Source: Pseudomonadota bacterium (GTDB lineage: Bacteria; Pseudomonadota; Alphaproteobacteria; UBA9655). Taken from it: 52,396 bases of DNA. Both the position numbers and the translations under genes were made by a program. The notes beneath the pieces are model-generated. The model was not told the DNA's origin. It made no database searches and saw only the letters and a list, made by a program, of their open reading frames with translations. Shown here piece by piece: positions 1 through 52,396 of this stretch; position 1 is the stretch's first letter, and every line of letters starts with the position of its first letter. The stretch spans positions 1 through 52,396 of the forward strand of contig JACPNY010000025.1 of the NCBI GenBank assembly GCA_016185255.1, given 5' to 3'.

Positions 1-483
1 ACGTTTGTCTTTTTCTATGTCTTCGATATAAAGGGGCTTTCCTGTATCAACCACAACCCCTGGGAATCCTATGCCCTTTTTAAAACGCATGGCTGTTGTG
101 ACTTCAAACAGTTCCGCGTATTTTTCTTTATCCTTGAGATAACATATACCTCCAGAAGTAAGTTCATTATTATTGTTAAGGTTTGGCATATAAACGTGTC
201 ATGCCGGCCATTTCTCAAGCTTACACACGGCATTAACAAAAAAGTGGAGGACTTTATCCAGGTTTAGAGTTCCTTCAGAAAGCTTAGCAATTGAAAGAAA
301 TAATTCTAGTTCACTTGAATATCGTTCGAGTTCATTATACTTTTTTTTAAGCTCTTCATGAGTCACATAAAGCTCACGTGTTTTGTCTTCTAACAATGTC
401 TCAGCCACAAGGCGCGCCTCTTTATCACGCCGCCGAGCTTTTTTATAAGTCTCTATTTCTAAAACAAAATCACTATTTTTCAA
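1..483 (-). pseudogene. H-NOX-associated GAF-domain signalling protein (C-terminal part lies outside window), interrupted by in-frame TGA at 199-201
   Basis: TTG start at 483 lies 6 nt after GGAGG and overlaps the H-NOX stop. A coiled-coil N-terminus is followed by a GAF-type signature (KGIGFPGVVVDTGKPLYIEDIEKD, bases 1-189) in the same frame as ORF 202-483. A single TGA separates the two parts. Confidence 0.55.
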
Positions 484-1018
484 TGGTGACCTCCAATCGA
501 CAATGATCCGCTCCTTTGTGCATACAAATGGGATGTTGAATCGCAATGGGAACGTTAAAATGATTGGCAGCTCCCTTCGTAAGGCCAACGGCTAACGCAC
601 AAAGTTTACGAGGAGAGCGGTAAAGGATGACGAGCTCATTTGGGGAAGGCTCCTCATAACTCATAGCGGGTAAAATAGCATCTGAGTAAAGTTTGTTGAC
701 TTCTACATGAATAATTTTATCTACGTTTTTCATAAATTCCTTAAAAGAGATCCCTTCAGGAAGAAATACAGGGTATTTATTCGCCAACACTGGAAAAAAG
801 TAGATCCCGAAGGCTTCAATAAGTTGTGCTGGTTCAATCTTTTTAAGCTTAGATAATTCCATAACGTAAGAAACCAACTCTGCATCTTTATATGTTCCCC
901 CTGCTGTATAAATCCCTTTATTCTCGGGGTGAACTTTATCTAATAGAGTTTCCCAAGTTGCAAGCCCAAATTTTTCTTCAACCATGTCATTGAGTGTAGT
1001 AAAGACAATTCCCTTCAT
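473..1018 (-). CDS. Heme-NO/O2-binding (H-NOX) sensor protein
   Basis: N-terminus MKGIVFTTLNDMVEEKFG. Candidate proximal His in VDKIIHVEV. Y-x-S-x-R motif present (LYRSPRK). Length 181 aa is typical of stand-alone H-NOX. Confidence 0.85.
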   Translation of the reverse strand: MKGIVFTTLNDMVEEKFGLATWETLLDKVHPENKGIYTAGGTYKDAELVSYVMELSKLKKIEPAQLIEAFGIYFFPVLANKYPVFLPEGISFKEFMKNVDKIIHVEVNKLYSDAILPAMSYEEPSPNELVILYRSPRKLCALAVGLTKGAANHFNVPIAIQHPICMHKGADHCRLEVTIEK

Positions 1019-1346
1019 TGGTATTCTCCTGTTCTTTTATTATAGTTAATAATAGTTAAAATATTTCTAATTTTTTTCCATAATTAGCAAGTTACTCGCG
1101 TTAGCATTTAGCCCTGTGTATTTTTTTCTATTTTTCTCCTTCATAAGACTACAGCTCTCCAGAGATTTACAAGCGACAATCTGGGGAGATGTCTAAGAAG
1201 AGAAATACTAAGCGTTAGTTAATAGATCTACTGTAATTGTCAACTGAGGATAGGGGACTACTCCATTATTTTAACTCGAAATATACCTCTTATGGTGAAC
1301 GGTATTTTCAAAAATAATTTAAGTCACAAACGACAGGAGTAACCTT

Positions 1347-1415
1347 ATGAAGTATTATGCCGGATTAGACGTTTTATTGAAAGTCACTTTTGTAACAAGA
1401 GACAGCTCCTTTTAG
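1347..1415 (+). mobile_element. IS110-family transposase N-terminal remnant (22 codons then stop)
   Basis: AGGAG followed by MKYYAGLDVLLKVTFVTRDSSF*. This resembles the conserved IS110 start (M..Y.GIDVS.K....). No transposase body follows. Confidence 0.35.
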
Positions 1416-1561
1416 GCTATCTTCTATCATCCTGTCCAGAGATCGCTTGAGTCTCATTTTATGTGAACTTATACAACCTATACACTTTAATTGACGGAGA
1501 GGACGTGGAGGACTACAATAAGAAAAGTCTAAGTTACTCATTACATATAAGGAACGCATAC

Positions 1562-1879
1562 ATGGAAATTTTAAAAATAACAGACGCCTCTTTTAAAAAG
1601 GATGTGATGGATGCAAAAGTCCCTGTGCTTGTGGACTTTTGGGCGGAATGGTGTGGGCCTTGTCGGATGATTGGTCCTATTTTGGAAGAAGTGTCTCAAG
1701 AGATAGGAGCTGTTGCTACCATTGGAAAATTAAATATTGATGAAAATCCTGAGACGCCGGCTCTTTTGGGAGTTCGTTCTATTCCTACTCTGATGATGTT
1801 TAAGGATGGAAAAATGGTAGGGACAAAAGTTGGTGTGCAATCTAAAACGGCTCTTTTAGAGTGGATTAAGTCTGTTTAA
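1562..1879 (+). CDS. trxA: Thioredoxin
   Basis: WCGPC active site in VLVDFWAEWCGPCRM. 105 aa counted from the ATG at 1562; the longer track ORF from 1463 is probably an upstream extension. Confidence 0.93.
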   Translation: MEILKITDASFKKDVMDAKVPVLVDFWAEWCGPCRMIGPILEEVSQEIGAVATIGKLNIDENPETPALLGVRSIPTLMMFKDGKMVGTKVGVQSKTALLEWIKSV

Positions 1880-1912
1880 GGTAGTTTTTGACCGTCTTAG
1901 GTTTACTCTGCA

Positions 1913-2013
1913 TTGTCATCCCCGCGTAGGCAATATGGTCGCAACATCCTCTTGACTTCTTTCTGGCTCTAGCTTTCTGGTAAGTGGATCCCCGCCACAG
2001 CAGGGGATGACAA
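1913..2013. repeat. MITE-like element with termini TTGTCATCCCC ... GGGGATGACAA
   Basis: Left end at 1913-1923 and inverted right end at 2003-2013. Internal ATCCCC/GGGGAT hairpin. The same termini recur at 3880-4039 and as half-sites elsewhere. Confidence 0.75.
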
Positions 2014-2032
2014 GTAGAAGAATGTAAAGCAT

Positions 2033-2860
2033 ATGTTCATAGTCCTTCTCCATTATAAAGTTCCTCTTGAGGATATTGATCCTTATCGTTCCGCGCATAT
2101 GGAATTTTTAAAGGAAGGCTATGCTAAGAATGTCTTTATTGCGTCAGGTCGTATGTATTCGGACAAGGGAGGTGTTATTCTGTCTCCATTAACGCGACGG
2201 GGAGAGTTTGAGGATATTTTAAAAAAAGACCCTTTTATGCTCCATGGCCTTGCAACTTATGAGATTATTGGATTTGACCCTTCTCTTTTTCACTCTGACT
2301 TTTCTTCTTTTATTTGGGAGCGGGATAAAGAAAAGATTGAGATGGTGCCTTACACATCTCAGTGGGAAGCTCTTTTCAATAAGGAAGCTGAAGATTTGAG
2401 ACAAGTGTTCGGTGATACTCTCCTTACGATTCATCATATTGGGAGCACATCCATTCCAGGGATTGTTGCAAAACCTGTTGTCGATATGCTTCCTGTGGTC
2501 AGAGATCTTTGTGAGGTTGATCGTCTGACCGCTTCTGTTGAAGCCTTGGGATATGAGGCTAAGGGTGAATATGGCATGCCTGGGCGGCGATTTTTTGTAA
2601 AAAGCCAAGACGGGAAAAGGCTGTTTAACGTTCATGTTTTTGAAGAATGCCACCCCGACGTCAAGCGCCACCTTCTTTTTCGAGACTACCTAAGAACTCA
2701 TCCTGAAGAGGCGTTTGCTTATGCTGACCTTAAAAAAAGACTTGTTTTAAAATACCCTGATGATATAGAGCGGTATTGTTGGGGAAAAGATGATTTTATT
2801 AAGATGATTGAGAAGAAGGCCCTTGTTTGGCATAATTCTCAACCCAAGGAGTGCACATGA
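2033..2860 (+). CDS. YciI-like domain fused to GrpB (UPF0157) nucleotidyltransferase-fold domain
   Basis: The N-terminal ~90 aa show a YciI pattern (LLHYKVPLEDIDPYRSAHMEFL...DPF). The C-terminus has the GrpB signature HHIGSTSIPGIVAKPVVDM. Confidence 0.8.
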   Translation: MFIVLLHYKVPLEDIDPYRSAHMEFLKEGYAKNVFIASGRMYSDKGGVILSPLTRRGEFEDILKKDPFMLHGLATYEIIGFDPSLFHSDFSSFIWERDKEKIEMVPYTSQWEALFNKEAEDLRQVFGDTLLTIHHIGSTSIPGIVAKPVVDMLPVVRDLCEVDRLTASVEALGYEAKGEYGMPGRRFFVKSQDGKRLFNVHVFEECHPDVKRHLLFRDYLRTHPEEAFAYADLKKRLVLKYPDDIERYCWGKDDFIKMIEKKALVWHNSQPKECT

Positions 2861-3804
2861 CAAATCTTTTTATTCTTCCCTCTCTTCTAGGGGACTCAGT
2901 TTTAACAACTGGTGGTATCGATCAATATAAAGATGAACCATCGGTTATTGTTGCTTCTCCACGTGTAGCTCCTATTTTTGAGGATCTTCCGCATCTTGAG
3001 AGAATAATTTCCATTGCAAAAAAACCGTGGAAAAAGCATTGGTTGGATATATTGAGAGAGACGCGCGGTACGTCCTGGAACCGGGTCTTTGATTTTAAGG
3101 GTTCAGCAACTGCTTTTGTTCTTAAAGCTAACAAAAGATATATATGGACCCATAGAGCAGATTTAGTTCACAAAGTTTACCAGGTGAGTGATTGTTTTGG
3201 AAGTCGCGAGCCTCTCGCTCCCACACTATGGATTTCTGAAGAACGTCTTGCACGTCTCAAGCCCAATCGCCCAACGCTTGCCGTTGCTCCTATTCCTGGG
3301 TGGAGAGGAAAGCAATGGCCCATTGAAAATTTTATTACTCTCTTAAAAACTTTTTGTAAAACTTATCCTGAAGCACAGGTGGCTGTTTTTGCGGCCCCTC
3401 ATGAAAAAGAGTTTGTGGAGCCTCTTCTTAACGCTCTTCCAAAAGATCAATGTGTTGATACCATTGGAGGCCCCCTTCTTGACAGCGCGGCTCTCATTAA
3501 ATCTTCTAGGCTATTTATAGGAAATGACTCGGGGCTTATGCATCTCAGTGCAGCCGTCAGAACGCCCACTATTGCTCTTTTCGGCCCTTCGAATGAAAAG
3601 ATTTATGGACCTTGGTCTGATCAACCGTCTTCCCCCCATCGTACGATCAGGGGTGAACCTTTTACGGGAAATGTTAGACAAACTAAAGAAGATACAAACT
3701 GTTATATGACAGCGCTGACCGTTTCTCCTGTGTGGGAGGTGGTGAAAGAAAGATGGGAGAGTCTTGCCACATCAACCCAACAATATGAAAAACTTGCGGT
3801 ATAA
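2857..3804 (+). CDS. Glycosyltransferase family 9 (LPS heptosyltransferase-like)
   Basis: GNDSGLMHLSAAVRTPTIALFGPS motif. ATGA start/stop overlap with the upstream gene at 2857-2860. Confidence 0.8.
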   Translation: MTNLFILPSLLGDSVLTTGGIDQYKDEPSVIVASPRVAPIFEDLPHLERIISIAKKPWKKHWLDILRETRGTSWNRVFDFKGSATAFVLKANKRYIWTHRADLVHKVYQVSDCFGSREPLAPTLWISEERLARLKPNRPTLAVAPIPGWRGKQWPIENFITLLKTFCKTYPEAQVAVFAAPHEKEFVEPLLNALPKDQCVDTIGGPLLDSAALIKSSRLFIGNDSGLMHLSAAVRTPTIALFGPSNEKIYGPWSDQPSSPHRTIRGEPFTGNVRQTKEDTNCYMTALTVSPVWEVVKERWESLATSTQQYEKLAV

Positions 3805-3879
3805 ACTTTTTTATTCTTGAATCTGCTTGAGGGGATGCCCTCTTAACACCGGACATTTTTTGAAGTATTGCCAGTTTTG

Positions 3880-4039
3880 TTGTCATCCCCGACATAGAAG
3901 TTCTTGATTTTCATAGAAAATCCTAGAGTTTCTTGATCGGAGATTTTTTTCAACAGACCGGAGTTCAACCAAGATCCCCGACGAAGGAATACTAATGTTT
4001 TCTTACGAAAACAAAGCATTCCTAGCTCGGGGATGACAA
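3880..4039. repeat. MITE-like element, same termini as 1913-2013
   Basis: TTGTCATCCCC at 3880-3890 and GGGGATGACAA at 4029-4039. The right half (3974-4034) is a long imperfect hairpin, nearly identical to 33494-33554. Confidence 0.8.
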
Positions 4040-4109
4040 AGGTTGGGTAGCCGGGATAAAAGTGTCCGGTGGTAAGGCAATGGCCTGTTGGAAATTTTAT
4101 AAATAATCT

Positions 4110-5150
4110 CTAATTTATATTCTGGTGACAGTTAGGAGCTAGATAGTCGGAAATAAGTTGTTCCGCAATTTGCACGGCGTTAAGAGCGGCTCCTTTTCGT
4201 AAATTATCGCTGACAACCCAAAAAAGAAGACCATGGGGAACAGAGGTGTCGCGCCTGATGCGGCTGATAAATACAGGATCTTCTCCTGCCACTTCTGCAG
4301 GTGTCACAAATCCATCTTCTTGACGGTAATCAACAATAGAAAGCCCCGGAAAATCACGCCATAAGGCGCGGGCTTCGCCCACAGATAAGGGATTTTCAAG
4401 TTCGACCGAAACTGCTAGAGAATGGCCAATGAAGACAGGAACGCGCACACATGTGACAGCCATACCGAGGTTAACCCCTAAAATCTTTTGCGTTTCAAGG
4501 GAAATTTTTGTTTCTTCAAACGTGGTTCCATCAGGCATGAAGTTGTCAATTTGGGGGATAACGTTAAAGGCAATTTGTTTTGACATCTCTTCTTTAACAA
4601 CAGGCTGATTCATATAAATAGCGCGGGTTTGGTTAAAAAGTTCATCCATGGCGGCACGCCCTGCTCCTGAAACAGACTGATATGTGGAGACAACAACGCG
4701 TTTAAGCCCTGCTTCATCAAGAAGCGGTTTTAAGACCATAGATAGGGGAAGAGCGACACAATTAGGGTTCGCAATAATGTTGCAGTTGCGGTAACTTACA
4801 AGAGATTCTGGATTGACCTCTGGTACAATTAAGGGGATTTCAGGTTCTTGACGAAAGTGAGACGAATTATCAATAACAATACATCCTGCTTGAGCTGCGA
4901 TAGGGGCGAACTCAGCCGAAACGGCGCTTCCTGCTGAAAAAAGCGCAAAGTCAAATCCGCTAAAATCAAAGTCTGTAATGGGAATAACATCTAAAACGTC
5001 GTCTTCTCCAAAAGAGACACGTTGACCTACGGAGTCAGAAGAGGCAACCGCTCGAATTTCCTCGAGAGGAAACTTTCTCTCCGCAAGGGTATTGAGAATT
5101 TCTCTTCCCACATTTCCTGTGGCACCGACAACGGCAACGCGGTATTTCAT
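4110..5150 (-). CDS. asd: Aspartate-semialdehyde dehydrogenase
   Basis: MKYRVAVVGATGNVGRE N-terminus and IIANPNC active-site Cys region. 346 aa. Confidence 0.93.
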   Translation of the reverse strand: MKYRVAVVGATGNVGREILNTLAERKFPLEEIRAVASSDSVGQRVSFGEDDVLDVIPITDFDFSGFDFALFSAGSAVSAEFAPIAAQAGCIVIDNSSHFRQEPEIPLIVPEVNPESLVSYRNCNIIANPNCVALPLSMVLKPLLDEAGLKRVVVSTYQSVSGAGRAAMDELFNQTRAIYMNQPVVKEEMSKQIAFNVIPQIDNFMPDGTTFEETKISLETQKILGVNLGMAVTCVRVPVFIGHSLAVSVELENPLSVGEARALWRDFPGLSIVDYRQEDGFVTPAEVAGEDPVFISRIRRDTSVPHGLLFWVVSDNLRKGAALNAVQIAEQLISDYLAPNCHQNIN

Positions 5151-5174
5151 CTTAGCTCCTTTAAGGATATGGGC

Positions 5175-6137
5175 TTACATCCGGATTAAAGTGGATCCCC
5201 AAGCATAACCGGCTCCAAAAGCCTCACACAAGACAAGGTCCCCTTTTTTAATGCGGCCATCCTTCACAGCGTTATCTAAAGCTAAGGGGATAGAGGCAGC
5301 TGAGGTGTTGGCTTGATCAGCTCCTGTATGAATAACTTTTTCCTCGGGTAATCCAAGTTTCTTTGCTGTTGCATCAATGATGCGTTTGTTGGCTTGATGA
5401 GGGACAAGCCAGTCAATCTCTTCTTGAGAAATGTTATGAATTTTTAAGATACCTTCCACCGCTTCTTCCAGTCGATTCACGGCATTACGGAAAACTTCCC
5501 TTCCGTTCATTTGGATGGTTCCGATAGTTTGGGTTGTGCTCGGGCCTCCGTTTACGTAGAGTTGGTCGTAGCCGGCTCCATTTGTCCGGAGAAGACTCCC
5601 TAAAATTCCCCGGTCTGTTTGCGTTTGAGCCTGTAGAACAACGGCTCCTGCCCCATCTCCAAAGAGGACGGCTGTTCCGCGATCTTCCCAATCCAGAAGA
5701 CGGCTCATGGTTTCAGAGCCAATAATAAGAGCTGTCTTTGCCATTTCTTGTTTAAGGTAAGCGTCTGCCGTTGCGAGAGCAAAGATAAACCCGCTGCAAG
5801 CGGCGGCTTGATCAAAAGCAAAGCCCTTGGAAATCCCTAGACTTTCTTGAATGCGGCTAGCCGTTGAAGGAAAGACGTGATCAGGGGTTGAGGTAGCCAA
5901 GATAAGCATATCAATGTCTTGCGCAGTTAGCTGTGCTGCGGTCAACGCTTTTTGAGCCGCTTCAATAGCCATAGTAGACGTATATTCCTCTGGGGCTGCA
6001 ATGTGACGCGCAGAAATTCCAGTTCTTTCCATAATCCATTCGTGGGACGTATCAAGATGCTGAGACAAATCATGATTTGTCACTCTTTTTTTAGGAAGGT
6101 AACTTCCTGTCCCCAGAATAACAGAACGAAGGGTCAT
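5175..6137 (-). CDS. fabH: 3-oxoacyl-ACP synthase III
   Basis: AAACSGF active-site Cys, HQAN and GAG motifs. ATGA overlap with the plsX stop. Confidence 0.93.
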   Translation of the reverse strand: MTLRSVILGTGSYLPKKRVTNHDLSQHLDTSHEWIMERTGISARHIAAPEEYTSTMAIEAAQKALTAAQLTAQDIDMLILATSTPDHVFPSTASRIQESLGISKGFAFDQAAACSGFIFALATADAYLKQEMAKTALIIGSETMSRLLDWEDRGTAVLFGDGAGAVVLQAQTQTDRGILGSLLRTNGAGYDQLYVNGGPSTTQTIGTIQMNGREVFRNAVNRLEEAVEGILKIHNISQEEIDWLVPHQANKRIIDATAKKLGLPEEKVIHTGADQANTSAASIPLALDNAVKDGRIKKGDLVLCEAFGAGYAWGSTLIRM

Positions 6138-7168
6138 TGATTTGCCGCCTTAGGTGGAGATGCCTCTTCTGAGGAAAATTCTTTGAGAAAGTGTTTATTG
6201 ATCTGAGACGTTATCATATCAACGGCCAGATCAATAGCATGCGCAAACCCAAGCGCATCTGTTCCCCCATGACTTTTAATCGCGATGCCGCCCAGGCCTA
6301 GCCAAATTCCACCATTGTAACGCCGATAGTCCAAGCGCATGGAAAGCTTCTGCAGCATGGGTCGAGCAAAGAAATAACCAAGTCGTGCAGTCCAGGAACT
6401 TTTAAACGCTTCCTTAAAGTAATGGATGGCAAGCTGCATGACGCCTTCTCCTGCCTTTAAGACGACGTTGCCCGTAAAACCGTCCATGACAGCTACATCA
6501 ACTGTCCCGCGAGGAATATCATTGCCTTCGATGAAACCATAAAAATTATCTTTAATGGAAGAGGTGCGAATAAGATCAGCGGCTTCCTTCACTATGGTAC
6601 TTCCTTTGATATCTTCAGAGCCCACATTGATCAGGCCTACCTTAGGGTGTGGGAGATGGAGAACGTGACGGGCAAAAAGTTCTCCCATGATCGCAAATTG
6701 CTGAAGATTTTTAGGAGAACACTCCACATTAGCCCCTAGATCCAAAATGACAACTTCTCCTCGCAAAGTTGGAGCGAGACTTGCCAAAGCTGGGCGATCA
6801 ATTCCTGGTATGGTTTTCAAAATTATTTTTGCAAGAGCCATGTAGGCACCTGTGTTGCCAGCGGAAATGACGCCTTGAGCGCGCCCCTCTGCAACGGCCT
6901 TAATGGCTTGACGCATGCTAGAATTGGGGAATCCTCTCACAGCAGCACTTGGCTTTGTGTCTGGTGAGATGACTTCTTCACAAGGAATAAGGGTAACTTT
7001 TTCTAGCAAGGCTTTTTCTTGGATCAGCAAAGGCTCAACGATTTCTTTGTTTCCATAAAGAAGAAAATGAACAGAGGGATAGCGTTGTGCTGCAGCTGCA
7101 AGACCTTGAATTATCATTTCGGGGGCTTTGTCCCCCCCCATTGCATCAACAGATAAGATAATTTCCAC
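6134..7168 (-). CDS. plsX: Phosphate acyltransferase PlsX
   Basis: SVDAMGGDKAP N-terminus. Conserved rpmF-plsX-fabH gene order. Confidence 0.93.
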   Translation of the reverse strand: MEIILSVDAMGGDKAPEMIIQGLAAAAQRYPSVHFLLYGNKEIVEPLLIQEKALLEKVTLIPCEEVISPDTKPSAAVRGFPNSSMRQAIKAVAEGRAQGVISAGNTGAYMALAKIILKTIPGIDRPALASLAPTLRGEVVILDLGANVECSPKNLQQFAIMGELFARHVLHLPHPKVGLINVGSEDIKGSTIVKEAADLIRTSSIKDNFYGFIEGNDIPRGTVDVAVMDGFTGNVVLKAGEGVMQLAIHYFKEAFKSSWTARLGYFFARPMLQKLSMRLDYRRYNGGIWLGLGGIAIKSHGGTDALGFAHAIDLAVDMITSQINKHFLKEFSSEEASPPKAANQ

Positions 7169-7200
7169 TTAAAACTCTCCCTTTTTATGGAAGGTATGCT

Positions 7201-7395
7201 TTAAGCAATGGACGCATCTGATGTTTGTCCAAGCACCTGACGCCCCTTATAATGATTACAAGCTGGGCACAGATGATGGGGGAGCTTGCGCTCGCCACAA
7301 TTAGAACACTCAACACTTGCAACGACTTTGAGAGCATGATGAGCTCGTCGCATTCTTTGGCGTGAGGGAGACGTTTTTTTCTTAGGAACTGCCAT
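7201..7395 (-). CDS. rpmF: 50S ribosomal protein L32
   Basis: [19 protein letters not shown] with CxxC ... CxxC. Confidence 0.9.
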
Positions 7396-7542
7396 TGTTA
7401 CAACCTATCGTTCTTATGGATGTTAATGTAGCTTGTTTATCTTAAAAAAAGGATAACAGCAAGTATTTCCTTCTTTTATAAGAAGTGATACACTTTTAAA
7501 CGGTTACAAAAAGAAATTCAACTCTTTTGGGGGAATCCACGC

Positions 7543-8091
7543 ATGAAACCTTATTTTTTTCTTAGCGCATTTGTCTTTCTTGTTGAGGGAGGCCTAGAAG
7601 CTCAGAACTATAACGCCCTTCCTCCGACCCCCTCAGAATCACCGTCTGTTACTATCCCCGCAGACGTTGTATCGTTGCTTTTGGGAAAATCAGATTACCT
7701 AAACCGAAATCCAAATCCGTCAGTCTTCGATTGTTCTGTTCTGCTTAACAAAACTTGGACCTATTCTAATGCTCAAATGTTTCTTGTTTGTGGCGAGGCT
7801 GAAACGGCCTGCATACGGTATGGTATAATTCAACAAACTCTTTTAACCCAGCAGCAAGAAAAGTCCAGCAATGAGGGTAACACCAAGGGATTCTCTACGG
7901 AAAGTCTTAAATCCGCACTTTCTGCATGTCGTGCAGAAGTGGAGTTTAAGCTTATGGGGTGTGCCACAGCTCTTCAAAGCGTAGGTGATAGTAATTCTCT
8001 CATTAATCAATCAGGGTTTGCTGGACCTACTGCTTCGCAACAGATGAAAAATTCTAGCTCTACGAAAAGTTCTAATTCTACAAAAAAATAA
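7543..8091 (+). CDS. Hypothetical secreted protein (signal peptide, Ser/Thr-rich tail)
   Basis: Hydrophobic N-terminus MKPYFFLSAFVFLVEGGLEA. No recognisable domain. Confidence 0.6.
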   Translation: MKPYFFLSAFVFLVEGGLEAQNYNALPPTPSESPSVTIPADVVSLLLGKSDYLNRNPNPSVFDCSVLLNKTWTYSNAQMFLVCGEAETACIRYGIIQQTLLTQQQEKSSNEGNTKGFSTESLKSALSACRAEVEFKLMGCATALQSVGDSNSLINQSGFAGPTASQQMKNSSSTKSSNSTKK

Positions 8092-8106
8092 AAACTTGCG
8101 TACTTT

Positions 8107-8676
8107 TCAAATTCTCCAAGTGTTTTGATAAGCTTCGTATTGACTACCTGCTAGAGGCAGGATTCCATGGAAAAGCCCATCAGGGGAGTTTTGAGGTTTG
8201 AGTTCTACGACGTAAGGCCATAAACCAAATTTTTTTGTAGAAACATAAACGTCTGGTAAGAGCTTCATGATGATAAAGCTCACTTTTTTTTTCGATCCAA
8301 AAGCAACAAGCTCCTCATACAATCCTCGATAAAAATTTTGTAAAAAGACATCGACTTCAGATGTGTTGAGGAGAGGGTAGTTTGAAGAAGGCTCAAAATA
8401 AATAGTCGAACATTCCCAGACAGTGTTGTTATGGACAGTGAGCGTGGTAACAAGCTCTCCGAGATCTTCTTGAATATCAGTAATCTTTTTTTTAAGAAGA
8501 CACGCTCCCCCACATATTTTTTTGCCGCGAGCTTCTGCAATGATGAAAATGGGAGTGATTCGATTTTTCAAAGAAAGCTCAATCCCCTGAAAGAATTTCA
8601 TTTTTTCAATTATTAGCTTGATAAGTTTATTTTTGAAAATTCGTTGAGTCGATTCAATGATCTCAAACTTAAGCAT
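8107..8676 (-). CDS. Hypothetical protein with weak resemblance to LuxI/N-acyl-amino-acid-synthase (GNAT-like) fold
   Basis: ATG at 8676 (MLKFEII). The blocks ICGGACLL and VWECSTIYF are reminiscent of the G..RL and E.SR blocks of that fold, but the key Arg residues are absent. Confidence 0.45.
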   Translation of the reverse strand: MLKFEIIESTQRIFKNKLIKLIIEKMKFFQGIELSLKNRITPIFIIAEARGKKICGGACLLKKKITDIQEDLGELVTTLTVHNNTVWECSTIYFEPSSNYPLLNTSEVDVFLQNFYRGLYEELVAFGSKKKVSFIIMKLLPDVYVSTKKFGLWPYVVELKPQNSPDGLFHGILPLAGSQYEAYQNTWRI

Positions 8677-9031
8677 AGGCGCTCCTGCTACTGTTGTTAA
8701 AATCTGAGTCCGCAAAAGGCCATTTTATAGGAAGGTAGACTTTTAGAAAAAGTTGATGTATCCTCCCTACGATTGTGACCTTTTATGGGTTCTAATTTTT
8801 TTATTGAGCACCTGAGATTTCTAAAAAATAGGTTCGCAGGCACTTAGTTATTGAGAAGGTTGGGTTTAGAAATCTCCCTATCTTCTTTTTTTAGGTTAAT
8901 CTTTTTTGGTATTTTGTATATCATAAATTTTATAAATGCTAGCTTTTTTTCGCATCGTGCGATTTTAGGGTTACCACAACCGTCTTTATGGACTAATATT
9001 TATAGGAGATTGATTTTAGGTAAAGAAGCGT

Positions 9032-9508
9032 ATGACATCTGCATTAAAAGAGAAAATCATTGAACGTATGGAGGCAAAGAACCTCTCAATTGCTGAGTTA
9101 GAGAGGCGAGCCGGCCTAAGTATACACTCCGTAAGAAATATTCTTAAAGGTAGAATTAAAAAGCCAAGTGCCCAATCGCTTCAAGCTATAGCTGAGGCGT
9201 TGGAATGCTCTCTTATGGATCTTGTCAATGCCTCATCCCCATCAGGAGAGGATGCCTCCGCTCTGTCCCAACATAAGAAGATAAGCCCTCCCGTAGATTA
9301 TCCAGAACTCATGCTAGAATGTTCTAAGGCCGTCTTGACGCTTATAGGAGACTGTGACCCTAAGGCCACTGTTGATGAATATTTAGACATTGTAAAAAAG
9401 GTTTATTTTTATTCTTCAAAGGAAGAGCCACGGAAATCAGATATTAGGTTTGCTGAATGGCTTATTGAAACGCAGCTGGGTAGCAGGTGTGTTCCTGCGA
9501 AAGAGTGA
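9032..9508 (+). CDS. XRE-family helix-turn-helix transcriptional regulator
   Basis: N-terminus LKEKIIERMEAKNLSIAELERRAGLSIHSVRNILKG...SLQAIAEAL is a typical HTH_3 pattern. The C-terminal ~90 aa are unassigned. Confidence 0.75.
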   Translation: MTSALKEKIIERMEAKNLSIAELERRAGLSIHSVRNILKGRIKKPSAQSLQAIAEALECSLMDLVNASSPSGEDASALSQHKKISPPVDYPELMLECSKAVLTLIGDCDPKATVDEYLDIVKKVYFYSSKEEPRKSDIRFAEWLIETQLGSRCVPAKE

Positions 9509-9599
9509 AACAATAGTCTTTACGCTTTGAGTCTTGATGTACGAGTCCTTCCTCCAACAATTGTTCGAGTTATCCGTAAAAGGTGGTGACGGAGATATT

Positions 9600-9905
9600 A
9601 AGTAGCCATTAGGTCATCACAGGGGATGAATTCATAACCATCTTGGAATGTGCCCCTAAAATGACTTTTGGCAACTAATCATGCCCATCAAGCGTGCACC
9701 ATGATTTTTTCTGTATTTTTGATGAGCTTAAAGACCGTGAGCAAGGCACCCCTTTCGAGTGTTTGGGGCTGGGCGCTGTATTTTTCAAGGAAGAGGTCAA
9801 AAGTCTTATGGGCCTCCTCTCTGTTTTCAGCCATCCATATGTTGTGAAAATCTGCTTTGGCTTTGTTTTGGAGAGGGTTAGGAATCTTCTTTAAAACATT
9901 GGCTT
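9600..9905 (-). mobile_element. IS256 (Mutator)-family transposase C-terminal remnant, internally deleted, with stops
   Basis: The minus-strand translation reads ANVLKKIPNPLQNKAKADFHNIWMAENREEAHKTFDLFLEKY...ALLTVF. In another frame it continues LDGHD*LPKVILG, matching the conserved IS256-family tail (..DGHNQLPK.ILGVKF). Confidence 0.6.
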
Positions 9906-10070
9906 ATTTTTCTCCGTCACCAACTTTTTCAATTAATTCGGTTGTAATTTTACAATTGTTATGCTATATAACAAATTACTAAAATTGATGATTGAAATAA
10001 AAAATAACATTTAATAGTTATTCTTATTTTTTTTAATATTTAATAATTCTTTTTAATTTCGTTAATATCA

Positions 10071-12176
10071 ATGAAATCTATAAATTATCTATTATTACTT
10101 TTTGTTACTTTATGCTTTTCTTTGGGGCCAACCTTTGCTTTTTCAGAATCTGATGAAGGTGAAGGTCACATCTTGTTGGAAGAAAAACCAACTGCTCGAG
10201 TCAAGAGAAAATCTAAGGATGAGAGCCTTGAGTTATTACAAGATTGGGTGAACTTAGGCCTTATAAAAACAGCCCCTATCGAGGTGAAGGCAGGCCAGAA
10301 ACTTAAGGTTACTTGCGACTTTGATAAAGTCACAGAACGAACTGCTATATCTTTTCTTAATTCCGCACAGAATGGTTATTATGACGGCGGAGTCACAGTT
10401 GATCCTGGTCAGGAAAGTGTTATATTTTCTTCTGTTGTTCCCCCAGACGAGACACGGTCCTGGTTAATTCTTCGTAATCCCGGGTTTGATGGAAAAACTC
10501 TCCTTCCTTTTGGTGTAAGGCTTAAGAGCGTTAGCATAGATGTGGAGCATAGTTCAAAAAATCAACTTCTTAAGCCCGTTGATTTCTTACAAGATTGGGT
10601 GAACTTAGGCCTTATAAAAACAGCCCCTATCGAGGTGAAGGCAGGCCAGAAACTTAAGGTTACTTGTGACTTTGATAAAGTCACAGAACAAACCGCTATA
10701 TCTTTCCTTAATTCCGCACAGAATGGTTATTATGACGGCGGAGTCACAGTTGATCCTGGTCAGGAAAGTGTTACATTTTCTTCTATCATCCCCCCAGACG
10801 AGACACGGTCCTGGTTAATTCTTCGGAATCCTGGGTTTGATGGAAAAACTCCTCTTCCTTTTGGTGTAAGGCTTAAGAATGTTAGCATAGATGTGGAGCA
10901 TAGTTCAAAAAATCAACTTCTTAAGCCCGTTGAGCTCCCACAAGACCTACCTAGCCTTGTAAGTGTACTGACAAGCTCTCGTATAGAATTTGAGCAAGAA
11001 TTGTCTAGTAAAGAAAACATTAACTCCGAAATGCCACTAGGCACGATCGGGCGGAAAAAACTAGGGCTTAGATTTAAAGAAAAAGCAGAGAAACGGTTGA
11101 ATTATCTTACTAATGAGCATTCCGAGAATCGGGGGGAGGGGCCAGTATCTACAGACTCTCTAATAAGTCTGCACATGCAATCTCTAATGCAGAAAAAAAA
11201 GGGTCTTAAAACAGGCGAGTTTACCACACCAGAGCTTGCTCAGGCTCTTTTGGCACGCGCAGGCATACCCTTAACAGATGTGACAGTCACGCCCATGAAG
11301 GGTGGATTTGTTAGTGGCGAGGTTTATATGATAGAGGGTTACTCTGAACAAGGAAAGAAAAGGGAAAGATTCTTCTTAAAATATCTGCGTCAATGTATGT
11401 TAGTAGACAAAGCTCGTTGTGCAGGTGAAGTACGAAATTTACAAGGGATCAAAAAACTTTTAAAAGAGAGAAAGTTAGAAGAAGCGGGCTTTTCTTTAAT
11501 TCTCCCCATATTTGAAGGCCGGTATTTCTATAAAAAAAAGGAAAAATTATTCACAATTTTACCTGCTGCAAAAGGTAGAAGTTTGACGAACATTGTTCGG
11601 TCAGATATTAAGAAAAATTCTAGCGTAGTTTTCCAAGCGTTTTATGATGTTGGTTTAGCACTCGGGACATTTCAGTCGAAGAATATTATTTTCCCAGAGA
11701 CGTTTGAGTCTATTAAACAACGATATCTTGAAGCCAATACTCTTGTTCATGGTGATTTTCATTCTGATAATATTTTCGTAAAGGCAAAAGGAAGAGTTTC
11801 TTTAATCGATATTGAGACACTTGCTTACAGTTTTGATGAAAATGCCAAACCAACAGCACCTTTAGTTTATGATATTTTTTATTTTATTCAACAAGCCCAT
11901 CGTCGCTTTGAAAAGTCTGACTTAGGAGAGATGAAAAAGTTAAAGTGGAAGATGTATACAAATTTTATCGATGGATATATTGCGGGGTTTTCTGCTGATC
12001 AGCAAAAAGGGTTACGGGCTTACTTGGAGAGTTGCTTTCATCACGCCGATGAAGTTGAGTTTGTTGATATATTCCCGAAAGTTATGGGCCATCTTGTTAC
12101 ATGGAAGAAAGCTCCTGATGATAAGTATTCGAAGCAAATTATTGGGGCTCTGTGTAGCCATCTGAGTCATCTGTAA
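10071..12176 (+). CDS. Secreted protein: signal peptide + two 117-aa tandem modules + C-terminal protein-kinase-like (APH/ChoK/ePK fold) domain
   Basis: Signal peptide MKSINYLLLLFVTLCFSLGPTFA. Kinase-like motifs are a Gly loop (GGFVSGEVY), a beta3 Lys (FFLKYL), a catalytic loop (HGDFHSDN, 11748-11771) and a metal-binding motif (LIDIE). Confidence 0.8.
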   Translation: MKSINYLLLLFVTLCFSLGPTFAFSESDEGEGHILLEEKPTARVKRKSKDESLELLQDWVNLGLIKTAPIEVKAGQKLKVTCDFDKVTERTAISFLNSAQNGYYDGGVTVDPGQESVIFSSVVPPDETRSWLILRNPGFDGKTLLPFGVRLKSVSIDVEHSSKNQLLKPVDFLQDWVNLGLIKTAPIEVKAGQKLKVTCDFDKVTEQTAISFLNSAQNGYYDGGVTVDPGQESVTFSSIIPPDETRSWLILRNPGFDGKTPLPFGVRLKNVSIDVEHSSKNQLLKPVELPQDLPSLVSVLTSSRIEFEQELSSKENINSEMPLGTIGRKKLGLRFKEKAEKRLNYLTNEHSENRGEGPVSTDSLISLHMQSLMQKKKGLKTGEFTTPELAQALLARAGIPLTDVTVTPMKGGFVSGEVYMIEGYSEQGKKRERFFLKYLRQCMLVDKARCAGEVRNLQGIKKLLKERKLEEAGFSLILPIFEGRYFYKKKEKLFTILPAAKGRSLTNIVRSDIKKNSSVVFQAFYDVGLALGTFQSKNIIFPETFESIKQRYLEANTLVHGDFHSDNIFVKAKGRVSLIDIETLAYSFDENAKPTAPLVYDIFYFIQQAHRRFEKSDLGEMKKLKWKMYTNFIDGYIAGFSADQQKGLRAYLESCFHHADEVEFVDIFPKVMGHLVTWKKAPDDKYSKQIIGALCSHLSHL
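10236..10933 (+). repeat. Direct tandem duplication, 2 x 351 bp, in frame inside CDS 10071-12176
   Basis: Unit 1 is 10236-10586 and unit 2 starts at 10587. About 17 mismatches counted by eye. Confidence 0.95.
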
Positions 12177-12193
12177 AAGTTGGTGACTCTCGA

Positions 12194-13534
12194 TTAACTG
12201 ACAATTGTTCCCGTAAGGCTATTGGCAGAGGCCTTTTCTATAATTACGTCTACACATGTTCCGAAAAGCTCCGGGGTAGTTTCGACATAAACGGATTGAA
12301 AATGAGGGGTTTTTCCTAAGATTTGACCGTCTTGTTTACCTTGACGATCCAACAGGACGGGGACCGTCTTCCCAACGCTTTTCTCATGGAAAGAAAGATG
12401 CTGCGTATTTAAAAGATCTTGAAGACGACCGAGACGCTCGGCTTTTATGTCGTCCGGAACTTGATCGTCCATCAACGCGCCAGGTGTGCCCGGACGGGGA
12501 CTATATTTAAAAGAGTAAGATTGGGAATACCCCACTTCTTGAACAAGAGATAAGGTTTTCTTGAAATCTTCTTCGGTTTCCCCTGGGAAGCCCACAATAA
12601 AATCAGAAGAAAGGGCAATGTCAGGACGATAGGTGCGCAATTTTTCAATACAGTCTAGATAGTGCTTAGCCGTATGCTTACGGTTCATGGCTTCCAAAAT
12701 TCGGTCTGAACCTGATTGGACGGGAAGATGAAGAAAAGGCATAACTTGAGGGACATCCCGATGGGCCTCCATGAGTTCCTCATCCATATCGCGCGGATGG
12801 GAGGTCATATATCGAAGTCTCTCAAGGCCTTTAAGGGAAGCTAAATACTCCATGAGTTTCCCCAAGCCCCACTCTTGTCCCGCAGGGCTTTCGCCATGAT
12901 AAGCATTAACATTTTGTCCCACAAGCGTGATTTCCTTAGCTCCTCGCTCACACAAACGTGTAGCTTCTTCCATAATGGCGCGAGCAGGTCGAGAGTACTC
13001 AGCACCCCGCGTATAGGGGACAACACAAAAGGTACAAAACTTGTCGCATCCTTCTTGAATAGCGAGGAAAGCGGACGGGCCTACATGGGTGTGGTTTTCG
13101 GGGAGATGATCAAACTTGGATTCAACAGGAAATTCCACATCCAATACTCCGCGACCTGGACCTTTCTCTTTATCTTGAGACCTGTGAGCGCGCGCAATCA
13201 TCTCAGGAAGTCGGTGATAGGTTTGGGGGCCAAGAACAATATCCACATAAGGCGCGCGACGCATAATTTCTGCCCCTTCTGCTTGCCCCATACAGCCCGC
13301 CACGGCCAAAATCATTTTGTCATCCTTATAGGGACGGATACGCCCCAGATCTGAATAGACTTTTTCTTCAGCTTTTTCTCGAATGTGACACGTATTTAAA
13401 ATAACAAGGTCTGCATGCTCTGGCGTTTCTGTAAGCTCATATCCAAGGGGCTTTAAAATATCCGCCATGCGCCCTGAATCGTAAACGTTTGCTTGGCAAC
13501 CATAGGTTTTAATATAAAGACGTTTTTGAAGCAT
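12194..13534 (-). CDS. miaB: tRNA-i6A37 methylthiotransferase MiaB
   Basis: YIKTYGCQANVYDS N-terminal cluster, radical-SAM CDKFCTFCVVPYTRG, TRAM-like C-terminus. Confidence 0.92.
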   Translation of the reverse strand: MLQKRLYIKTYGCQANVYDSGRMADILKPLGYELTETPEHADLVILNTCHIREKAEEKVYSDLGRIRPYKDDKMILAVAGCMGQAEGAEIMRRAPYVDIVLGPQTYHRLPEMIARAHRSQDKEKGPGRGVLDVEFPVESKFDHLPENHTHVGPSAFLAIQEGCDKFCTFCVVPYTRGAEYSRPARAIMEEATRLCERGAKEITLVGQNVNAYHGESPAGQEWGLGKLMEYLASLKGLERLRYMTSHPRDMDEELMEAHRDVPQVMPFLHLPVQSGSDRILEAMNRKHTAKHYLDCIEKLRTYRPDIALSSDFIVGFPGETEEDFKKTLSLVQEVGYSQSYSFKYSPRPGTPGALMDDQVPDDIKAERLGRLQDLLNTQHLSFHEKSVGKTVPVLLDRQGKQDGQILGKTPHFQSVYVETTPELFGTCVDVIIEKASANSLTGTIVS

Positions 13535-13536
13535 TT

Positions 13537-14325
13537 TTAACTCATTTGCTCTGAAAGGGGGTGGGCAAAAGCCTTTACAAATCCGTTATGTACAGCTTGA
13601 AAACTTGCTTGAGCAAGGTCTTTTCGAGAGGAAAAATCCTGGGCTTTAAAGGGAGGATGGAGATCTACAACGACTTGAACAGTCCCTAATTGAACCAGAG
13701 ACCATAGATGGGGAACTAAATCAATGTCTGGGCTAGACCAGCCACACAATTTACGCATAAATCGGGGCATAGGAAGGTAATCCCAACCCGCATAGGTTAT
13801 GGAAATAGGTTGAACCACCACATTTTTTTTGAGGGCTATGTCAAAAAAAGAGCTTCCAAAAGGGAGGACGCGACAGCCGTCGGATGTGGTTCCTTCTGGA
13901 AAGAGAATAAGGCTTTCTCCTTTATCGATATAGTGGATAAGTTTGTCAGCCCCATCTGCAATAGCCGTGCGGCTCCTGTCAATGTATACGGATCCTTGAA
14001 TTGTTGAAAGCCACCCTATAACAGGCCATTTGGCAACTTCCTGTTTGGCGACAAATCGTGCAGGAATAAATGTACCTAACACCATGATATCTACATAGCT
14101 TGAATGATTTGCAACAAACAGAGTCGGTTTTATAGGAGAAAGGTTTCCTTTAATAATAAGCTGATGACCGATAGATCTTCGCCAACTCGACAATAAAAAA
14201 CGGCCCCACCAAAATCCTAAGGGTTGATGAACTTTACTCAAAACCCAATGAATGGGGCCATAGATTAGGCACACTAGACCCAAAAGAAGAAAGCGCCAGA
14301 GAGCAAGTCCATAGGCCCGTGGCAT
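13537..14325 (-). CDS. olsA: Lyso-ornithine lipid O-acyltransferase (PlsC-family acyltransferase)
   Basis: NHSSYVD (HxxxxD) and FPEGT motifs. The ATG at 14325 shares one base with the olsB TGA (TGATG). Confidence 0.75.
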   Translation of the reverse strand: MPRAYGLALWRFLLLGLVCLIYGPIHWVLSKVHQPLGFWWGRFLLSSWRRSIGHQLIIKGNLSPIKPTLFVANHSSYVDIMVLGTFIPARFVAKQEVAKWPVIGWLSTIQGSVYIDRSRTAIADGADKLIHYIDKGESLILFPEGTTSDGCRVLPFGSSFFDIALKKNVVVQPISITYAGWDYLPMPRFMRKLCGWSSPDIDLVPHLWSLVQLGTVQVVVDLHPPFKAQDFSSRKDLAQASFQAVHNGFVKAFAHPLSEQMS

Positions 14326-15161
14326 CAGATTGCCTCCAGATGAGTGGAAGAGTGGGTATATCTTTGAGAGTACCGTTCCGTCATCATTTCCTTTTTTACA
14401 ATGATACACACATCAATGGAATTGAATTGGGTGTCGATGAAGGCTCCGTCTCCCACAAACCCCCCCATACGTAAGTATCCCTTAATCAAAGGAGGGAGCT
14501 GACGCAGCGCTTCTTTTGAATTGACTTGAGAGGCAGGAAGTAAATCCATCTTTTGGTAATGAATAGGAAGCGCTTTTGCTCTTAAGTCCGGGGGAGCTAA
14601 GTGGTTATGATAAAGATAGGAGAGCGCTTGTTTATACATCGATACATCCGTGCCGCTAAAGCTCCCACATCCAAAACAAAGGTTGACTTGATTAAGGCGG
14701 ATGTAGGCTCCAATTCCTCGCCACAAAAGCTGCATGGTAGGTTTTGTTCTATAGTTTTTATGGACGCAAGAGCGACCTAGTTCCATAATTTGACCTGGGG
14801 AAGAGACAAGCTTGCTTACATCAAATTCGGTAGCCGTGTAGTACCCTCCATAGCGACGAGCGGCTTCTCGTAGCATAAACCGGTATGTTCCAACAATTTT
14901 GTTGCATGCGTGATCAATTACCAACAGAACATCACAAAAATCATCGATAGGGGCAACATCTTGCTTTAAAAGAGCCACAGTTTCATCGGGCTGAGCCCCG
15001 CATTCCTCATAAAACACTTCATAGCGCAAGAGCTGAGCGGCTTTTACTTCCTCTTCCGATTGAGCAAGGCGTACTTCGAGAGACCCTGCTTTTAATAAAG
15101 GAAGCGGCTTTGAAAAACGATCAAAAGAAGGTGTGAGAAGCTCGGGCATCATAGTGTTCAA
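14325..15161 (-). CDS. olsB: Ornithine N-acyltransferase (hemolysin-like GNAT)
   Basis: LEVRLAQSEEEVKAAQLLRYEVFYEE ... GTYRFML pattern. Lies directly upstream of the PlsC-type gene, as in alphaproteobacterial olsBA. The true start may be the ATG at 15152. Confidence 0.78.
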   Translation of the reverse strand: MNTMMPELLTPSFDRFSKPLPLLKAGSLEVRLAQSEEEVKAAQLLRYEVFYEECGAQPDETVALLKQDVAPIDDFCDVLLVIDHACNKIVGTYRFMLREAARRYGGYYTATEFDVSKLVSSPGQIMELGRSCVHKNYRTKPTMQLLWRGIGAYIRLNQVNLCFGCGSFSGTDVSMYKQALSYLYHNHLAPPDLRAKALPIHYQKMDLLPASQVNSKEALRQLPPLIKGYLRMGGFVGDGAFIDTQFNSIDVCIIVKKEMMTERYSQRYTHSSTHLEAI

Positions 15162-15598
15162 AATTTTTTCCCAATTCCTTTTATAGGAATTCCATATAAT
15201 TCAATGCGGTGGCCAACGAGGCGATATCCTAAGTTTTTTGCAATTTCCTTTTGAAGAGCTTCAATTCGTTCATCATGAAACTCAATGATTTGACCCGTAT
15301 GGGTATCAATCAAGTGGTGATGATGTTCGTTTGAGGCTTCTTCATACCGCGACTTTCCATCTCCAAAGTCATGGCGGTTCAAGATATGTGCTTCTTCAAA
15401 TAAACGCAAGGTTCTGTAAACTGTCGCAAGGCTAATTTTAGAATCAAGCTGACTCACCCGCTTATAAAGAGCGTCCACATCTGGATGATCTTGGGATTCA
15501 GATAAAACACGCACAATCACACGTCTTTGTTCTGTCATCCGCAGCCCTTTTACTTGGCAAAGCTGTTCCAAATGGGAAAGAGTCATAACTCCCTTCAA
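15158..15598 (-). CDS. Fur-family regulator, Irr-like (HHHH motif, no CxxC pairs)
   Basis: Winged-helix region RMTEQRRVIVRVL...ATVYRTLRLFEE. EHHHHLIDTHTGQIIEF lacks the Fur structural cysteines. 4-nt overlap with the olsB ORF. Confidence 0.85.
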   Translation of the reverse strand: MKGVMTLSHLEQLCQVKGLRMTEQRRVIVRVLSESQDHPDVDALYKRVSQLDSKISLATVYRTLRLFEEAHILNRHDFGDGKSRYEEASNEHHHHLIDTHTGQIIEFHDERIEALQKEIAKNLGYRLVGHRIELYGIPIKGIGKKF

Positions 15599-15647
15599 TA
15601 AAACACCGATGCCGCCGCAACGTCAGCATCGGTGCTTAAAATAGGTT

Positions 15648-16076
15648 TTAAGCTGCGATATCACGACGACGGTCGCGACGAGTTCCCAGCCCAATATCTT
15701 TTGCTAAGCTACTGCGACGTTTTGCGTAATTTGGAGCGACCATAGGATAGTCCGCTGATAACCCCCACCGCTCCCGATATTGGTCAGGTGTCATATTGTA
15801 AGAGGTCTTTAAGTGGCGCTTAAGCATTTTTAAACGGCGACCATCTTCAAGACAGACGATATAATCAGGTTGGATAGAATCTTCGATAGAAACAACAGGA
15901 TCTGGACGATCGTGCAGCAAGAATGAACGTCCGGAACTCACATTACATAAACTGCGATGAACTTGTTGAATAAATGTAGGTAATTCTGAAGCATCTATTT
16001 CGTTATTTGCAACATAAGAAGCAACGACTTCGGCGACCAATGCCATAATGTCTAGGGGGTCATTTTTGTCTGTCAT
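15648..16076 (-). CDS. MucR/Ros-family zinc-finger transcriptional regulator
   Basis: LKRHLKTSYNMTPDQYRERWGLSADYPMVAPNYAKRRSSLAKDIGLG is the family signature. Confidence 0.88.
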   Translation of the reverse strand: MTDKNDPLDIMALVAEVVASYVANNEIDASELPTFIQQVHRSLCNVSSGRSFLLHDRPDPVVSIEDSIQPDYIVCLEDGRRLKMLKRHLKTSYNMTPDQYRERWGLSADYPMVAPNYAKRRSSLAKDIGLGTRRDRRRDIAA

Positions 16077-16188
16077 TTTCTACCTTTCTCTTTTGATTAA
16101 CTTTACTTCTATATATTACATATAAAAAAAGTAATCAACAGTTTTTTATAGTTTTTAAAATTACTGCTTGCCAGCTTTATGGGATTCT

Positions 16189-16635
16189 TTATACGAGATC
16201 CTTAACAAAATTCAAAGCACAAATGTGTTTGTTTTCTTCTCGAGGGTAGTAATGGGGGCGTTTTCCATAAAAAACAAAGCCATGCTTTCTATAAAAGGAG
16301 ATAGCCGCGTCATTATCTTCCGCAACTTCAATAAAAAGATGGAGAATACCTTTGTCTTTTAAAATCGTAAAAAGAGCGGTTAAAAGAGCGCTTCCGCATC
16401 CTTTTTGTCGATTTGAAGGGGCTATAACAAGAGTTAAAATTTCGGCTTCATCCTTTATCTCTCGCCATAAAATATATCCAGAAAAAGTATTGTTTTCTTC
16501 AACCTTTAGGCCAAATGTTATAGGAGTTTGCAGAAATTCCTGAAATACGCTTTCCGTCCACCCTCTGAAGAAGGCCTGCTTATGAAGGGTTGCTGCGTCT
16601 TGGCAATCCGCAAAAGTAAGAGGGGAGATATTCAT
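16189..16635 (-). CDS. GNAT acetyltransferase, RimI-like
   Basis: ILTLVIAPSNRQKGCGSALL ... IEVAEDNDAAISFYRKHGF. Start chosen at MNISPLTF (16635). Confidence 0.75.
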   Translation of the reverse strand: MNISPLTFADCQDAATLHKQAFFRGWTESVFQEFLQTPITFGLKVEENNTFSGYILWREIKDEAEILTLVIAPSNRQKGCGSALLTALFTILKDKGILHLFIEVAEDNDAAISFYRKHGFVFYGKRPHYYPREENKHICALNFVKDLV

Positions 16636-16731
16636 GATATGAAAAAGGATCCTCTTTTGCTCATTTGACAGTGCCTTAAAATAAGTGATAAAAAACCGAC
16701 TGTTTTTATGAAATGAAGATAGCACAAGCAG

Positions 16732-17829
16732 ATGAGAAAACTGTATTTTTTATTAGTATTTTGGAGCGCAAATGTTTTTGCGGCCTCTGTTGATCCCTTA
16801 TCTCTTCCCTTAAAAAAACTTGATCAACATATTCAACGTCAGATTCAGCAAGAGAAAGCGATTGGCTGTGCGATTGCAGTCGTTTCTGAGGGAAAAATTG
16901 TCTTCATCAAAGCTTATGGCGTCCGGAAAAAAGGCGAAAAAGCGTCGGTTGATCTGAACACGGTGTTTCAGTTGGGCTCCGTCTCAAAGCCAATTTCGGC
17001 GTCCTTAATAGCACGGTTGCAAAAACAGAAGTTGGTGTCGGTCAAGGACCCTGTGGTGGAGTATTGCCCTCATTTCTTGCCAGAAACCACTCTTCAACAT
17101 GTGTTAAGTCATACGAGTGGTTATAGCCGCGCGGGTTGGAATAGTAAAATTGAAGCGGGACGGACGAGAGCGCAACTCTTAGCCTCCTTTGCAAAAAGTC
17201 AGCAAAAGACGCCGGGAGAAACCTTTGATTACCACAACGTTGTGTATAGTCTGGTCGAAGAGGTCATAGAAAACACCTGTCATCAACCCTTTAACGAGGC
17301 CCTTCAAGAGAATCTGTTTCGTCCTTTACACATGACGCGTACAAGTGTGGGGTATCCCGATTTTGAGGCAGAGCAAAACCGCGCCTGGGCCCATCAAGAA
17401 AATAAAAATCACCGTTGGCAAGCGTCTAAGCAGTGCTCACACCGCTATCATGAAGCGGTCTGTGCTTCGGCTGGTATCAATTCCACCATTATGGATATGG
17501 CAAAATTTTTGCAGCTGCAGATGGGCGGAAATCCTGAGTTTCTCACCTCCCAGGAGTTGGCCGATTTTCATGCTCCCTTAATCGTTGCTCCTGATGCCAT
17601 TAACTGGTTCCCTGAAGCCATCCAATCCTATTATGGTCAGGGATGGCGGATTATCGATTGTCCTCACGGTCGCCTGGTTTTTCATGGGGGTTGGGTCAAA
17701 GGCTTCCGAAATTTTATAGGCTTTATACCCGATCAGAACCTTGGCATTGTTATTTTGCATAATGCGGAAAGCAACTTCTCTTTCAAAACCGCTCTGATGT
17801 TTTTTAATGAGTGGGCGAAGGCAAAGTAA
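16732..17829 (+). CDS. Class C beta-lactamase-related serine hydrolase (secreted)
   Basis: Signal peptide present. S-x-x-K motif in LGSVSKP and a Y-x-N-like motif in HTSGYSR. Confidence 0.85.
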   Translation: MRKLYFLLVFWSANVFAASVDPLSLPLKKLDQHIQRQIQQEKAIGCAIAVVSEGKIVFIKAYGVRKKGEKASVDLNTVFQLGSVSKPISASLIARLQKQKLVSVKDPVVEYCPHFLPETTLQHVLSHTSGYSRAGWNSKIEAGRTRAQLLASFAKSQQKTPGETFDYHNVVYSLVEEVIENTCHQPFNEALQENLFRPLHMTRTSVGYPDFEAEQNRAWAHQENKNHRWQASKQCSHRYHEAVCASAGINSTIMDMAKFLQLQMGGNPEFLTSQELADFHAPLIVAPDAINWFPEAIQSYYGQGWRIIDCPHGRLVFHGGWVKGFRNFIGFIPDQNLGIVILHNAESNFSFKTALMFFNEWAKAK

Positions 17830-18077
17830 TACTTAGTCTATATTATTATTTAGCACATTTTTCGGGAGGAATAAAATTTTTTGATTGGCCATCTGAATTA
17901 ACCCTTCCCCTTTTTTTTAAAGTATGTATCATTGAACTGATCTTTTAAGAAAGATCTTAATAAACACAGGAGATTATCATGCATCGACATCATCATTGCC
18001 CCACAATTTTAGAACGATCCCAATTAAAACTACGTAATCGAATGAGGAACCCAAAATGTACTTTTTTAACACCCTGA

Positions 18078-18920
18078 TCCAAGCCTTTCGCCCCCACTAA
18101 AATTTCCATTCTCCAACTTGTCGATCACCCCGCTTTAAATGCAACGCGAGAAGGTTTTCTCGAAGAGCTGAATAAACTTGGATATAAAGCAGGAGAAAAT
18201 CTTATTTTGGATTTTCAATCCGCCCAAGGAAACCCCTCTTTAGCTGCTCAAATTGCGCAAAAATTCGTGTCCAATAAGCCCGACGTTATTGTGGCCATCC
18301 CAACCATTGCAGCTCAAGCTGCCATGTCGGCAACAAAAGACACGGATATCCCGGTTGTCTTTAGTTCTGTGACCGACCCCCTTTCCGCAAAGCTGGTCAC
18401 AAGTTTAGAGGCGCCAACAGGGAATGTCACGGGTGTGTCTAATTTTGTGCCCGTTGAACCCCAATTCAAACTCTTTAAACGTGTTCTACCCACCCTAAAA
18501 ACCTTGGGGATTGTGTACAACCCTGGAGAAGCGAATTCCACAGCTCTGAACGCCATGATGGAAAAAGTAGCCTCGTCCTTTGATTTGACGTTAGTTTTTG
18601 CAACGGCTTCCAAAAGTAGTGAGGTGTTGGGCGCTACACAAAGCCTTTGTGGTAAGGCAGACGCGGTTTTTGTTAACAATGACAACACGGCCTTAAGCGC
18701 TTTCAAAAGTGTGGTGAAAGCCGCGCAAGCTTGCGGCATTCCTGCTTTTGTGAGTGATATTGATATTGCAGATCAAGGCGCCCTTGCGGCTCTGGGTCCT
18801 GACCAGCGAGAAGTAGGACGTCAAACGGCCCGGATGGTAGATTTTATTTTAAAAAACCCTGAAGCGCCTCTTCCTGCCGTTGAGTTTCCGGATAAAACGG
18901 AAGAGTTTGTGAAGGAGTAG
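18078..18920 (+). pseudogene. ABC-transporter substrate-binding protein (ABC_sub_bind type) lacking a signal peptide and in-frame start
   Basis: The frame is open from 18078 (KISILQLVDHPALNATREGFLEELNKLGY...), but the first start codon is a TTG at 18207. A possible N-terminus (MYFFNTLIQAF, ATG at 18055) lies in another frame and stops at 18099. No permease or ATPase gene is nearby. Confidence 0.6.
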
Positions 18921-18953
18921 GTAATAGAGTGGAGAGGCCTCGGGGCCTCTCTT

Positions 18954-19965
18954 CTATGGAAAAGCGCAGGGAGAACAGGTTTTGGCTTGCTGACTTTGGG
19001 CTTCTGCTTCTTCAAGGGCTGTGATAATGTGGGCTTTGGAATTTAAAAATTCTTGATAGGAAAAGGTCACAAAGAGAATGACCCAAGGAGTAAGGTCTCC
19101 TGAAAGCTTCATACTTTGTTGATCTAAAGCTCTCGCAATTATTTCCGATTTCAATAGATTTGAGAAGGTAAACATGGGCCATCTCAGACCTTGCCAAATG
19201 GTTTTGTTGACAAGAGCTCTCCCCACACGCCCATTGCCGTCTCTAAAAGGATGGATAGACTCAAAGTAAAAATAGACAATGGCAGCGCGCACGAGACTTG
19301 GGATTTTAACGGTACCGTGGAGTGGATCTGTTTGATTAAACCAAGCTATAAATTTGCTTATTTCTTCATTTATCTTTGTGGGAGGAGGAGGTCTGTACCT
19401 AATCCGTCTCCACCATCTGATCTTGTTCCCAGTCTTTCACATAAATTTGTTGGGTGCGCCAGCGACCCACCTTAATCTGATCGCGTTGAAGCGGGTCCAT
19501 GATCACTGTCTCGTGATATTTAAAAAGCTGCTCTTGAGAAAGAGGCTCTTTAAAGGTTTGGCTGATTAAAAAGATCAAGCGTGCGAGGCCTAAGTCACGG
19601 CTTTTTTTAAGGTCATTGTCCTTTATGTCATGTTCAAGAAGAGAGAAAAGCTCATTGAGATCAATTTCATTGTCGAGTTTTAAGATTTTAATGGCGTCTA
19701 AAACAATAATTTTTCGCATGACCTCCCGTTGGAGAGAAGGAGACAGATTATAAAATCGCTGAGAAAGGGCGGCGGTTTCTCTGTCATAAGCCTCAAGGGT
19801 GGTTTGAACCTCGGAAAGATCATACTGAAAATTTGGCCAACAGGGAGATTGCCAAAAATAGAGGGTTTCTGCTGCTTCAGGCTTAATATAATCGTCTTTA
19901 TCAAAAGCCCAAAGAACATCGGATAAGGAAATGAATATGCCAAAAAAAATAAAAGTGCGTTTCAT
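18954..19965 (-). pseudogene. Fic-domain protein with N-terminal signal peptide, split by one frameshift between 19399 and 19436
   Basis: Fic motif HPFRDGNGRVGR at 19218-19253. The upstream ORF ends ...KVGRWRTQQIYV...ETD*. The conserved continuation RYRPPPPTKINEEISKFIAWFNQ is in the adjacent frame. Confidence 0.75.
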
Positions 19966-20004
19966 GGAAAAAGTTATTTTTTCTTTTGATGAAACTGTAA
20001 GTCG

Positions 20005-20208
20005 TCAGCCTGAGCCTGTGCCACCGCACCTGTTGCCAACGCATTCAGGGTCATTAGGTGGAATCTGCGTTTTTATTTTATCTGCAACAGATGGTTTTAC
20101 AGGGGCTGCGGCCTCTATAATTGGCCCAGTTGACGCGTTTGGGTCAGCATTCACGTTGTGGGTTGCTGCTGTAAAAGCAAGAGCGCCAAGAAAAAGCATA
20201 TGTCTCAT
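20005..20208 (-). CDS. Small secreted hypothetical protein (67 aa)
   Basis: AAGAGGTG RBS lies 7 nt upstream. Signal peptide MRHMLFLGALAFTAATHNVNA. Same strand as the Fic gene and 40 nt upstream of it. Confidence 0.5.
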   Translation of the reverse strand: MRHMLFLGALAFTAATHNVNADPNASTGPIIEAAAPVKPSVADKIKTQIPPNDPECVGNRCGGTGSG

Positions 20209-20427
20209 TTTTTTGCACCTCTTTTTAATTTAATTTTTAAATTACTATTTAAGTATAGTTAGTTTAATTATTCTAATTTATTTTTATTAAAATTTAGTTA
20301 ATAGATCATTGTTTTTTGATTCTGTAAGAGCTGCCGAGCAATCTTTGAAAGTTGCCTCTACACGCTTTCACGTGTTTCTGCTACACTCTCTGATTAATAA
20401 CGGGTAGGGGTTATAAAGAGATTAAGA

Positions 20428-22446
20428 ATGGCGAACGCTAAACCTTTTTTAGACGTACAAATGCCTGGTGGTACGTCCTTTCTCCTGGCTGAGTTTCAGG
20501 GCACAGAACGGCTATCTTCTCTTTTTGAATATAATCTTATGTTGTTTGCCGAAAGTCGGACGGTGGACTTTAGTACGCTTATGGGGCAAAGCGCTACCGT
20601 TTCCATTAGTGTGGGATCTGAGAAACGCACCTATAATGGGATTATTGGGCATTTTGAGCAAGAAGGAACGCCTTTTACGCCTCTTAAGTCTGTTTCAACA
20701 ACGTATCGAGCCATTCTTTATCCCAAACTTTGGCTTTTAACCATGTCCGGCCAGTGCCGTATTTTTCAAAATAAATCCACCATGGATATCATTAAGACTG
20801 TGTTAGATGAGGCCCAAATTCCCTATTCCAATCAGGTGACGACGTGTGGGCAGGATCCTCTGGACTTTTGTGTTCAATACGATGAAACGAACTTTAATTT
20901 CATCTCTCGTTTGATGGAAAGAGAAGGCATTCTTTATTTCTTTCAGCAAGAGCAAGACAATCACAAGCTTGTGTTAGCAGATTCACCAGATTCTCATCAG
21001 CCTTGCCCGAATGCGGCAACGGCAAGCTTTCACGATAGTTCTCTTTATGACGAGATGATGTTACAGGTGGGGTCCTGCTTTATTGCCCAGCGCCTGGTTC
21101 CTCAAAGTAATACCTTGAATAGTTATAATTATTTGACTCCTAAAACCCCTTTAAAATCCGTTGCAACGGGAAACTCTGATGCAGGGGGAGGGAGTATTAC
21201 GCGTTATCGTCAAATCTATGAGCAACAAAGCCGGGGAGATGCTCTTTCGAAGATACAACTCCAAGCGGAAGAACTCCCCCAGAAAATGGTGGAGGGTGTG
21301 TCAACGATTCCGTTTTTTCTTGCGGGATATAAATTTACGTTGAAAGACCACCCGCGAGATGACGCCAACATTGATTATGTTCTTTATGAAGTCGTTCATG
21401 AGGCCTATTTGGAGCCAGAGGGAAAAAGAGAACATATCTATAAGAATAGCTATCGCGCTTTTCCAGCAACCATACCTTTTAAGCCTCCTCAACTTACGCC
21501 AAAGCCCCGTATTTATAGTACTCAGACGGCTAAAGTAACAGGAAAGCAGGGAGAAGAAATCTATACGGAAGAATATGGGCGCATTAAGGTCAAATTCCAT
21601 TGGGATCCATCGGAGGCGGAAGATGATACAACGTCCTGTTGGATTCGGGTGGCCACCTTATGGGCGGGACAAACATGGGGAAGCTTATTTACTCCCCGGG
21701 TTGGGCAAGAGGTGGTGGTCTCCTTTATTGATGGAAACCCCGATTATCCTTTGGTGGTAGGATCTGTGTACAACGGAGACAATAAGCCCCCCTATTTGCC
21801 TGACGAGCCCACAAAATCAACAATTAAAACTCAAAGTAGTAAAGCAGGAGATTCCGGTACTGCAGGATTTAATGAACTTCGATTCGAAGACAAGCAAGGA
21901 TCCGAAGAAGTTTATATGCATGCCCAAAAGGATTTCAATATTAAGATTGAAAATGATCAGAGTATTACTCTTGTGGGGGGAAGTCGTACGGTTGCTCTTC
22001 AAGCGCAGCAAGGGGATAGTGGTGGCGGCGGAGAAGGAGGCGGCGGTGGGCAGGGCAATGATAGCTTAACCTTAACAAATGGGAATAAATCCTTAAAAAT
22101 TGATAAGGGAGATTATTCGATTACACTGTCAGATGGAAATATCAGCATCACCTGTAGCCAAGGAAACGTTACTTTTGATATTCAGGGAGCTGTGTCCATC
22201 CAGTGTTCAGACGACTTTAGTGTTAATGCAGGAGGCAACGTCAGCATTACTGCAGGCGGTACGCTTGAAGCAACGGCGGGAGGAGATGGAACTATTTCTG
22301 CAGGCGGTGCGATTGAAGTAACAGGGGGAGGAGAAGCAACCTTCACTGCAGGAGCGAATGGAACGATTTCGGCAGGGGCTGCTCTTGAAATCCAAGCGAC
22401 GGGAACGGTGTCAGTAGCAGGACTCACAATAGAACTAAATGGATAA
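20428..22446 (+). CDS. vgrG: Type VI secretion spike protein VgrG
   Basis: N-terminus FLLAEFQGTERLSSLFEYNLMLFAE...LMGQSATVSI. gp27/gp5 core present (RVATLWAGQTWGSLFTPRVGQEVVVSFIDGNPDYPLVVGSVYN). The C-terminus is a beta-helix of repeats. Confidence 0.92.
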   Translation: MANAKPFLDVQMPGGTSFLLAEFQGTERLSSLFEYNLMLFAESRTVDFSTLMGQSATVSISVGSEKRTYNGIIGHFEQEGTPFTPLKSVSTTYRAILYPKLWLLTMSGQCRIFQNKSTMDIIKTVLDEAQIPYSNQVTTCGQDPLDFCVQYDETNFNFISRLMEREGILYFFQQEQDNHKLVLADSPDSHQPCPNAATASFHDSSLYDEMMLQVGSCFIAQRLVPQSNTLNSYNYLTPKTPLKSVATGNSDAGGGSITRYRQIYEQQSRGDALSKIQLQAEELPQKMVEGVSTIPFFLAGYKFTLKDHPRDDANIDYVLYEVVHEAYLEPEGKREHIYKNSYRAFPATIPFKPPQLTPKPRIYSTQTAKVTGKQGEEIYTEEYGRIKVKFHWDPSEAEDDTTSCWIRVATLWAGQTWGSLFTPRVGQEVVVSFIDGNPDYPLVVGSVYNGDNKPPYLPDEPTKSTIKTQSSKAGDSGTAGFNELRFEDKQGSEEVYMHAQKDFNIKIENDQSITLVGGSRTVALQAQQGDSGGGGEGGGGGQGNDSLTLTNGNKSLKIDKGDYSITLSDGNISITCSQGNVTFDIQGAVSIQCSDDFSVNAGGNVSITAGGTLEATAGGDGTISAGGAIEVTGGGEATFTAGANGTISAGAALEIQATGTVSVAGLTIELNG

Positions 22447-23131
22447 AAGCCCTATGGACGAGCAGTCTGATCAAGAAACGTTAAACGATGAAGAGCCTAC
22501 AGAGGCTCAAGAATCCCCTCAGCCAGGAGAGCGCCGCTTTATAGGTCATGTTATTGATAATAAAAGACATGGCGTGGTGGAAAAGTATGATGAAAATGCT
22601 AATCTCGTCTCTGCGCATCCATTCGAAAAAGGACGCCTTCATGGAGAGTCTCGCCGTTATGATAAGTCTCAGCGGTTAAAAGAAAAAATAACCTACCATG
22701 AAGGAGTAGCTCATGGGCCAGCGGAATTTTACAAAAGGGGAACTCCTTCGCTCTCCACCCATTTTCATGAGGGAAAGCAACATGGAGAAACTACTTTTTA
22801 TGATGACGGAGGAGCCGTTCGGGCGCGTGTTCAATATGAAAAGGGAGTCAAACACGGCACTTCAATCGGCTATGATCTTTTAGGACGTGTGAAACGTGTT
22901 TCCCATTATCAGAATGGCCTGTTAGATGGTCCTACCATGAGTTACTATCCCAGCGGCGCCCTTCTTGAATCAGGGCTATATGTGCAGGGAAAACGTCATG
23001 GTGAGTTTATCTCCTATTATGAAAACGGAGGAGCGCGCCAAGTCCTCGTCTTTGACATGGGGCGCCTTGTGCGAAAACCTCAATTTTATGATTCTCACGG
23101 CAATCCCATGTCTTCGGGGATTGAAAGATGA
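22439..23131 (+). CDS. MORN-variant (YwqK-type) repeat protein with acidic N-terminal tail
   Basis: Seven ~23-aa repeats of the form G..HG....Y...G. 8-nt overlap with the vgrG stop. Confidence 0.85.
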   Translation: MDKSPMDEQSDQETLNDEEPTEAQESPQPGERRFIGHVIDNKRHGVVEKYDENANLVSAHPFEKGRLHGESRRYDKSQRLKEKITYHEGVAHGPAEFYKRGTPSLSTHFHEGKQHGETTFYDDGGAVRARVQYEKGVKHGTSIGYDLLGRVKRVSHYQNGLLDGPTMSYYPSGALLESGLYVQGKRHGEFISYYENGGARQVLVFDMGRLVRKPQFYDSHGNPMSSGIER

Positions 23132-23520
23132 GTCTTGCGGTTGTTGGAGAGCTTTCCGCCATTCAGTGTCTTTTTGGGGCATCGCCAACACCCTTAATTG
23201 TGCTCCCTGATCGAACGATTACAGCAGAACTTTCGCTGATGGGCAACATTTCGGATATGATTCCTTTTGTTAATATCCTAACCTTTGTAGAATGTGTATC
23301 GCTTGCTAATCCGCAAGTGATTATTGCAACAGCAGCTGCTATGGGAGTTTTAACGCCTATGCCGTGCGAACCAATTGTCGTTGATCCCTGGGTTTCTGAA
23401 GCGCTGGATGTGTTCGTTGAGATCGTGCCAGCTCTTGATCAAACTTCTATTGTGATGTGTATTTGGGCAGGGGTCATTCATGTCGATGAGCCCGGGAATG
23501 TGACGGTGATGGTTCCTTGA
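23128..23520 (+). CDS. DUF4280 (PAAR-like) domain protein
   Basis: VVGELSAIQCLFGASPTPLIVLP ... IPFVNILTFVECVSLANPQVIIATAAAMGVLTPMPCEP ... CIWAGVIHVDEPGN fits the DUF4280 consensus. ATGA overlap with the MORN gene. Confidence 0.85.
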   Translation: MSLAVVGELSAIQCLFGASPTPLIVLPDRTITAELSLMGNISDMIPFVNILTFVECVSLANPQVIIATAAAMGVLTPMPCEPIVVDPWVSEALDVFVEIVPALDQTSIVMCIWAGVIHVDEPGNVTVMVP

Positions 23521-23535
23521 GGAAAGAAAAATAAA

Positions 23536-24777
23536 ATGACCTCTCTCTCTCTTGAAGATGTGCAAAAAGCTAAGACAGTGTTGAAGGGCCACGTTCTTGA
23601 AACGCCGACGATTTATTCTCCCTATCTTTCAAGAGCTTATGGTGCAGATATTTTTTTGAAAATGGAAAACTTTCAAGAAACCGGCTCGTTTAAAGAGAGA
23701 GGGGCTTACGTAAAGCTCAAAAGCCTGTCCCCCGAAACGCTTCAACGGGGAGTTATCGCTGTTTCTGCTGGCAATCATGCCCAAGCGGTCGCTTTTCACG
23801 CCCATAATTTGCAGAGCCCCGCCACAATTGTCATGCCTCTTTTTACGCCGCCCACAAAGGTAAGAAATACGGAGAAGTGGGGAGCCACAATTATTCTTGC
23901 AGGGCAAACATTGGATGAGGCGCAAAAACTGGCTCAAGAGATTGCGCTGAAGGAAAATTTCACTTTTATCCACCCCTATGATGATAAGGATATCATTGCA
24001 GGACAAGGAACAATAGGACTCGAAATGCTGGAGGCATGCCCTGACCTGGAAGTTCTTTTGGTTCCTCTAGGGGGAGGAGGGCTTTGTTCTGGGATAGCTA
24101 TCGCCGCAAAGTCCTTAAGGCCCTCTCTTAAGATTTATGGTGTTGAGGTGGAGGGATATGCATCCATGGCGCATACTCTTTATGGAAGGCAAGAGACGGG
24201 GAGAGCGGATACGACTCTTGCGGAGGGGATTGCGGTACAAACGCCGGGGACCCTTCCCAAAGCTATTTTAAAAAGTCTTCTTGATGATATTCTCGTTGTA
24301 AGAGAAGAGGAAGTTGAGCACGCTGTTGATCTTTTAGTGCGCAAACAAAATATTGTTGCCGAAGGTGCTGGAGCTGTAGGACTTGCTGCTCTTTTGCGTA
24401 ACCCCTCTCTTTTTGCAACGAAGAAGGTGGGAATTGTTGTAAGTGGAGGAAATATTGACGCACGACTTCTGTCCGCCATTATGATGAGGGGACAAATTCA
24501 TGAAGGTCGGTTTACGCTTTTGCGTATAAAAATTCGGGATATTCCTGGGGTTTTGGTGCAAATTGCGAGGATTATCGCAGAGAATCAAGGAAATATTCTG
24601 GAAGTTCATCATCAACGCTTCATCTATGAGATTCCTATAAAAATGGCAGAGCTTGATATTATGGTAGAAACGCGCGGAGAAGATCACATGGCAGTTATCA
24701 TCAACGCTTTAGAAGCTGCTGGATTTTCTGTAAGTAAGCTCGTAAGCGGGCTCGATGTGAATGGATTGTGTGGTTAA
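23536..24777 (+). CDS. ilvA: Threonine ammonia-lyase (threonine dehydratase) with C-terminal ACT-like domain
   Basis: PLP-Lys motif ETGSFKERGA, GNHAQ, and the GGGGL glycine loop. 413 aa. Confidence 0.87.
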   Translation: MTSLSLEDVQKAKTVLKGHVLETPTIYSPYLSRAYGADIFLKMENFQETGSFKERGAYVKLKSLSPETLQRGVIAVSAGNHAQAVAFHAHNLQSPATIVMPLFTPPTKVRNTEKWGATIILAGQTLDEAQKLAQEIALKENFTFIHPYDDKDIIAGQGTIGLEMLEACPDLEVLLVPLGGGGLCSGIAIAAKSLRPSLKIYGVEVEGYASMAHTLYGRQETGRADTTLAEGIAVQTPGTLPKAILKSLLDDILVVREEEVEHAVDLLVRKQNIVAEGAGAVGLAALLRNPSLFATKKVGIVVSGGNIDARLLSAIMMRGQIHEGRFTLLRIKIRDIPGVLVQIARIIAENQGNILEVHHQRFIYEIPIKMAELDIMVETRGEDHMAVIINALEAAGFSVSKLVSGLDVNGLCG

Positions 24778-25242
24778 ATATTGCCCCTTTTGACGAACGA
24801 GAGGAGAGGCAGAAGAGATTACCTCTAAATCCAGCACTTTTCCGATAATAATTTCGTGATCTTCTCCGTCATAGATGGCCCCCTTTTCACAAATGATATA
24901 ACCTAAAGTATCCTTGATCAAAAGGCAGCCTGTTGCTGAATGGCGGTAGGTATCCACCTTCTCCCACTCCATGGGAACATGTCTTGCAAAGCCATCGGAA
25001 AGATGAGATTGGGATTCACTTAAAATGTTAATGGCAAAATAAGGGGAAGCTTTAAAAACAGGCATGGTTTTAGAATGCTTGGATAAGCAAAATAAAATTT
25101 GAGGGGGAGATAGAGAGACAGAAGTTAAAGAGCTAATGGTGATGCCAATATCCTGGCCTCCCTTTTGGGGAGCTGTAATAATGGTAACACCTGTTGGAAA
25201 AAGGCCAAGGGTTTTCCGAAATTGATCTTCTGTGACAGTCAT
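24709..25242 (-). CDS. Flavin reductase-like (FMN-binding split-barrel) protein
   Basis: FRKTLGLFPTGVTIITA signature. The 3' end overlaps the ilvA 3' end by 69 nt (convergent). Confidence 0.8.
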   Translation of the reverse strand: MTVTEDQFRKTLGLFPTGVTIITAPQKGGQDIGITISSLTSVSLSPPQILFCLSKHSKTMPVFKASPYFAINILSESQSHLSDGFARHVPMEWEKVDTYRHSATGCLLIKDTLGYIICEKGAIYDGEDHEIIIGKVLDLEVISSASPLVRQKGQYLTTQSIHIEPAYELTYRKSSSF

Positions 25243-25388
25243 GTCTTTCTTTTAAGGGAAAAGAAGACGGGTGCAAACAAATAAATCGAAAGAGGGTCAT
25301 TTTTTAATTCACTTTAATTGAATCCAAATTATATACTAAGGCCAAAAGTAGCTTTAATAGAGACAACCCCTTAAAATGGAGACTGTGT

Positions 25389-25952
25389 ATGCTAAAAAAA
25401 TGTGTTGTGTGTCTTTCACTTGGTCTTGTGAGCTGCGCTACGTCACCGGAACCTATGCCCGTTGGAATGGTGGAGAATCGTGGAATTACAGGGTTTGCAA
25501 GTGACCAAGTTGTGCGTGTAAAGCTTAACTTTGAGCTTTCTAATAAGCTTTCGGATTTTACAGGCATTGAGCTCACCGTCTATAAGGGGCGCGTGCTGTT
25601 GACCGGTGTTGCAGCAAGCGAACAAGTAAAGAGAGAAGCTGTGCGCATTTCTAAAAACGTCTCAGGCGTGAAAGACGTTATTGATGGGATGAATATCCAG
25701 GGGGAAGATGGATTTGCAGAATATGCGCGGGACGCGTGGATGACAGCGAAACTAAAGGCGAATTTATATGCGGATCAAGAAATAGATGCGCCTGCCTATG
25801 TTGTGCGTACCTTTGATAAAGTCATTTATGTCTTTGGAACGGCTCAAACAAAAGAAGAGGTCAAACGCGTTGTTGAGCATGCCTATGATATTACGGGTGT
25901 GAGGAAAGTTGTGAATTTAATTGAGGGAGGGGGACCACCTCAAAAGCGATAA
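25389..25952 (+). CDS. BON-domain lipoprotein (OsmY/YraP-like)
   Basis: Lipobox LGLVSC. Two BON-like segments (VYKGRVLLTGVAAS...; VIYVFGTAQTKEE...). Confidence 0.8.
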   Translation: MLKKCVVCLSLGLVSCATSPEPMPVGMVENRGITGFASDQVVRVKLNFELSNKLSDFTGIELTVYKGRVLLTGVAASEQVKREAVRISKNVSGVKDVIDGMNIQGEDGFAEYARDAWMTAKLKANLYADQEIDAPAYVVRTFDKVIYVFGTAQTKEEVKRVVEHAYDITGVRKVVNLIEGGGPPQKR

Positions 25953-25973
25953 AAAACATTTAAGGGAGGGAAA

Positions 25974-27488
25974 ATGTTTTCACGTCTTAATACGGTCGCC
26001 TTTCAGGGGGTGGACGTCATTACCATCGATGTGCAAGCACAGATTTCATCAGGCATGAATCGGTTTACAATCGTGGGACTCCCGGATAAGGCGGTGGCGG
26101 AGTCACGGGAGCGGGTGTACGCTGCCTTTCATGCCATGGGGCTCTCGCTTCCCTTTCAAAAAATTACCATAAACCTTGCACCTGCAGATGTGCAAAAAGA
26201 AGGAAGTCACTATGACCTTCCCATAGCTCTTGGTCTTTTGGCTGCCATGCGTTTGATTCCTTCTGATAGCCTTACGGACTATATTGCCCTTGGAGAGCTT
26301 TCTTTAGATAGCCGATTGGCCGCTGTTTCTGGTGTGTTGCCAGCAGCCATTCATGCAGCCTCTCTTGACAAGGGAATCATTTGTCCAAAAATGTGTGGAG
26401 GAGAGGCGGCGTGGGCGGGAGATATCCCTATTTTAGCCGCAGAAAGCCTTCTCTCCCTGGTTAATCATTTTAAGGGCACACAGGTTTTGTCTCCTCCTCA
26501 GCCTCTGATAGAAGAGGAAAATAGTCAAAAAATTCTTGATTTGCGGGATGTTAAAGGACAAGAGACCGCAAAACGAGCCCTTGAAGTCGCCGCCGCTGGA
26601 GGTCATAATTTGTTGATGCTGGGTCCTCCAGGAGCCGGAAAATCCATGCTTGCCTCTCGTCTTCCTGGCATTCTTCCTCCCTTAACACCTGCAGAAGCCT
26701 TAGAAGTTACAATGATTCATAGTTTGGCAGGAAAATTGAACGAGGGTAAACTTATTCGTACCCGCCCCTTTCGAGATCCCCATCATTCAGCCTCTATGCC
26801 GGCTCTTGTGGGGGGTGGACTCAGAGCTCAGCCGGGAGAGGTCTCAATTGCCCATCATGGGGTTTTGTTTTTAGACGAGCTCCCTGAATTTGCGCGTGGC
26901 ACCCTTGAAGCCCTTCGCCAACCTCTTGAGTCAGGAAAAGCCGTTGTGTCTCGGGCGAATGCCCATGCCACATATCCCTCTCGATTTCAGCTTATAGCCG
27001 CTATGAATCCCTGTCGCTGTGGGTACTTGTCGGATGTGAGCAGGTCCTGTTCGCGTGCGCCTAAATGTGCTCAAGATTATCAATCAAAAATTTCAGGCCC
27101 CCTTTTCGATCGTATTGATTTGCATGTGGAGGTCGAAGAAGTGTCAGCAGAAGACTTGTCTCTCCCCTCAACGGGTGAGAAATCCCTTCTTGTAGCTGAG
27201 AGGGTTAAACGCGCACGCGATATTCAAGAAAAAAGATACCAAACTCTAGGGGAATCCATTCGATTAAACGCTCATGCAGATGGGGAACTTTTAGATCACG
27301 TAGCAGCTCTTGATGAAGCTGGGCAGGCTCTTTTAAAAAAAGCGGCAACATCTTTCAAGCTTTCCGCTCGTGGATATAGGCGAGTTTTGCGCGTTGCCCG
27401 CACCTTAGCGGACATGGGGGGGGTTGAGGCTGTTTTGAGTGAGCATATTGCAGAAGCCTTAAGTTACAGGCGGCTGCATTTTGGGTAA
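25974..27488 (+). CDS. YifB/ComM-family Mg-chelatase-like AAA+ ATPase
   Basis: Lon-like N-terminal domain, Walker A GPPGAGKS, VLFLDELPEF, C-terminal helical domain. Confidence 0.9.
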   Translation: MFSRLNTVAFQGVDVITIDVQAQISSGMNRFTIVGLPDKAVAESRERVYAAFHAMGLSLPFQKITINLAPADVQKEGSHYDLPIALGLLAAMRLIPSDSLTDYIALGELSLDSRLAAVSGVLPAAIHAASLDKGIICPKMCGGEAAWAGDIPILAAESLLSLVNHFKGTQVLSPPQPLIEEENSQKILDLRDVKGQETAKRALEVAAAGGHNLLMLGPPGAGKSMLASRLPGILPPLTPAEALEVTMIHSLAGKLNEGKLIRTRPFRDPHHSASMPALVGGGLRAQPGEVSIAHHGVLFLDELPEFARGTLEALRQPLESGKAVVSRANAHATYPSRFQLIAAMNPCRCGYLSDVSRSCSRAPKCAQDYQSKISGPLFDRIDLHVEVEEVSAEDLSLPSTGEKSLLVAERVKRARDIQEKRYQTLGESIRLNAHADGELLDHVAALDEAGQALLKKAATSFKLSARGYRRVLRVARTLADMGGVEAVLSEHIAEALSYRRLHFG

Positions 27489-27644
27489 GACCTTGAAATG
27501 GCCAATCGGAAAATTTGACTTTTTTATTAAAATGATTAATATAAAAAAATATAGAATAGAAATTTTCTATCTGAGAGTTTTCTATGAAATCAAGCGTAGA
27601 CATGCTTTAAGAAATTCTCTATAAACTCTGCAAGATTAGGAGAT

Positions 27645-27869
27645 ATGACCATGAAAAAAGAGATTCATCCAGAATACCATGAAATCAATGTGTTGATGAC
27701 GGATGGTACTGAATTTAAAACCCGTTCTTCCTGGGGCAATCCTGGGGATACACTCCGTTTGGATATTGATCCTAAGTCACATCCTGCATGGACAGGTGTT
27801 CACCGCCTTCTCGATACAGCAGGTCAGCTTGCAAAATTTGAGGGTCGTTTTAAAGGCTTAAAGCTTTAA
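27645..27869 (+). CDS. rpmE: 50S ribosomal protein L31
   Basis: [14 protein letters not shown]. The start may be the ATG at 27651. Confidence 0.9.
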
Positions 27870-29671
27870 ATCGTATCTGTCTCTTCGATCGTGTCGGGGA
27901 GGAACCCATCCACTTGAGCTTTCCAAAGAGACTGGTAAATTCCTTTCTTTGCAAGAAGGGCTTTATGACTACCATCTTCCACAATTTTTCCCTGCTCAAA
28001 GACCAAAATACGATCCATGGTCAAAAGAGTTGAAAGCCTGTGAGCGATAACAATCGTTGTTTTGCCCGTCATAAGGTTTGTAAAGCTTTCCTGAATCTGA
28101 GATTCTGTAAAGGAATCAAGCGCACTTGTTGCTTCATCTAGAATGAGAATAGGTGCATTCTTTAAGATAGCACGCGCAATAGCAATGCGTTGCCGTTGCC
28201 CCCCAGAAATTTTGATACCCCTTTCTCCCGCAAGCGTATTATAGCCCTGAGGAAGAGACATAATAAAGTCATGAGCATGGGCGCGTTGCGCGGCCTCTAT
28301 AACCATCGCATCAGAAGCTTCCATGTTTCCATAGCGAATATTTTCCATCAACGTGCGATGGAATAAGTTTGGATCTTGGGGGATAAGGCTAATAGCCCTG
28401 CGGAGGCTATCTTGGGTAACGTCTGCAATATTTTGCCCATCAATCAAAATCTCTCCTGATTGGATGTCAAAAAGACGCAAGATAAGGTTAACAAAAGAGG
28501 TCTTGCCACTTCCCGAATATCCCACAAGCCCAACCTTTTGCCCCGGTTGAATAAGGACCGATTTATTACTAAAAAGAGGGGTTGTCCCTTTATATTGAAA
28601 GTGCACTTTTTGAAACTGAATTTTTCCCGTCGGTACCTTTAATTTTTTCGCATTGGGGGCATCAGTTAAGGCAATAGGATCTTGAAGTAAGGTAAGAGCT
28701 TGCTGGCAAATTCCTATTTCTTTAAAGAAGTTAGGAAGCTCAATGCTTGCCCACCACAAGGTCATGATAATGTTCCAGGTGGTGTTAAAGATTAAAACAA
28801 TGTCTCCCACAGAAATAAGGTGGTGGGTCCAGCACCAATAGGCATAGCCATTCAGAGCAAGGCCTGGCCCTAAGAAGGTAATAGCTCCTAAGAAGAGGCG
28901 TATTTTCTCAATATAGATGAGCTGCTTCTGATTTTTCTGCTGCTCTTCCTTTTGAAGGGAGCCAATGTAAGCGAGCTCAGACCGTTTGTTGGCAAAAATC
29001 TTAACTGCAAGATAATTTGTAAGGCTATCCACTATGCGTCCATTGAGCTGACTTCGCGCTTCAGAATGAACATGAGCGTAATAAGAACAGCGGGGAGCAT
29101 AAGCGATAGAAATGGCAAGATGAATTAAAGCCCAGCCCATAAGGAGAGATGCAAAGAAAGGGCTCAACTGATAAAAAGTGATTGAGGCAATCACCACACT
29201 TATAAAAGCTGGAAAAAAGAGAGTGATGATCAGGTGGAGCATATGACTGACATTATCCACCATATCAGAAATCTTTGTCGCAATATTTCCTGCAAAATGG
29301 GCTGAAAAATAGCCATGAGATTGATTATGCATGTGAGAAAATATATAAACGCGAATTTGCTTCTCAAGCTTTGGCAAAGCAAAAGCCATTAAATATCCGG
29401 CGATCCTAAAGGAGATTTCAATGCCAATCCATAAGGCAACGGCTGCAAATATAGGGCTTTTTAAGGTGTTCCAAGCGTGACTCCTATCTCCCACAATTGT
29501 AGAAAAACCATCGATAATCTTTCCAAAAATAAGAGGAAAGATGGTTTGGTCGAGGGACCAGGCAAGCCATAGAACTTGGATTAGTGTAAGCAGGAGCCAC
29601 TGTTTTTTCAGAAAAAACAAAATAAACCCAAAAAGAGTTTTGGAGGGGGCTATGTCTGATGTAGGGCGCAT
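27866..29671 (-). CDS. ABC exporter, fused permease/ATPase (MsbA-like)
   Basis: Six-TM N-terminal half, Walker [10 protein letters not shown], signature [14 protein letters not shown], Walker [10 protein letters not shown]. Confidence 0.88.
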
Positions 29672-29867
29672 GGTTTCCTGCCAACAATAATCAGGTGAAT
29701 CTCCCTATGACATTCTTAAAGCTAGACATATTTATATTTACGCAAGCTTAGACCTAACAAAGGGGAGGTGAGAAGTTTCTATTTATTAGCTTTATTTATA
29801 GCTGATTTTTCTTTTTTTGACAAGGAAGGGAAACAACATCAAGGTAAACGCATCTAAATCGTAAGAA

Positions 29868-30008
29868 ACCCCTCACCCGCCCCTTCGGGGCGACCTCTCC
29901 CACAAGGGGAGAGGTAACTCTGTATCAATAACACTGTTCTTTTCTAGGGTAGTAATGAATACCTCTCCCCTTGTGGGAGAGGTCGCCCCGAAGGGGCGGG
30001 TGAGGGGT
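29868..30008. repeat. Perfect 49-nt inverted repeat (arms 29868-29916 and 29960-30008) with nested hairpins
   Basis: The arms are exact reverse complements. Each arm also contains two self-complementary segments (GCCCCTTCGGGGC; CCTCTCCCACAAGGGGAGAGG). Confidence 0.95.
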
Positions 30009-30334
30009 ATAATATACTGTTTAAAAAGAAAAATTTAAACTTTTGCAAAACAGAAAGCAAACTCTTCCGGTTCGCTTCATTTCCTTTGTTTTCCTCAACT
30101 TTAGATGCGTTTTCTGTGTCAAACATCCATTTACGATGGGTATATTATTGTTCTTTGTTCGCCCCTTCTCAGGCCTCGTTCTCTTGATATCCTTTGCATT
30201 ATTGTTTTCTATAAAAGTAAGAATTTCGTTGCCGTAACCCCTATTTTCTCGCCTGGGAAAAAGAAGCTGTTTTCAGAAAATTATAATGGTATAAGAGGCG
30301 CATCCTTTTTAACTTTGAGAAAGATATATAAGTC

Positions 30335-32329
30335 ATGACAAATCCTCTCCCCCACGTGGTTTCAGACCCTCACCCCCACATGATGGCCAATGCCATTCGT
30401 GTTCTTGCAATGGATGCAGTAGAGCGTGCTCAGTCTGGTCATCCGGGGATGCCCATGGGAATGGCCGATGTGGCAACGGTTTTATTTTCAAAGTTCTTGA
30501 AATTTGATGCGAAAGCCCCTCAGTGGCCCGATCGTGATCGCTTTGTTCTGTCTGCAGGCCATGGGTCCATGCTTCTTTATGCTCTTTTATATTTAACAGG
30601 CTATGAAGACATGACTATTGAGGAGCTGAAAAATTTTCGCCAGTGGGGAAGCCGTACTGCGGGCCATCCTGAATATGGAGATGCGCCTGGGATTGAAACG
30701 ACGACAGGTCCCTTAGGACAAGGTCTTGGCAATGCGGTAGGGATGGCATTGGCTGAAAAAATGATGAAGGCCCAATTTGGGGAAGACATGGTTAATCATA
30801 AAACCTATGCCATTGTGGGGGATGGGTGCTTGATGGAAGGTATTTCCCATGAAGTGATTTCCCTTGCCGGACATTTGTGTCTTGATAACCTTATCGTGCT
30901 GTTTGATGACAATCATATTTCCATTGATGGGTCCACAGATTTGGCAGTTTCCGATGATCAGCTGGCTCGGTTTAAAGCCTCCCATTGGGAGGTCATGACC
31001 ATTGATGGCCATAATTTTACAGAGATTGAATCCGCCCTGAAAAAAGCTCAAACCGCGACAAAGCCTGTGTTAATTGCCTGTAAAACGCAGATTGCAAAGG
31101 GCGCTCCTCACAAAGAAGGAACGTCCGCTGCCCATGGCGCTCCCCTGGGGGCAGAGGAAATTCAAGCTACGCGCGATAATCTTCAGTGGCCCTATGCCCC
31201 TTTTATAATTCCTGAGGATATTTTAGAGGCTTGGCGGGATGTGGGAGACCAGGGCTCTCAGGTTCGGAAAGACTGGGAGAGTCGTTTTTCTAAATTCTCC
31301 CAAAGGGCTGAATTTGAGCGACGGCTTCAAGGGTGTTTGCCTGAAAATTGGGAAGCCTCTGTTCAATCTCTCCTTAAAAAGTTTGTAGCAGAAAAAACAA
31401 GTGTGGCGAGCCGGCAATCCTCTCAAATGGTATTGGATGTGCTTTCTCCTGTTCTCCCTGAACTTGTGGGTGGGTCGGCCGATCTTACGGGTTCTAATAA
31501 CACGAAAGCAAAAAATATGGGTGTTATACGTCCTGGCGATTACAAGGGAAGCTATATCCATTATGGCGTGCGGGAACATGGGATGGCATCCGTCATGAAT
31601 GGAATAGCTCTTCATGGAGGATTCATCCCCTATGGGGGAACGTTTTTAATTTTTACGGATTATTGCCGCCCTGCGATTCGTCTTTCAGCCTTGATGGGGA
31701 TTCGGGTGATTTATGTAATGACCCATGATTCCATTGGCCTTGGGGAAGATGGTCCCACCCATCAACCGATTGAACACTTAGCGTCTTTGAGGGCTATCCC
31801 GAATCTCCTCGTTTTTCGTCCTGCCGATGAGGTTGAAGTAGCCGAGTGCTGGATGCTGGCTGTTTCTTCCCAGAAGTCTCCCTCGGTCTTAGCCCTGACG
31901 CGTCAAAAGCTTGCCCATTTGCGGGATGATATTTCTCAAAATTTTTCTGCCTTTGGAGCCTATGTTCTGAAAGAAGCAAAGGGCGTGCGTAAGGTGACCT
32001 TGCTTGCAACTGGGTCAGAAGTTGAAATTGCCCTCAAAGCCCAAGGGATTTTAGAAGAAAAAGGAATAGGAACCGCTGTTGTGTCCATGCCCTGTTGGGA
32101 GCTTTTTGACAAACAAAACAAGACGTATCAAGAGGCTGTTTTAGGAAAAGATACTCTTCGCGTGGCTATTGAAGCCGCTTCTCCTTTTGGATGGGAGAAA
32201 TATGTGGGGGACAAGGGTGTGATTATTGGAATGCGGCGGTTTGGAGCCTCTGCGCCTTACGAGACTCTTTATCGCGAATTTGGCTTTACGCCTGAAAATA
32301 TTGTAGCTGTTGTGGAGAAGAGCTGTTAA
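30335..32329 (+). CDS. tkt: Transketolase
   Basis: SGHPGMPMGMADVA, GDGCLMEGISHE and THDSIGLGEDGPTHQP motifs. Confidence 0.95.
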   Translation: MTNPLPHVVSDPHPHMMANAIRVLAMDAVERAQSGHPGMPMGMADVATVLFSKFLKFDAKAPQWPDRDRFVLSAGHGSMLLYALLYLTGYEDMTIEELKNFRQWGSRTAGHPEYGDAPGIETTTGPLGQGLGNAVGMALAEKMMKAQFGEDMVNHKTYAIVGDGCLMEGISHEVISLAGHLCLDNLIVLFDDNHISIDGSTDLAVSDDQLARFKASHWEVMTIDGHNFTEIESALKKAQTATKPVLIACKTQIAKGAPHKEGTSAAHGAPLGAEEIQATRDNLQWPYAPFIIPEDILEAWRDVGDQGSQVRKDWESRFSKFSQRAEFERRLQGCLPENWEASVQSLLKKFVAEKTSVASRQSSQMVLDVLSPVLPELVGGSADLTGSNNTKAKNMGVIRPGDYKGSYIHYGVREHGMASVMNGIALHGGFIPYGGTFLIFTDYCRPAIRLSALMGIRVIYVMTHDSIGLGEDGPTHQPIEHLASLRAIPNLLVFRPADEVEVAECWMLAVSSQKSPSVLALTRQKLAHLRDDISQNFSAFGAYVLKEAKGVRKVTLLATGSEVEIALKAQGILEEKGIGTAVVSMPCWELFDKQNKTYQEAVLGKDTLRVAIEAASPFGWEKYVGDKGVIIGMRRFGASAPYETLYREFGFTPENIVAVVEKSC

Positions 32330-32666
32330 GTCATTCTCTCTCTATTTATCATCGCAATTTGCTCCTTTGCCATTTCTCTTTTCTCTTTTGTCGTCCTTAC
32401 TTCTCCCTTTGTCATCCTCGCGAAAGCGGGGATCCAGAAAATGACTGAACTTCCCCCAAGTAGAGAACGACATTTTATGGGAAGCGAATGAATCATTTCC
32501 AACCTAATTGACCATATCTCCTGCTAGCATCCATTTATACGCGCGAAAAAACCACGAGGCTTGCCCCGCGGGTGTTCACTTACGATATTTGTTTCTCTTT
32601 AAAAAAATATCGCACTTTTTGTGTGTGTGAGTAGGCAAGTTCAGGAAGATGAGGGAGAAATGAATA

Positions 32667-32701
32667 AGGAGAAAGGAGAAAGGAGAAAGGAGAAAGGAGA
32701 A
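32667..32701. repeat. Heptanucleotide microsatellite (AGGAGAA)x5
   Basis: Five exact tandem units, followed by a degenerate GAAAGGAGG. Confidence 0.9.
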
Positions 32702-32761
32702 GAAAGGAGGATGAGTTAAACGCATATTCTCAAGTAGTCTCTTCTTTTCTTGTCAAAAACT

Positions 32762-32818
32762 GACGGATGTGAAGTCGTGGGTTTATGCTTCTTTCATAAA
32801 ATTTTAATACCTTTTTAG
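32762..32818 (+). repeat. 57-nt direct repeat, copy A (upstream of IS481-like fragment)
   Basis: GACGGATGTGAAGTCGTGGGTTTATGCTTCTTTCATAAAATTTTAATACCTTTTTAG. About 90% identical to 33634-33691. Confidence 0.85.
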
Positions 32819-32878
32819 GTGTTTAGTCCCATTATGTGATGGTGTATTATCTGTTAGATTACCATCTAAGGAGGAATT

Positions 32879-33217
32879 ATGGGACAAATATTACACGGGT
32901 GCGCCAAAACGACAGAGGCAGTACGTCGGGCAATCCAAAATAGTCAAGAGAGCCTAGACGTTCTTGCTAAGAAATATGCTATCAATCCAAAGACCGTAGC
33001 CAAATGGAGAAAACGTGAGTTTGTCCAAGATTCTCCTATGGGCCCAAAGGAAGTGAAATCCACAGTGCTTAGCCCCTCAGAAGAGGCAATATGTATTGCT
33101 TTTCGTAAGCATACATTACTGTCATTAGATGATTGCCTCTATGCTTTGCAGTGGCCGCCCGTGACATACCCCAGCCCTCGCTGGCAGATATGGGAATGTC
33201 AACAACTGACCATTTAA
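32879..33217 (+). pseudogene. IS481-family transposase, N-terminal HTH fragment only
   Basis: MGQILHGCAKTTEAVRRAIQNSQESLDVLAKKYAINPKTVAKWRKR...LSLDDCLYALQ matches the IS481-type N-terminus. Similarity ends near 33150 and no DDE domain follows. Confidence 0.6.
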
Positions 33218-33444
33218 ATACTCTGGAGTGGTCGTTGACGTGCAGAGGCGAGCCAGACGCTGATCATGCTCAGGAGGCGTGTGACTTCGCCATACATCGG
33301 TAATGTGCGGGGACACTGTGTGATGGTCCCATTCACCCCATCTGACTCGTCAGGGTTTCGATGGGGGAATGCAAACTAGGTGGATGGATTGGCTTGCTTA
33401 AAGGCGCCCCGAACTATGGTGCTACTTCCCTCCGCCCCCAACAC

Positions 33445-33559
33445 ATCCCCGGACCTTCATCGGGGATTGTTGCAACATCTCATTGCTTCTAGAATCCCCG
33501 ATGAACCAATGCTAATGTTTTCTTGCTAAAACAAAGCATTGCTAGCTCGGGGATGACAA
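33445..33559. repeat. Partial MITE-like element (right half with GGGGATGACAA end)
   Basis: Hairpin ATCCCCG..CGGGGAT at 33445-33467. 33494-33554 is nearly identical to 3974-4034, and the terminus lies at 33549-33559. Confidence 0.75.
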
Positions 33560-33633
33560 ATATTGAGCAGTTACAACAAAAACCTCGGGCGCTGATCTAT
33601 TTTTTCTTACTTCTCAATGGCTTATGCTAAGGT

Positions 33634-33691
33634 GACGGGTAGTGAAGTTGTGGATTTATGCTTCTTTCATAAAACTTTAATACCTTTTTAG
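33634..33691 (+). repeat. Direct repeat, copy B (upstream of GC-rich ORF)
   Basis: See 32762-32818. Confidence 0.85.
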
Positions 33692-33780
33692 TATACTCAT
33701 AGAGAATCTCAAGAGAATAACTGTTACCCAAATTTCTCTGTGTTTTATGGGCGTAGCAACTAAAGAAAAGGAAAATCATC

Positions 33781-34320
33781 ATGCACAATAAATTTCTCCG
33801 GACATCGGTGATCGCGTTGAATTTAGGCGTCGCGATAATTGCAGGCGACACAACTTGGTCAGGGAAGGTTTCCGCGGCAACGCTGGATGCGAGTGATGGA
33901 ACTCTCGCACTGTTCCATGTGAAGGATGCGCCCTTCGGTGGGTACGTGAAGTTGGGAGTGAGTCTGCGGCCGAGTGGGGCAGGCCGGTCTTATCCGTATG
34001 GGCTTGAAGTGGCTGGGAGCACGCTCATGGGTTCACAGCAGGTGGCGTTCGCGAGCTGGACTTTGGAGCACGGGGGGGTCTCCTGGAGAGACTTCGTGGC
34101 TGCGGATGGGGAGGTTACAATGAAAATTCAGTGGCCTGGTCAGGGGCCTTACCCTTTTGAGAACATCTGGTGGGTCGCCGCAAAGGACATACCCGCTCCA
34201 GACGACAAGGGAATGGAAACGCTGGCCTACCTGAATACTTTAAAATACTCACTGGCTTGCACCGACACGCACCCAGACACTGCTGAACCGTCTTGTGACC
34301 TTACGGTAACCAGAGAGTGA
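33781..34320 (+). CDS. Hypothetical secreted protein, compositionally foreign (GC-rich)
   Basis: Signal peptide MHNKFLRTSVIALNLGVAIIAG. GC is visibly well above the window background. No recognisable domain. Confidence 0.6.
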   Translation: MHNKFLRTSVIALNLGVAIIAGDTTWSGKVSAATLDASDGTLALFHVKDAPFGGYVKLGVSLRPSGAGRSYPYGLEVAGSTLMGSQQVAFASWTLEHGGVSWRDFVAADGEVTMKIQWPGQGPYPFENIWWVAAKDIPAPDDKGMETLAYLNTLKYSLACTDTHPDTAEPSCDLTVTRE

Positions 34321-34824
34321 TAAAGTCAGGGGTGGTGCATAAAAGTAGGCGCCTCCACTTCCACCGCCACTCACGTGTTAGAACGCAGTTTGATAGCGGG
34401 CCAGAAAAGAAAGCAGGCTGGCGGGACTAGCTCAATCCAACGCACACACTTCCCCACTCTAGACACAAAAGGGGCTGGAACGCGTTGTAACTTAAAGCAC
34501 TCAGTGCTGCTGCTTACCGGAACCGATGGTGGCTTGGAACATATTACTACGCATGCCTGAGAATATTGCCTATTACATCACGAATATAGTGTCGGGTTCA
34601 AAAGTAGATCAGGTCGATATCATGGATAACTTTTATGCCGCTTCCTCAAATTGGCAAAATATCAAATGATACTGCCGCAGGGGATGACAACTGAGTGAGA
34701 TCTGCGTATGATGCTTATCATGAGCAGAATGCATTCTTTGGCATTCTGAACAAGAACTCATTGTATATAAGGTTAACGTCTTCAATGACCAACACGTACC
34801 CAAGTAAATAAAAAGGAACCTCCC

Positions 34825-35829
34825 ATGACACTTAAAGTAGCTATCAATGGATTTGGTCGTATTGGCCGGCTCGTTTTACGGGCGATTCTTGAAAATCGCC
34901 GCTCTGATATTGAGGTTGTGGCCCTGAATGACTTGGGCTCTATCGAAGATAATGCGCACCTCTTTAAGTATGATTCGGTTCATGGGGCTTTCCCGGGCAC
35001 GGTGGAGGTATTAAGCGATGGGCTCAAAATCAATGGGCATTTCATAAAGGTTTTAGCCAACCCCGATCCCGCAACCCTTCCCTGGAAAGAGCTTGGCATT
35101 GATGTGGCTATGGAATGTTCGGGTCATTTTACAAAGCGTGAGGAAGCTGCAAAACATCTCGTGGCAGGGGCCAAGAAAGTCCTTATTTCTGCCCCCGCTG
35201 AAGGGGCTGATCTGACGGTTGTGTATGGGGTGAATCATAAAGAATTAAAAGCAGACCATACAATTGTCTCTAATGCTTCCTGTACGACAAACTGCTTGGC
35301 GCCCGTGGCCTTTGTGCTGAATAAGACCATCGGGATTGCTCACGGGTTCATGACAACCATCCATTCTTATACGGGAGACCAGCGCCTTGTAGATACGCTC
35401 CATAAGGATTTGAGGCGGGCGCGGGCAGCGGCCCTTTCTCTTATTCCAGCGTCTACTGGAGCCGCAAAGGCAGTGGGTCTTGTGTTGCCTGAATTGAAGG
35501 GAAAGCTTGATGGAACAGCCGTTCGCGTGCCGACCCCCAATGTATCTCTCGTGGATTTTAAATTTGTTGCAAAACGCCCTACCTCAAAAGCGGAGATTAA
35601 TGAGCTCATGGCTAAGGCGTCAGAAAATGAGTTAAGAGGGATTTTGACCATTAATAATGAGCCCCTTGTGAGTTGTGATTTTAACCACAATTCCGCTAGT
35701 TCTATCTTTGATTTGACAGAAACTCATGTGGTGGATGGGGTCTTTTGCCGAATCTTGGCTTGGTATGATAATGAATGGGGCTTTTCTAACCGTATGGCCG
35801 ACACAGCCCTTGTTATGGGGAAGCTTTAA
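34825..35829 (+). CDS. gap: Glyceraldehyde-3-phosphate dehydrogenase
   Basis: INGFGRIGR and the [12 protein letters not shown] active site. Confidence 0.95.
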
Positions 35830-35849
35830 GACTTTCGTTAAAGTTTTTT

Positions 35850-35876
35850 TACCCATCCAATCATTGTGGATGGGTA
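35850..35876. terminator. Bidirectional intrinsic terminator hairpin after gap
   Basis: 10-bp perfect stem TACCCATCCA / TGGATGGGTA with a 7-nt loop, flanked by a T-run upstream and an A-run downstream. Confidence 0.7.
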
Positions 35877-35895
35877 AAAGGGTGTTGTTCTCCTT

Positions 35896-36162
35896 TTATT
35901 GGAGAACCCAAGGTGTCGTTCCGTTAATCTTATATTTACCTGGGTTTGTTGCAGCTTTTCTTAGCCATTTTTGATATAGTGCTGAAGTTGTTTTCACGGG
36001 TGCTTGGGGAACCCATCTGGGGGCAGATGTAGGTGTTCGCTGAGAAGAGAAAGTGGTTTCTTCTTCAGTTACTTCGTTTGCGTGCATAGCATAAGAAGAC
36101 TGCGCATTAACCAAAATAAAAGCTGAAAGCATTAGTGTAAATACGTTTTTTGTCATCATCAT
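35896..36162 (-). CDS. Small secreted hypothetical protein
   Basis: Signal peptide MMMTKNVFTLMLSAFILVNAQSSYA. Confidence 0.5.
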   Translation of the reverse strand: MMMTKNVFTLMLSAFILVNAQSSYAMHANEVTEEETTFSSQRTPTSAPRWVPQAPVKTTSALYQKWLRKAATNPGKYKINGTTPWVLQ

Positions 36163-36259
36163 TTCCTTACCATAGTGTTAACATCGTTGATTTGTGTAAT
36201 AGACAAAAAACAAGATGTCAAAATATTTTATTTTAATAAAATTTTAATAAATTTTATTA

Positions 36260-36650
36260 CGTAGGGCGTAAAACCATGGGCGTGAGCCCATGGCTGAAGT
36301 AATCCCCGAATTTTTTTTTCCGTGTTATAAGCTATGAGGTATGAAGTATCGGAAACAAAGCCACTGTGTGTATTACTGCGAATACCATATGGTATTCGCA
36401 ACGAAGTATCGTCGGGAAATATTCAACGATGGGATATTCGAATATATGAAAGAAAATTTCCATTTTTAAAAGACGTCTATTGGGGAACGGACGGGATATG
36501 GTCAGACGGATATTTTGTTTCCACAGTAGGAATTAATGAAGAAGTGATAAAGAAGTATATAGAGCAGCAAGGAAAAGAAGATTCGGGGCAAGCGCAGCTT
36601 GTACTCGGCCTTTAGGCCGACAAGATACCACGGGCGTAAGCCCGTGGAGG
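36260..36650 (+). mobile_element. IS200/IS605-family element remnant (tnpA internally deleted/frameshifted) with both end hairpins
   Basis: MKYRKQSHCVYYCEYHMVFATKYRREIF (36341-36469) then a stop. The C-terminal piece WSDGYFVSTVGINEEVIKKYIEQQ is in another frame. End hairpins are CCATGGGCGTGAGCCCATGG (36274-36293) and CCACGGGCGTAAGCCCGTGG (36628-36647). Confidence 0.75.
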
Positions 36651-36799
36651 TTCACTGATAAAATGTTGTATTAAGGGCAAAAGATTTTTGGTTGCTAGTG
36701 TCAGAGGGGATAAGACACCATCATCAACAAGAGTGATCTTGAATATTCTTGAAAAAGAGACTATATTAAAGATGTCAGGGAAACCTTGACTATAGTGAT

Positions 36800-37105
36800 A
36801 AACGTCTTTCAGAATAGGCGTTGCGGACCCGGGGGCGGAACCCGGCACCTCCACCATCAGTATTATGGGGGTGAATCAGGATCGACGTGCGTAGTAAAGG
36901 GTAGATTTTCACTCGGCATGGTACCACCGTTATCGGGCTAAACAATGTAAATGCAAAAGCAAATACATATGATCGTATGGTAGCTAAGTTTGCAAACGTA
37001 GACCACGCTAACTTCAATGGGATCCAGGTTGCTGCGTCTGCAGCTGCTTAATCCTGTAAGCGATCGCGGTTTGAGGGGCGCCGGGCAACAGAAGCCCCTC
37101 ACTGG
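36800..37105 (+). ncRNA. ssrA: Two-piece (circularly permuted) tmRNA gene; outer boundaries approximate
   Basis: The acceptor piece has a T-arm (CCGGG GGCGGAA CCCGG) followed by CACCTCC-A-CCA, ending at 36855. The coding piece starts GGGGGTGAATCAGGATCGACG at 36866. Acceptor pairing includes G3:U70. The tag frame ends ...VAASAAA TAA at 37048-37050. Confidence 0.8.
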
Positions 37106-37154
37106 TTTTGGCAAAAGAAGGAAGATACCATTGGGCGGATTCAATTACGAAGAA

Positions 37155-37577
37155 ATGGTTCAAGAAGGCTTAAGGAGTGTCGTCCGCGAAACCCTTGAGA
37201 TAACAGCCCTTGAAGGCCTTCCTGGAGCGCATCATTTTTATATCGCCTTTAAAACAGATTATCCTGGCGTCCAGCTTCCAGAGTATTTGAGGGAACGCCA
37301 TCCCGAAGAAATGACAATCGTTGTTCAGCATCAATATTGGGGACTTGAAGTGGATGAAAATGGTTTTTTCATCAGCCTTAGTTTTAGCGAATCCCAAGAA
37401 CGTATTTATGTGCCCTTCCATGCTCTTTTAAGCTTTATGGACCCTTATGCAAAGTTTGGCCTTCAATTTGTGCCGCCGCCTGTGTTTGAATTGGAAGAAA
37501 CACCCGTCCAGAAGCTTCCCTCTTCTTCGGATGCGACAGGAAACATTGTGTCTCTGGATACCTTTCGGAAGAAGTAG
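37155..37577 (+). CDS. sspB: Alpha-type SspB (ClpXP adaptor for ssrA-tagged proteins)
   Basis: GLPGAHHFYIAFKTDYPGVQLP...EEMTIVVQHQYWGLEVDENGFFISLSF...VPFHALLSFMDPYAKFGLQF. The upstream part of the track ORF (37017-) overlaps ssrA and is not coding. Confidence 0.8.
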   Translation: MVQEGLRSVVRETLEITALEGLPGAHHFYIAFKTDYPGVQLPEYLRERHPEEMTIVVQHQYWGLEVDENGFFISLSFSESQERIYVPFHALLSFMDPYAKFGLQFVPPPVFELEETPVQKLPSSSDATGNIVSLDTFRKK

Positions 37578-37627
37578 GGCGTGCTCTTCTGGTTAACACT
37601 GAGTTTGAGTAAAATTAGAATTTTCTT

Positions 37628-37870
37628 TCATCGACTAGGTTTGCACGCACTCATGTTGGGGGGAGGAGCGTCTGTTTTGCAGCCCCCAATACTCTCTACA
37701 CACCTACCCCAATCATTATAACAATTTAATGGATAAAAATTACCCTGGCAACAGGCTGTCCATTGTTGTAAGCACGAGGCACACGTCGTCACTTGTGCAT
37801 AAACATCAAGGATGCACATGCACTTAAGGATGATAAAAAAAACAACGCTTTTGAGAAATTTCTTAGGCAT
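37628..37870 (-). CDS. Small Cys-rich secreted hypothetical protein
   Basis: Signal peptide, then about 10 Cys in about 55 mature residues. Confidence 0.5.
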   Translation of the reverse strand: MPKKFLKSVVFFIILKCMCILDVYAQVTTCASCLQQWTACCQGNFYPLNCYNDWGRCVESIGGCKTDAPPPNMSACKPSR

Positions 37871-38127
37871 ATTATCCCTCTTTCCGTTTTATAAGTTCAA
37901 TTTTCTCATAATAAATATGTAATAATAATTAATATATTGTTAATGAAATCAGAATGTGTGCAAAAACAGGGAATCTTACTCCTCAGCTGTATCTGATGTT
38001 TCTTAGTTGACTCAATAACAATCACGTCTCAAACCTGTTCGGAAAGTGTGTTTGGCCAAAAATTAAGAAAAAGTTCATCTCTTTTTGTTAGAATTGTATA
38101 AACAAACACTAACCTTAGGAGAGTTTT

Positions 38128-38319
38128 ATGGAAGAAAAAAGAAAGGTCATCGATTGTCGGTGGTTTCCCAGTGCGAATAAGTGCACCCTTGCAATCTCCG
38201 GTAGAGAAGAAGAAGTTATTAAAACCGCTGTGGACCATGCCGTTAAAATGCATGGCGAAAAAGATACCCCTGAGCTTCGTAATGAACTACGTCATCTTTT
38301 GAAAGAGGCAAAAGATTAA
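38128..38319 (+). CDS. DUF1059-family small protein
   Basis: KVIDCRWFPSANKCTLAISGREEEVIKTAVDHAVKMHG pattern. Confidence 0.72.
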   Translation: MEEKRKVIDCRWFPSANKCTLAISGREEEVIKTAVDHAVKMHGEKDTPELRNELRHLLKEAKD

Positions 38320-38951
38320 GATCCCTCTTCTTCTACCATCTCTGCGATAGTCTCTCGTAAAACAGCTATTCCCTCTTGAGTATGAGAACTGGTTATCAAG
38401 GGTGTAGGAAAGGCGGCGGGATGTTTTTTCAGAGCTGCGGTCAAAGACTCAACAAGAGTTTCAAGAGATGCAGGAGAAACCTTATCTCCTTTGGTGAGCA
38501 CAATTTGGTAAGAGACGGCGGCTTTATCGAGCAACTCCATAACCACAAGGTCCGGTGGCTTAAAGCCGTGGCGACTATCAATCAAGAGGAAGGCGCGCTT
38601 TAAGGGAACCCGGCCCCTTAAATAATCTTGAATAAGCTGAGAGAATATTTTTATTTTAGCTTTTGAAACAGCTGCATAGCCATAGCCGGGCATATCAACA
38701 ATATAAAATCGTTTGCCTAAGAGAAAAAAGTTAAGTTGTTGAGTGCGCCCTGGTGTATGAGATACGCGTGCTAGGCTTTTTCGTCCCAAAAGGGCATTGA
38801 TAAGACTAGATTTTCCCACATTTGAGCGGCCTGCAAAGGCAATCTCGGGCAGAGAAGGATCGGGGAGGGACTCAACCTTATCTGCGCCTGTTACAAAGGT
38901 GCACTCTTGTGCAAAAAGCCAGCGGGGAAAATCCTCAGGCTTTGGCGGCAT
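38316..38951 (-). CDS. engB: Ribosome-biogenesis GTPase EngB/YsxC
   Basis: GRSNVGKSSLINAL (G1), DMPGYG (G3), TKGDK (G4). Confidence 0.9.
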   Translation of the reverse strand: MPPKPEDFPRWLFAQECTFVTGADKVESLPDPSLPEIAFAGRSNVGKSSLINALLGRKSLARVSHTPGRTQQLNFFLLGKRFYIVDMPGYGYAAVSKAKIKIFSQLIQDYLRGRVPLKRAFLLIDSRHGFKPPDLVVMELLDKAAVSYQIVLTKGDKVSPASLETLVESLTAALKKHPAAFPTPLITSSHTQEGIAVLRETIAEMVEEEGS

Positions 38952-40629
38952 TCTTTTTTACCTTTTTCTTGTTTGCGCGCTTCATGATGACCCATTGTTG
39001 TCCTATGGAAAGGATATTGTTCCAGGTCCAGTAAATAACCAACCCTGCGGGGAATTGCGCCAAAAGATAAGTAAAGAAAATCGGCATCAAGAGAAACATC
39101 TTTGCTTGTGTAGGATCCGCAGGAGGAGGGCTCATCTTTTGTTGCAAGAACATAGTGCCCCCCATAATTAACGGCCAAGCTCCAAGCATAAGGAAGGAGG
39201 GAGGATCCCATGGAATTAAGCCAAAAAGGTTGAAAACACTCGTTGGATCAGGAGCGGAGAGATCATGAATCCAGCCATAAAAAGGAGCTTGCCGCATTTC
39301 AATGCTGACAAATAAAACCTTATAAAGAGCAAAGAATACGGGGATTTGAATAATCATCGGCAAGCATCCGGCCATGGGATTAACTTTTTCGCGCTTATAA
39401 AGTTCCATGACTTTTTCATTCATTTTTAAGCGGTCATCTGCGTACCGCTCTCGAATTTTCTCAATGTCTGGCTGGAGTTCTTTCATTTTTCCCATAGACG
39501 CATAGGACTTATTCGCAAGGGGCAAGAAGGCGAGTTTTAAGATAACTGTGAGTGCTAAGATGGCAAGGCCGAAGTTCCCTAAAAGGCCTTTAAGAAACTC
39601 AAGCGCATAAAAAATGGGTTTTGTGAGAAAGTAAAACCAGCCAAAGTCAACGGCTAAGTCAAAATGATTAATCCCAAGAGTTTCTTCATACCCATCCAGC
39701 AGGCTTAAAACCTTGGCACCAGCAAAGAAATGATTTGTGACTTCAAGGCTTTTCCCCGGGGCAAGAGACAGGGGATCTCGATGATAATGGGCTGTAATAA
39801 GGGTTGCCTCTCCCGTTCCTTGACGCGTGTAGGCAGAGGTAATTGTCGCTTCAGGATCGGGAATAAGGGAGACAAGCCAATATTTGTCTGTAAGCCCTAG
39901 CCAACCCTTTGCTTCTGGATTTTGAAGAGTGCCCGTTTTAGAAATATCGTCATAACTTGGGTCATTAAGTTTTCCATCAAAAACCCCAACGGGACCTTCA
40001 TGGAGTATAAAAAATCCTGAAGACTTTGGGTCTCCCTGGCGAGCGAGAGTCCCTTGGGGAGTAAGAGACACGTTAACAGCACCTGAGTTCGTCACCTTTT
40101 GGGTAATTGTAAACATATAATGTTCATCAACAGAAATAACTTGCTGAAACAAAAAACCCTGACCGTTGTCCCAGGTGAGTGTGATAGGCGTTTGCTGAGT
40201 TAACTGCAACCCATTCGTGTTCCATACAGTTTTTTCCGTAGGCAGTGCTATGCCCGGACTTTCCACCCACCCAAAGGAGGCGTAATAGCCGTGAGGTGTT
40301 GTGGAAGGGGAAAGAAGGACTATTTCTGGACTTTTTGGATTTACCGTCTCATGATATTGCGTCAATGTTAAATCATCAAAAAGAGCTCCCTCAAGATTAA
40401 GCGATCCGCGGACGCTGTTGTTTTTAATAGATATGCGCTGGGGAGTAGACGTTAGCGCTTCATCGCGGGTTACTTTTTGAGTGGGCTGAGGAGTGGGAAT
40501 TTGCTGCGTTGTTTGAGGGGAGGGCACCTCGTGCTTTTTTTCAGGAGAAGAAGGCACAAGATACTGGAACCCTAGCAAAATGGCAAAGCAGAGGAAAATG
40601 GCAATAAAGAAGTTTTTTTGGTCGTTCAT
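38935..40629 (-). CDS. yidC: Membrane protein insertase YidC
   Basis: Large periplasmic domain plus the conserved C-terminal TM core ([16 protein letters not shown]). Confidence 0.93.
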
Positions 40630-40859
40630 GGTTCGTCTTCCCTAACCGGATCAAAGCCGTGTCCTCCCCAGGGATGACAGCGACAAAGTCTTTTTAAAGC
40701 TAAAATACTCCCCTTATAAGGACCATAACGATTAAGGGCGTCAAGAGCATACTCGGAACAAGTAGGCAAAAATCGGCACCGAGGACGGAGCAAAGGGGAA
40801 ATAACTCCGCGGTAAAAATAAACAAGAGATTTTAAAAAAAAGTGAAGCAAGGTTTTCAT
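40626..40859 (-). CDS. yidD: Membrane protein insertion efficiency factor YidD
   Basis: [23 protein letters not shown]...[16 protein letters not shown] overlaps on both sides. Confidence 0.88.
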
Positions 40860-41206
40860 GAGCGCCTCTGTAGGCGTAATAAGCCCTCTTCTAGCTCTTG
40901 AGCCATACACGCAAAAGTTCTCCGTAAAATTTCTTCTCGAGCAATAAGGACATAATCTGTCCCGGGGCATGCGTGCAAAGGCAAAATCTGTCTTATAAGA
41001 GCTCGGAGACGTCTTTTGGCGCGATTTCGTTCCACAGCACCCCCGATCTTTCGGCTGGCTGTAATTCCATAGCGCGCGCTTCCTTCAAGAGCTCGTCTGC
41101 AGACTTGGATAACAAAAGCAGGAGTTACCCATCGATCTCCTGTCTTTGCAACGGCTAAAAATTCTGAACGTTTTTTGAGTCGTTCCAAGGGAGGGTTATT
41201 ATGCAC
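40856..41206 (-). CDS. rnpA: RNase P protein component
   Basis: [11 protein letters not shown] ... [22 protein letters not shown] (RNR motif). Confidence 0.88.
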
Positions 41207-41333
41207 TCAGACGTGCGCGGCCTTTTGCTCTTCGCCGCGCAATGATTTTGCGACCTCCAACGGTTGCCATGCGGGCGCGGAAGCCATGACGACGCTTGCG
41301 AATAAGAATACTGGGTTGAAAAGTGCGCTTCAC
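41199..41333 (-). CDS. rpmH: 50S ribosomal protein L34 (absent from the ORF track, 44 aa, GTG start)
   Basis: Translation is (M)[52 protein letters not shown] upstream. Confidence 0.9.
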
Positions 41334-41488
41334 GTTCCTATCTCCTACTTATAAATACTTTGTGCTGTATACGCTGAGAAAGAGGGTAAAGTCAAGAATA
41401 CTCCTTCTCAAGGTGATGAAAGTTATATAACGTACTTCTGTCATTGTAGATTTAGGTCAGTAATGGAAATAAATTGAGAGGGAACAAA

Positions 41489-42697
41489 ATGAAAGAGTTT
41501 GGTCTGATTATAAAATTGGTGCTTTCTATTGTCTTTATTATGTTGTTTGGTGATGGGATTCCTGAGTGGATGCAGCGTGCCTTTTTTACCCTTAGCATTT
41601 TCATGAAAGAGACCCTGATTTTCTGTATGCCCCTTATTGTTTTTGCTTTTATTTTTTCCTGTCTTTCTTCTTTTCAAAAGAAGGCGCCTCTCTTGATTGT
41701 TATGATCTTAAGTTTTGTGGTTGCCTCAAATTTTCTCTTTACCCAGGTTGGTTACCTCTCAGGAGATATAGGATTACCTTACCTAGGTTATCATGCGGCT
41801 AATGCAGTTCAGCAAACTGCCTCTACTTTGCCCCAGCTTACGCCTTTTTTTACCGTTCCTTACCCCCGCCTCATAAGCACAGATATAGCGCTTCTTGTCG
41901 GGACACTTGCAGGGCTTTATGGAGCTTTTTGGGGAAATGACAGACTTGTTGCTTGGGGAGATGTGCTTAAAAACAAGGTGCAGGGAGCATTAACGAAAGT
42001 TTTTATCCCGCTTGTCCCTCTTTATGTCATTGGATTTTTATTAAAAATTCACCATGACGAGTCCCTTGTGGAAATGTTTACGGGGTATGGGCCAATGATT
42101 GGCTTGATTGTTGTCATGCAAGTGATATCAATGCTCTTCTTTTACTTTAAGGCCAATTTGGGAAATATAAAGCATGTCAAAAATTCTTTGAAAAATGTCT
42201 TCCCCTCTGGACTTGTTGCTATGTCAACCATGTCCAGTGCGGCCACTCTGCCGCTTACCTTAGAAGCAGCTGAGAAAAACACAAAAAACAAAGCCGTGGC
42301 TCAGTTTGTTATCCCCGCAACAGTTAACATCCATCACGTTGGAGATTCGGTGGCTGTTCCTCTTTTAATCGCAGCTGTCTATGCAATTAATGGATTTGAT
42401 CCTATGAGTTATTCCACTTTCCTTTTGTTTTCTATGTATTACATGGTTGCAAAATTCGCGGTGGCCTCTGTTCCTGGAGGAGAGATCATTGTTTTGCTCC
42501 CTATTTTAGAAAGTCATTTTGGATTTACGGATTCCATGTGCGGTCTTATCACCACCCTTTACATTTTATGTGATCCGTTCATAACAACAACAAACGTTCT
42601 TTCTAATGGAGCTTTGGCCATTTTGATGGACAAGGTATGTGGTCGTATCAAAGCTTTTAAAGAGCCCAAAAGTGCAGTGCAAGACGCTAGCTTATGA
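41489..42697 (+). CDS. Dicarboxylate/amino acid:cation symporter (DAACS family)
   Basis: Multi-TM protein with the MSSAATLP motif. Start chosen at MKEFGLI. Confidence 0.85.
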   Translation: MKEFGLIIKLVLSIVFIMLFGDGIPEWMQRAFFTLSIFMKETLIFCMPLIVFAFIFSCLSSFQKKAPLLIVMILSFVVASNFLFTQVGYLSGDIGLPYLGYHAANAVQQTASTLPQLTPFFTVPYPRLISTDIALLVGTLAGLYGAFWGNDRLVAWGDVLKNKVQGALTKVFIPLVPLYVIGFLLKIHHDESLVEMFTGYGPMIGLIVVMQVISMLFFYFKANLGNIKHVKNSLKNVFPSGLVAMSTMSSAATLPLTLEAAEKNTKNKAVAQFVIPATVNIHHVGDSVAVPLLIAAVYAINGFDPMSYSTFLLFSMYYMVAKFAVASVPGGEIIVLLPILESHFGFTDSMCGLITTLYILCDPFITTTNVLSNGALAILMDKVCGRIKAFKEPKSAVQDASL

Positions 42698-43590
42698 GTG
42701 CAACCCAAGTCGCTATTCTGAACCGAGGAGTTTCGCCAAAGCTCATAGGGGCAGCCTTTATGTTGCTCTGGGCGTTCAGCTTCAGCACAGCTATGGCTTT
42801 TGCAAAAACTCTCTCTCCGGATGTAAATAGCCTTATCATTTTATTTATGCGCTATTTCTTTGGGTTGATTTTTTTCAGTCCTTTTGTCATGTCAGCAGGT
42901 ATCAAAGGCTTCATCACATCACGCCCTCTCCTCCATATAACGCGGGTTATATGCGTAGGAATTGCTATGGCATGTACTTATTATGCCTACCGTAATTTAC
43001 CCCTTGCGCTTGCCACTTCCATTGGAATGACGGGACCGCTCTTTACAACTGTCCTGTCAATGCTGCTTTTAAAGGACTCTATCTCTCTTCCAAAGTGGGG
43101 CTTGATTTTATTTGGATATTTGGGAGTTATTGTCATGGTTCGTCCCGATGAAATGTCCGTAGGAGTTGGGGTGTGGGTTGAGCTCTTAGCAAATCTTTTC
43201 GCGGCCTTCTCCATCATTTGTGTAAAACTTCTGTCGCGCACGGAGAGTACCCTTACCATTATGCTTTATGCCAATACGGTGACTACGTTTATTGCAGGGA
43301 TATTGGCGCTCAGCGTTTGGGAGACACCGTCTTCCTATGACCTGATGGCGCTGGGGGTGATTGGGGGCGTGGGCGTTTTTTCTCAATACTGTTCTGTGAC
43401 GGCATTAAGATATGCAAACCCTTCTTATCTTGCGCCGTTTGAATATACACGGATGTGTTTTGCCATTCCTGTGGGCTATCTTGTTTTTGGAGAAGTTCCT
43501 ACCTTTTGGATAATTTTGGGGAGCTTTATGATTATTGGAGCAACTTATGGCTTGACACGATTAGAACTTAGAACAAGTCCACATCCATAA
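42694..43590 (+). CDS. EamA/DMT-family transporter
   Basis: Ten predicted TM segments forming two EamA halves. ATGA overlap with the upstream gene. Confidence 0.85.
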   Translation: MSATQVAILNRGVSPKLIGAAFMLLWAFSFSTAMAFAKTLSPDVNSLIILFMRYFFGLIFFSPFVMSAGIKGFITSRPLLHITRVICVGIAMACTYYAYRNLPLALATSIGMTGPLFTTVLSMLLLKDSISLPKWGLILFGYLGVIVMVRPDEMSVGVGVWVELLANLFAAFSIICVKLLSRTESTLTIMLYANTVTTFIAGILALSVWETPSSYDLMALGVIGGVGVFSQYCSVTALRYANPSYLAPFEYTRMCFAIPVGYLVFGEVPTFWIILGSFMIIGATYGLTRLELRTSPHP

Positions 43591-43828
43591 CAGGGTTAAG
43601 GGCGATCTCAAGAGCGGGGCTCTCTCGATAGGCTTCGTGAGGCTTTCCACTCTCGCAGCTGGCTTTGCAGGCCATAAGTTCAGGCTCACACGAATTAAAG
43701 GTATGCGACTTTCTGTCATTGCAGCTTGCTTTTGATAGAAAGCACTTTTCATGACAAGGAGAATACTCTCTGGCATAAGAAGCTGAAATACACATCAAAG
43801 CCGCAATGGGCATCCATAAAAATTTCAT
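43568..43828 (-). CDS. Small Cys-rich secreted hypothetical protein
   Basis: Signal peptide MKFLWMPIAALMCISASYA, then 7 Cys in the mature part. Confidence 0.5.
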   Translation of the reverse strand: MKFLWMPIAALMCISASYAREYSPCHEKCFLSKASCNDRKSHTFNSCEPELMACKASCESGKPHEAYRESPALEIALNPVMDVDLF

Positions 43829-43953
43829 GAGTCTCTTCCTTTAAATGACGCGTGTTTCTATGAGGGATATCAGAAAAAGGTTAAGATTTTACAAACACGG
43901 ATCTGGAAGAGGGTTGATTCAGGAGAAGAGTTCAGGTACAAGGCAAGCTATAA

Positions 43954-44029
43954 GTCCCCTTCGTCTAGAGGCCTAGGACACCGCCCTCTCACGGCGGCAA
44001 CACGGGTTCGAATCCCGTAGGGGACGCCA
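43954..44029 (+). tRNA. tRNA-Glu (anticodon CUC), CCA encoded
   Basis: Cloverleaf: acceptor GTCCCCT/AGGGGAC, anticodon stem CCGCC/GGCGG with loop CT-CTC-AC, T-arm ACGGG TTCGAAT CCCGT. Confidence 0.93.
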
Positions 44030-44054
44030 TTTTAGTCATTAGACGTATCCCTTC

Positions 44055-44495
44055 ATGCCGTCACTTGCCATCAAAATAAATGTTTCCCTAGAAGATCAAG
44101 AAAAGATCAGGCGTCTTCTTGAGAGTGTGGGAGAGGCGCGTAAACACCCAAAGTTTCACTGTACGGTTGGGTTTATTGAAAAAATCACTTCAGAAAATGA
44201 GGCGACAGCTTTGGGAGAAAAAATCACCACGGCTTTACAAGACCATATTGATCCCCATTTTCCTCTCTACGAAGTTGAAAAAGCAACCCACCTTTTTGGT
44301 CATGTCATCGTGTTTGAGCCAACGCCTCAAGCAGCACAACACTTAAAGGAAATAAATCGTTGGCTTTTTAAGAAGGTGGAGGAGTTATCGAACGGTTCTT
44401 TCCACTTGAATGAGAATACTGAGCCTCAAAACTACACGCCGCATATGACGCTTTGGCGGGCTCGACATCCTGATAAAAGGTTGAAAAAATACTAG
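44055..44495 (+). CDS. 2H phosphoesterase superfamily protein (LigT-like)
   Basis: Two H-x-T-x motifs: FHCTVGF and PHMTLWR. Confidence 0.68.
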   Translation: MPSLAIKINVSLEDQEKIRRLLESVGEARKHPKFHCTVGFIEKITSENEATALGEKITTALQDHIDPHFPLYEVEKATHLFGHVIVFEPTPQAAQHLKEINRWLFKKVEELSNGSFHLNENTEPQNYTPHMTLWRARHPDKRLKKY

Positions 44496-44532
44496 TGTCA
44501 TTCCGGCTTTAGGCATTCTTATATCGAAATGG

Positions 44533-45504
44533 TTATTTATTGAACATGCTAAGAAGTTTTATGAAGTGTCCTCCGCGGTCTTTAAACCCAGGGAGTTCTT
44601 TTGCCTGACCCAATAATTGGATTAATTTATTCGTCCCAAGATCAGCCGTTTGATTTTCAACAGAGGGAAGTGAAACCCTTATCATATCTTCGAAATCTTG
44701 CTGTTGATCCTCATCAAAAATAAGGTGCAACGTTGCAATTGCTTGATTTGAGTATCCATCATTATAAGAAACAACTGACCAAAAACTTTGACCTATAACC
44801 TCAGAAAGACCAGAAAGACCAACAGGTTGAGGAGAAATGACTTGCATACACCCCCCAATATGTACACAGGGTTTCTGATGATCACCCGTGCATTCAGGAT
44901 GAATCACACTTTGGACACTTGAAACTGTGCTCATTGCACACTTCTCTTCATCTTTTATTTCCAGAGTTTGAGGAGACTCTTTGCGATCAATATAATAAAG
45001 CTTTACTTGTTGAGAATCACTATAAAGTACCCTAATTTTTGGATTTCTAATAGCAAAGTAGGCCCCTTTCTGGGGGGCTAAAGGATCAGTCCCATACTGT
45101 GGATAAAAGCCATGATGATACTCATCGAACTTTAGTGGGCAAGTTTGTCCCACTACAAAAATTTTAATCCCATTAGGCCCAACGTTATCCTCCTTGAATC
45201 CTTCCTGAATAGGAGAAGGGAGATTTGAAGCGTATGCGAGAGGAATATGCATAAAAAGAGAGGATGTCTGCAATATACTAGAATGATCCTTTGGCATATA
45301 GCTCTGAATTACTGGGGCTTTTGGCAAAACACCCCCGTAAAGATTAGAAAAACCTTTGTTTTGTTCATAAGCTCCATTTTTTGGATAGATTTGAACAGTT
45401 TTTTTATCAGCAATTACTTCCCAGTCTGAGTCATCCATAGAATGGACGGGGGTGAAGCTCATCATTGTTATGAGCACAAAAAGACTTAAAGATATTTTTT
45501 TCAT
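44533..45504 (-). CDS. Hypothetical secreted protein
   Basis: Signal peptide MKKISLSLFVLITMMSFTPVHS. No recognisable domain. Confidence 0.65.
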   Translation of the reverse strand: MKKISLSLFVLITMMSFTPVHSMDDSDWEVIADKKTVQIYPKNGAYEQNKGFSNLYGGVLPKAPVIQSYMPKDHSSILQTSSLFMHIPLAYASNLPSPIQEGFKEDNVGPNGIKIFVVGQTCPLKFDEYHHGFYPQYGTDPLAPQKGAYFAIRNPKIRVLYSDSQQVKLYYIDRKESPQTLEIKDEEKCAMSTVSSVQSVIHPECTGDHQKPCVHIGGCMQVISPQPVGLSGLSEVIGQSFWSVVSYNDGYSNQAIATLHLIFDEDQQQDFEDMIRVSLPSVENQTADLGTNKLIQLLGQAKELPGFKDRGGHFIKLLSMFNK

Positions 45505-45584
45505 AAAAGAAACCCCTCAAATCAAAATTAAAAAATCATCACTACAAGAGATGTAGGGTCAAATTTTATTTTGTCAAGATTAAA

Positions 45585-46390
45585 CTAATGAAAGAAAAAT
45601 ATGGGGATATCTGTAGATGCTAAAAGATCCTCAACGCAAGACCCCCGAAAAAAGTGACTTAAACCCCCATGACCATAGGCTCCCATGATAAGGAGGGAAG
45701 GATTAATCCCTTCTATTAAATTAAGAAGTGGAGATGCGTATTGACCCCATGGTTATGACAAAGCTTGGCGGCGATGTTCACATAATCTCGTGCTTCTTCC
45801 TCATCATTGCTCACGCTTGCAATATGCACAGTTTTTCCGTGGAAAATACCAATTAAAATGGCTATATGGAGGGCTTTGGAGGCGGCAAAAGTTCCATCAA
45901 AAGCGACCAGGATATCAGGACTGTCCTGATGGGGAAGCTGCGCGCTTGTTACGATCACAGGACGAGGGTTATCTTTAAGCAATTGCCTTACGGAGGTAGT
46001 TGTCTCTGGGGTAGAGGAAAAATGAAAGTTCGCATCCTTTCCTATAATAAGAACATCATGTTCAATAAGAAAATGTTCAATTTCATAAGAAGGGACACCT
46101 GTAGCATCAATAATAGAACAAGAAATACCTTGGTTTTTGCAAGAGTCAATAAAAGCTTTTTCAAGTTTAGTTATGTGGAGCCTCGCATCAGCCAAAAGCT
46201 GTTTGTCAAGTTCTACCTTAAAGGCAGCACCTCCCAAGGGAATGGCTTCTGGGGCGGCAATCCACGGCTCGTCTAAAATTCCAATCCCTGACAGAGAGGC
46301 TTTGTAAGACTTAGCCAGGCGAACGCCCAGCGTTTTTGCAGAGTCACTTGAGGGAGACTCGTCCAAAGCGACAAGAATACTCTTAATCAT
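45585..46390 (-). pseudogene. Tandem-domain universal stress protein with a frameshift near 45716-45725
   Basis: ORF 45716-46390 (ILVALDESPSS...) stops prematurely. The conserved Usp C-terminus LLIMGAYGHGGLSHFFRGSCVEDLLASTDIPIFFF continues in the -1 frame to the TAG at 45585. Confidence 0.68.
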
Positions 46391-46449
46391 GGGAAGTTCC
46401 TTATTTTTATTTATTTATCTCCCTATGATTTCTTATTTATAGATCAGAG

Positions 46450-48186
46450 TCAAGAAGAAGAGGGGAAAGAAGAATCGATCTTTTTAAGCCACGTCTTCGT
46501 TTCCTCATCCAAATAAGGAGAAAGGGTCGTGAAAATTCGGGTATGGTAAGCCTTGATCCAGCTTGTTTCTGCTTTCGTAAGCAAAGAAAAATCCATGAGC
46601 TTTAGATCAAAGGGAGCCAGCGTAAGTGTTTCAAAGCCATAAAAGTCCGTACATTTTGGCTTTTCAATGACTGTGATAAGGCTTTCAAGGCGGATTCCGT
46701 AAGCATTTTCCTTATAATACCCTGGTTCATTTGAGAGAATCATTCCAGGGCGTAAAGGTTCATTGGCGGCCCATGTGGACAGCCGTTGAGGGCCTTCATG
46801 AACGCCGAGGTAACTTCCCACCCCATGACCGGTGCCGTGGGTATAATCACAGCCTATTTGCCATAAAAATTGACGGGCAAATCCATCCAGTTGAATTCCA
46901 GCTGTTCCTTTTGGAAAAACAGCCTGGGCAATAGCGATATGACCCTTTAGAACACGGGTGTACCGATCTTTTTGTTCAGGTGTTGGGTCTCCCAAAGCAA
47001 GGGTACGGGTGACATCTGTTGTTCCTGTTAAATACTGGCCTCCTGAATCTACGAGATAAAGGCCGTCCCGTTTTAAAGGAATATCGGAGTCAGGCGTTAC
47101 CCGGTAATGAACGATGGCGCCATGGGATCCAAAACCTGAAATTGTTTCAAAGCTAAGGTCTTTGAAGTGGTCCCCTTTTTTGCGGAATTCGGCGAGTTTG
47201 TGAGCAGCACTCAGTTCGCTTGTTTCCCCTTGTAGGGGTTGAGCGTCAAGCCACGCAAAAAAACGACAAAGAGCCAAGCCATCTTGAATGTGCGTTTGGA
47301 AAGCTCCTTGGATTTCCACGGCATTTTTAAGAGCTTTGGGGAGGATGCATGGGTCTGTGTCTCGATGAATGGGTATGCCCGCTTCTTCCAAAGTTTGACT
47401 AAAGATGACAGGCGTTGTGTGAGGATCTACTTGGCACTTTCCTTTAAGCGCTTTGAGATGCGTAAGGAGTTGCCGTATATCAATGGCTCGTCCCCCTCCT
47501 TCGCGAAAGTAATTAAAAACTTTTCCATTGATTTTATCCAAGTCCACAAAAAGATCGTAAGTCCCATCTCGATGAAGTACGCATACACTATGCACAAGGG
47601 GCGTATGGGGCACATCATTCCCCCGGATATTCAAAAGCCATGCAATGGAATCACAGGCCGTAATTAGTACATGATCCGCCTTAAGTGCCGCTCCTATGCG
47701 TTTGCGCTTGCTTTCATTACTTTCTCCCGCATAGGAGAGAGGGTGAATTTGAATGAAATCTTGAGGAGGAGCAGGACGGTCCGTCCATAGAGCATCAATA
47801 GGATTGGGATCTAAAGGGATAAGAGGCTGTTTATAATGTTGGATTTGGGCTTCCGTAAAAAGCCATGGGTCATAGCCGATCTTTTCATCGAGGGAGAGAT
47901 TTTCTGCCACCCAGTGGGAGGGTGTTTTGTGAGAAAAATCATACTGCTCATAATAAACAGGGACTTCTTCTTGAGCTTGTAGGGTATAGCGTCCATCTGT
48001 AAAAAAAGCAGCTTTATCTTGGGTAATCACCGCAAATCCTGCAGATCCAGTGAATCCCGTCATCCATTTCAACCTTTCGGCATATGGAGAAATATACTCA
48101 CCCTGAAATTCATCGGTGCGGGGAATGAGGAGGGCTGCAAGTTCTTCTGCTTTCATAAAGTCTCGGAGGGCTTTTAGTTTGTCCAT
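46450..48186 (-). CDS. pepP: Xaa-Pro aminopeptidase (M24B, aminopeptidase P)
   Basis: YTHGTGHGVGSYLGVHE and NEPGYY metal-ligand motifs. Confidence 0.9.
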   Translation of the reverse strand: MDKLKALRDFMKAEELAALLIPRTDEFQGEYISPYAERLKWMTGFTGSAGFAVITQDKAAFFTDGRYTLQAQEEVPVYYEQYDFSHKTPSHWVAENLSLDEKIGYDPWLFTEAQIQHYKQPLIPLDPNPIDALWTDRPAPPQDFIQIHPLSYAGESNESKRKRIGAALKADHVLITACDSIAWLLNIRGNDVPHTPLVHSVCVLHRDGTYDLFVDLDKINGKVFNYFREGGGRAIDIRQLLTHLKALKGKCQVDPHTTPVIFSQTLEEAGIPIHRDTDPCILPKALKNAVEIQGAFQTHIQDGLALCRFFAWLDAQPLQGETSELSAAHKLAEFRKKGDHFKDLSFETISGFGSHGAIVHYRVTPDSDIPLKRDGLYLVDSGGQYLTGTTDVTRTLALGDPTPEQKDRYTRVLKGHIAIAQAVFPKGTAGIQLDGFARQFLWQIGCDYTHGTGHGVGSYLGVHEGPQRLSTWAANEPLRPGMILSNEPGYYKENAYGIRLESLITVIEKPKCTDFYGFETLTLAPFDLKLMDFSLLTKAETSWIKAYHTRIFTTLSPYLDEETKTWLKKIDSSFPSSS

Positions 48187-48190
48187 AATT

Positions 48191-49042
48191 TTATTTCCGC
48201 ATAATCAAAGTTGACCAATCGCCTATAAAAAGTTGATCCACGAGCTTTATGCCTGCGCTTCGATAGGCATCAATTACGTCTTCTGCTTGACGGTTGAGAA
48301 GGCCCGCTAGCACAATATATCCTCCTGGTTTTAAGGCCTTTGAAGCTTCCCCCGCCATGTGGCACAGGGGGCCTGCCAGGATGTTAGCCGTTATTATATC
48401 AAAAGTTTTACCTTTAAGGGAGGTAAATCCTTCACTCAGTTGAGCTGTAAGAAAATCTTCAAGGTGATTAAGACGCGCGTTCTCAAGAGTAACACGGACA
48501 CACTCTGGGTCATTATCACAGGCAAGAACAGGAGTTTTCCATAAATGTGCCATAGCAAGCGCCAGGATTCCTGAACCACATCCCATGTCTAAGGGGTGGT
48601 GAAAGGACTGGTGTTCCGTAAGCAAGGTAAGGGCTCTCAGGCACCCTTCCGTTGATTCATGCTGACCCGATCCAAAGGCTGTGGCCGCATCAACGCGGAG
48701 AGGAATAAGGCCTGTGGGAGGATCATTTTGGATATGGGATCCATAGATATAAAATCGCCCAATAGTGAGGGGAGGAGAGTCTCGGTAAACGGCTGCGACC
48801 CAATCTTCCTGGGGAACAGGGCGTGATGTTATGCTTGGGAGGGGAAGGTCTTTTTCTTTAAAAAAGCGAAGCATTTGCTTTTTAAGTGTTTCTTCGGAGG
48901 AGGGCTGATACACAGCCTGAAACACCCATTGTTCTGGTTTTTTTTCATACCACGTAAGGCTAAGGGCCTCTTCTTCTAGGAAAGAGGAGAGCTCTTCGGC
49001 TATGGCTTCATCAACAGAGCATTCAAGTTGGGTCAGAGGCAT
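48191..49042 (-). CDS. prmA: Ribosomal protein L11 methyltransferase
   Basis: FGSGQHESTEGCL and the DMGCGSGILA SAM motif. Confidence 0.9.
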   Translation of the reverse strand: MPLTQLECSVDEAIAEELSSFLEEEALSLTWYEKKPEQWVFQAVYQPSSEETLKKQMLRFFKEKDLPLPSITSRPVPQEDWVAAVYRDSPPLTIGRFYIYGSHIQNDPPTGLIPLRVDAATAFGSGQHESTEGCLRALTLLTEHQSFHHPLDMGCGSGILALAMAHLWKTPVLACDNDPECVRVTLENARLNHLEDFLTAQLSEGFTSLKGKTFDIITANILAGPLCHMAGEASKALKPGGYIVLAGLLNRQAEDVIDAYRSAGIKLVDQLFIGDWSTLIMRK

Positions 49043-49065
49043 GATCTGGTTATCCTAAGACTGGG

Positions 49066-49131
49066 TTGCTTCGCTTCGCTCGCAATGACAAAAAAAGAAC
49101 GTCATTGCGAGGAGCGAAAGCTCCGAAGCAA
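49066..49131. repeat. Imperfect palindromic (Y-shaped) intergenic element
   Basis: TTGCTTCG pairs with CGAAGCAA and CTCGCAATGAC pairs with GTCATTGCGAG. An inner hairpin GAGC-GAAA-GCTC is also present. Confidence 0.85.
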
Positions 49132-49150
49132 ACTAGAGATAAGTTAGAAA

Positions 49151-51340
49151 TCATTCCGCACTCTCCACAAAGCTTTTCATGACCATTTTGCGGCCTGTGT
49201 GATCGAAATTAATCTCGAGCTTATCGCCTTCAATCCCGACTATGCATCCATAGCCGAACTTAAGATGGAAGACCCGTTGTTTCACGTGAAACTTTTTCTC
49301 TCCAGAAGGGCGCGAGGGAGGGGTAGGGAGTTTAGGGGTTGGGGCTCGGAGAAAAGATTGGGTTCTTCCCCCGATGGTGAAGTGGTTTGTATGATCAAGA
49401 GGAAGCTCTTCAATGAAACGGGACGGGACACTGGATTGCCATTGGTTGTGAATGCGCCTGTTGGCTGCAAATGTAATAATGGCTCGCTCCCGCGCACGAG
49501 TAAGGCCTACATACGCCAATCGTCGTTCTTCCTCAAGGCCGGCCTCTCCTGTCTCACCCAAGGCGCGTTGATGGGGAAAAAGACCTTCCTCCCATCCTGT
49601 TAAGAAAACCGTATTAAACTCAAGACCTTTGGCGCTGTGGAGTGTCATGATGCTCACCATCTCAGCGCTTGTGTTGGTGATGTTTTCCATGACAAGACTC
49701 ACATGGTCTAAAAAGGCGGGAAGGCTTTCGAACTCCTCAAGCGCATTCACAAATTCCTTAAGGTTTTCAAGACGTCCTGGGGCTTCAGGAGATCTGTCCG
49801 CTTGCCACATGCCTGTATATCCTGATTCATCCAAGATAATGCGAGCCAAGTCTCCGGGGGGAAGTACGGTCATTTGTTGACGCCACCTTCCAATATCATA
49901 GAAAAGCCCCTGAAGCGCTGTCTTGGCTTTGCCGCGCAGCTCGTCCGTTTCCATAAGACGCAACGTGGCTTCAGGAAGGGAGACTTCTTCATATCTGGCA
50001 TATTGATGGAGTGTTTGAAGGGTGCTTGTGCCAATGCCGCGCTTGGGTGTGTTCATAATTCGTTCAAAAGCGAGGCTGTCGTTGGGCTGAACTACAATGC
50101 GCATGTAAGCTAAGGCATCGCGAATTTCAAGGCGTTCATAAAATCGCAAGCCTCCAATAACGCGATAGGGAATTCCAAGGGTGAGAAACCGTTCTTCAAA
50201 TTCACGGGTTTGAAAGCCCGCGCGCACAAGAATAGCCATCTGGTTGAGGGATTGACCTTTTCGTTGCAGGTCTTCCACCTTGTCCCCAATGAGGCGTGCT
50301 TCTTCTTCTCCATCCCATACCCCTTGAACATGAACCTTTTCGCCTCCGTCGGCGTCGGTCCATAATGTTTTTCCAAATCGCCCAGCATTTTGAGCAATAA
50401 GGGAGGACGCTGCTCCCAAGATATGGGCATTAGAGCGGTAATTTTGTTCAAGGCGAATAATGGTAGCTCCCGGGAAATCCTTTTCAAAGCGTAAGATATT
50501 CCCGACTTCAGCCCCTCGCCATCCATAGATGGATTGGTCATCATCGCCGACACAGCAAATATTTCCCGTGCCTTGTGCTAAAAGACGAAGCCAAAGATAT
50601 TGAGCTACGTTCGTGTCTTGATATTCATCCACTAAAATATACTGGAATTGCGTTGTATACTGAGCAAGCACATCGGAATGATCCGTAAAAAGCTTTAAAC
50701 ACAGAAGGATAAGGTCTCCAAAATCAACGGCATTTAATACCTTCAGGCGATCTTGGTAAAATCTATAGACGTGGAGTGCTATTTTCTCCAAGTCAGACGC
50801 AGGGGTCGTGACTTTTGCAGGGGGAAGGGCGCGATCTTTCCAGCGACTAATGCAGGACGCGAGGACCCGCGGGGCAAATTTTTTCTCGTCGATCTCTTCG
50901 GCTTTGATAATTTGTTTGATAAGGCGTAGCTGATCATCTGTATCCAAAATCGTAAACGAACTTTGGAGGCCTAAAAGCTCGGCATGGCGTCTTAAAATAC
51001 GCACACAAATGGAGTGAAACGTTCCAAGCCATAATCCTTCCGCAGGGCCACCAATGAGGTGAGCCACTCGCTCCCGCATTTCGTGTGCAGCCTTGTTTGT
51101 AAAGGTTACCGCTAAGACCTGAGATGGCCAAGCTTTGCGGCTTAAGAGAATGGCGGCAAGACGGGTTGTCAAAACCCGTGTTTTTCCTGTGCCCGCTCCG
51201 GCTAAAACCAAAAGAGGACCTTCTGTTGTCTCCACAGCTTGGCGCTGAGCGGGATTTAAGGAGCGGGTTTGCTCCACATACACAGGATCTGTAATTTCGT
51301 GGTCCTCTGTGGACATATTTTTCTGCACTTGAGACGTCAT
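49151..51340 (-). CDS. uvrD: ATP-dependent DNA helicase UvrD/Rep family
   Basis: Helicase motif I (AGAGTGKT), DEYQDT, and the remaining SF1 motifs. 729 aa. Confidence 0.92.
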   Translation of the reverse strand: MTSQVQKNMSTEDHEITDPVYVEQTRSLNPAQRQAVETTEGPLLVLAGAGTGKTRVLTTRLAAILLSRKAWPSQVLAVTFTNKAAHEMRERVAHLIGGPAEGLWLGTFHSICVRILRRHAELLGLQSSFTILDTDDQLRLIKQIIKAEEIDEKKFAPRVLASCISRWKDRALPPAKVTTPASDLEKIALHVYRFYQDRLKVLNAVDFGDLILLCLKLFTDHSDVLAQYTTQFQYILVDEYQDTNVAQYLWLRLLAQGTGNICCVGDDDQSIYGWRGAEVGNILRFEKDFPGATIIRLEQNYRSNAHILGAASSLIAQNAGRFGKTLWTDADGGEKVHVQGVWDGEEEARLIGDKVEDLQRKGQSLNQMAILVRAGFQTREFEERFLTLGIPYRVIGGLRFYERLEIRDALAYMRIVVQPNDSLAFERIMNTPKRGIGTSTLQTLHQYARYEEVSLPEATLRLMETDELRGKAKTALQGLFYDIGRWRQQMTVLPPGDLARIILDESGYTGMWQADRSPEAPGRLENLKEFVNALEEFESLPAFLDHVSLVMENITNTSAEMVSIMTLHSAKGLEFNTVFLTGWEEGLFPHQRALGETGEAGLEEERRLAYVGLTRARERAIITFAANRRIHNQWQSSVPSRFIEELPLDHTNHFTIGGRTQSFLRAPTPKLPTPPSRPSGEKKFHVKQRVFHLKFGYGCIVGIEGDKLEINFDHTGRKMVMKSFVESAE

Positions 51341-51448
51341 TCTATGGCTTATAGCACGGGCGCTTCAGAGGGGGAAGAGATTCCCAAAGGGGAGAGGTAA
51401 AACCTTAGATATTTAGGTCCATTATTAAAGTGTGTTTGCTATATTTCT

Positions 51449-51844
51449 TTAAAATGGATTTAAAGAGAACCCAGTAAAAATAAGGTATACCCCCACGAAA
51501 AGATCGATGATCATGGTGGTATAATAAAGCATATCATTTTGTAACCATTTTTTGCTTATATCAACGGTGACTTGTGGGAACATAATCAAAACAAAGCCTT
51601 TTGTAAGAGCAAGTCACCCAATGATGGTGATGAGGACTCTCCAGTCTGATGCCCACATATTATGGGAAATAACGATAAGAAGCCCTACAATAAGAGCTAT
51701 TACACCTGAGACTAATAAAAGGGGAGGGGAGTCCATGGAATCCATGAGGATAGATTTCATCTTTTTCGCGTGTATAAGCAGGCCTATGCTAAGGACTGTC
51801 ATATAAAGACCGAGGACTTTTGCGAGAAAGAGTGAAAGTTTCAT
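51449..51844 (-). pseudogene. Small 4-TM membrane protein interrupted by in-frame TGA at 51614-51616
   Basis: ...WRVLITIIG*LALTKGFVLIMFPQ... The hydrophobic frame continues uninterrupted for 54 more codons to the TAA at 51449. Confidence 0.55.
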
Positions 51845-52002
51845 TGGTTTTCTCCCTGTTTTTACTGGCATGATACCAAAGTGAGGGGGCGTTGAAAACT
51901 TTTTTCATCGTTTGAATTTTGTAGTTTTCAACTTATGCTATTGACAATCTTTTATAGACTTCTTACGTTTTAGTTAATGATATTAATTTGTGAGTACAAA
52001 GA

Positions 52003-52396
52003 TGTTTAAATACTTCCTTCTTGTTTCAGTTTCTTTCCTTTCCTTAGGGGTCACGGATGTTTATAGCAAAGGAACACGTGCTTCCTTAGAAACGACTGAG
52101 CAGTGGCAGGCCTACTGCACCCGAAAGATTCAACAGCATCGCGGACAAACAAAGCAGAACTTTTACGCCGCTCTTCTCAGTGCTTTTAAAAATGATGGCG
52201 AATTTTTACCGCCCATTTCTGCTCGTGATAAAAAAAGTGAAGCAAGAAAATCCATACGTGAAAAATATGACCAACAAACAGTTGCTCACATTCTTTCCGA
52301 AACTCAAACGACAAATTCGCCCTCTGTTATCACCGATGTTTACGAGCTTGCAACAGCTTACAGACACAGGGATCAGGGGAGAATAAAGGGGCTGAC
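52003..52396 (+). CDS. Hypothetical secreted protein (partial, runs off window end; not in the ORF track)
   Basis: ATG at 52003 with signal peptide MFKYFLLVSVSFLSLGVTDVYS. The frame stays open to the end of the window. Confidence 0.55.

Follow-up and report, generated by a model that had tools for sequence, protein, structure and literature searches.

A module-bearing protein with a signal-like peptide and an APH-like kinase domain as a candidate exported, host-directed kinase

Within the 52,396-nucleotide stretch of alphaproteobacterial DNA that we analysed (the window), one open reading frame encodes a 701-aa protein that we read, at a probability of about one half, as a Sec-exported, modular, host-directed kinase. 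The product begins with a signal-like peptide and continues with two 117-aa modules, a polar linker of 95 aa and a C-terminal domain of ~320 aa; this domain has a confidently modelled kinase fold and an intact catalytic set, with every ATP-binding and catalytic residue kept. Sister proteins that share the tandem modules carry other C-terminal cargos of kinds that suit a eukaryotic host, and the named relatives of the kinase domain come from lineages of amoeba endosymbionts; a host-directed effector role for the window protein is credible but unproven. The frame and its parts are as follows.

10071–12176, plus strand: whole open reading frame, 701 aa plus stop codon, ATG start
10071–10139, plus strand: signal-like peptide MKSINYLLLLFVTLCFSLGPTFA (aa 1–23), called by a hydropathy heuristic, cleavage inferred after TFA
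10140–10226, plus strand: charged spacer (aa 24–52) between signal peptide and modules, with 6 K/R and 8 D/E among its 29 residues
10227–10577, plus strand: module copy 1 (aa 53–169), a 117-aa lineage-specific unit, bounds from tblastn
10578–10928, plus strand: module copy 2 (aa 170–286), 92% identical to copy 1 in protein and about 95% in DNA
10929–11213, plus strand: polar, charged linker (aa 287–381) without a family match
11214–12173, plus strand: protein-kinase-like domain (aa 382–701) of an uncharacterised APH-like family, from AlphaFold2 and Foldseek

The kinase-like domain and its nearest relatives

The original prediction placed a protein-kinase-like domain with five ordered motifs at the C-terminus, and structural modelling agrees. 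AlphaFold2 with a 33-sequence family alignment gave a confident model of aa 370–701 (pLDDT 93.2, pTM 0.91), with low pLDDT at the first 10 modelled residues on the linker side (aa 370–379); the single-sequence run on the same residues was unusable (pLDDT 41.6). All five motifs lie on the elements expected of them in the model, namely the beta1–beta2 loop, beta3, helix C, the catalytic loop and the metal-binding loop.

11301–11327, plus strand: Gly-rich loop GGFVSGEVY (aa 411–419), between beta1 and beta2 of the model; G412 nearly invariant
11379–11381, plus strand: beta3 lysine K437 (in FFLKYL, aa 434–439), invariant in 33 sequences; model strand 62–70
11427–11429, plus strand: helix-C glutamate E453 (in AGEVRNL, aa 451–457), at least 90% conserved; model helix 78–96
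11748–11771, plus strand: catalytic loop HGDFHSDN (aa 560–567); H560, D562, H564 and N567 invariant
11802–11816, plus strand: metal-binding motif LIDIE (aa 578–582); I579 and D580 invariant

No catalytic residue was lost on alignment: K437, H560, D562, H564, N567 and D580 are invariant across the 33-sequence family alignment, and G412 and E453 are conserved in at least 90% of it. On the strength of this conservation and of their placement in a confident model, the five motifs are more than a chance pattern. The domain also shows what defines the PKL superfamily, that is, a bilobal fold with the Gly loop, the lysine, the glutamate, the catalytic aspartate, an asparagine five residues on and the metal-binding aspartate in that order.

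Structure searches pointed to kinases throughout. Foldseek against the PDB returned 720 matches at E < 1e-3, and the best 50 of the 720 were all APH or protein-kinase entries, headed by APH(2'')-IVa and APH(3')-Ia (TM 0.34–0.43 by query, rmsd 8–16 Å), with FGFR2, ALK2 and PknB scoring nearly equally among the same 50; structure matches in BFVD were nearly all annotated kinases. Sequence similarity was fainter. Pfam APH (PF01636, clan PKinase) reached 20.0 bits with the whole protein and 21.6 bits with the domain alone, under its threshold of 23.2 and over the catalytic loop only, a stretch that also weakly matched EcKL, RIO1 and ABC1, and searches of PDB sequences with the whole protein and with the family profile yielded marginal kinase matches only (E ≥ 0.012). 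The Hanks-type kinase signature consists of HRDLKxxN, DFG and APE; HGDFHSDN and LIDIE stand in their place here, and PF00069 scored 12.9 bits against a threshold of 31.7.

The family around this domain has 88 representatives at E < 1e-3, 11 of them at E < 1e-30. Its members fall below Pfam thresholds; for 28 of 33 the highest-ranking Pfam family is APH, and the weak matches include Choline_kinase, Kdo and WaaY. Beyond the bilobal fold, the best Pfam family and the top structural matches, the window domain has in common with APH/ChoK-type enzymes an HGD-x-H-x-x-N loop, an ID-x-E motif and, some 20 residues further on, a conserved Asp, all of which we take to be APH-family motifs. It differs from them in its low scores (20–21.6 bits, below 23.2; TM 0.35–0.5; 10–14% identity), in the signal-like peptides of its family and in its fusion to a putatively exported tandem module. 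An exported effector or surface enzyme, rather than an antibiotic or choline kinase, had been proposed for this gene: the signal-like peptide and the host-type cargos described below speak for the first half of that proposal, but setting aside the antibiotic or choline kinase type went too far, the APH enzymes being, as judged from Pfam and structure searches, the nearest known group. The outcome named beforehand as refuting, a confident model of a cytoplasmic small-molecule kinase behind a non-functional signal peptide, did not arise: the resemblance to small-molecule kinases is distant, protein kinases come close to them in score, and the signal-like peptide is conserved, not spurious.

Export signal, tandem module and host association

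The Sec signal peptide named in the original prediction is borne out by a heuristic inspection of the N-terminus (MKSINYLLLLFVTLCFSLGPTFA, followed by FS), which found a basic n-region, an uncharged hydrophobic core (mean Kyte–Doolittle 2.7 over 11 residues), small residues at −3/−1 in the form of a T-x-A site, and no lipobox. The same feature is conserved among paralogues: the window N-terminus can be aligned with that of paralogue P0120 starting at residue 1, resembles that of P0003, and has a signal-like counterpart in every N-terminally complete module paralogue. In the kinase family, too, signal-like N-termini begin most of the N-terminally complete members: 8 of 14 close homologues under a strict rule (several others were fragments or fell narrowly below the rule), 55 of 91 distant ones and two of the three homologues from named Paracaedibacteraceae genomes. 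Applied as a control to the window's own frames, the rule flagged 8 of 40, several of which sit in the membrane or are exported, such as YidC, a BON protein and transporters.

A Sec signal accounts for delivery to the periplasm only. The neighbours of the window gene include none for type II, IV or V secretion, and in the loci that were inspected, those of paralogue P0007 and of the closest homologue, P0011, the neighbours are housekeeping genes and a secretion system is likewise absent. At 8 kb from the gene there is a VgrG/DUF4280 islet; it was considered as a partner and set aside, with no link between the two and none of the known markers of type VI effectors seen in the protein.

The two proposed modules were confirmed at a period of 117 aa, with 109 of 117 residues and 334 of 351 nucleotides identical between copies in the register first assigned to them (aa 56–172 versus 173–289). 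Because the copies are about 95% identical in DNA, the duplication appears recent. The module, which probably adopts an all-beta fold, is known from this MAG lineage only, where it has at least 10 paralogues; it had zero matches in GTDB species representatives or JGI metagenome contigs, searching the protein database with its profile brought in just three more fragments, the same profile found nothing meaningful among PDB sequences, and tblastn across the window revealed no additional copy of either module or kinase. The literature that we searched gave no account of the module or of the kinase family.

One partial likeness is to the 'choice-of-anchor U' domain (NCBIfam NF041766). Paralogue P0002 scores 60.4 bits against a cutoff of 32, only when summed over its copies, and 10 of 19 modules match at E ≤ 1 (best 4.5e-4), with matches that leave the last third of the model uncovered; in the window, the whole protein had no match, and copy 1, the one window copy with a result of its own, had none at E ≤ 1. 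These matches hint at an extracellular, beta-rich domain.

Within one genome lineage the module bears at least four kinds of cargo: a kinase, a PARG-like macrodomain (paralogues P0004 and P0006, PARG_cat_microb at 56–74 bits), a ubiquitin-interaction motif, or UIM (P0005, 22.4 bits, cutoff 21), and a coiled coil (P0002, whose long, charged C-terminal tail looks coiled-coil-like by eye, with weak SMC matches). The PARG-like macrodomain and the UIM are consistent with host-directed functions for these paralogues. The C-terminus of P0003 was considered as an OTU-like deubiquitinase from its NGCGYYSLG and terminal HYD, and dropped when searches of Pfam, NCBIfam and PDB failed to bear this out.

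Homologues of the kinase domain include P0015 (WP_038464202.1, Ca. Paracaedibacter/Odyssella acanthamoebae) and proteins of Ca. Odyssella sp., a Paracaedibacteraceae bacterium and Caedibacter sp. 38-128; distant members of the family come from Ca. Babeliales. Ca. Paracaedibacter and Odyssella are endosymbionts of Acanthamoeba (PMC5751055). The named relatives, as identified by homology, thus belong to amoeba-endosymbiont lineages, and from these relatives and its gene content the source bacterium is itself likely to be protist-associated.

On the reading that we prefer, Sec export and cleavage of the signal peptide would release the protein from the bacterium or leave it on the surface; the protein would then arrive in a host cell compartment where ATP is available and phosphorylate a host molecule there, whether protein, lipid or small molecule. 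The tandem modules would act as a common carrier, for export or retention or for binding to the host, onto which recombination would have swapped various host-directed domains. A bolder form of the proposal, which we regard as doubtful, is that the module is a new carrier that brings Sec-exported proteins from the envelope into the protist host cell, that it serves as a platform for interchangeable kinase, PARG-like and ubiquitin-binding cargos, and that the APH-like kinases with signal peptides in Paracaedibacteraceae and Babeliales form a new host-directed class that works without a type III, IV or VI system.

Alternative readings and the setting of the gene

The protein might instead be a small-molecule kinase of the envelope or surface, exported to the periplasm or outer face and acting, as APH, ChoK and Kdo-type kinases do, on an envelope component, an antibiotic, a sugar, choline or a lipid. 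The lead of APH among both Pfam families and fold matches fits this, as do the weak Choline_kinase, Kdo and WaaY matches, the resemblance of the paralogues' modules to a surface-protein domain and a lipobox-like LAGC in the close kinase homologue P0017, which suggests envelope anchoring of that protein. With small-molecule kinases as its nearest relatives, the window protein may likewise have an envelope role or a substrate other than protein. We nevertheless consider an envelope enzyme unlikely: ATP is scarce in the periplasm, where an intact and conserved binding site for it could hardly be put to use; the APH, ChoK and WaaP enzymes known to us are cytoplasmic; sister proteins on the same module carry the eukaryote-targeting UIM and PARG-like cargos; and the similarity to APH is low, with protein kinases scoring nearly equally.

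A second alternative draws on the surroundings of the gene, which had been described as an accessory patch next to an IS256 remnant and behind an extremely AT-rich leader. The patch indeed lies between housekeeping blocks (upstream plsX and a frame that we take from reading alone to be L32-like; downstream miaB-type, acyltransferase and GNAT genes) and contains the IS remnant, one HTH gene and frames that match no family. The leader has a GC content of 18.7% against 43.7% in the window; it holds one sigma-70-like match, at 9956–9985, and the promoter and terminator scan gave nothing exceeding chance, with promoter-like sites as numerous as chance would predict. The remnant is a weak candidate: inverted arms (9566–9595 and 9911–9940; 30 nt, 80% complementary) flank a match to Transposase_mut (PF00872; E = 0.019) that reaches 14.3 bits, below the cutoff of 21.

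9566–9940, minus strand: candidate degraded IS256-family remnant, with the Transposase_mut match of 14.3 bits and 30-nt inverted arms
9900–10070, plus strand: AT-rich leader, 18.7% GC, 5' of the ATG
12173–12187, plus strand: third IS-end-like 15-mer, GTAAAAGTTGGTGAC, overlapping the stop codon of the frame

The gene could accordingly be a recent and possibly non-functional chimera, in which a module cassette was fused to a kinase gene in an IS-scarred, low-GC patch and whose product may be unexpressed or unused. IS-end-like 15-mers occur at 9576, 9916 and 12173 (4 matches against 0.14 expected), the IS256-like remnant lies directly upstream, the near-identical modules point to recent duplication, and modules and kinase were combined in none of the homologues found. 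Inspection of the leader, moreover, found no clear Shine–Dalgarno sequence before the ATG. Against a dead chimera, the frame of 701 codons is unbroken and retains all catalytic residues, the C-terminus of the kinase stops about where that of its closest homologue, P0011, does, and the shuffling of cargos onto the module is the usual pattern among the paralogues. We judge this reading improbable.

We give little credence to a third possibility, that the domain has a kinase fold but performs other chemistry in the host, such as AMPylation like SelO or glutamylation like SidJ, or serves as a binding scaffold. SidJ exemplifies non-kinase chemistry in effectors with a kinase fold (PMC9950578), and the family is too remote from characterised enzymes for its chemistry to be read from homology; its Gly-rich loop, K, E, D-x4-N and D are, however, complete, ordered and conserved, which is the pattern of ordinary phosphotransfer.

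Finally, the database gene model (P0001, 667 aa) begins at a TTG, codon 35, that leaves out the signal peptide and that, unlike the ATG, is preceded by a GAAGG-type ribosome-binding site, yet a cytoplasmic APH-like kinase starting there is very improbable, given that paralogues conserve, as a signal-like peptide, the 34 residues before the TTG and that such peptides are general in the parent families of both module and kinase.

Relation to known systems and implications

A host-directed kinase of this kind would have partial precedents. CotH and Fam20 are kinase-fold proteins with signal peptides that are active outside the producing cytoplasm, and in these respects they resemble the window protein; its motifs are APH-like, however, and neither CotH nor Fam20 appeared in the Pfam, PDB or fold results (the best 50 of 720 for Foldseek). 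HopBF1-type kinases were likewise without an entry in the PDB sequence search or among the best 50 of 720 Foldseek matches. We know of no HopBF1-type or other atypical effector kinase with a Sec signal peptide, and the Sec signal of the window protein argues against type III delivery. Effector kinases with scarcely any sequence similarity to eukaryotic kinases are nevertheless an established class, which includes the type IV effector kinases of Legionella and the APH-like HopBF1, a type III effector with a minimal kinase fold that resembles both protein kinases and APH (PMC9950578). The window domain shares with HopBF1, LegK7, XopC2, Lem28 and VopG a bacterial kinase fold of low similarity to eukaryotic kinases, theirs acting on host targets, and differs from the minimal fold of HopBF1 in its length of about 320 aa.

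In architecture, the shared signal peptide and tandem modules, followed by C-terminal domains that differ among paralogues, recall polymorphic toxins and effectors. Unlike those, the module carrier does not match any trafficking domain known so far, an immunity gene is not apparent, and the UIM, PARG-like and kinase cargos suit a eukaryotic host, not rival bacteria.

To our knowledge, little is understood of how protist symbionts such as Paracaedibacteraceae and Babeliales affect their hosts, and this locus offers two testable handles on the question: a kinase family of 88 representatives that seems to be routinely exported, and a carrier module. Automated surveys of secretomes would overlook the protein, since its signal peptide is lost from the public gene model, which takes an internal TTG as the start. 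If its site of action is the envelope, the protein would be unusual as an enzyme that depends on ATP outside the cytoplasm; if, as we favour, the kinase acts on the host after Sec-dependent export, it would add a new delivery route and a new kinase class to the effector catalogue.

A kinase fold behind two repeated modules

The open reading frame lies where the original prediction placed it, and both the 117-aa period and all five kinase motifs read from the sequence were recovered. The two module copies are identical at 109 of 117 amino acids and 334 of 351 nucleotides, and tblastn against the 52,396-nt window found no further copy.

Gene, modules and kinase motifs
10071-12176, + strand: open reading frame, ATG start, 701 aa
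10227-10577, + strand: module copy 1 (tblastn)
10578-10928, + strand: module copy 2 (tblastn)
aa 411-419: Gly-rich motif GGFVSGEVY
aa 434-439: FFLKYL motif
aa 451-457: AGEVRNL motif
aa 560-567: HGDFHSDN motif
aa 578-582: LIDIE motif

Taken alone, library searches gave weak evidence for a putative kinase identity of the C-terminal domain: the top Pfam match of the protein was APH (20 bits, under the 23.2-bit cutoff), matches to EcKL, RIO1, ABC1, Kinase-like and PK_Tyr_Ser-Thr fell on the same catalytic-loop stretch, and NCBIfam and PDB sequence searches returned marginal kinase matches at most. Searched exhaustively with aa 370-701, a set of 1.84 billion representatives yielded 88 relatives at E < 1e-3 (11 at E < 1e-30). 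Across an alignment of 33 family members, K437, G502, H560, D562, H564, N567, I579 and D580 are invariant and G412, E453 and D601, among others, are at least 90% conserved; APH matched 28 of the 33 (best E = 1.5e-5), TCAD9 14, EcKL 11 and choline kinase 7. With this alignment, AlphaFold modelled the domain with pLDDT 93.2 and pTM 0.91 (single-sequence pLDDT 41.6), setting the Gly-rich motif between strands one and two, K437 in strand three, E453 in the long helix after it, HGDFHSDN as the catalytic loop and LIDIE as the metal-binding loop. Foldseek against the PDB gave 720 matches at E < 1e-3, the best 50 being APH or protein-kinase entries throughout, with APH(2'')-IVa and APH(3')-Ia on top and FGFR2, ALK2 and PknB close behind (TM-scores 0.35-0.5 at most; identity 10-18%); the best match among viral models was a giant-virus APH-domain protein (E = 7e-10, TM 0.49). 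The confident model, the kinase-fold matches and the five motifs on fitting elements bear out the proposed membership of the kinase-like superfamily, and the kinase fold and catalytic residues, with an intact active site, are established.

The expectation that this would be neither an antibiotic nor a choline kinase went too far: the closest known group is the APH/ChoK type, whose members the domain probably works like, although it falls short of the family's own PF01636 threshold. It does not belong to the Hanks-type kinases (12.9 bits versus 31.7), and no link to HopBF1, CotH, Fam20 or Legionella kinases was detected by PDB sequence or Pfam searches or among the best 50 of the 720 Foldseek matches.

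A module family with exchangeable C-termini

A first database search with the window protein returned ten proteins, each similar to it only in the modules; their sources were a single MAG (locus tags HYX35_*) and a handful of Logan assemblies. A module profile search added three more fragments, and neither GTDB representatives nor JGI metagenomes gave a match when scanned. The module is therefore restricted to the MAG lineage of the window. Paralogues that include an N-terminus are built alike: a signal peptide leads, between two and five modules follow, and the C-terminus varies. They thus swap cargo on a shared carrier.

C-terminal regions of the module paralogues
P0004, P0006: microbial PARG-type macrodomain (56 and 74 bits); in P0004, TIGR02452 on the same C-terminus
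P0005 (N-terminal fragment without a start): three ubiquitin-interaction motifs after the modules (22.4 bits versus cutoff 21; LALSLQE-type repeats by eye)
P0002: long charged, coiled-coil-like tail
P0003, P0010: C-terminal domains without family assignment
P0007-P0009: no C-terminal cargo, modules last

The locus tags of P0003 and P0005 are consecutive (HYX35_03780, 03785), so these genes stand in tandem. Two sets of matches hint at the fold of the module. Modules matched Ig, Ig_3 and fn3_5 below threshold; NCBIfam 'choice-of-anchor U' was matched at E <= 1 by 10 of the 19 modules and passed in P0002 when summed over copies (60.4 bits versus 32), with no match in that search for window module copy 1 or the whole window protein. 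Kinase homologues read full-length lack the module and none of the other module paralogues carries a kinase domain, so the window protein is a fusion of two families. The segment before the kinase varies across its family, since the homologues P0011 and P0016 have 500-aa Glu/Arg/Gln/Lys-rich repetitive regions, not modules, between signal peptide and kinase domain. The layout of the module paralogues resembles polymorphic toxin/effector systems in its shared carrier and variable cargo, but the carrier is not a known one and the cargos are host-type. A literature search found no description of either family.

Predicted export and endosymbiont relatives

A simple hydropathy rule supports the predicted signal peptide: the N-terminus begins with basic residues, has a hydrophobic core free of charges and a T-x-A site, and lacks a lipobox. 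By the same rule, signal-like N-termini occur in all N-terminally complete module paralogues, 8 of 14 close and 55 of 91 distant kinase homologues, and 8 of 40 window ORFs taken as a control (several failing close homologues are fragments or slightly below threshold, and several of the control ORFs that were flagged encode membrane or exported proteins). Copies of the kinase in the Odyssella and Caedibacter genomes have such N-termini too. Given this frequency among homologues, export from the cytoplasm looks like a predicted trait of the kinase family; to our knowledge, APH-type kinases that have been characterised do not carry one. The close homologue P0017, from a Logan assembly, starts with the lipobox-like MMLKFLPMIALAGC, which suggests that it is a putative lipoprotein and not secreted in soluble form.

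The family occurs in named endosymbiont genomes. The close member P0015 corresponds to WP_038464202.1, from Candidatus Paracaedibacter/Odyssella acanthamoebae. Among GTDB species representatives, homologues turned up in Ca. Odyssella sp., a Paracaedibacteraceae bacterium and Caedibacter sp. 38-128; more distant members carry the name Candidatus Babeliales, and all the rest are metagenomic proteins. The window also encodes a ROS/MucR regulator, a mainly alphaproteobacterial type, which together with the homologue list fits a relative of Paracaedibacter/Odyssella-type endosymbionts as the source. Both Ca. Paracaedibacter and Odyssella live as endosymbionts in Acanthamoeba (PMC5751055).

Other genes in the window
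473-1018, - strand: haem-NO-binding (H-NOX, HNOB) protein gene, close to the contig start
18954-19965, - strand: Fic gene, apparently split
19399-19965, - strand: its ORF with a signal-like N-terminus and DUF4172
18954-19292, - strand: its ORF with the end of the Fic domain
20428-23520, + strand: orphan type VI spike islet of VgrG (Phage_GPD, Gp5_trimer_C, Phage_base_V), then a MORN-repeat protein, then a DUF4280 protein
33781-34320, + strand: ORF with a signal-like N-terminus, no Pfam match
44533-45504, - strand: ORF with a signal-like N-terminus, no Pfam match

DUF4172 is an N-terminal domain in Fic proteins, and the split gene may represent another exported host-type enzyme that has since become a pseudogene or suffered a frameshift. 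We take the DUF4280 protein to be PAAR-like; the window ORFs searched contained no further type VI genes.

A candidate host-directed kinase and its alternatives

We give a probability of about 0.5 to a Sec-exported, modular kinase that phosphorylates a host molecule. The protein would be exported by Sec, cleaved near residue 23, and released from the bacterium or displayed on its surface; it would then gain access to host ATP, and its kinase-like domain would phosphorylate a host molecule, while the modules may serve export, retention or host binding. Host direction is argued for by the sister cargos, which would target eukaryotic ubiquitin and poly-ADP-ribose, and by the periplasm, which holds little ATP. 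That atypical effector kinases form a known class, which includes the APH-like HopBF1 (PMC9950578), points the same way. Since the motifs follow the pattern of enzymes mostly acting on small molecules, we stop short of proposing a protein substrate. A small-molecule kinase of the envelope or surface would suit the APH-like affinities of the domain, the lipobox-like motif of P0017 and the surface-protein-like character of the module, but ATP supply and the sister cargos make it an unlikely, if serious, alternative.

As anticipated, the gene occupies a lower-GC accessory patch between housekeeping blocks (plsX and, by our own reading, an L32-like ORF on one flank; miaB-type, acyltransferase and GNAT genes on the other), with two ORFs of no family match, an HTH gene, an IS remnant and an AT-rich 170-nt leader (18.7% GC versus 43.7% across the window). 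Around it lie three copies of an IS-end-like 15-mer, GTAAAAGKTGGTGAC, for which 0.14 matches are expected by chance.

ORFs of the low-GC patch and copies of the 15-mer
7543-8091, + strand: ORF, no family match; signal-like N-terminus, Ser/Thr/Asn-rich tail
8107-8715, - strand: ORF, no family match
9576-9590, + strand: 15-mer, core of a 30-nt inverted arm
9916-9930, - strand: 15-mer, core of a 30-nt inverted arm
12173-12187, + strand: 15-mer; common part the outer 24 nt only; overlaps the ORF stop codon
42548-42562: weaker copy

With inverted arms upstream and the stop-codon overlap downstream, both ends of the gene appear to be shaped by IS activity; at the 12173 copy, the convergent miaB-type gene has its 3' end (stop codon) 7 nt away. 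The suggested IS256 remnant is plausible but weakly supported, the minus strand of the 315 nt between the arms matching Transposase_mut (IS256 family) at 14.3 bits (E = 0.019). The IS-scarred patch, recent module duplication and absent ribosome-binding site could also reflect a recent, possibly unused chimera; this is quite improbable, as the reading frame is unbroken, every catalytic residue is kept, and the protein stops at roughly the position where P0011 does. A kinase fold with different chemistry, or a scaffold, is very doubtful given the complete canonical residue set.

In the public gene model, P0001 (667 aa), translation begins at TTG codon 35, with a GAAGG-type ribosome-binding site ahead. 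The 34 residues that it omits (window 10071-10175) are conserved in paralogues (BLASTP aligned P0120 from residue 1 through LLLL..LCFSLG.T, and the P0003 N-terminus resembles that of the window protein), which supports the ATG start and contradicts a cytoplasmic enzyme translated from TTG, a reading we rate as highly improbable. With the signal-like peptide dropped from P0001, secretome surveys built on deposited annotation would overlook the window protein.

Follow-up and report, generated by a model that had tools for sequence, protein, structure and literature searches.

The locus at positions 20428-23520 of the 52,396-nt stretch of alphaproteobacterial DNA analysed here (the window) is probably a T6SS spike (tip) operon, a gene-for-gene homologue of the vgrG3–tseF–PA2375 set in the H3-T6SS of P. 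aeruginosa, and the remaining T6SS genes would be located elsewhere in the genome. Three overlapping ORFs, all on the + strand, encode a VgrG/TssI spike trimer protein of 672 aa (20428-22446), a TseF-like repeat protein of the MORN_2 (YwqK) family of 230 aa (22439-23131), and a bare DUF4280 PAAR-like cone protein of 130 aa (23128-23520). Judged by sequence and gene order, this is another example of an arrangement that is known, if poorly understood, and neither an orphan nor a new system. The vgrG–YwqK/MORN–PAAR-like order has already been described in P. aeruginosa H3, P. fluorescens F3 and P. phymatum T6SS-b, and the term new adaptor class, which an earlier reading of the sequence alone (the sequence-only reading) had proposed for the MORN protein, is therefore not warranted.

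The vgrG stop codon (TAA, 22444-22446) lies past the ATG of the MORN gene at 22439, giving an 8-nt overlap, and a 4-nt ATGA stop/start overlap (23128-23131, + strand) joins the MORN and DUF4280 genes. This agrees with the sequence-only reading, but the first overlap may instead be a 7-nt gap, because a second ATG at 22454 (residue M6) matches the start of most orthologues and corresponds to an invariant alignment column. Whichever MORN start is used, the three genes are tightly packed. The ATGA overlap is common to the window and 15 close relatives. A 3-nt gap is found at the same junction in 13 Burkholderiaceae loci and, outside the 16 coupled close loci, MORN and DUF4280 genes are separated by a few nt at most. 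Scans of the locus for promoter and terminator consensus sequences returned nothing exceeding shuffled expectation.

All the domain assignments made earlier score above cut-offs in profile HMM searches. VgrG scores 536 bits on TIGR03361 (cut-off 186, E=8e-161) and features Phage_GPD (residues 26-326), Phage_base_V (380-448) and Gp5_trimer_C (464-523) domains; the gp27-like, gp5 OB-fold and gp5-C beta-helix modules of the VgrG/TssI spike family are all present. A Gly-rich insert is found near residues 537-555. The protein carries no extra C-terminal (effector) domain, and ends in an ordinary blunt beta-helix strand. Identity is 80% to the orthologue of the relative L001, and 34% to P. aeruginosa VgrG3 (E=3e-128). 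All related spikes share the blunt beta-helix end, and no C-terminal signature tracking the MORN partner was found in them.

The DUF4280 protein matches PF14107 with 69.6 bits (cut-off 26.3) at profile positions 6-108 of 109, and is 47% identical over the full length (E=8e-31) to the DUF4280 protein encoded beside tseF in P. aeruginosa. In the alignment, cysteines C14, C56, C80 and C111 coincide with the four that the latter possesses; four metal-binding cysteines are conserved in DUF4280 PAAR-like cones (Lays et al. 2016). A PDB sequence search with the protein gave no match, and a profile scan gave a weak match to Francisella IglG. IglG is similarly a DUF4280 cone with four cysteines, and recruits a partner, IglF. 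It does so by an N-terminal helix extension, which the bare window protein lacks; moreover, IglG–IglF belong to a different T6SS subtype, and IglF is not described as a MORN protein in the cited account. In the assembled tip, VgrG would form the trimeric spike, and the DUF4280 protein, with its four-cysteine metal site, would cap the blunt end of the VgrG beta-helix as a PAAR-like cone.

The MORN protein scores 44.3 bits on MORN_2 (PF07661), above the cut-off of 29.6 that defines membership in the MORN_2/YwqK family. In the AF2 model (pLDDT 90), 16 strands form 8 hairpins at residues 32-217, preceded by an acidic, disordered N-terminus of about 30 aa. The protein is thus made of MORN repeats as first supposed, but their number is 7-8 rather than exactly seven. 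The closest Foldseek/PDB matches of the model are MORN1, junctophilin and radial-spoke MORN proteins, and the MORN fold includes no catalytic domain. Only the SET7/9 MORN domain was matched in a PDB sequence search with the MORN profile. When MORN and DUF4280 sequences were concatenated and co-folded, the DUF4280 half stayed unfolded (pLDDT <50) because alignment depth was too low, and the model carries no information on an interface. The MORN protein is proposed to be a beta-solenoid scaffold without enzymatic activity, its synthesis being tied to that of the cone via translational coupling. Some MORN_2 proteins not linked to VgrG score nearly as well on the profile as VgrG-linked ones, and the distant homologues P0013, P0016 and P0019 are found in unrelated contexts, neither T6SS nor toxin. 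The VgrG-linked MORN group is only a subset of the MORN_2 family, and distant homologues are uninformative for function.

Pseudomonas TseF was missed by word-indexed protein searches, whether the query was the MORN protein alone or a 13-sequence profile, and was reached by tblastn against PLSDB. In P. aeruginosa, the annotated gene order is tssF-tssG-tssH-…-vgrG-YwqK (178 aa)-DUF4280, 178 aa being also the published length of TseF/PA2374. At the sequence level, homology of the window MORN protein to TseF is certain (BLASTP E=1e-16, 28% identity, hhalign probability 99.7%), the similarity being partly repeat-driven. Orthology of the two rests largely on gene context, because repeat proteins not linked to VgrG score similarly. 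In the window, as in 46 loci alike, the MORN gene is directly 3' of a VgrG3-type vgrG and beside a DUF4280 gene, and the P. aeruginosa H3 locus has the same three adjacent families, none of which is toxin-fused. PA2375 has been described as PAAR-like, and tseF belongs to the core genes of all strains (PMC9846239). The two loci differ in that the P. aeruginosa DUF4280 gene is on the opposite strand, while the three window genes overlap on one strand, and in that the P. aeruginosa locus adjoins a T6SS core cluster, while the window triad stands alone. TseF is also shorter than the 230-aa window protein, which has two to three extra repeats and the acidic disordered N-terminal extension, but no counterpart of the Trp-rich tail with which TseF ends.

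In P. aeruginosa, TseF binds to VgrG3 (PA2373), and its release depends on the H3-T6SS; secretion in H3 mutants is reduced rather than abolished (PMC5379069). By analogy, these data favour the earlier proposal of a spike-loaded MORN protein. The window MORN protein presumably shares with TseF both the attachment to VgrG and the dependence of release on a T6SS, and is most likely a partner of the VgrG–DUF4280 tip that is bound to VgrG and has no enzymatic activity. It would bind the tip and most likely exit with it at sheath contraction; we infer that it is expelled, not retained. The MORN protein would accordingly be a passenger, or co-tip protein, neither toxin nor immunity protein, and enzymatic effectors would be encoded elsewhere, or in the slot downstream of DUF4280. 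This slot is variable among relatives, while the MORN gene is constant, and is empty in the window.

As published, the mechanism of TseF involves binding of PQS-Fe(III) vesicles, which are docked to siderophore receptors (PMC5379069). Binding to PQS/OMVs and to the FptA/OprF receptors is accordingly a trait expected of the TseF family. Homology and identical gene context would make the window protein an iron-scavenging effector of exactly this kind, but we regard this as very improbable. The activity of TseF itself has been termed contentious in a 2025 review, and the Trp-rich tail, the number of repeats and the N-terminal extension set the window protein apart from TseF. PQS is a quinolone of Pseudomonas, but conservation of the triad extends to Alphaproteobacteria, Burkholderiaceae and Acidobacteria, and its maintenance beyond Pseudomonas speaks for a core role in which PQS has no part.

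The association of DUF4280 with MORN_2 genes was borne out by a neighbourhood survey. Of 76 usable loci with a related VgrG, each in a different species, 46 contain the vgrG-MORN-DUF4280 triad, and co-occurrence of MORN and DUF4280 genes is strong (odds ratio 69, p=8e-11 over the 76 loci, by a statistic that ignores phylogeny). MORN genes lack an adjacent DUF4280 gene at 7 loci, and DUF4280 genes lack a MORN gene at 2 (L039, L042). A three-way VgrG-MORN-DUF4280 complex is therefore not obligatory. About 20 close alphaproteobacterial MAGs carry the triad, which in about 17 is found at one chromosomal position (ABC-binding gene…ilvA). In Trinickia and Paraburkholderia the triad is located between clpV and tssK within complete T6SS clusters. 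In Acidobacteria it adjoins tssG, again within a complete T6SS cluster, and in the alphaproteobacterial MAG L023 it follows tssF-tssG-clpV. The Paraburkholderia and Trinickia loci match the layout published for P. phymatum T6SS-b (i4a), down to the solute-binding protein, symporters and racemase encoded downstream. The P. phymatum genes Bphy_5985 (vgrG), Bphy_5986 (YwqK) and Bphy_5987 (PAAR-like) have the same order, strand and tight spacing as those in the window. Unlike the latter, they lie inside one cluster, between clpV and tssK, and MORN proteins of the P. phymatum type have a conserved C-terminal '…EKWVRG' motif missing in the window clade. Only the relatives of VgrG, located in T6SS-b/H3-like clusters, suggest a group 4a/i4a subtype for the window locus, which is not flanked by the core genes (tssA-M) of an i4a main cluster. 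For the suggestion of eukaryotic membranes as the target of the MORN protein there is no evidence; Burkholderiaceae and Acidobacteria that live free in soil have the triad as well.

All three genes are under strong purifying selection, dN/dS being 0.118 for VgrG, 0.117 for the MORN gene and 0.073 for the DUF4280 gene. The range (0.07-0.12) equals that of the neighbouring ilvA, hence the triad is not decaying, and the reading as a decaying orphan module was rejected.

The same data bear on the hypothesis that the MORN protein is a YwqK-type immunity protein, or antitoxin, directed against a VgrG-associated toxin, or the relic of such a pair after toxin loss. Homologues are labelled 'toxin-antitoxin system YwqK family antitoxin' in databases, and YwqK of endosymbionts was interpreted as an immunity protein by George et al. 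and Midha et al. In the relative L003, DUF4280 is followed by an 890-aa protein whose C-terminal domain is a YoeB-like toxin. Nevertheless, immunity has in our opinion very little chance of being the function of the window protein. Profile searches found no toxin domain in VgrG, in the DUF4280 protein or in the window neighbours, in line with the first inspection of the sequence, and a toxin partner is similarly absent next to the triad in most of the 46 triad loci; MORN genes are not, as a rule, found beside an identifiable toxin, be it of the LXG/deaminase kind expected in a YwqJK-type pair or of another. The MORN gene is constant while downstream content varies, and accompanies VgrG in several phyla. 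Its rate of evolution is as low as that of VgrG and ilvA, in contrast to immunity genes that diversify rapidly or decay. No curated antitoxin family was above threshold in an NCBIfam scan of the protein, and TseF, the sole characterised homologue, is no immunity protein. An immunity relic was rejected because a toxin partner is absent in the window and in most relatives, and the MORN gene stays constant while its neighbours vary.

A less easily dismissed alternative, though one we hold to be rather unlikely, is that the MORN protein is an unexported cytoplasmic chaperone or adaptor, keeping the DUF4280 cone and/or the VgrG tip assembly-competent. It would be the counterpart of DUF2169, a proven chaperone encoded by the middle gene of the vgrG–DUF2169–PIPY order (PMC11883445). 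VgrG–DUF2169–DUF4150 (PIPY) loci resemble the window in layout, in that an accessory gene is found between vgrG and a non-canonical cone gene, and co-occurrence is strict. The likeness is confined to layout. DUF2169 and DUF4150 are unrelated to MORN_2 and DUF4280, neither domain was identified by Pfam at the window locus, and a chaperone function is proven only for DUF2169. In favour of a chaperone, a related VgrG gene, in the relative L064, has DUF2169 and pentapeptide repeats in the middle slot. The coupling of MORN and DUF4280 genes in 16 close loci, and their close spacing elsewhere, would fit a chaperone, as would the scaffold fold devoid of an enzyme domain, the core-like conservation across phyla, and selection on MORN as strong as on VgrG. 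Against a chaperone, TseF was found in supernatants and binds VgrG3 directly (PMC5379069), MORN genes flank VgrG without an adjacent DUF4280 in Paracaedibacter, Odyssella and others, DUF4280 occurs without MORN at L039 and L042, and the P. aeruginosa DUF4280 gene is in opposite orientation. An expelled co-tip protein is the preferred reading. A broader possibility, which we put forward tentatively, is that TseF and the MORN proteins serve VgrG–DUF4280 spikes of several phyla as a near-core accessory, either a tip-assembly chaperone or a co-tip scaffold, much as DUF2169 serves PIPY cones, and would be neither a Pseudomonas-specific iron effector nor an antitoxin. One and the same vgrG–MORN–DUF4280 unit bears three incompatible labels in the literature, antitoxin/immunity protein, iron-uptake effector and hypothetical protein; conservation from Acidobacteria to Burkholderiaceae to protist symbionts, and selection of spike strength, argue for a general, PQS-independent role at the spike tip.

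The triad stands alone amid housekeeping genes. As previously noticed, T6SS core genes are missing in the other 50 kb: tblastn searches of the window for TssB, C, E, F, G, K, L, Hcp and ClpV, and Pfam searches of the larger ORFs, were negative, and none was found within ±10 kb of the triad in close relatives. The core is presumably encoded elsewhere in the genome, of which these searches covered 52 kb. The organism is a protist-symbiont-like alphaproteobacterium; by YidC comparison, its nearest named relative is Ca. Bealeia (Holosporineae). In Holosporineae, T6SS genes reportedly occupy at least four distinct loci, [ywqK-vgrG] among them (PMC8163844). Calling the window locus an orphan is misleading, because such dispersal of T6SS genes, with [ywqK-vgrG] on its own, is reported for this lineage; conservation of position in about 17 MAGs and strong purifying selection also contradict the term. 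Stand-alone vgrG and YwqK/MORN genes are found, as in the window, in the reduced genomes of Bodocaedibacter, Paracaedibacter and Caedimonas, and of diplonemid endosymbionts. A DUF4280 gene goes unmentioned in the papers on these [ywqK-vgrG] loci, while the window clade carries one. For its lineage, such a locus is nothing unusual. In Holosporineae, a central part in the interaction with the host is ascribed to the T6SS, and no candidate for a delivered molecule is more conserved than the MORN protein; were it a near-core tip accessory, it would be the one conserved spike-borne molecule shown to Holosporineae hosts. Directly upstream of vgrG, on the opposite strand, a frameshifted Fic/DOC gene, overlooked in the sequence-only reading, is located at 18954-19965.

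The genes of the triad all lie on the forward strand. The first, vgrG (20428-22446), encodes a canonical VgrG of 672 aa, recognized by TIGR03361 (536 bits vs a cut-off of 186 in profile searches), Phage_GPD, Phage_base_V and Gp5_trimer_C, and ending in the usual blunt beta-helix strand, without an additional C-terminal domain. The second (22439-23131) encodes a 230-aa protein matching MORN_2 above the Pfam threshold, the third (23128-23520) a bare DUF4280 protein of 130 aa (69.6 bits vs 26.3). The sequence-only reading, which described a MORN-repeat ORF between a bare VgrG and a bare DUF4280 protein, with overlaps of 8 nt at the first junction and 4 nt (ATGA) at the second, is borne out in all these details. 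The start matching the orthologue alignment is the ATG at 22454 (M6 of the MORN ORF), and the first junction may therefore be a 7-nt gap. In the AF2 model of the MORN protein (pLDDT 90) about 30 disordered acidic residues precede eight beta-hairpins. Structurally it comes closest to MORN1, junctophilin and radial-spoke MORN proteins, which are protein- or lipid-binding scaffolds and not enzymes.

A similar gene set is found in P. aeruginosa. A Paraburkholderia MORN protein, used as tblastn query against PLSDB, matched a record hosting the H3-T6SS end, in which tssF, tssG, tssH, a hypothetical gene and a M91 peptidase gene are followed by vgrG, a gene encoding a 178-aa "YwqK family antitoxin", and DUF4280. 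The record (NZ_CP137515.1) is labelled as plasmid, yet carries the chromosomal H3-T6SS end. By length and position next to vgrG, the YwqK-annotated protein matches the published TseF/PA2374, which has MORN motifs and is encoded by a gene adjoining vgrG3 (PMC5379069). MORN_2 and DUF4280 were both confirmed by Pfam in the P. aeruginosa proteins. Window and P. aeruginosa sequences are 34% identical for VgrG (E=3e-128) and 47% for DUF4280 (E=8e-31), the four cysteines of the window DUF4280 protein lining up with those of the homologue. MORN proteins are 28% identical (E=1e-16, profile probability 99.7%), a similarity in part repeat-driven, as MORN_2 proteins found in unrelated non-T6SS contexts score nearly as high; orthology to TseF rests therefore mainly on the VgrG and DUF4280 context. 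TseF (8935-9471 in the P. aeruginosa locus) ends with a Trp-rich tail (RWRWWWIRL), and MORN proteins from Burkholderiaceae and some other species with a conserved (L/F)EKWV(R/K)G motif. Both are missing in the window protein, and its clade features the acidic disordered N-terminal extension and neither tail type.

Pull-downs show that TseF binds both VgrG3 and VgrG1b, and its release is H3-dependent (PMC5379069); PA2375 has been described as PAAR-like, and tseF as belonging to the core genes (PMC9846239). By analogy, we lean towards viewing the window triad as an operon for the spike of a T6SS with dispersed genes, in which VgrG would be capped by the DUF4280 cone, and the MORN protein would bind the tip as a non-enzymatic partner, as TseF does with VgrG3, probably exiting together with it. 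Of the earlier interpretation, the notion of MORN as spike partner is retained, those of an orphan module and of an immunity relic are not. The PQS/iron role of TseF, itself termed contentious, is unlikely to be the general function of a family so widely spread among phyla.

The spread was monitored by scanning one genome per species with the window VgrG. The scan yielded 80 loci, 76 of which had enough downstream sequence to be usable, and genes were called by tblastn and by HMMs built from the scan matches. The order vgrG, MORN, DUF4280 is complete in 46/76 loci, MORN alone was found in 7, DUF4280 alone in 2, neither in 21 (co-occurrence odds ratio 69, p=8e-11, kinship among loci ignored). 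In Trinickia and Paraburkholderia the triad is embedded in complete T6SS clusters (tssB-tssC-hcp-tssE-tssF-tssG-clpV-vgrG-MORN-DUF4280-…-tssK-tssL), a layout coinciding with that published for P. phymatum T6SS-b (i4a), whose annotation reads VgrG, "YwqK family antitoxin" and "PAAR-like" (PMC8356804). In Acidobacteria the triad is located 3' of tssG, and in the alphaproteobacterial MAG 43-37 after tssF-tssG-clpV. Across phyla, TseF-type MORN proteins are conserved companions of VgrG–DUF4280 spikes, as this comparison shows.

In each of the 46 triad loci DUF4280 has the same orientation as the other genes and is tightly coupled, in contrast to P. aeruginosa, where it is on the strand opposite to tseF (9494-9889). 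The ATGA overlap with MORN is shared by the window and 15 close relatives, and is replaced by a 3-nt gap in 13 Burkholderiaceae loci. Gene order, coupling and core-like conservation would also suit a retained chaperone or adaptor for a non-canonical cone, analogous to that of vgrG–DUF2169–PIPY (PMC11883445). This is the main alternative role for the MORN protein, though a less likely one, as TseF is reported to be secreted, and some loci hold MORN without an adjacent DUF4280. In related VgrG loci lacking MORN, the slot is occupied by DUF4280 alone (L039, L042), by a DUF2169–pentapeptide protein, or by nothing. The second arrangement, found in Wenzhouxiangella (12168-15961), is an alternative, non-canonical tip-chaperone organization in the slot otherwise held by MORN; VgrG is followed there by the TagAB-like DUF2169–pentapeptide protein, and a further ORF is pentapeptide-repeat-like by appearance.

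The window YidC has many relatives in MAGs (70-89% identity), one of which lies on a complete chromosome of 1.46 Mb; among named organisms the closest (61%) is Ca. Bealeia paramacronuclearis, an early-diverging Holosporaceae symbiont of Paramecium. T6SS is kept in almost all Holosporineae genomes, and nothing is known of its secreted content (PMC11909080). According to reports on this group, a stand-alone vgrG–MORN locus is the expected state, and not an orphan as supposed; core T6SS genes are presumably present in the window's own genome. About 20 close alphaproteobacterial MAGs carry the triad, with VgrGs 51-80% identical to the window's. Flanks are window-like (ABC substrate-binding gene and/or ilvA) in ~17 of them; inheritance is therefore vertical. 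The triad is maintained and not decaying, a fate earlier contemplated: window vs closest relative, dN/dS is 0.118 for VgrG, 0.117 for MORN and 0.073 for DUF4280, vs 0.122 for the housekeeping neighbour ilvA. An immunity function, the reading of endosymbiont papers, is not supported, and neither is the alternative given in the sequence-only reading, an immunity gene surviving toxin loss: the toxin partner is absent from the window and most relatives, the MORN gene is constant and downstream content variable, and selection on MORN equals that on VgrG in strength.

The window has its ilvA start 15 nt past the DUF4280 stop, and the downstream slot is thus empty. In L003, a locus of one close relative, DUF4280 is directly followed on the + strand by a gene (13178-15850) encoding an 890-aa protein with a signal-like N-terminus and, at its C-terminal end, a YoeB-like RNase toxin domain, which may be a polymorphic toxin hosted in a variable slot; the next gene, on the opposite strand, codes for 133 aa. 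In MAG 43-37 DUF4280 is followed (13434-15130) by genes for a 384-aa protein with a SPOR domain and for a lipoprotein-like protein of 180 aa. The latter may be TssJ; in Burkholderiaceae clusters the genes for its homologues closely precede tssK.

In the rest of the window, tblastn with core proteins from related loci detected no T6SS core genes, and Pfam matches over all larger ORFs concern housekeeping genes only, in keeping with what had been noticed by eye. A 1.5-kb stretch separates the ABC-binding gene from vgrG; as the interval spans only 110-280 bp in most close relatives, the stretch is probably an insertion. It includes a Fic/DOC-family gene (18954-19965, - strand) whose DUF4172 part (19399-19965) and Fic part (18954-19292) form separate ORFs owing to a frameshift, with an intact HPFxDGNGR motif; the gene is now either a pseudogene or affected by a sequencing error. 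The ABC substrate-binding protein (~300 aa with signal peptide in relatives) has lost its N-terminus: residues 1-12 and 29-303 are in different frames, denoting a frameshift or deletion within the signal-peptide region (~18056-18210). Uncharacterised proteins amid the housekeeping stretch are encoded by a 701-aa ORF (10071-12176, + strand), with a sub-threshold kinase-like (APH) match only, and by four ORFs without Pfam matches (7543-8091, 8107-8715, 33781-34320, 44533-45504). The window is alphaproteobacterial, and hosts a two-piece tmRNA of the alpha type (36735-37103), directly followed by, and by ORF coordinates overlapping, the gene for SspB, the adaptor recognising SsrA tags (overall span 36735-37577).
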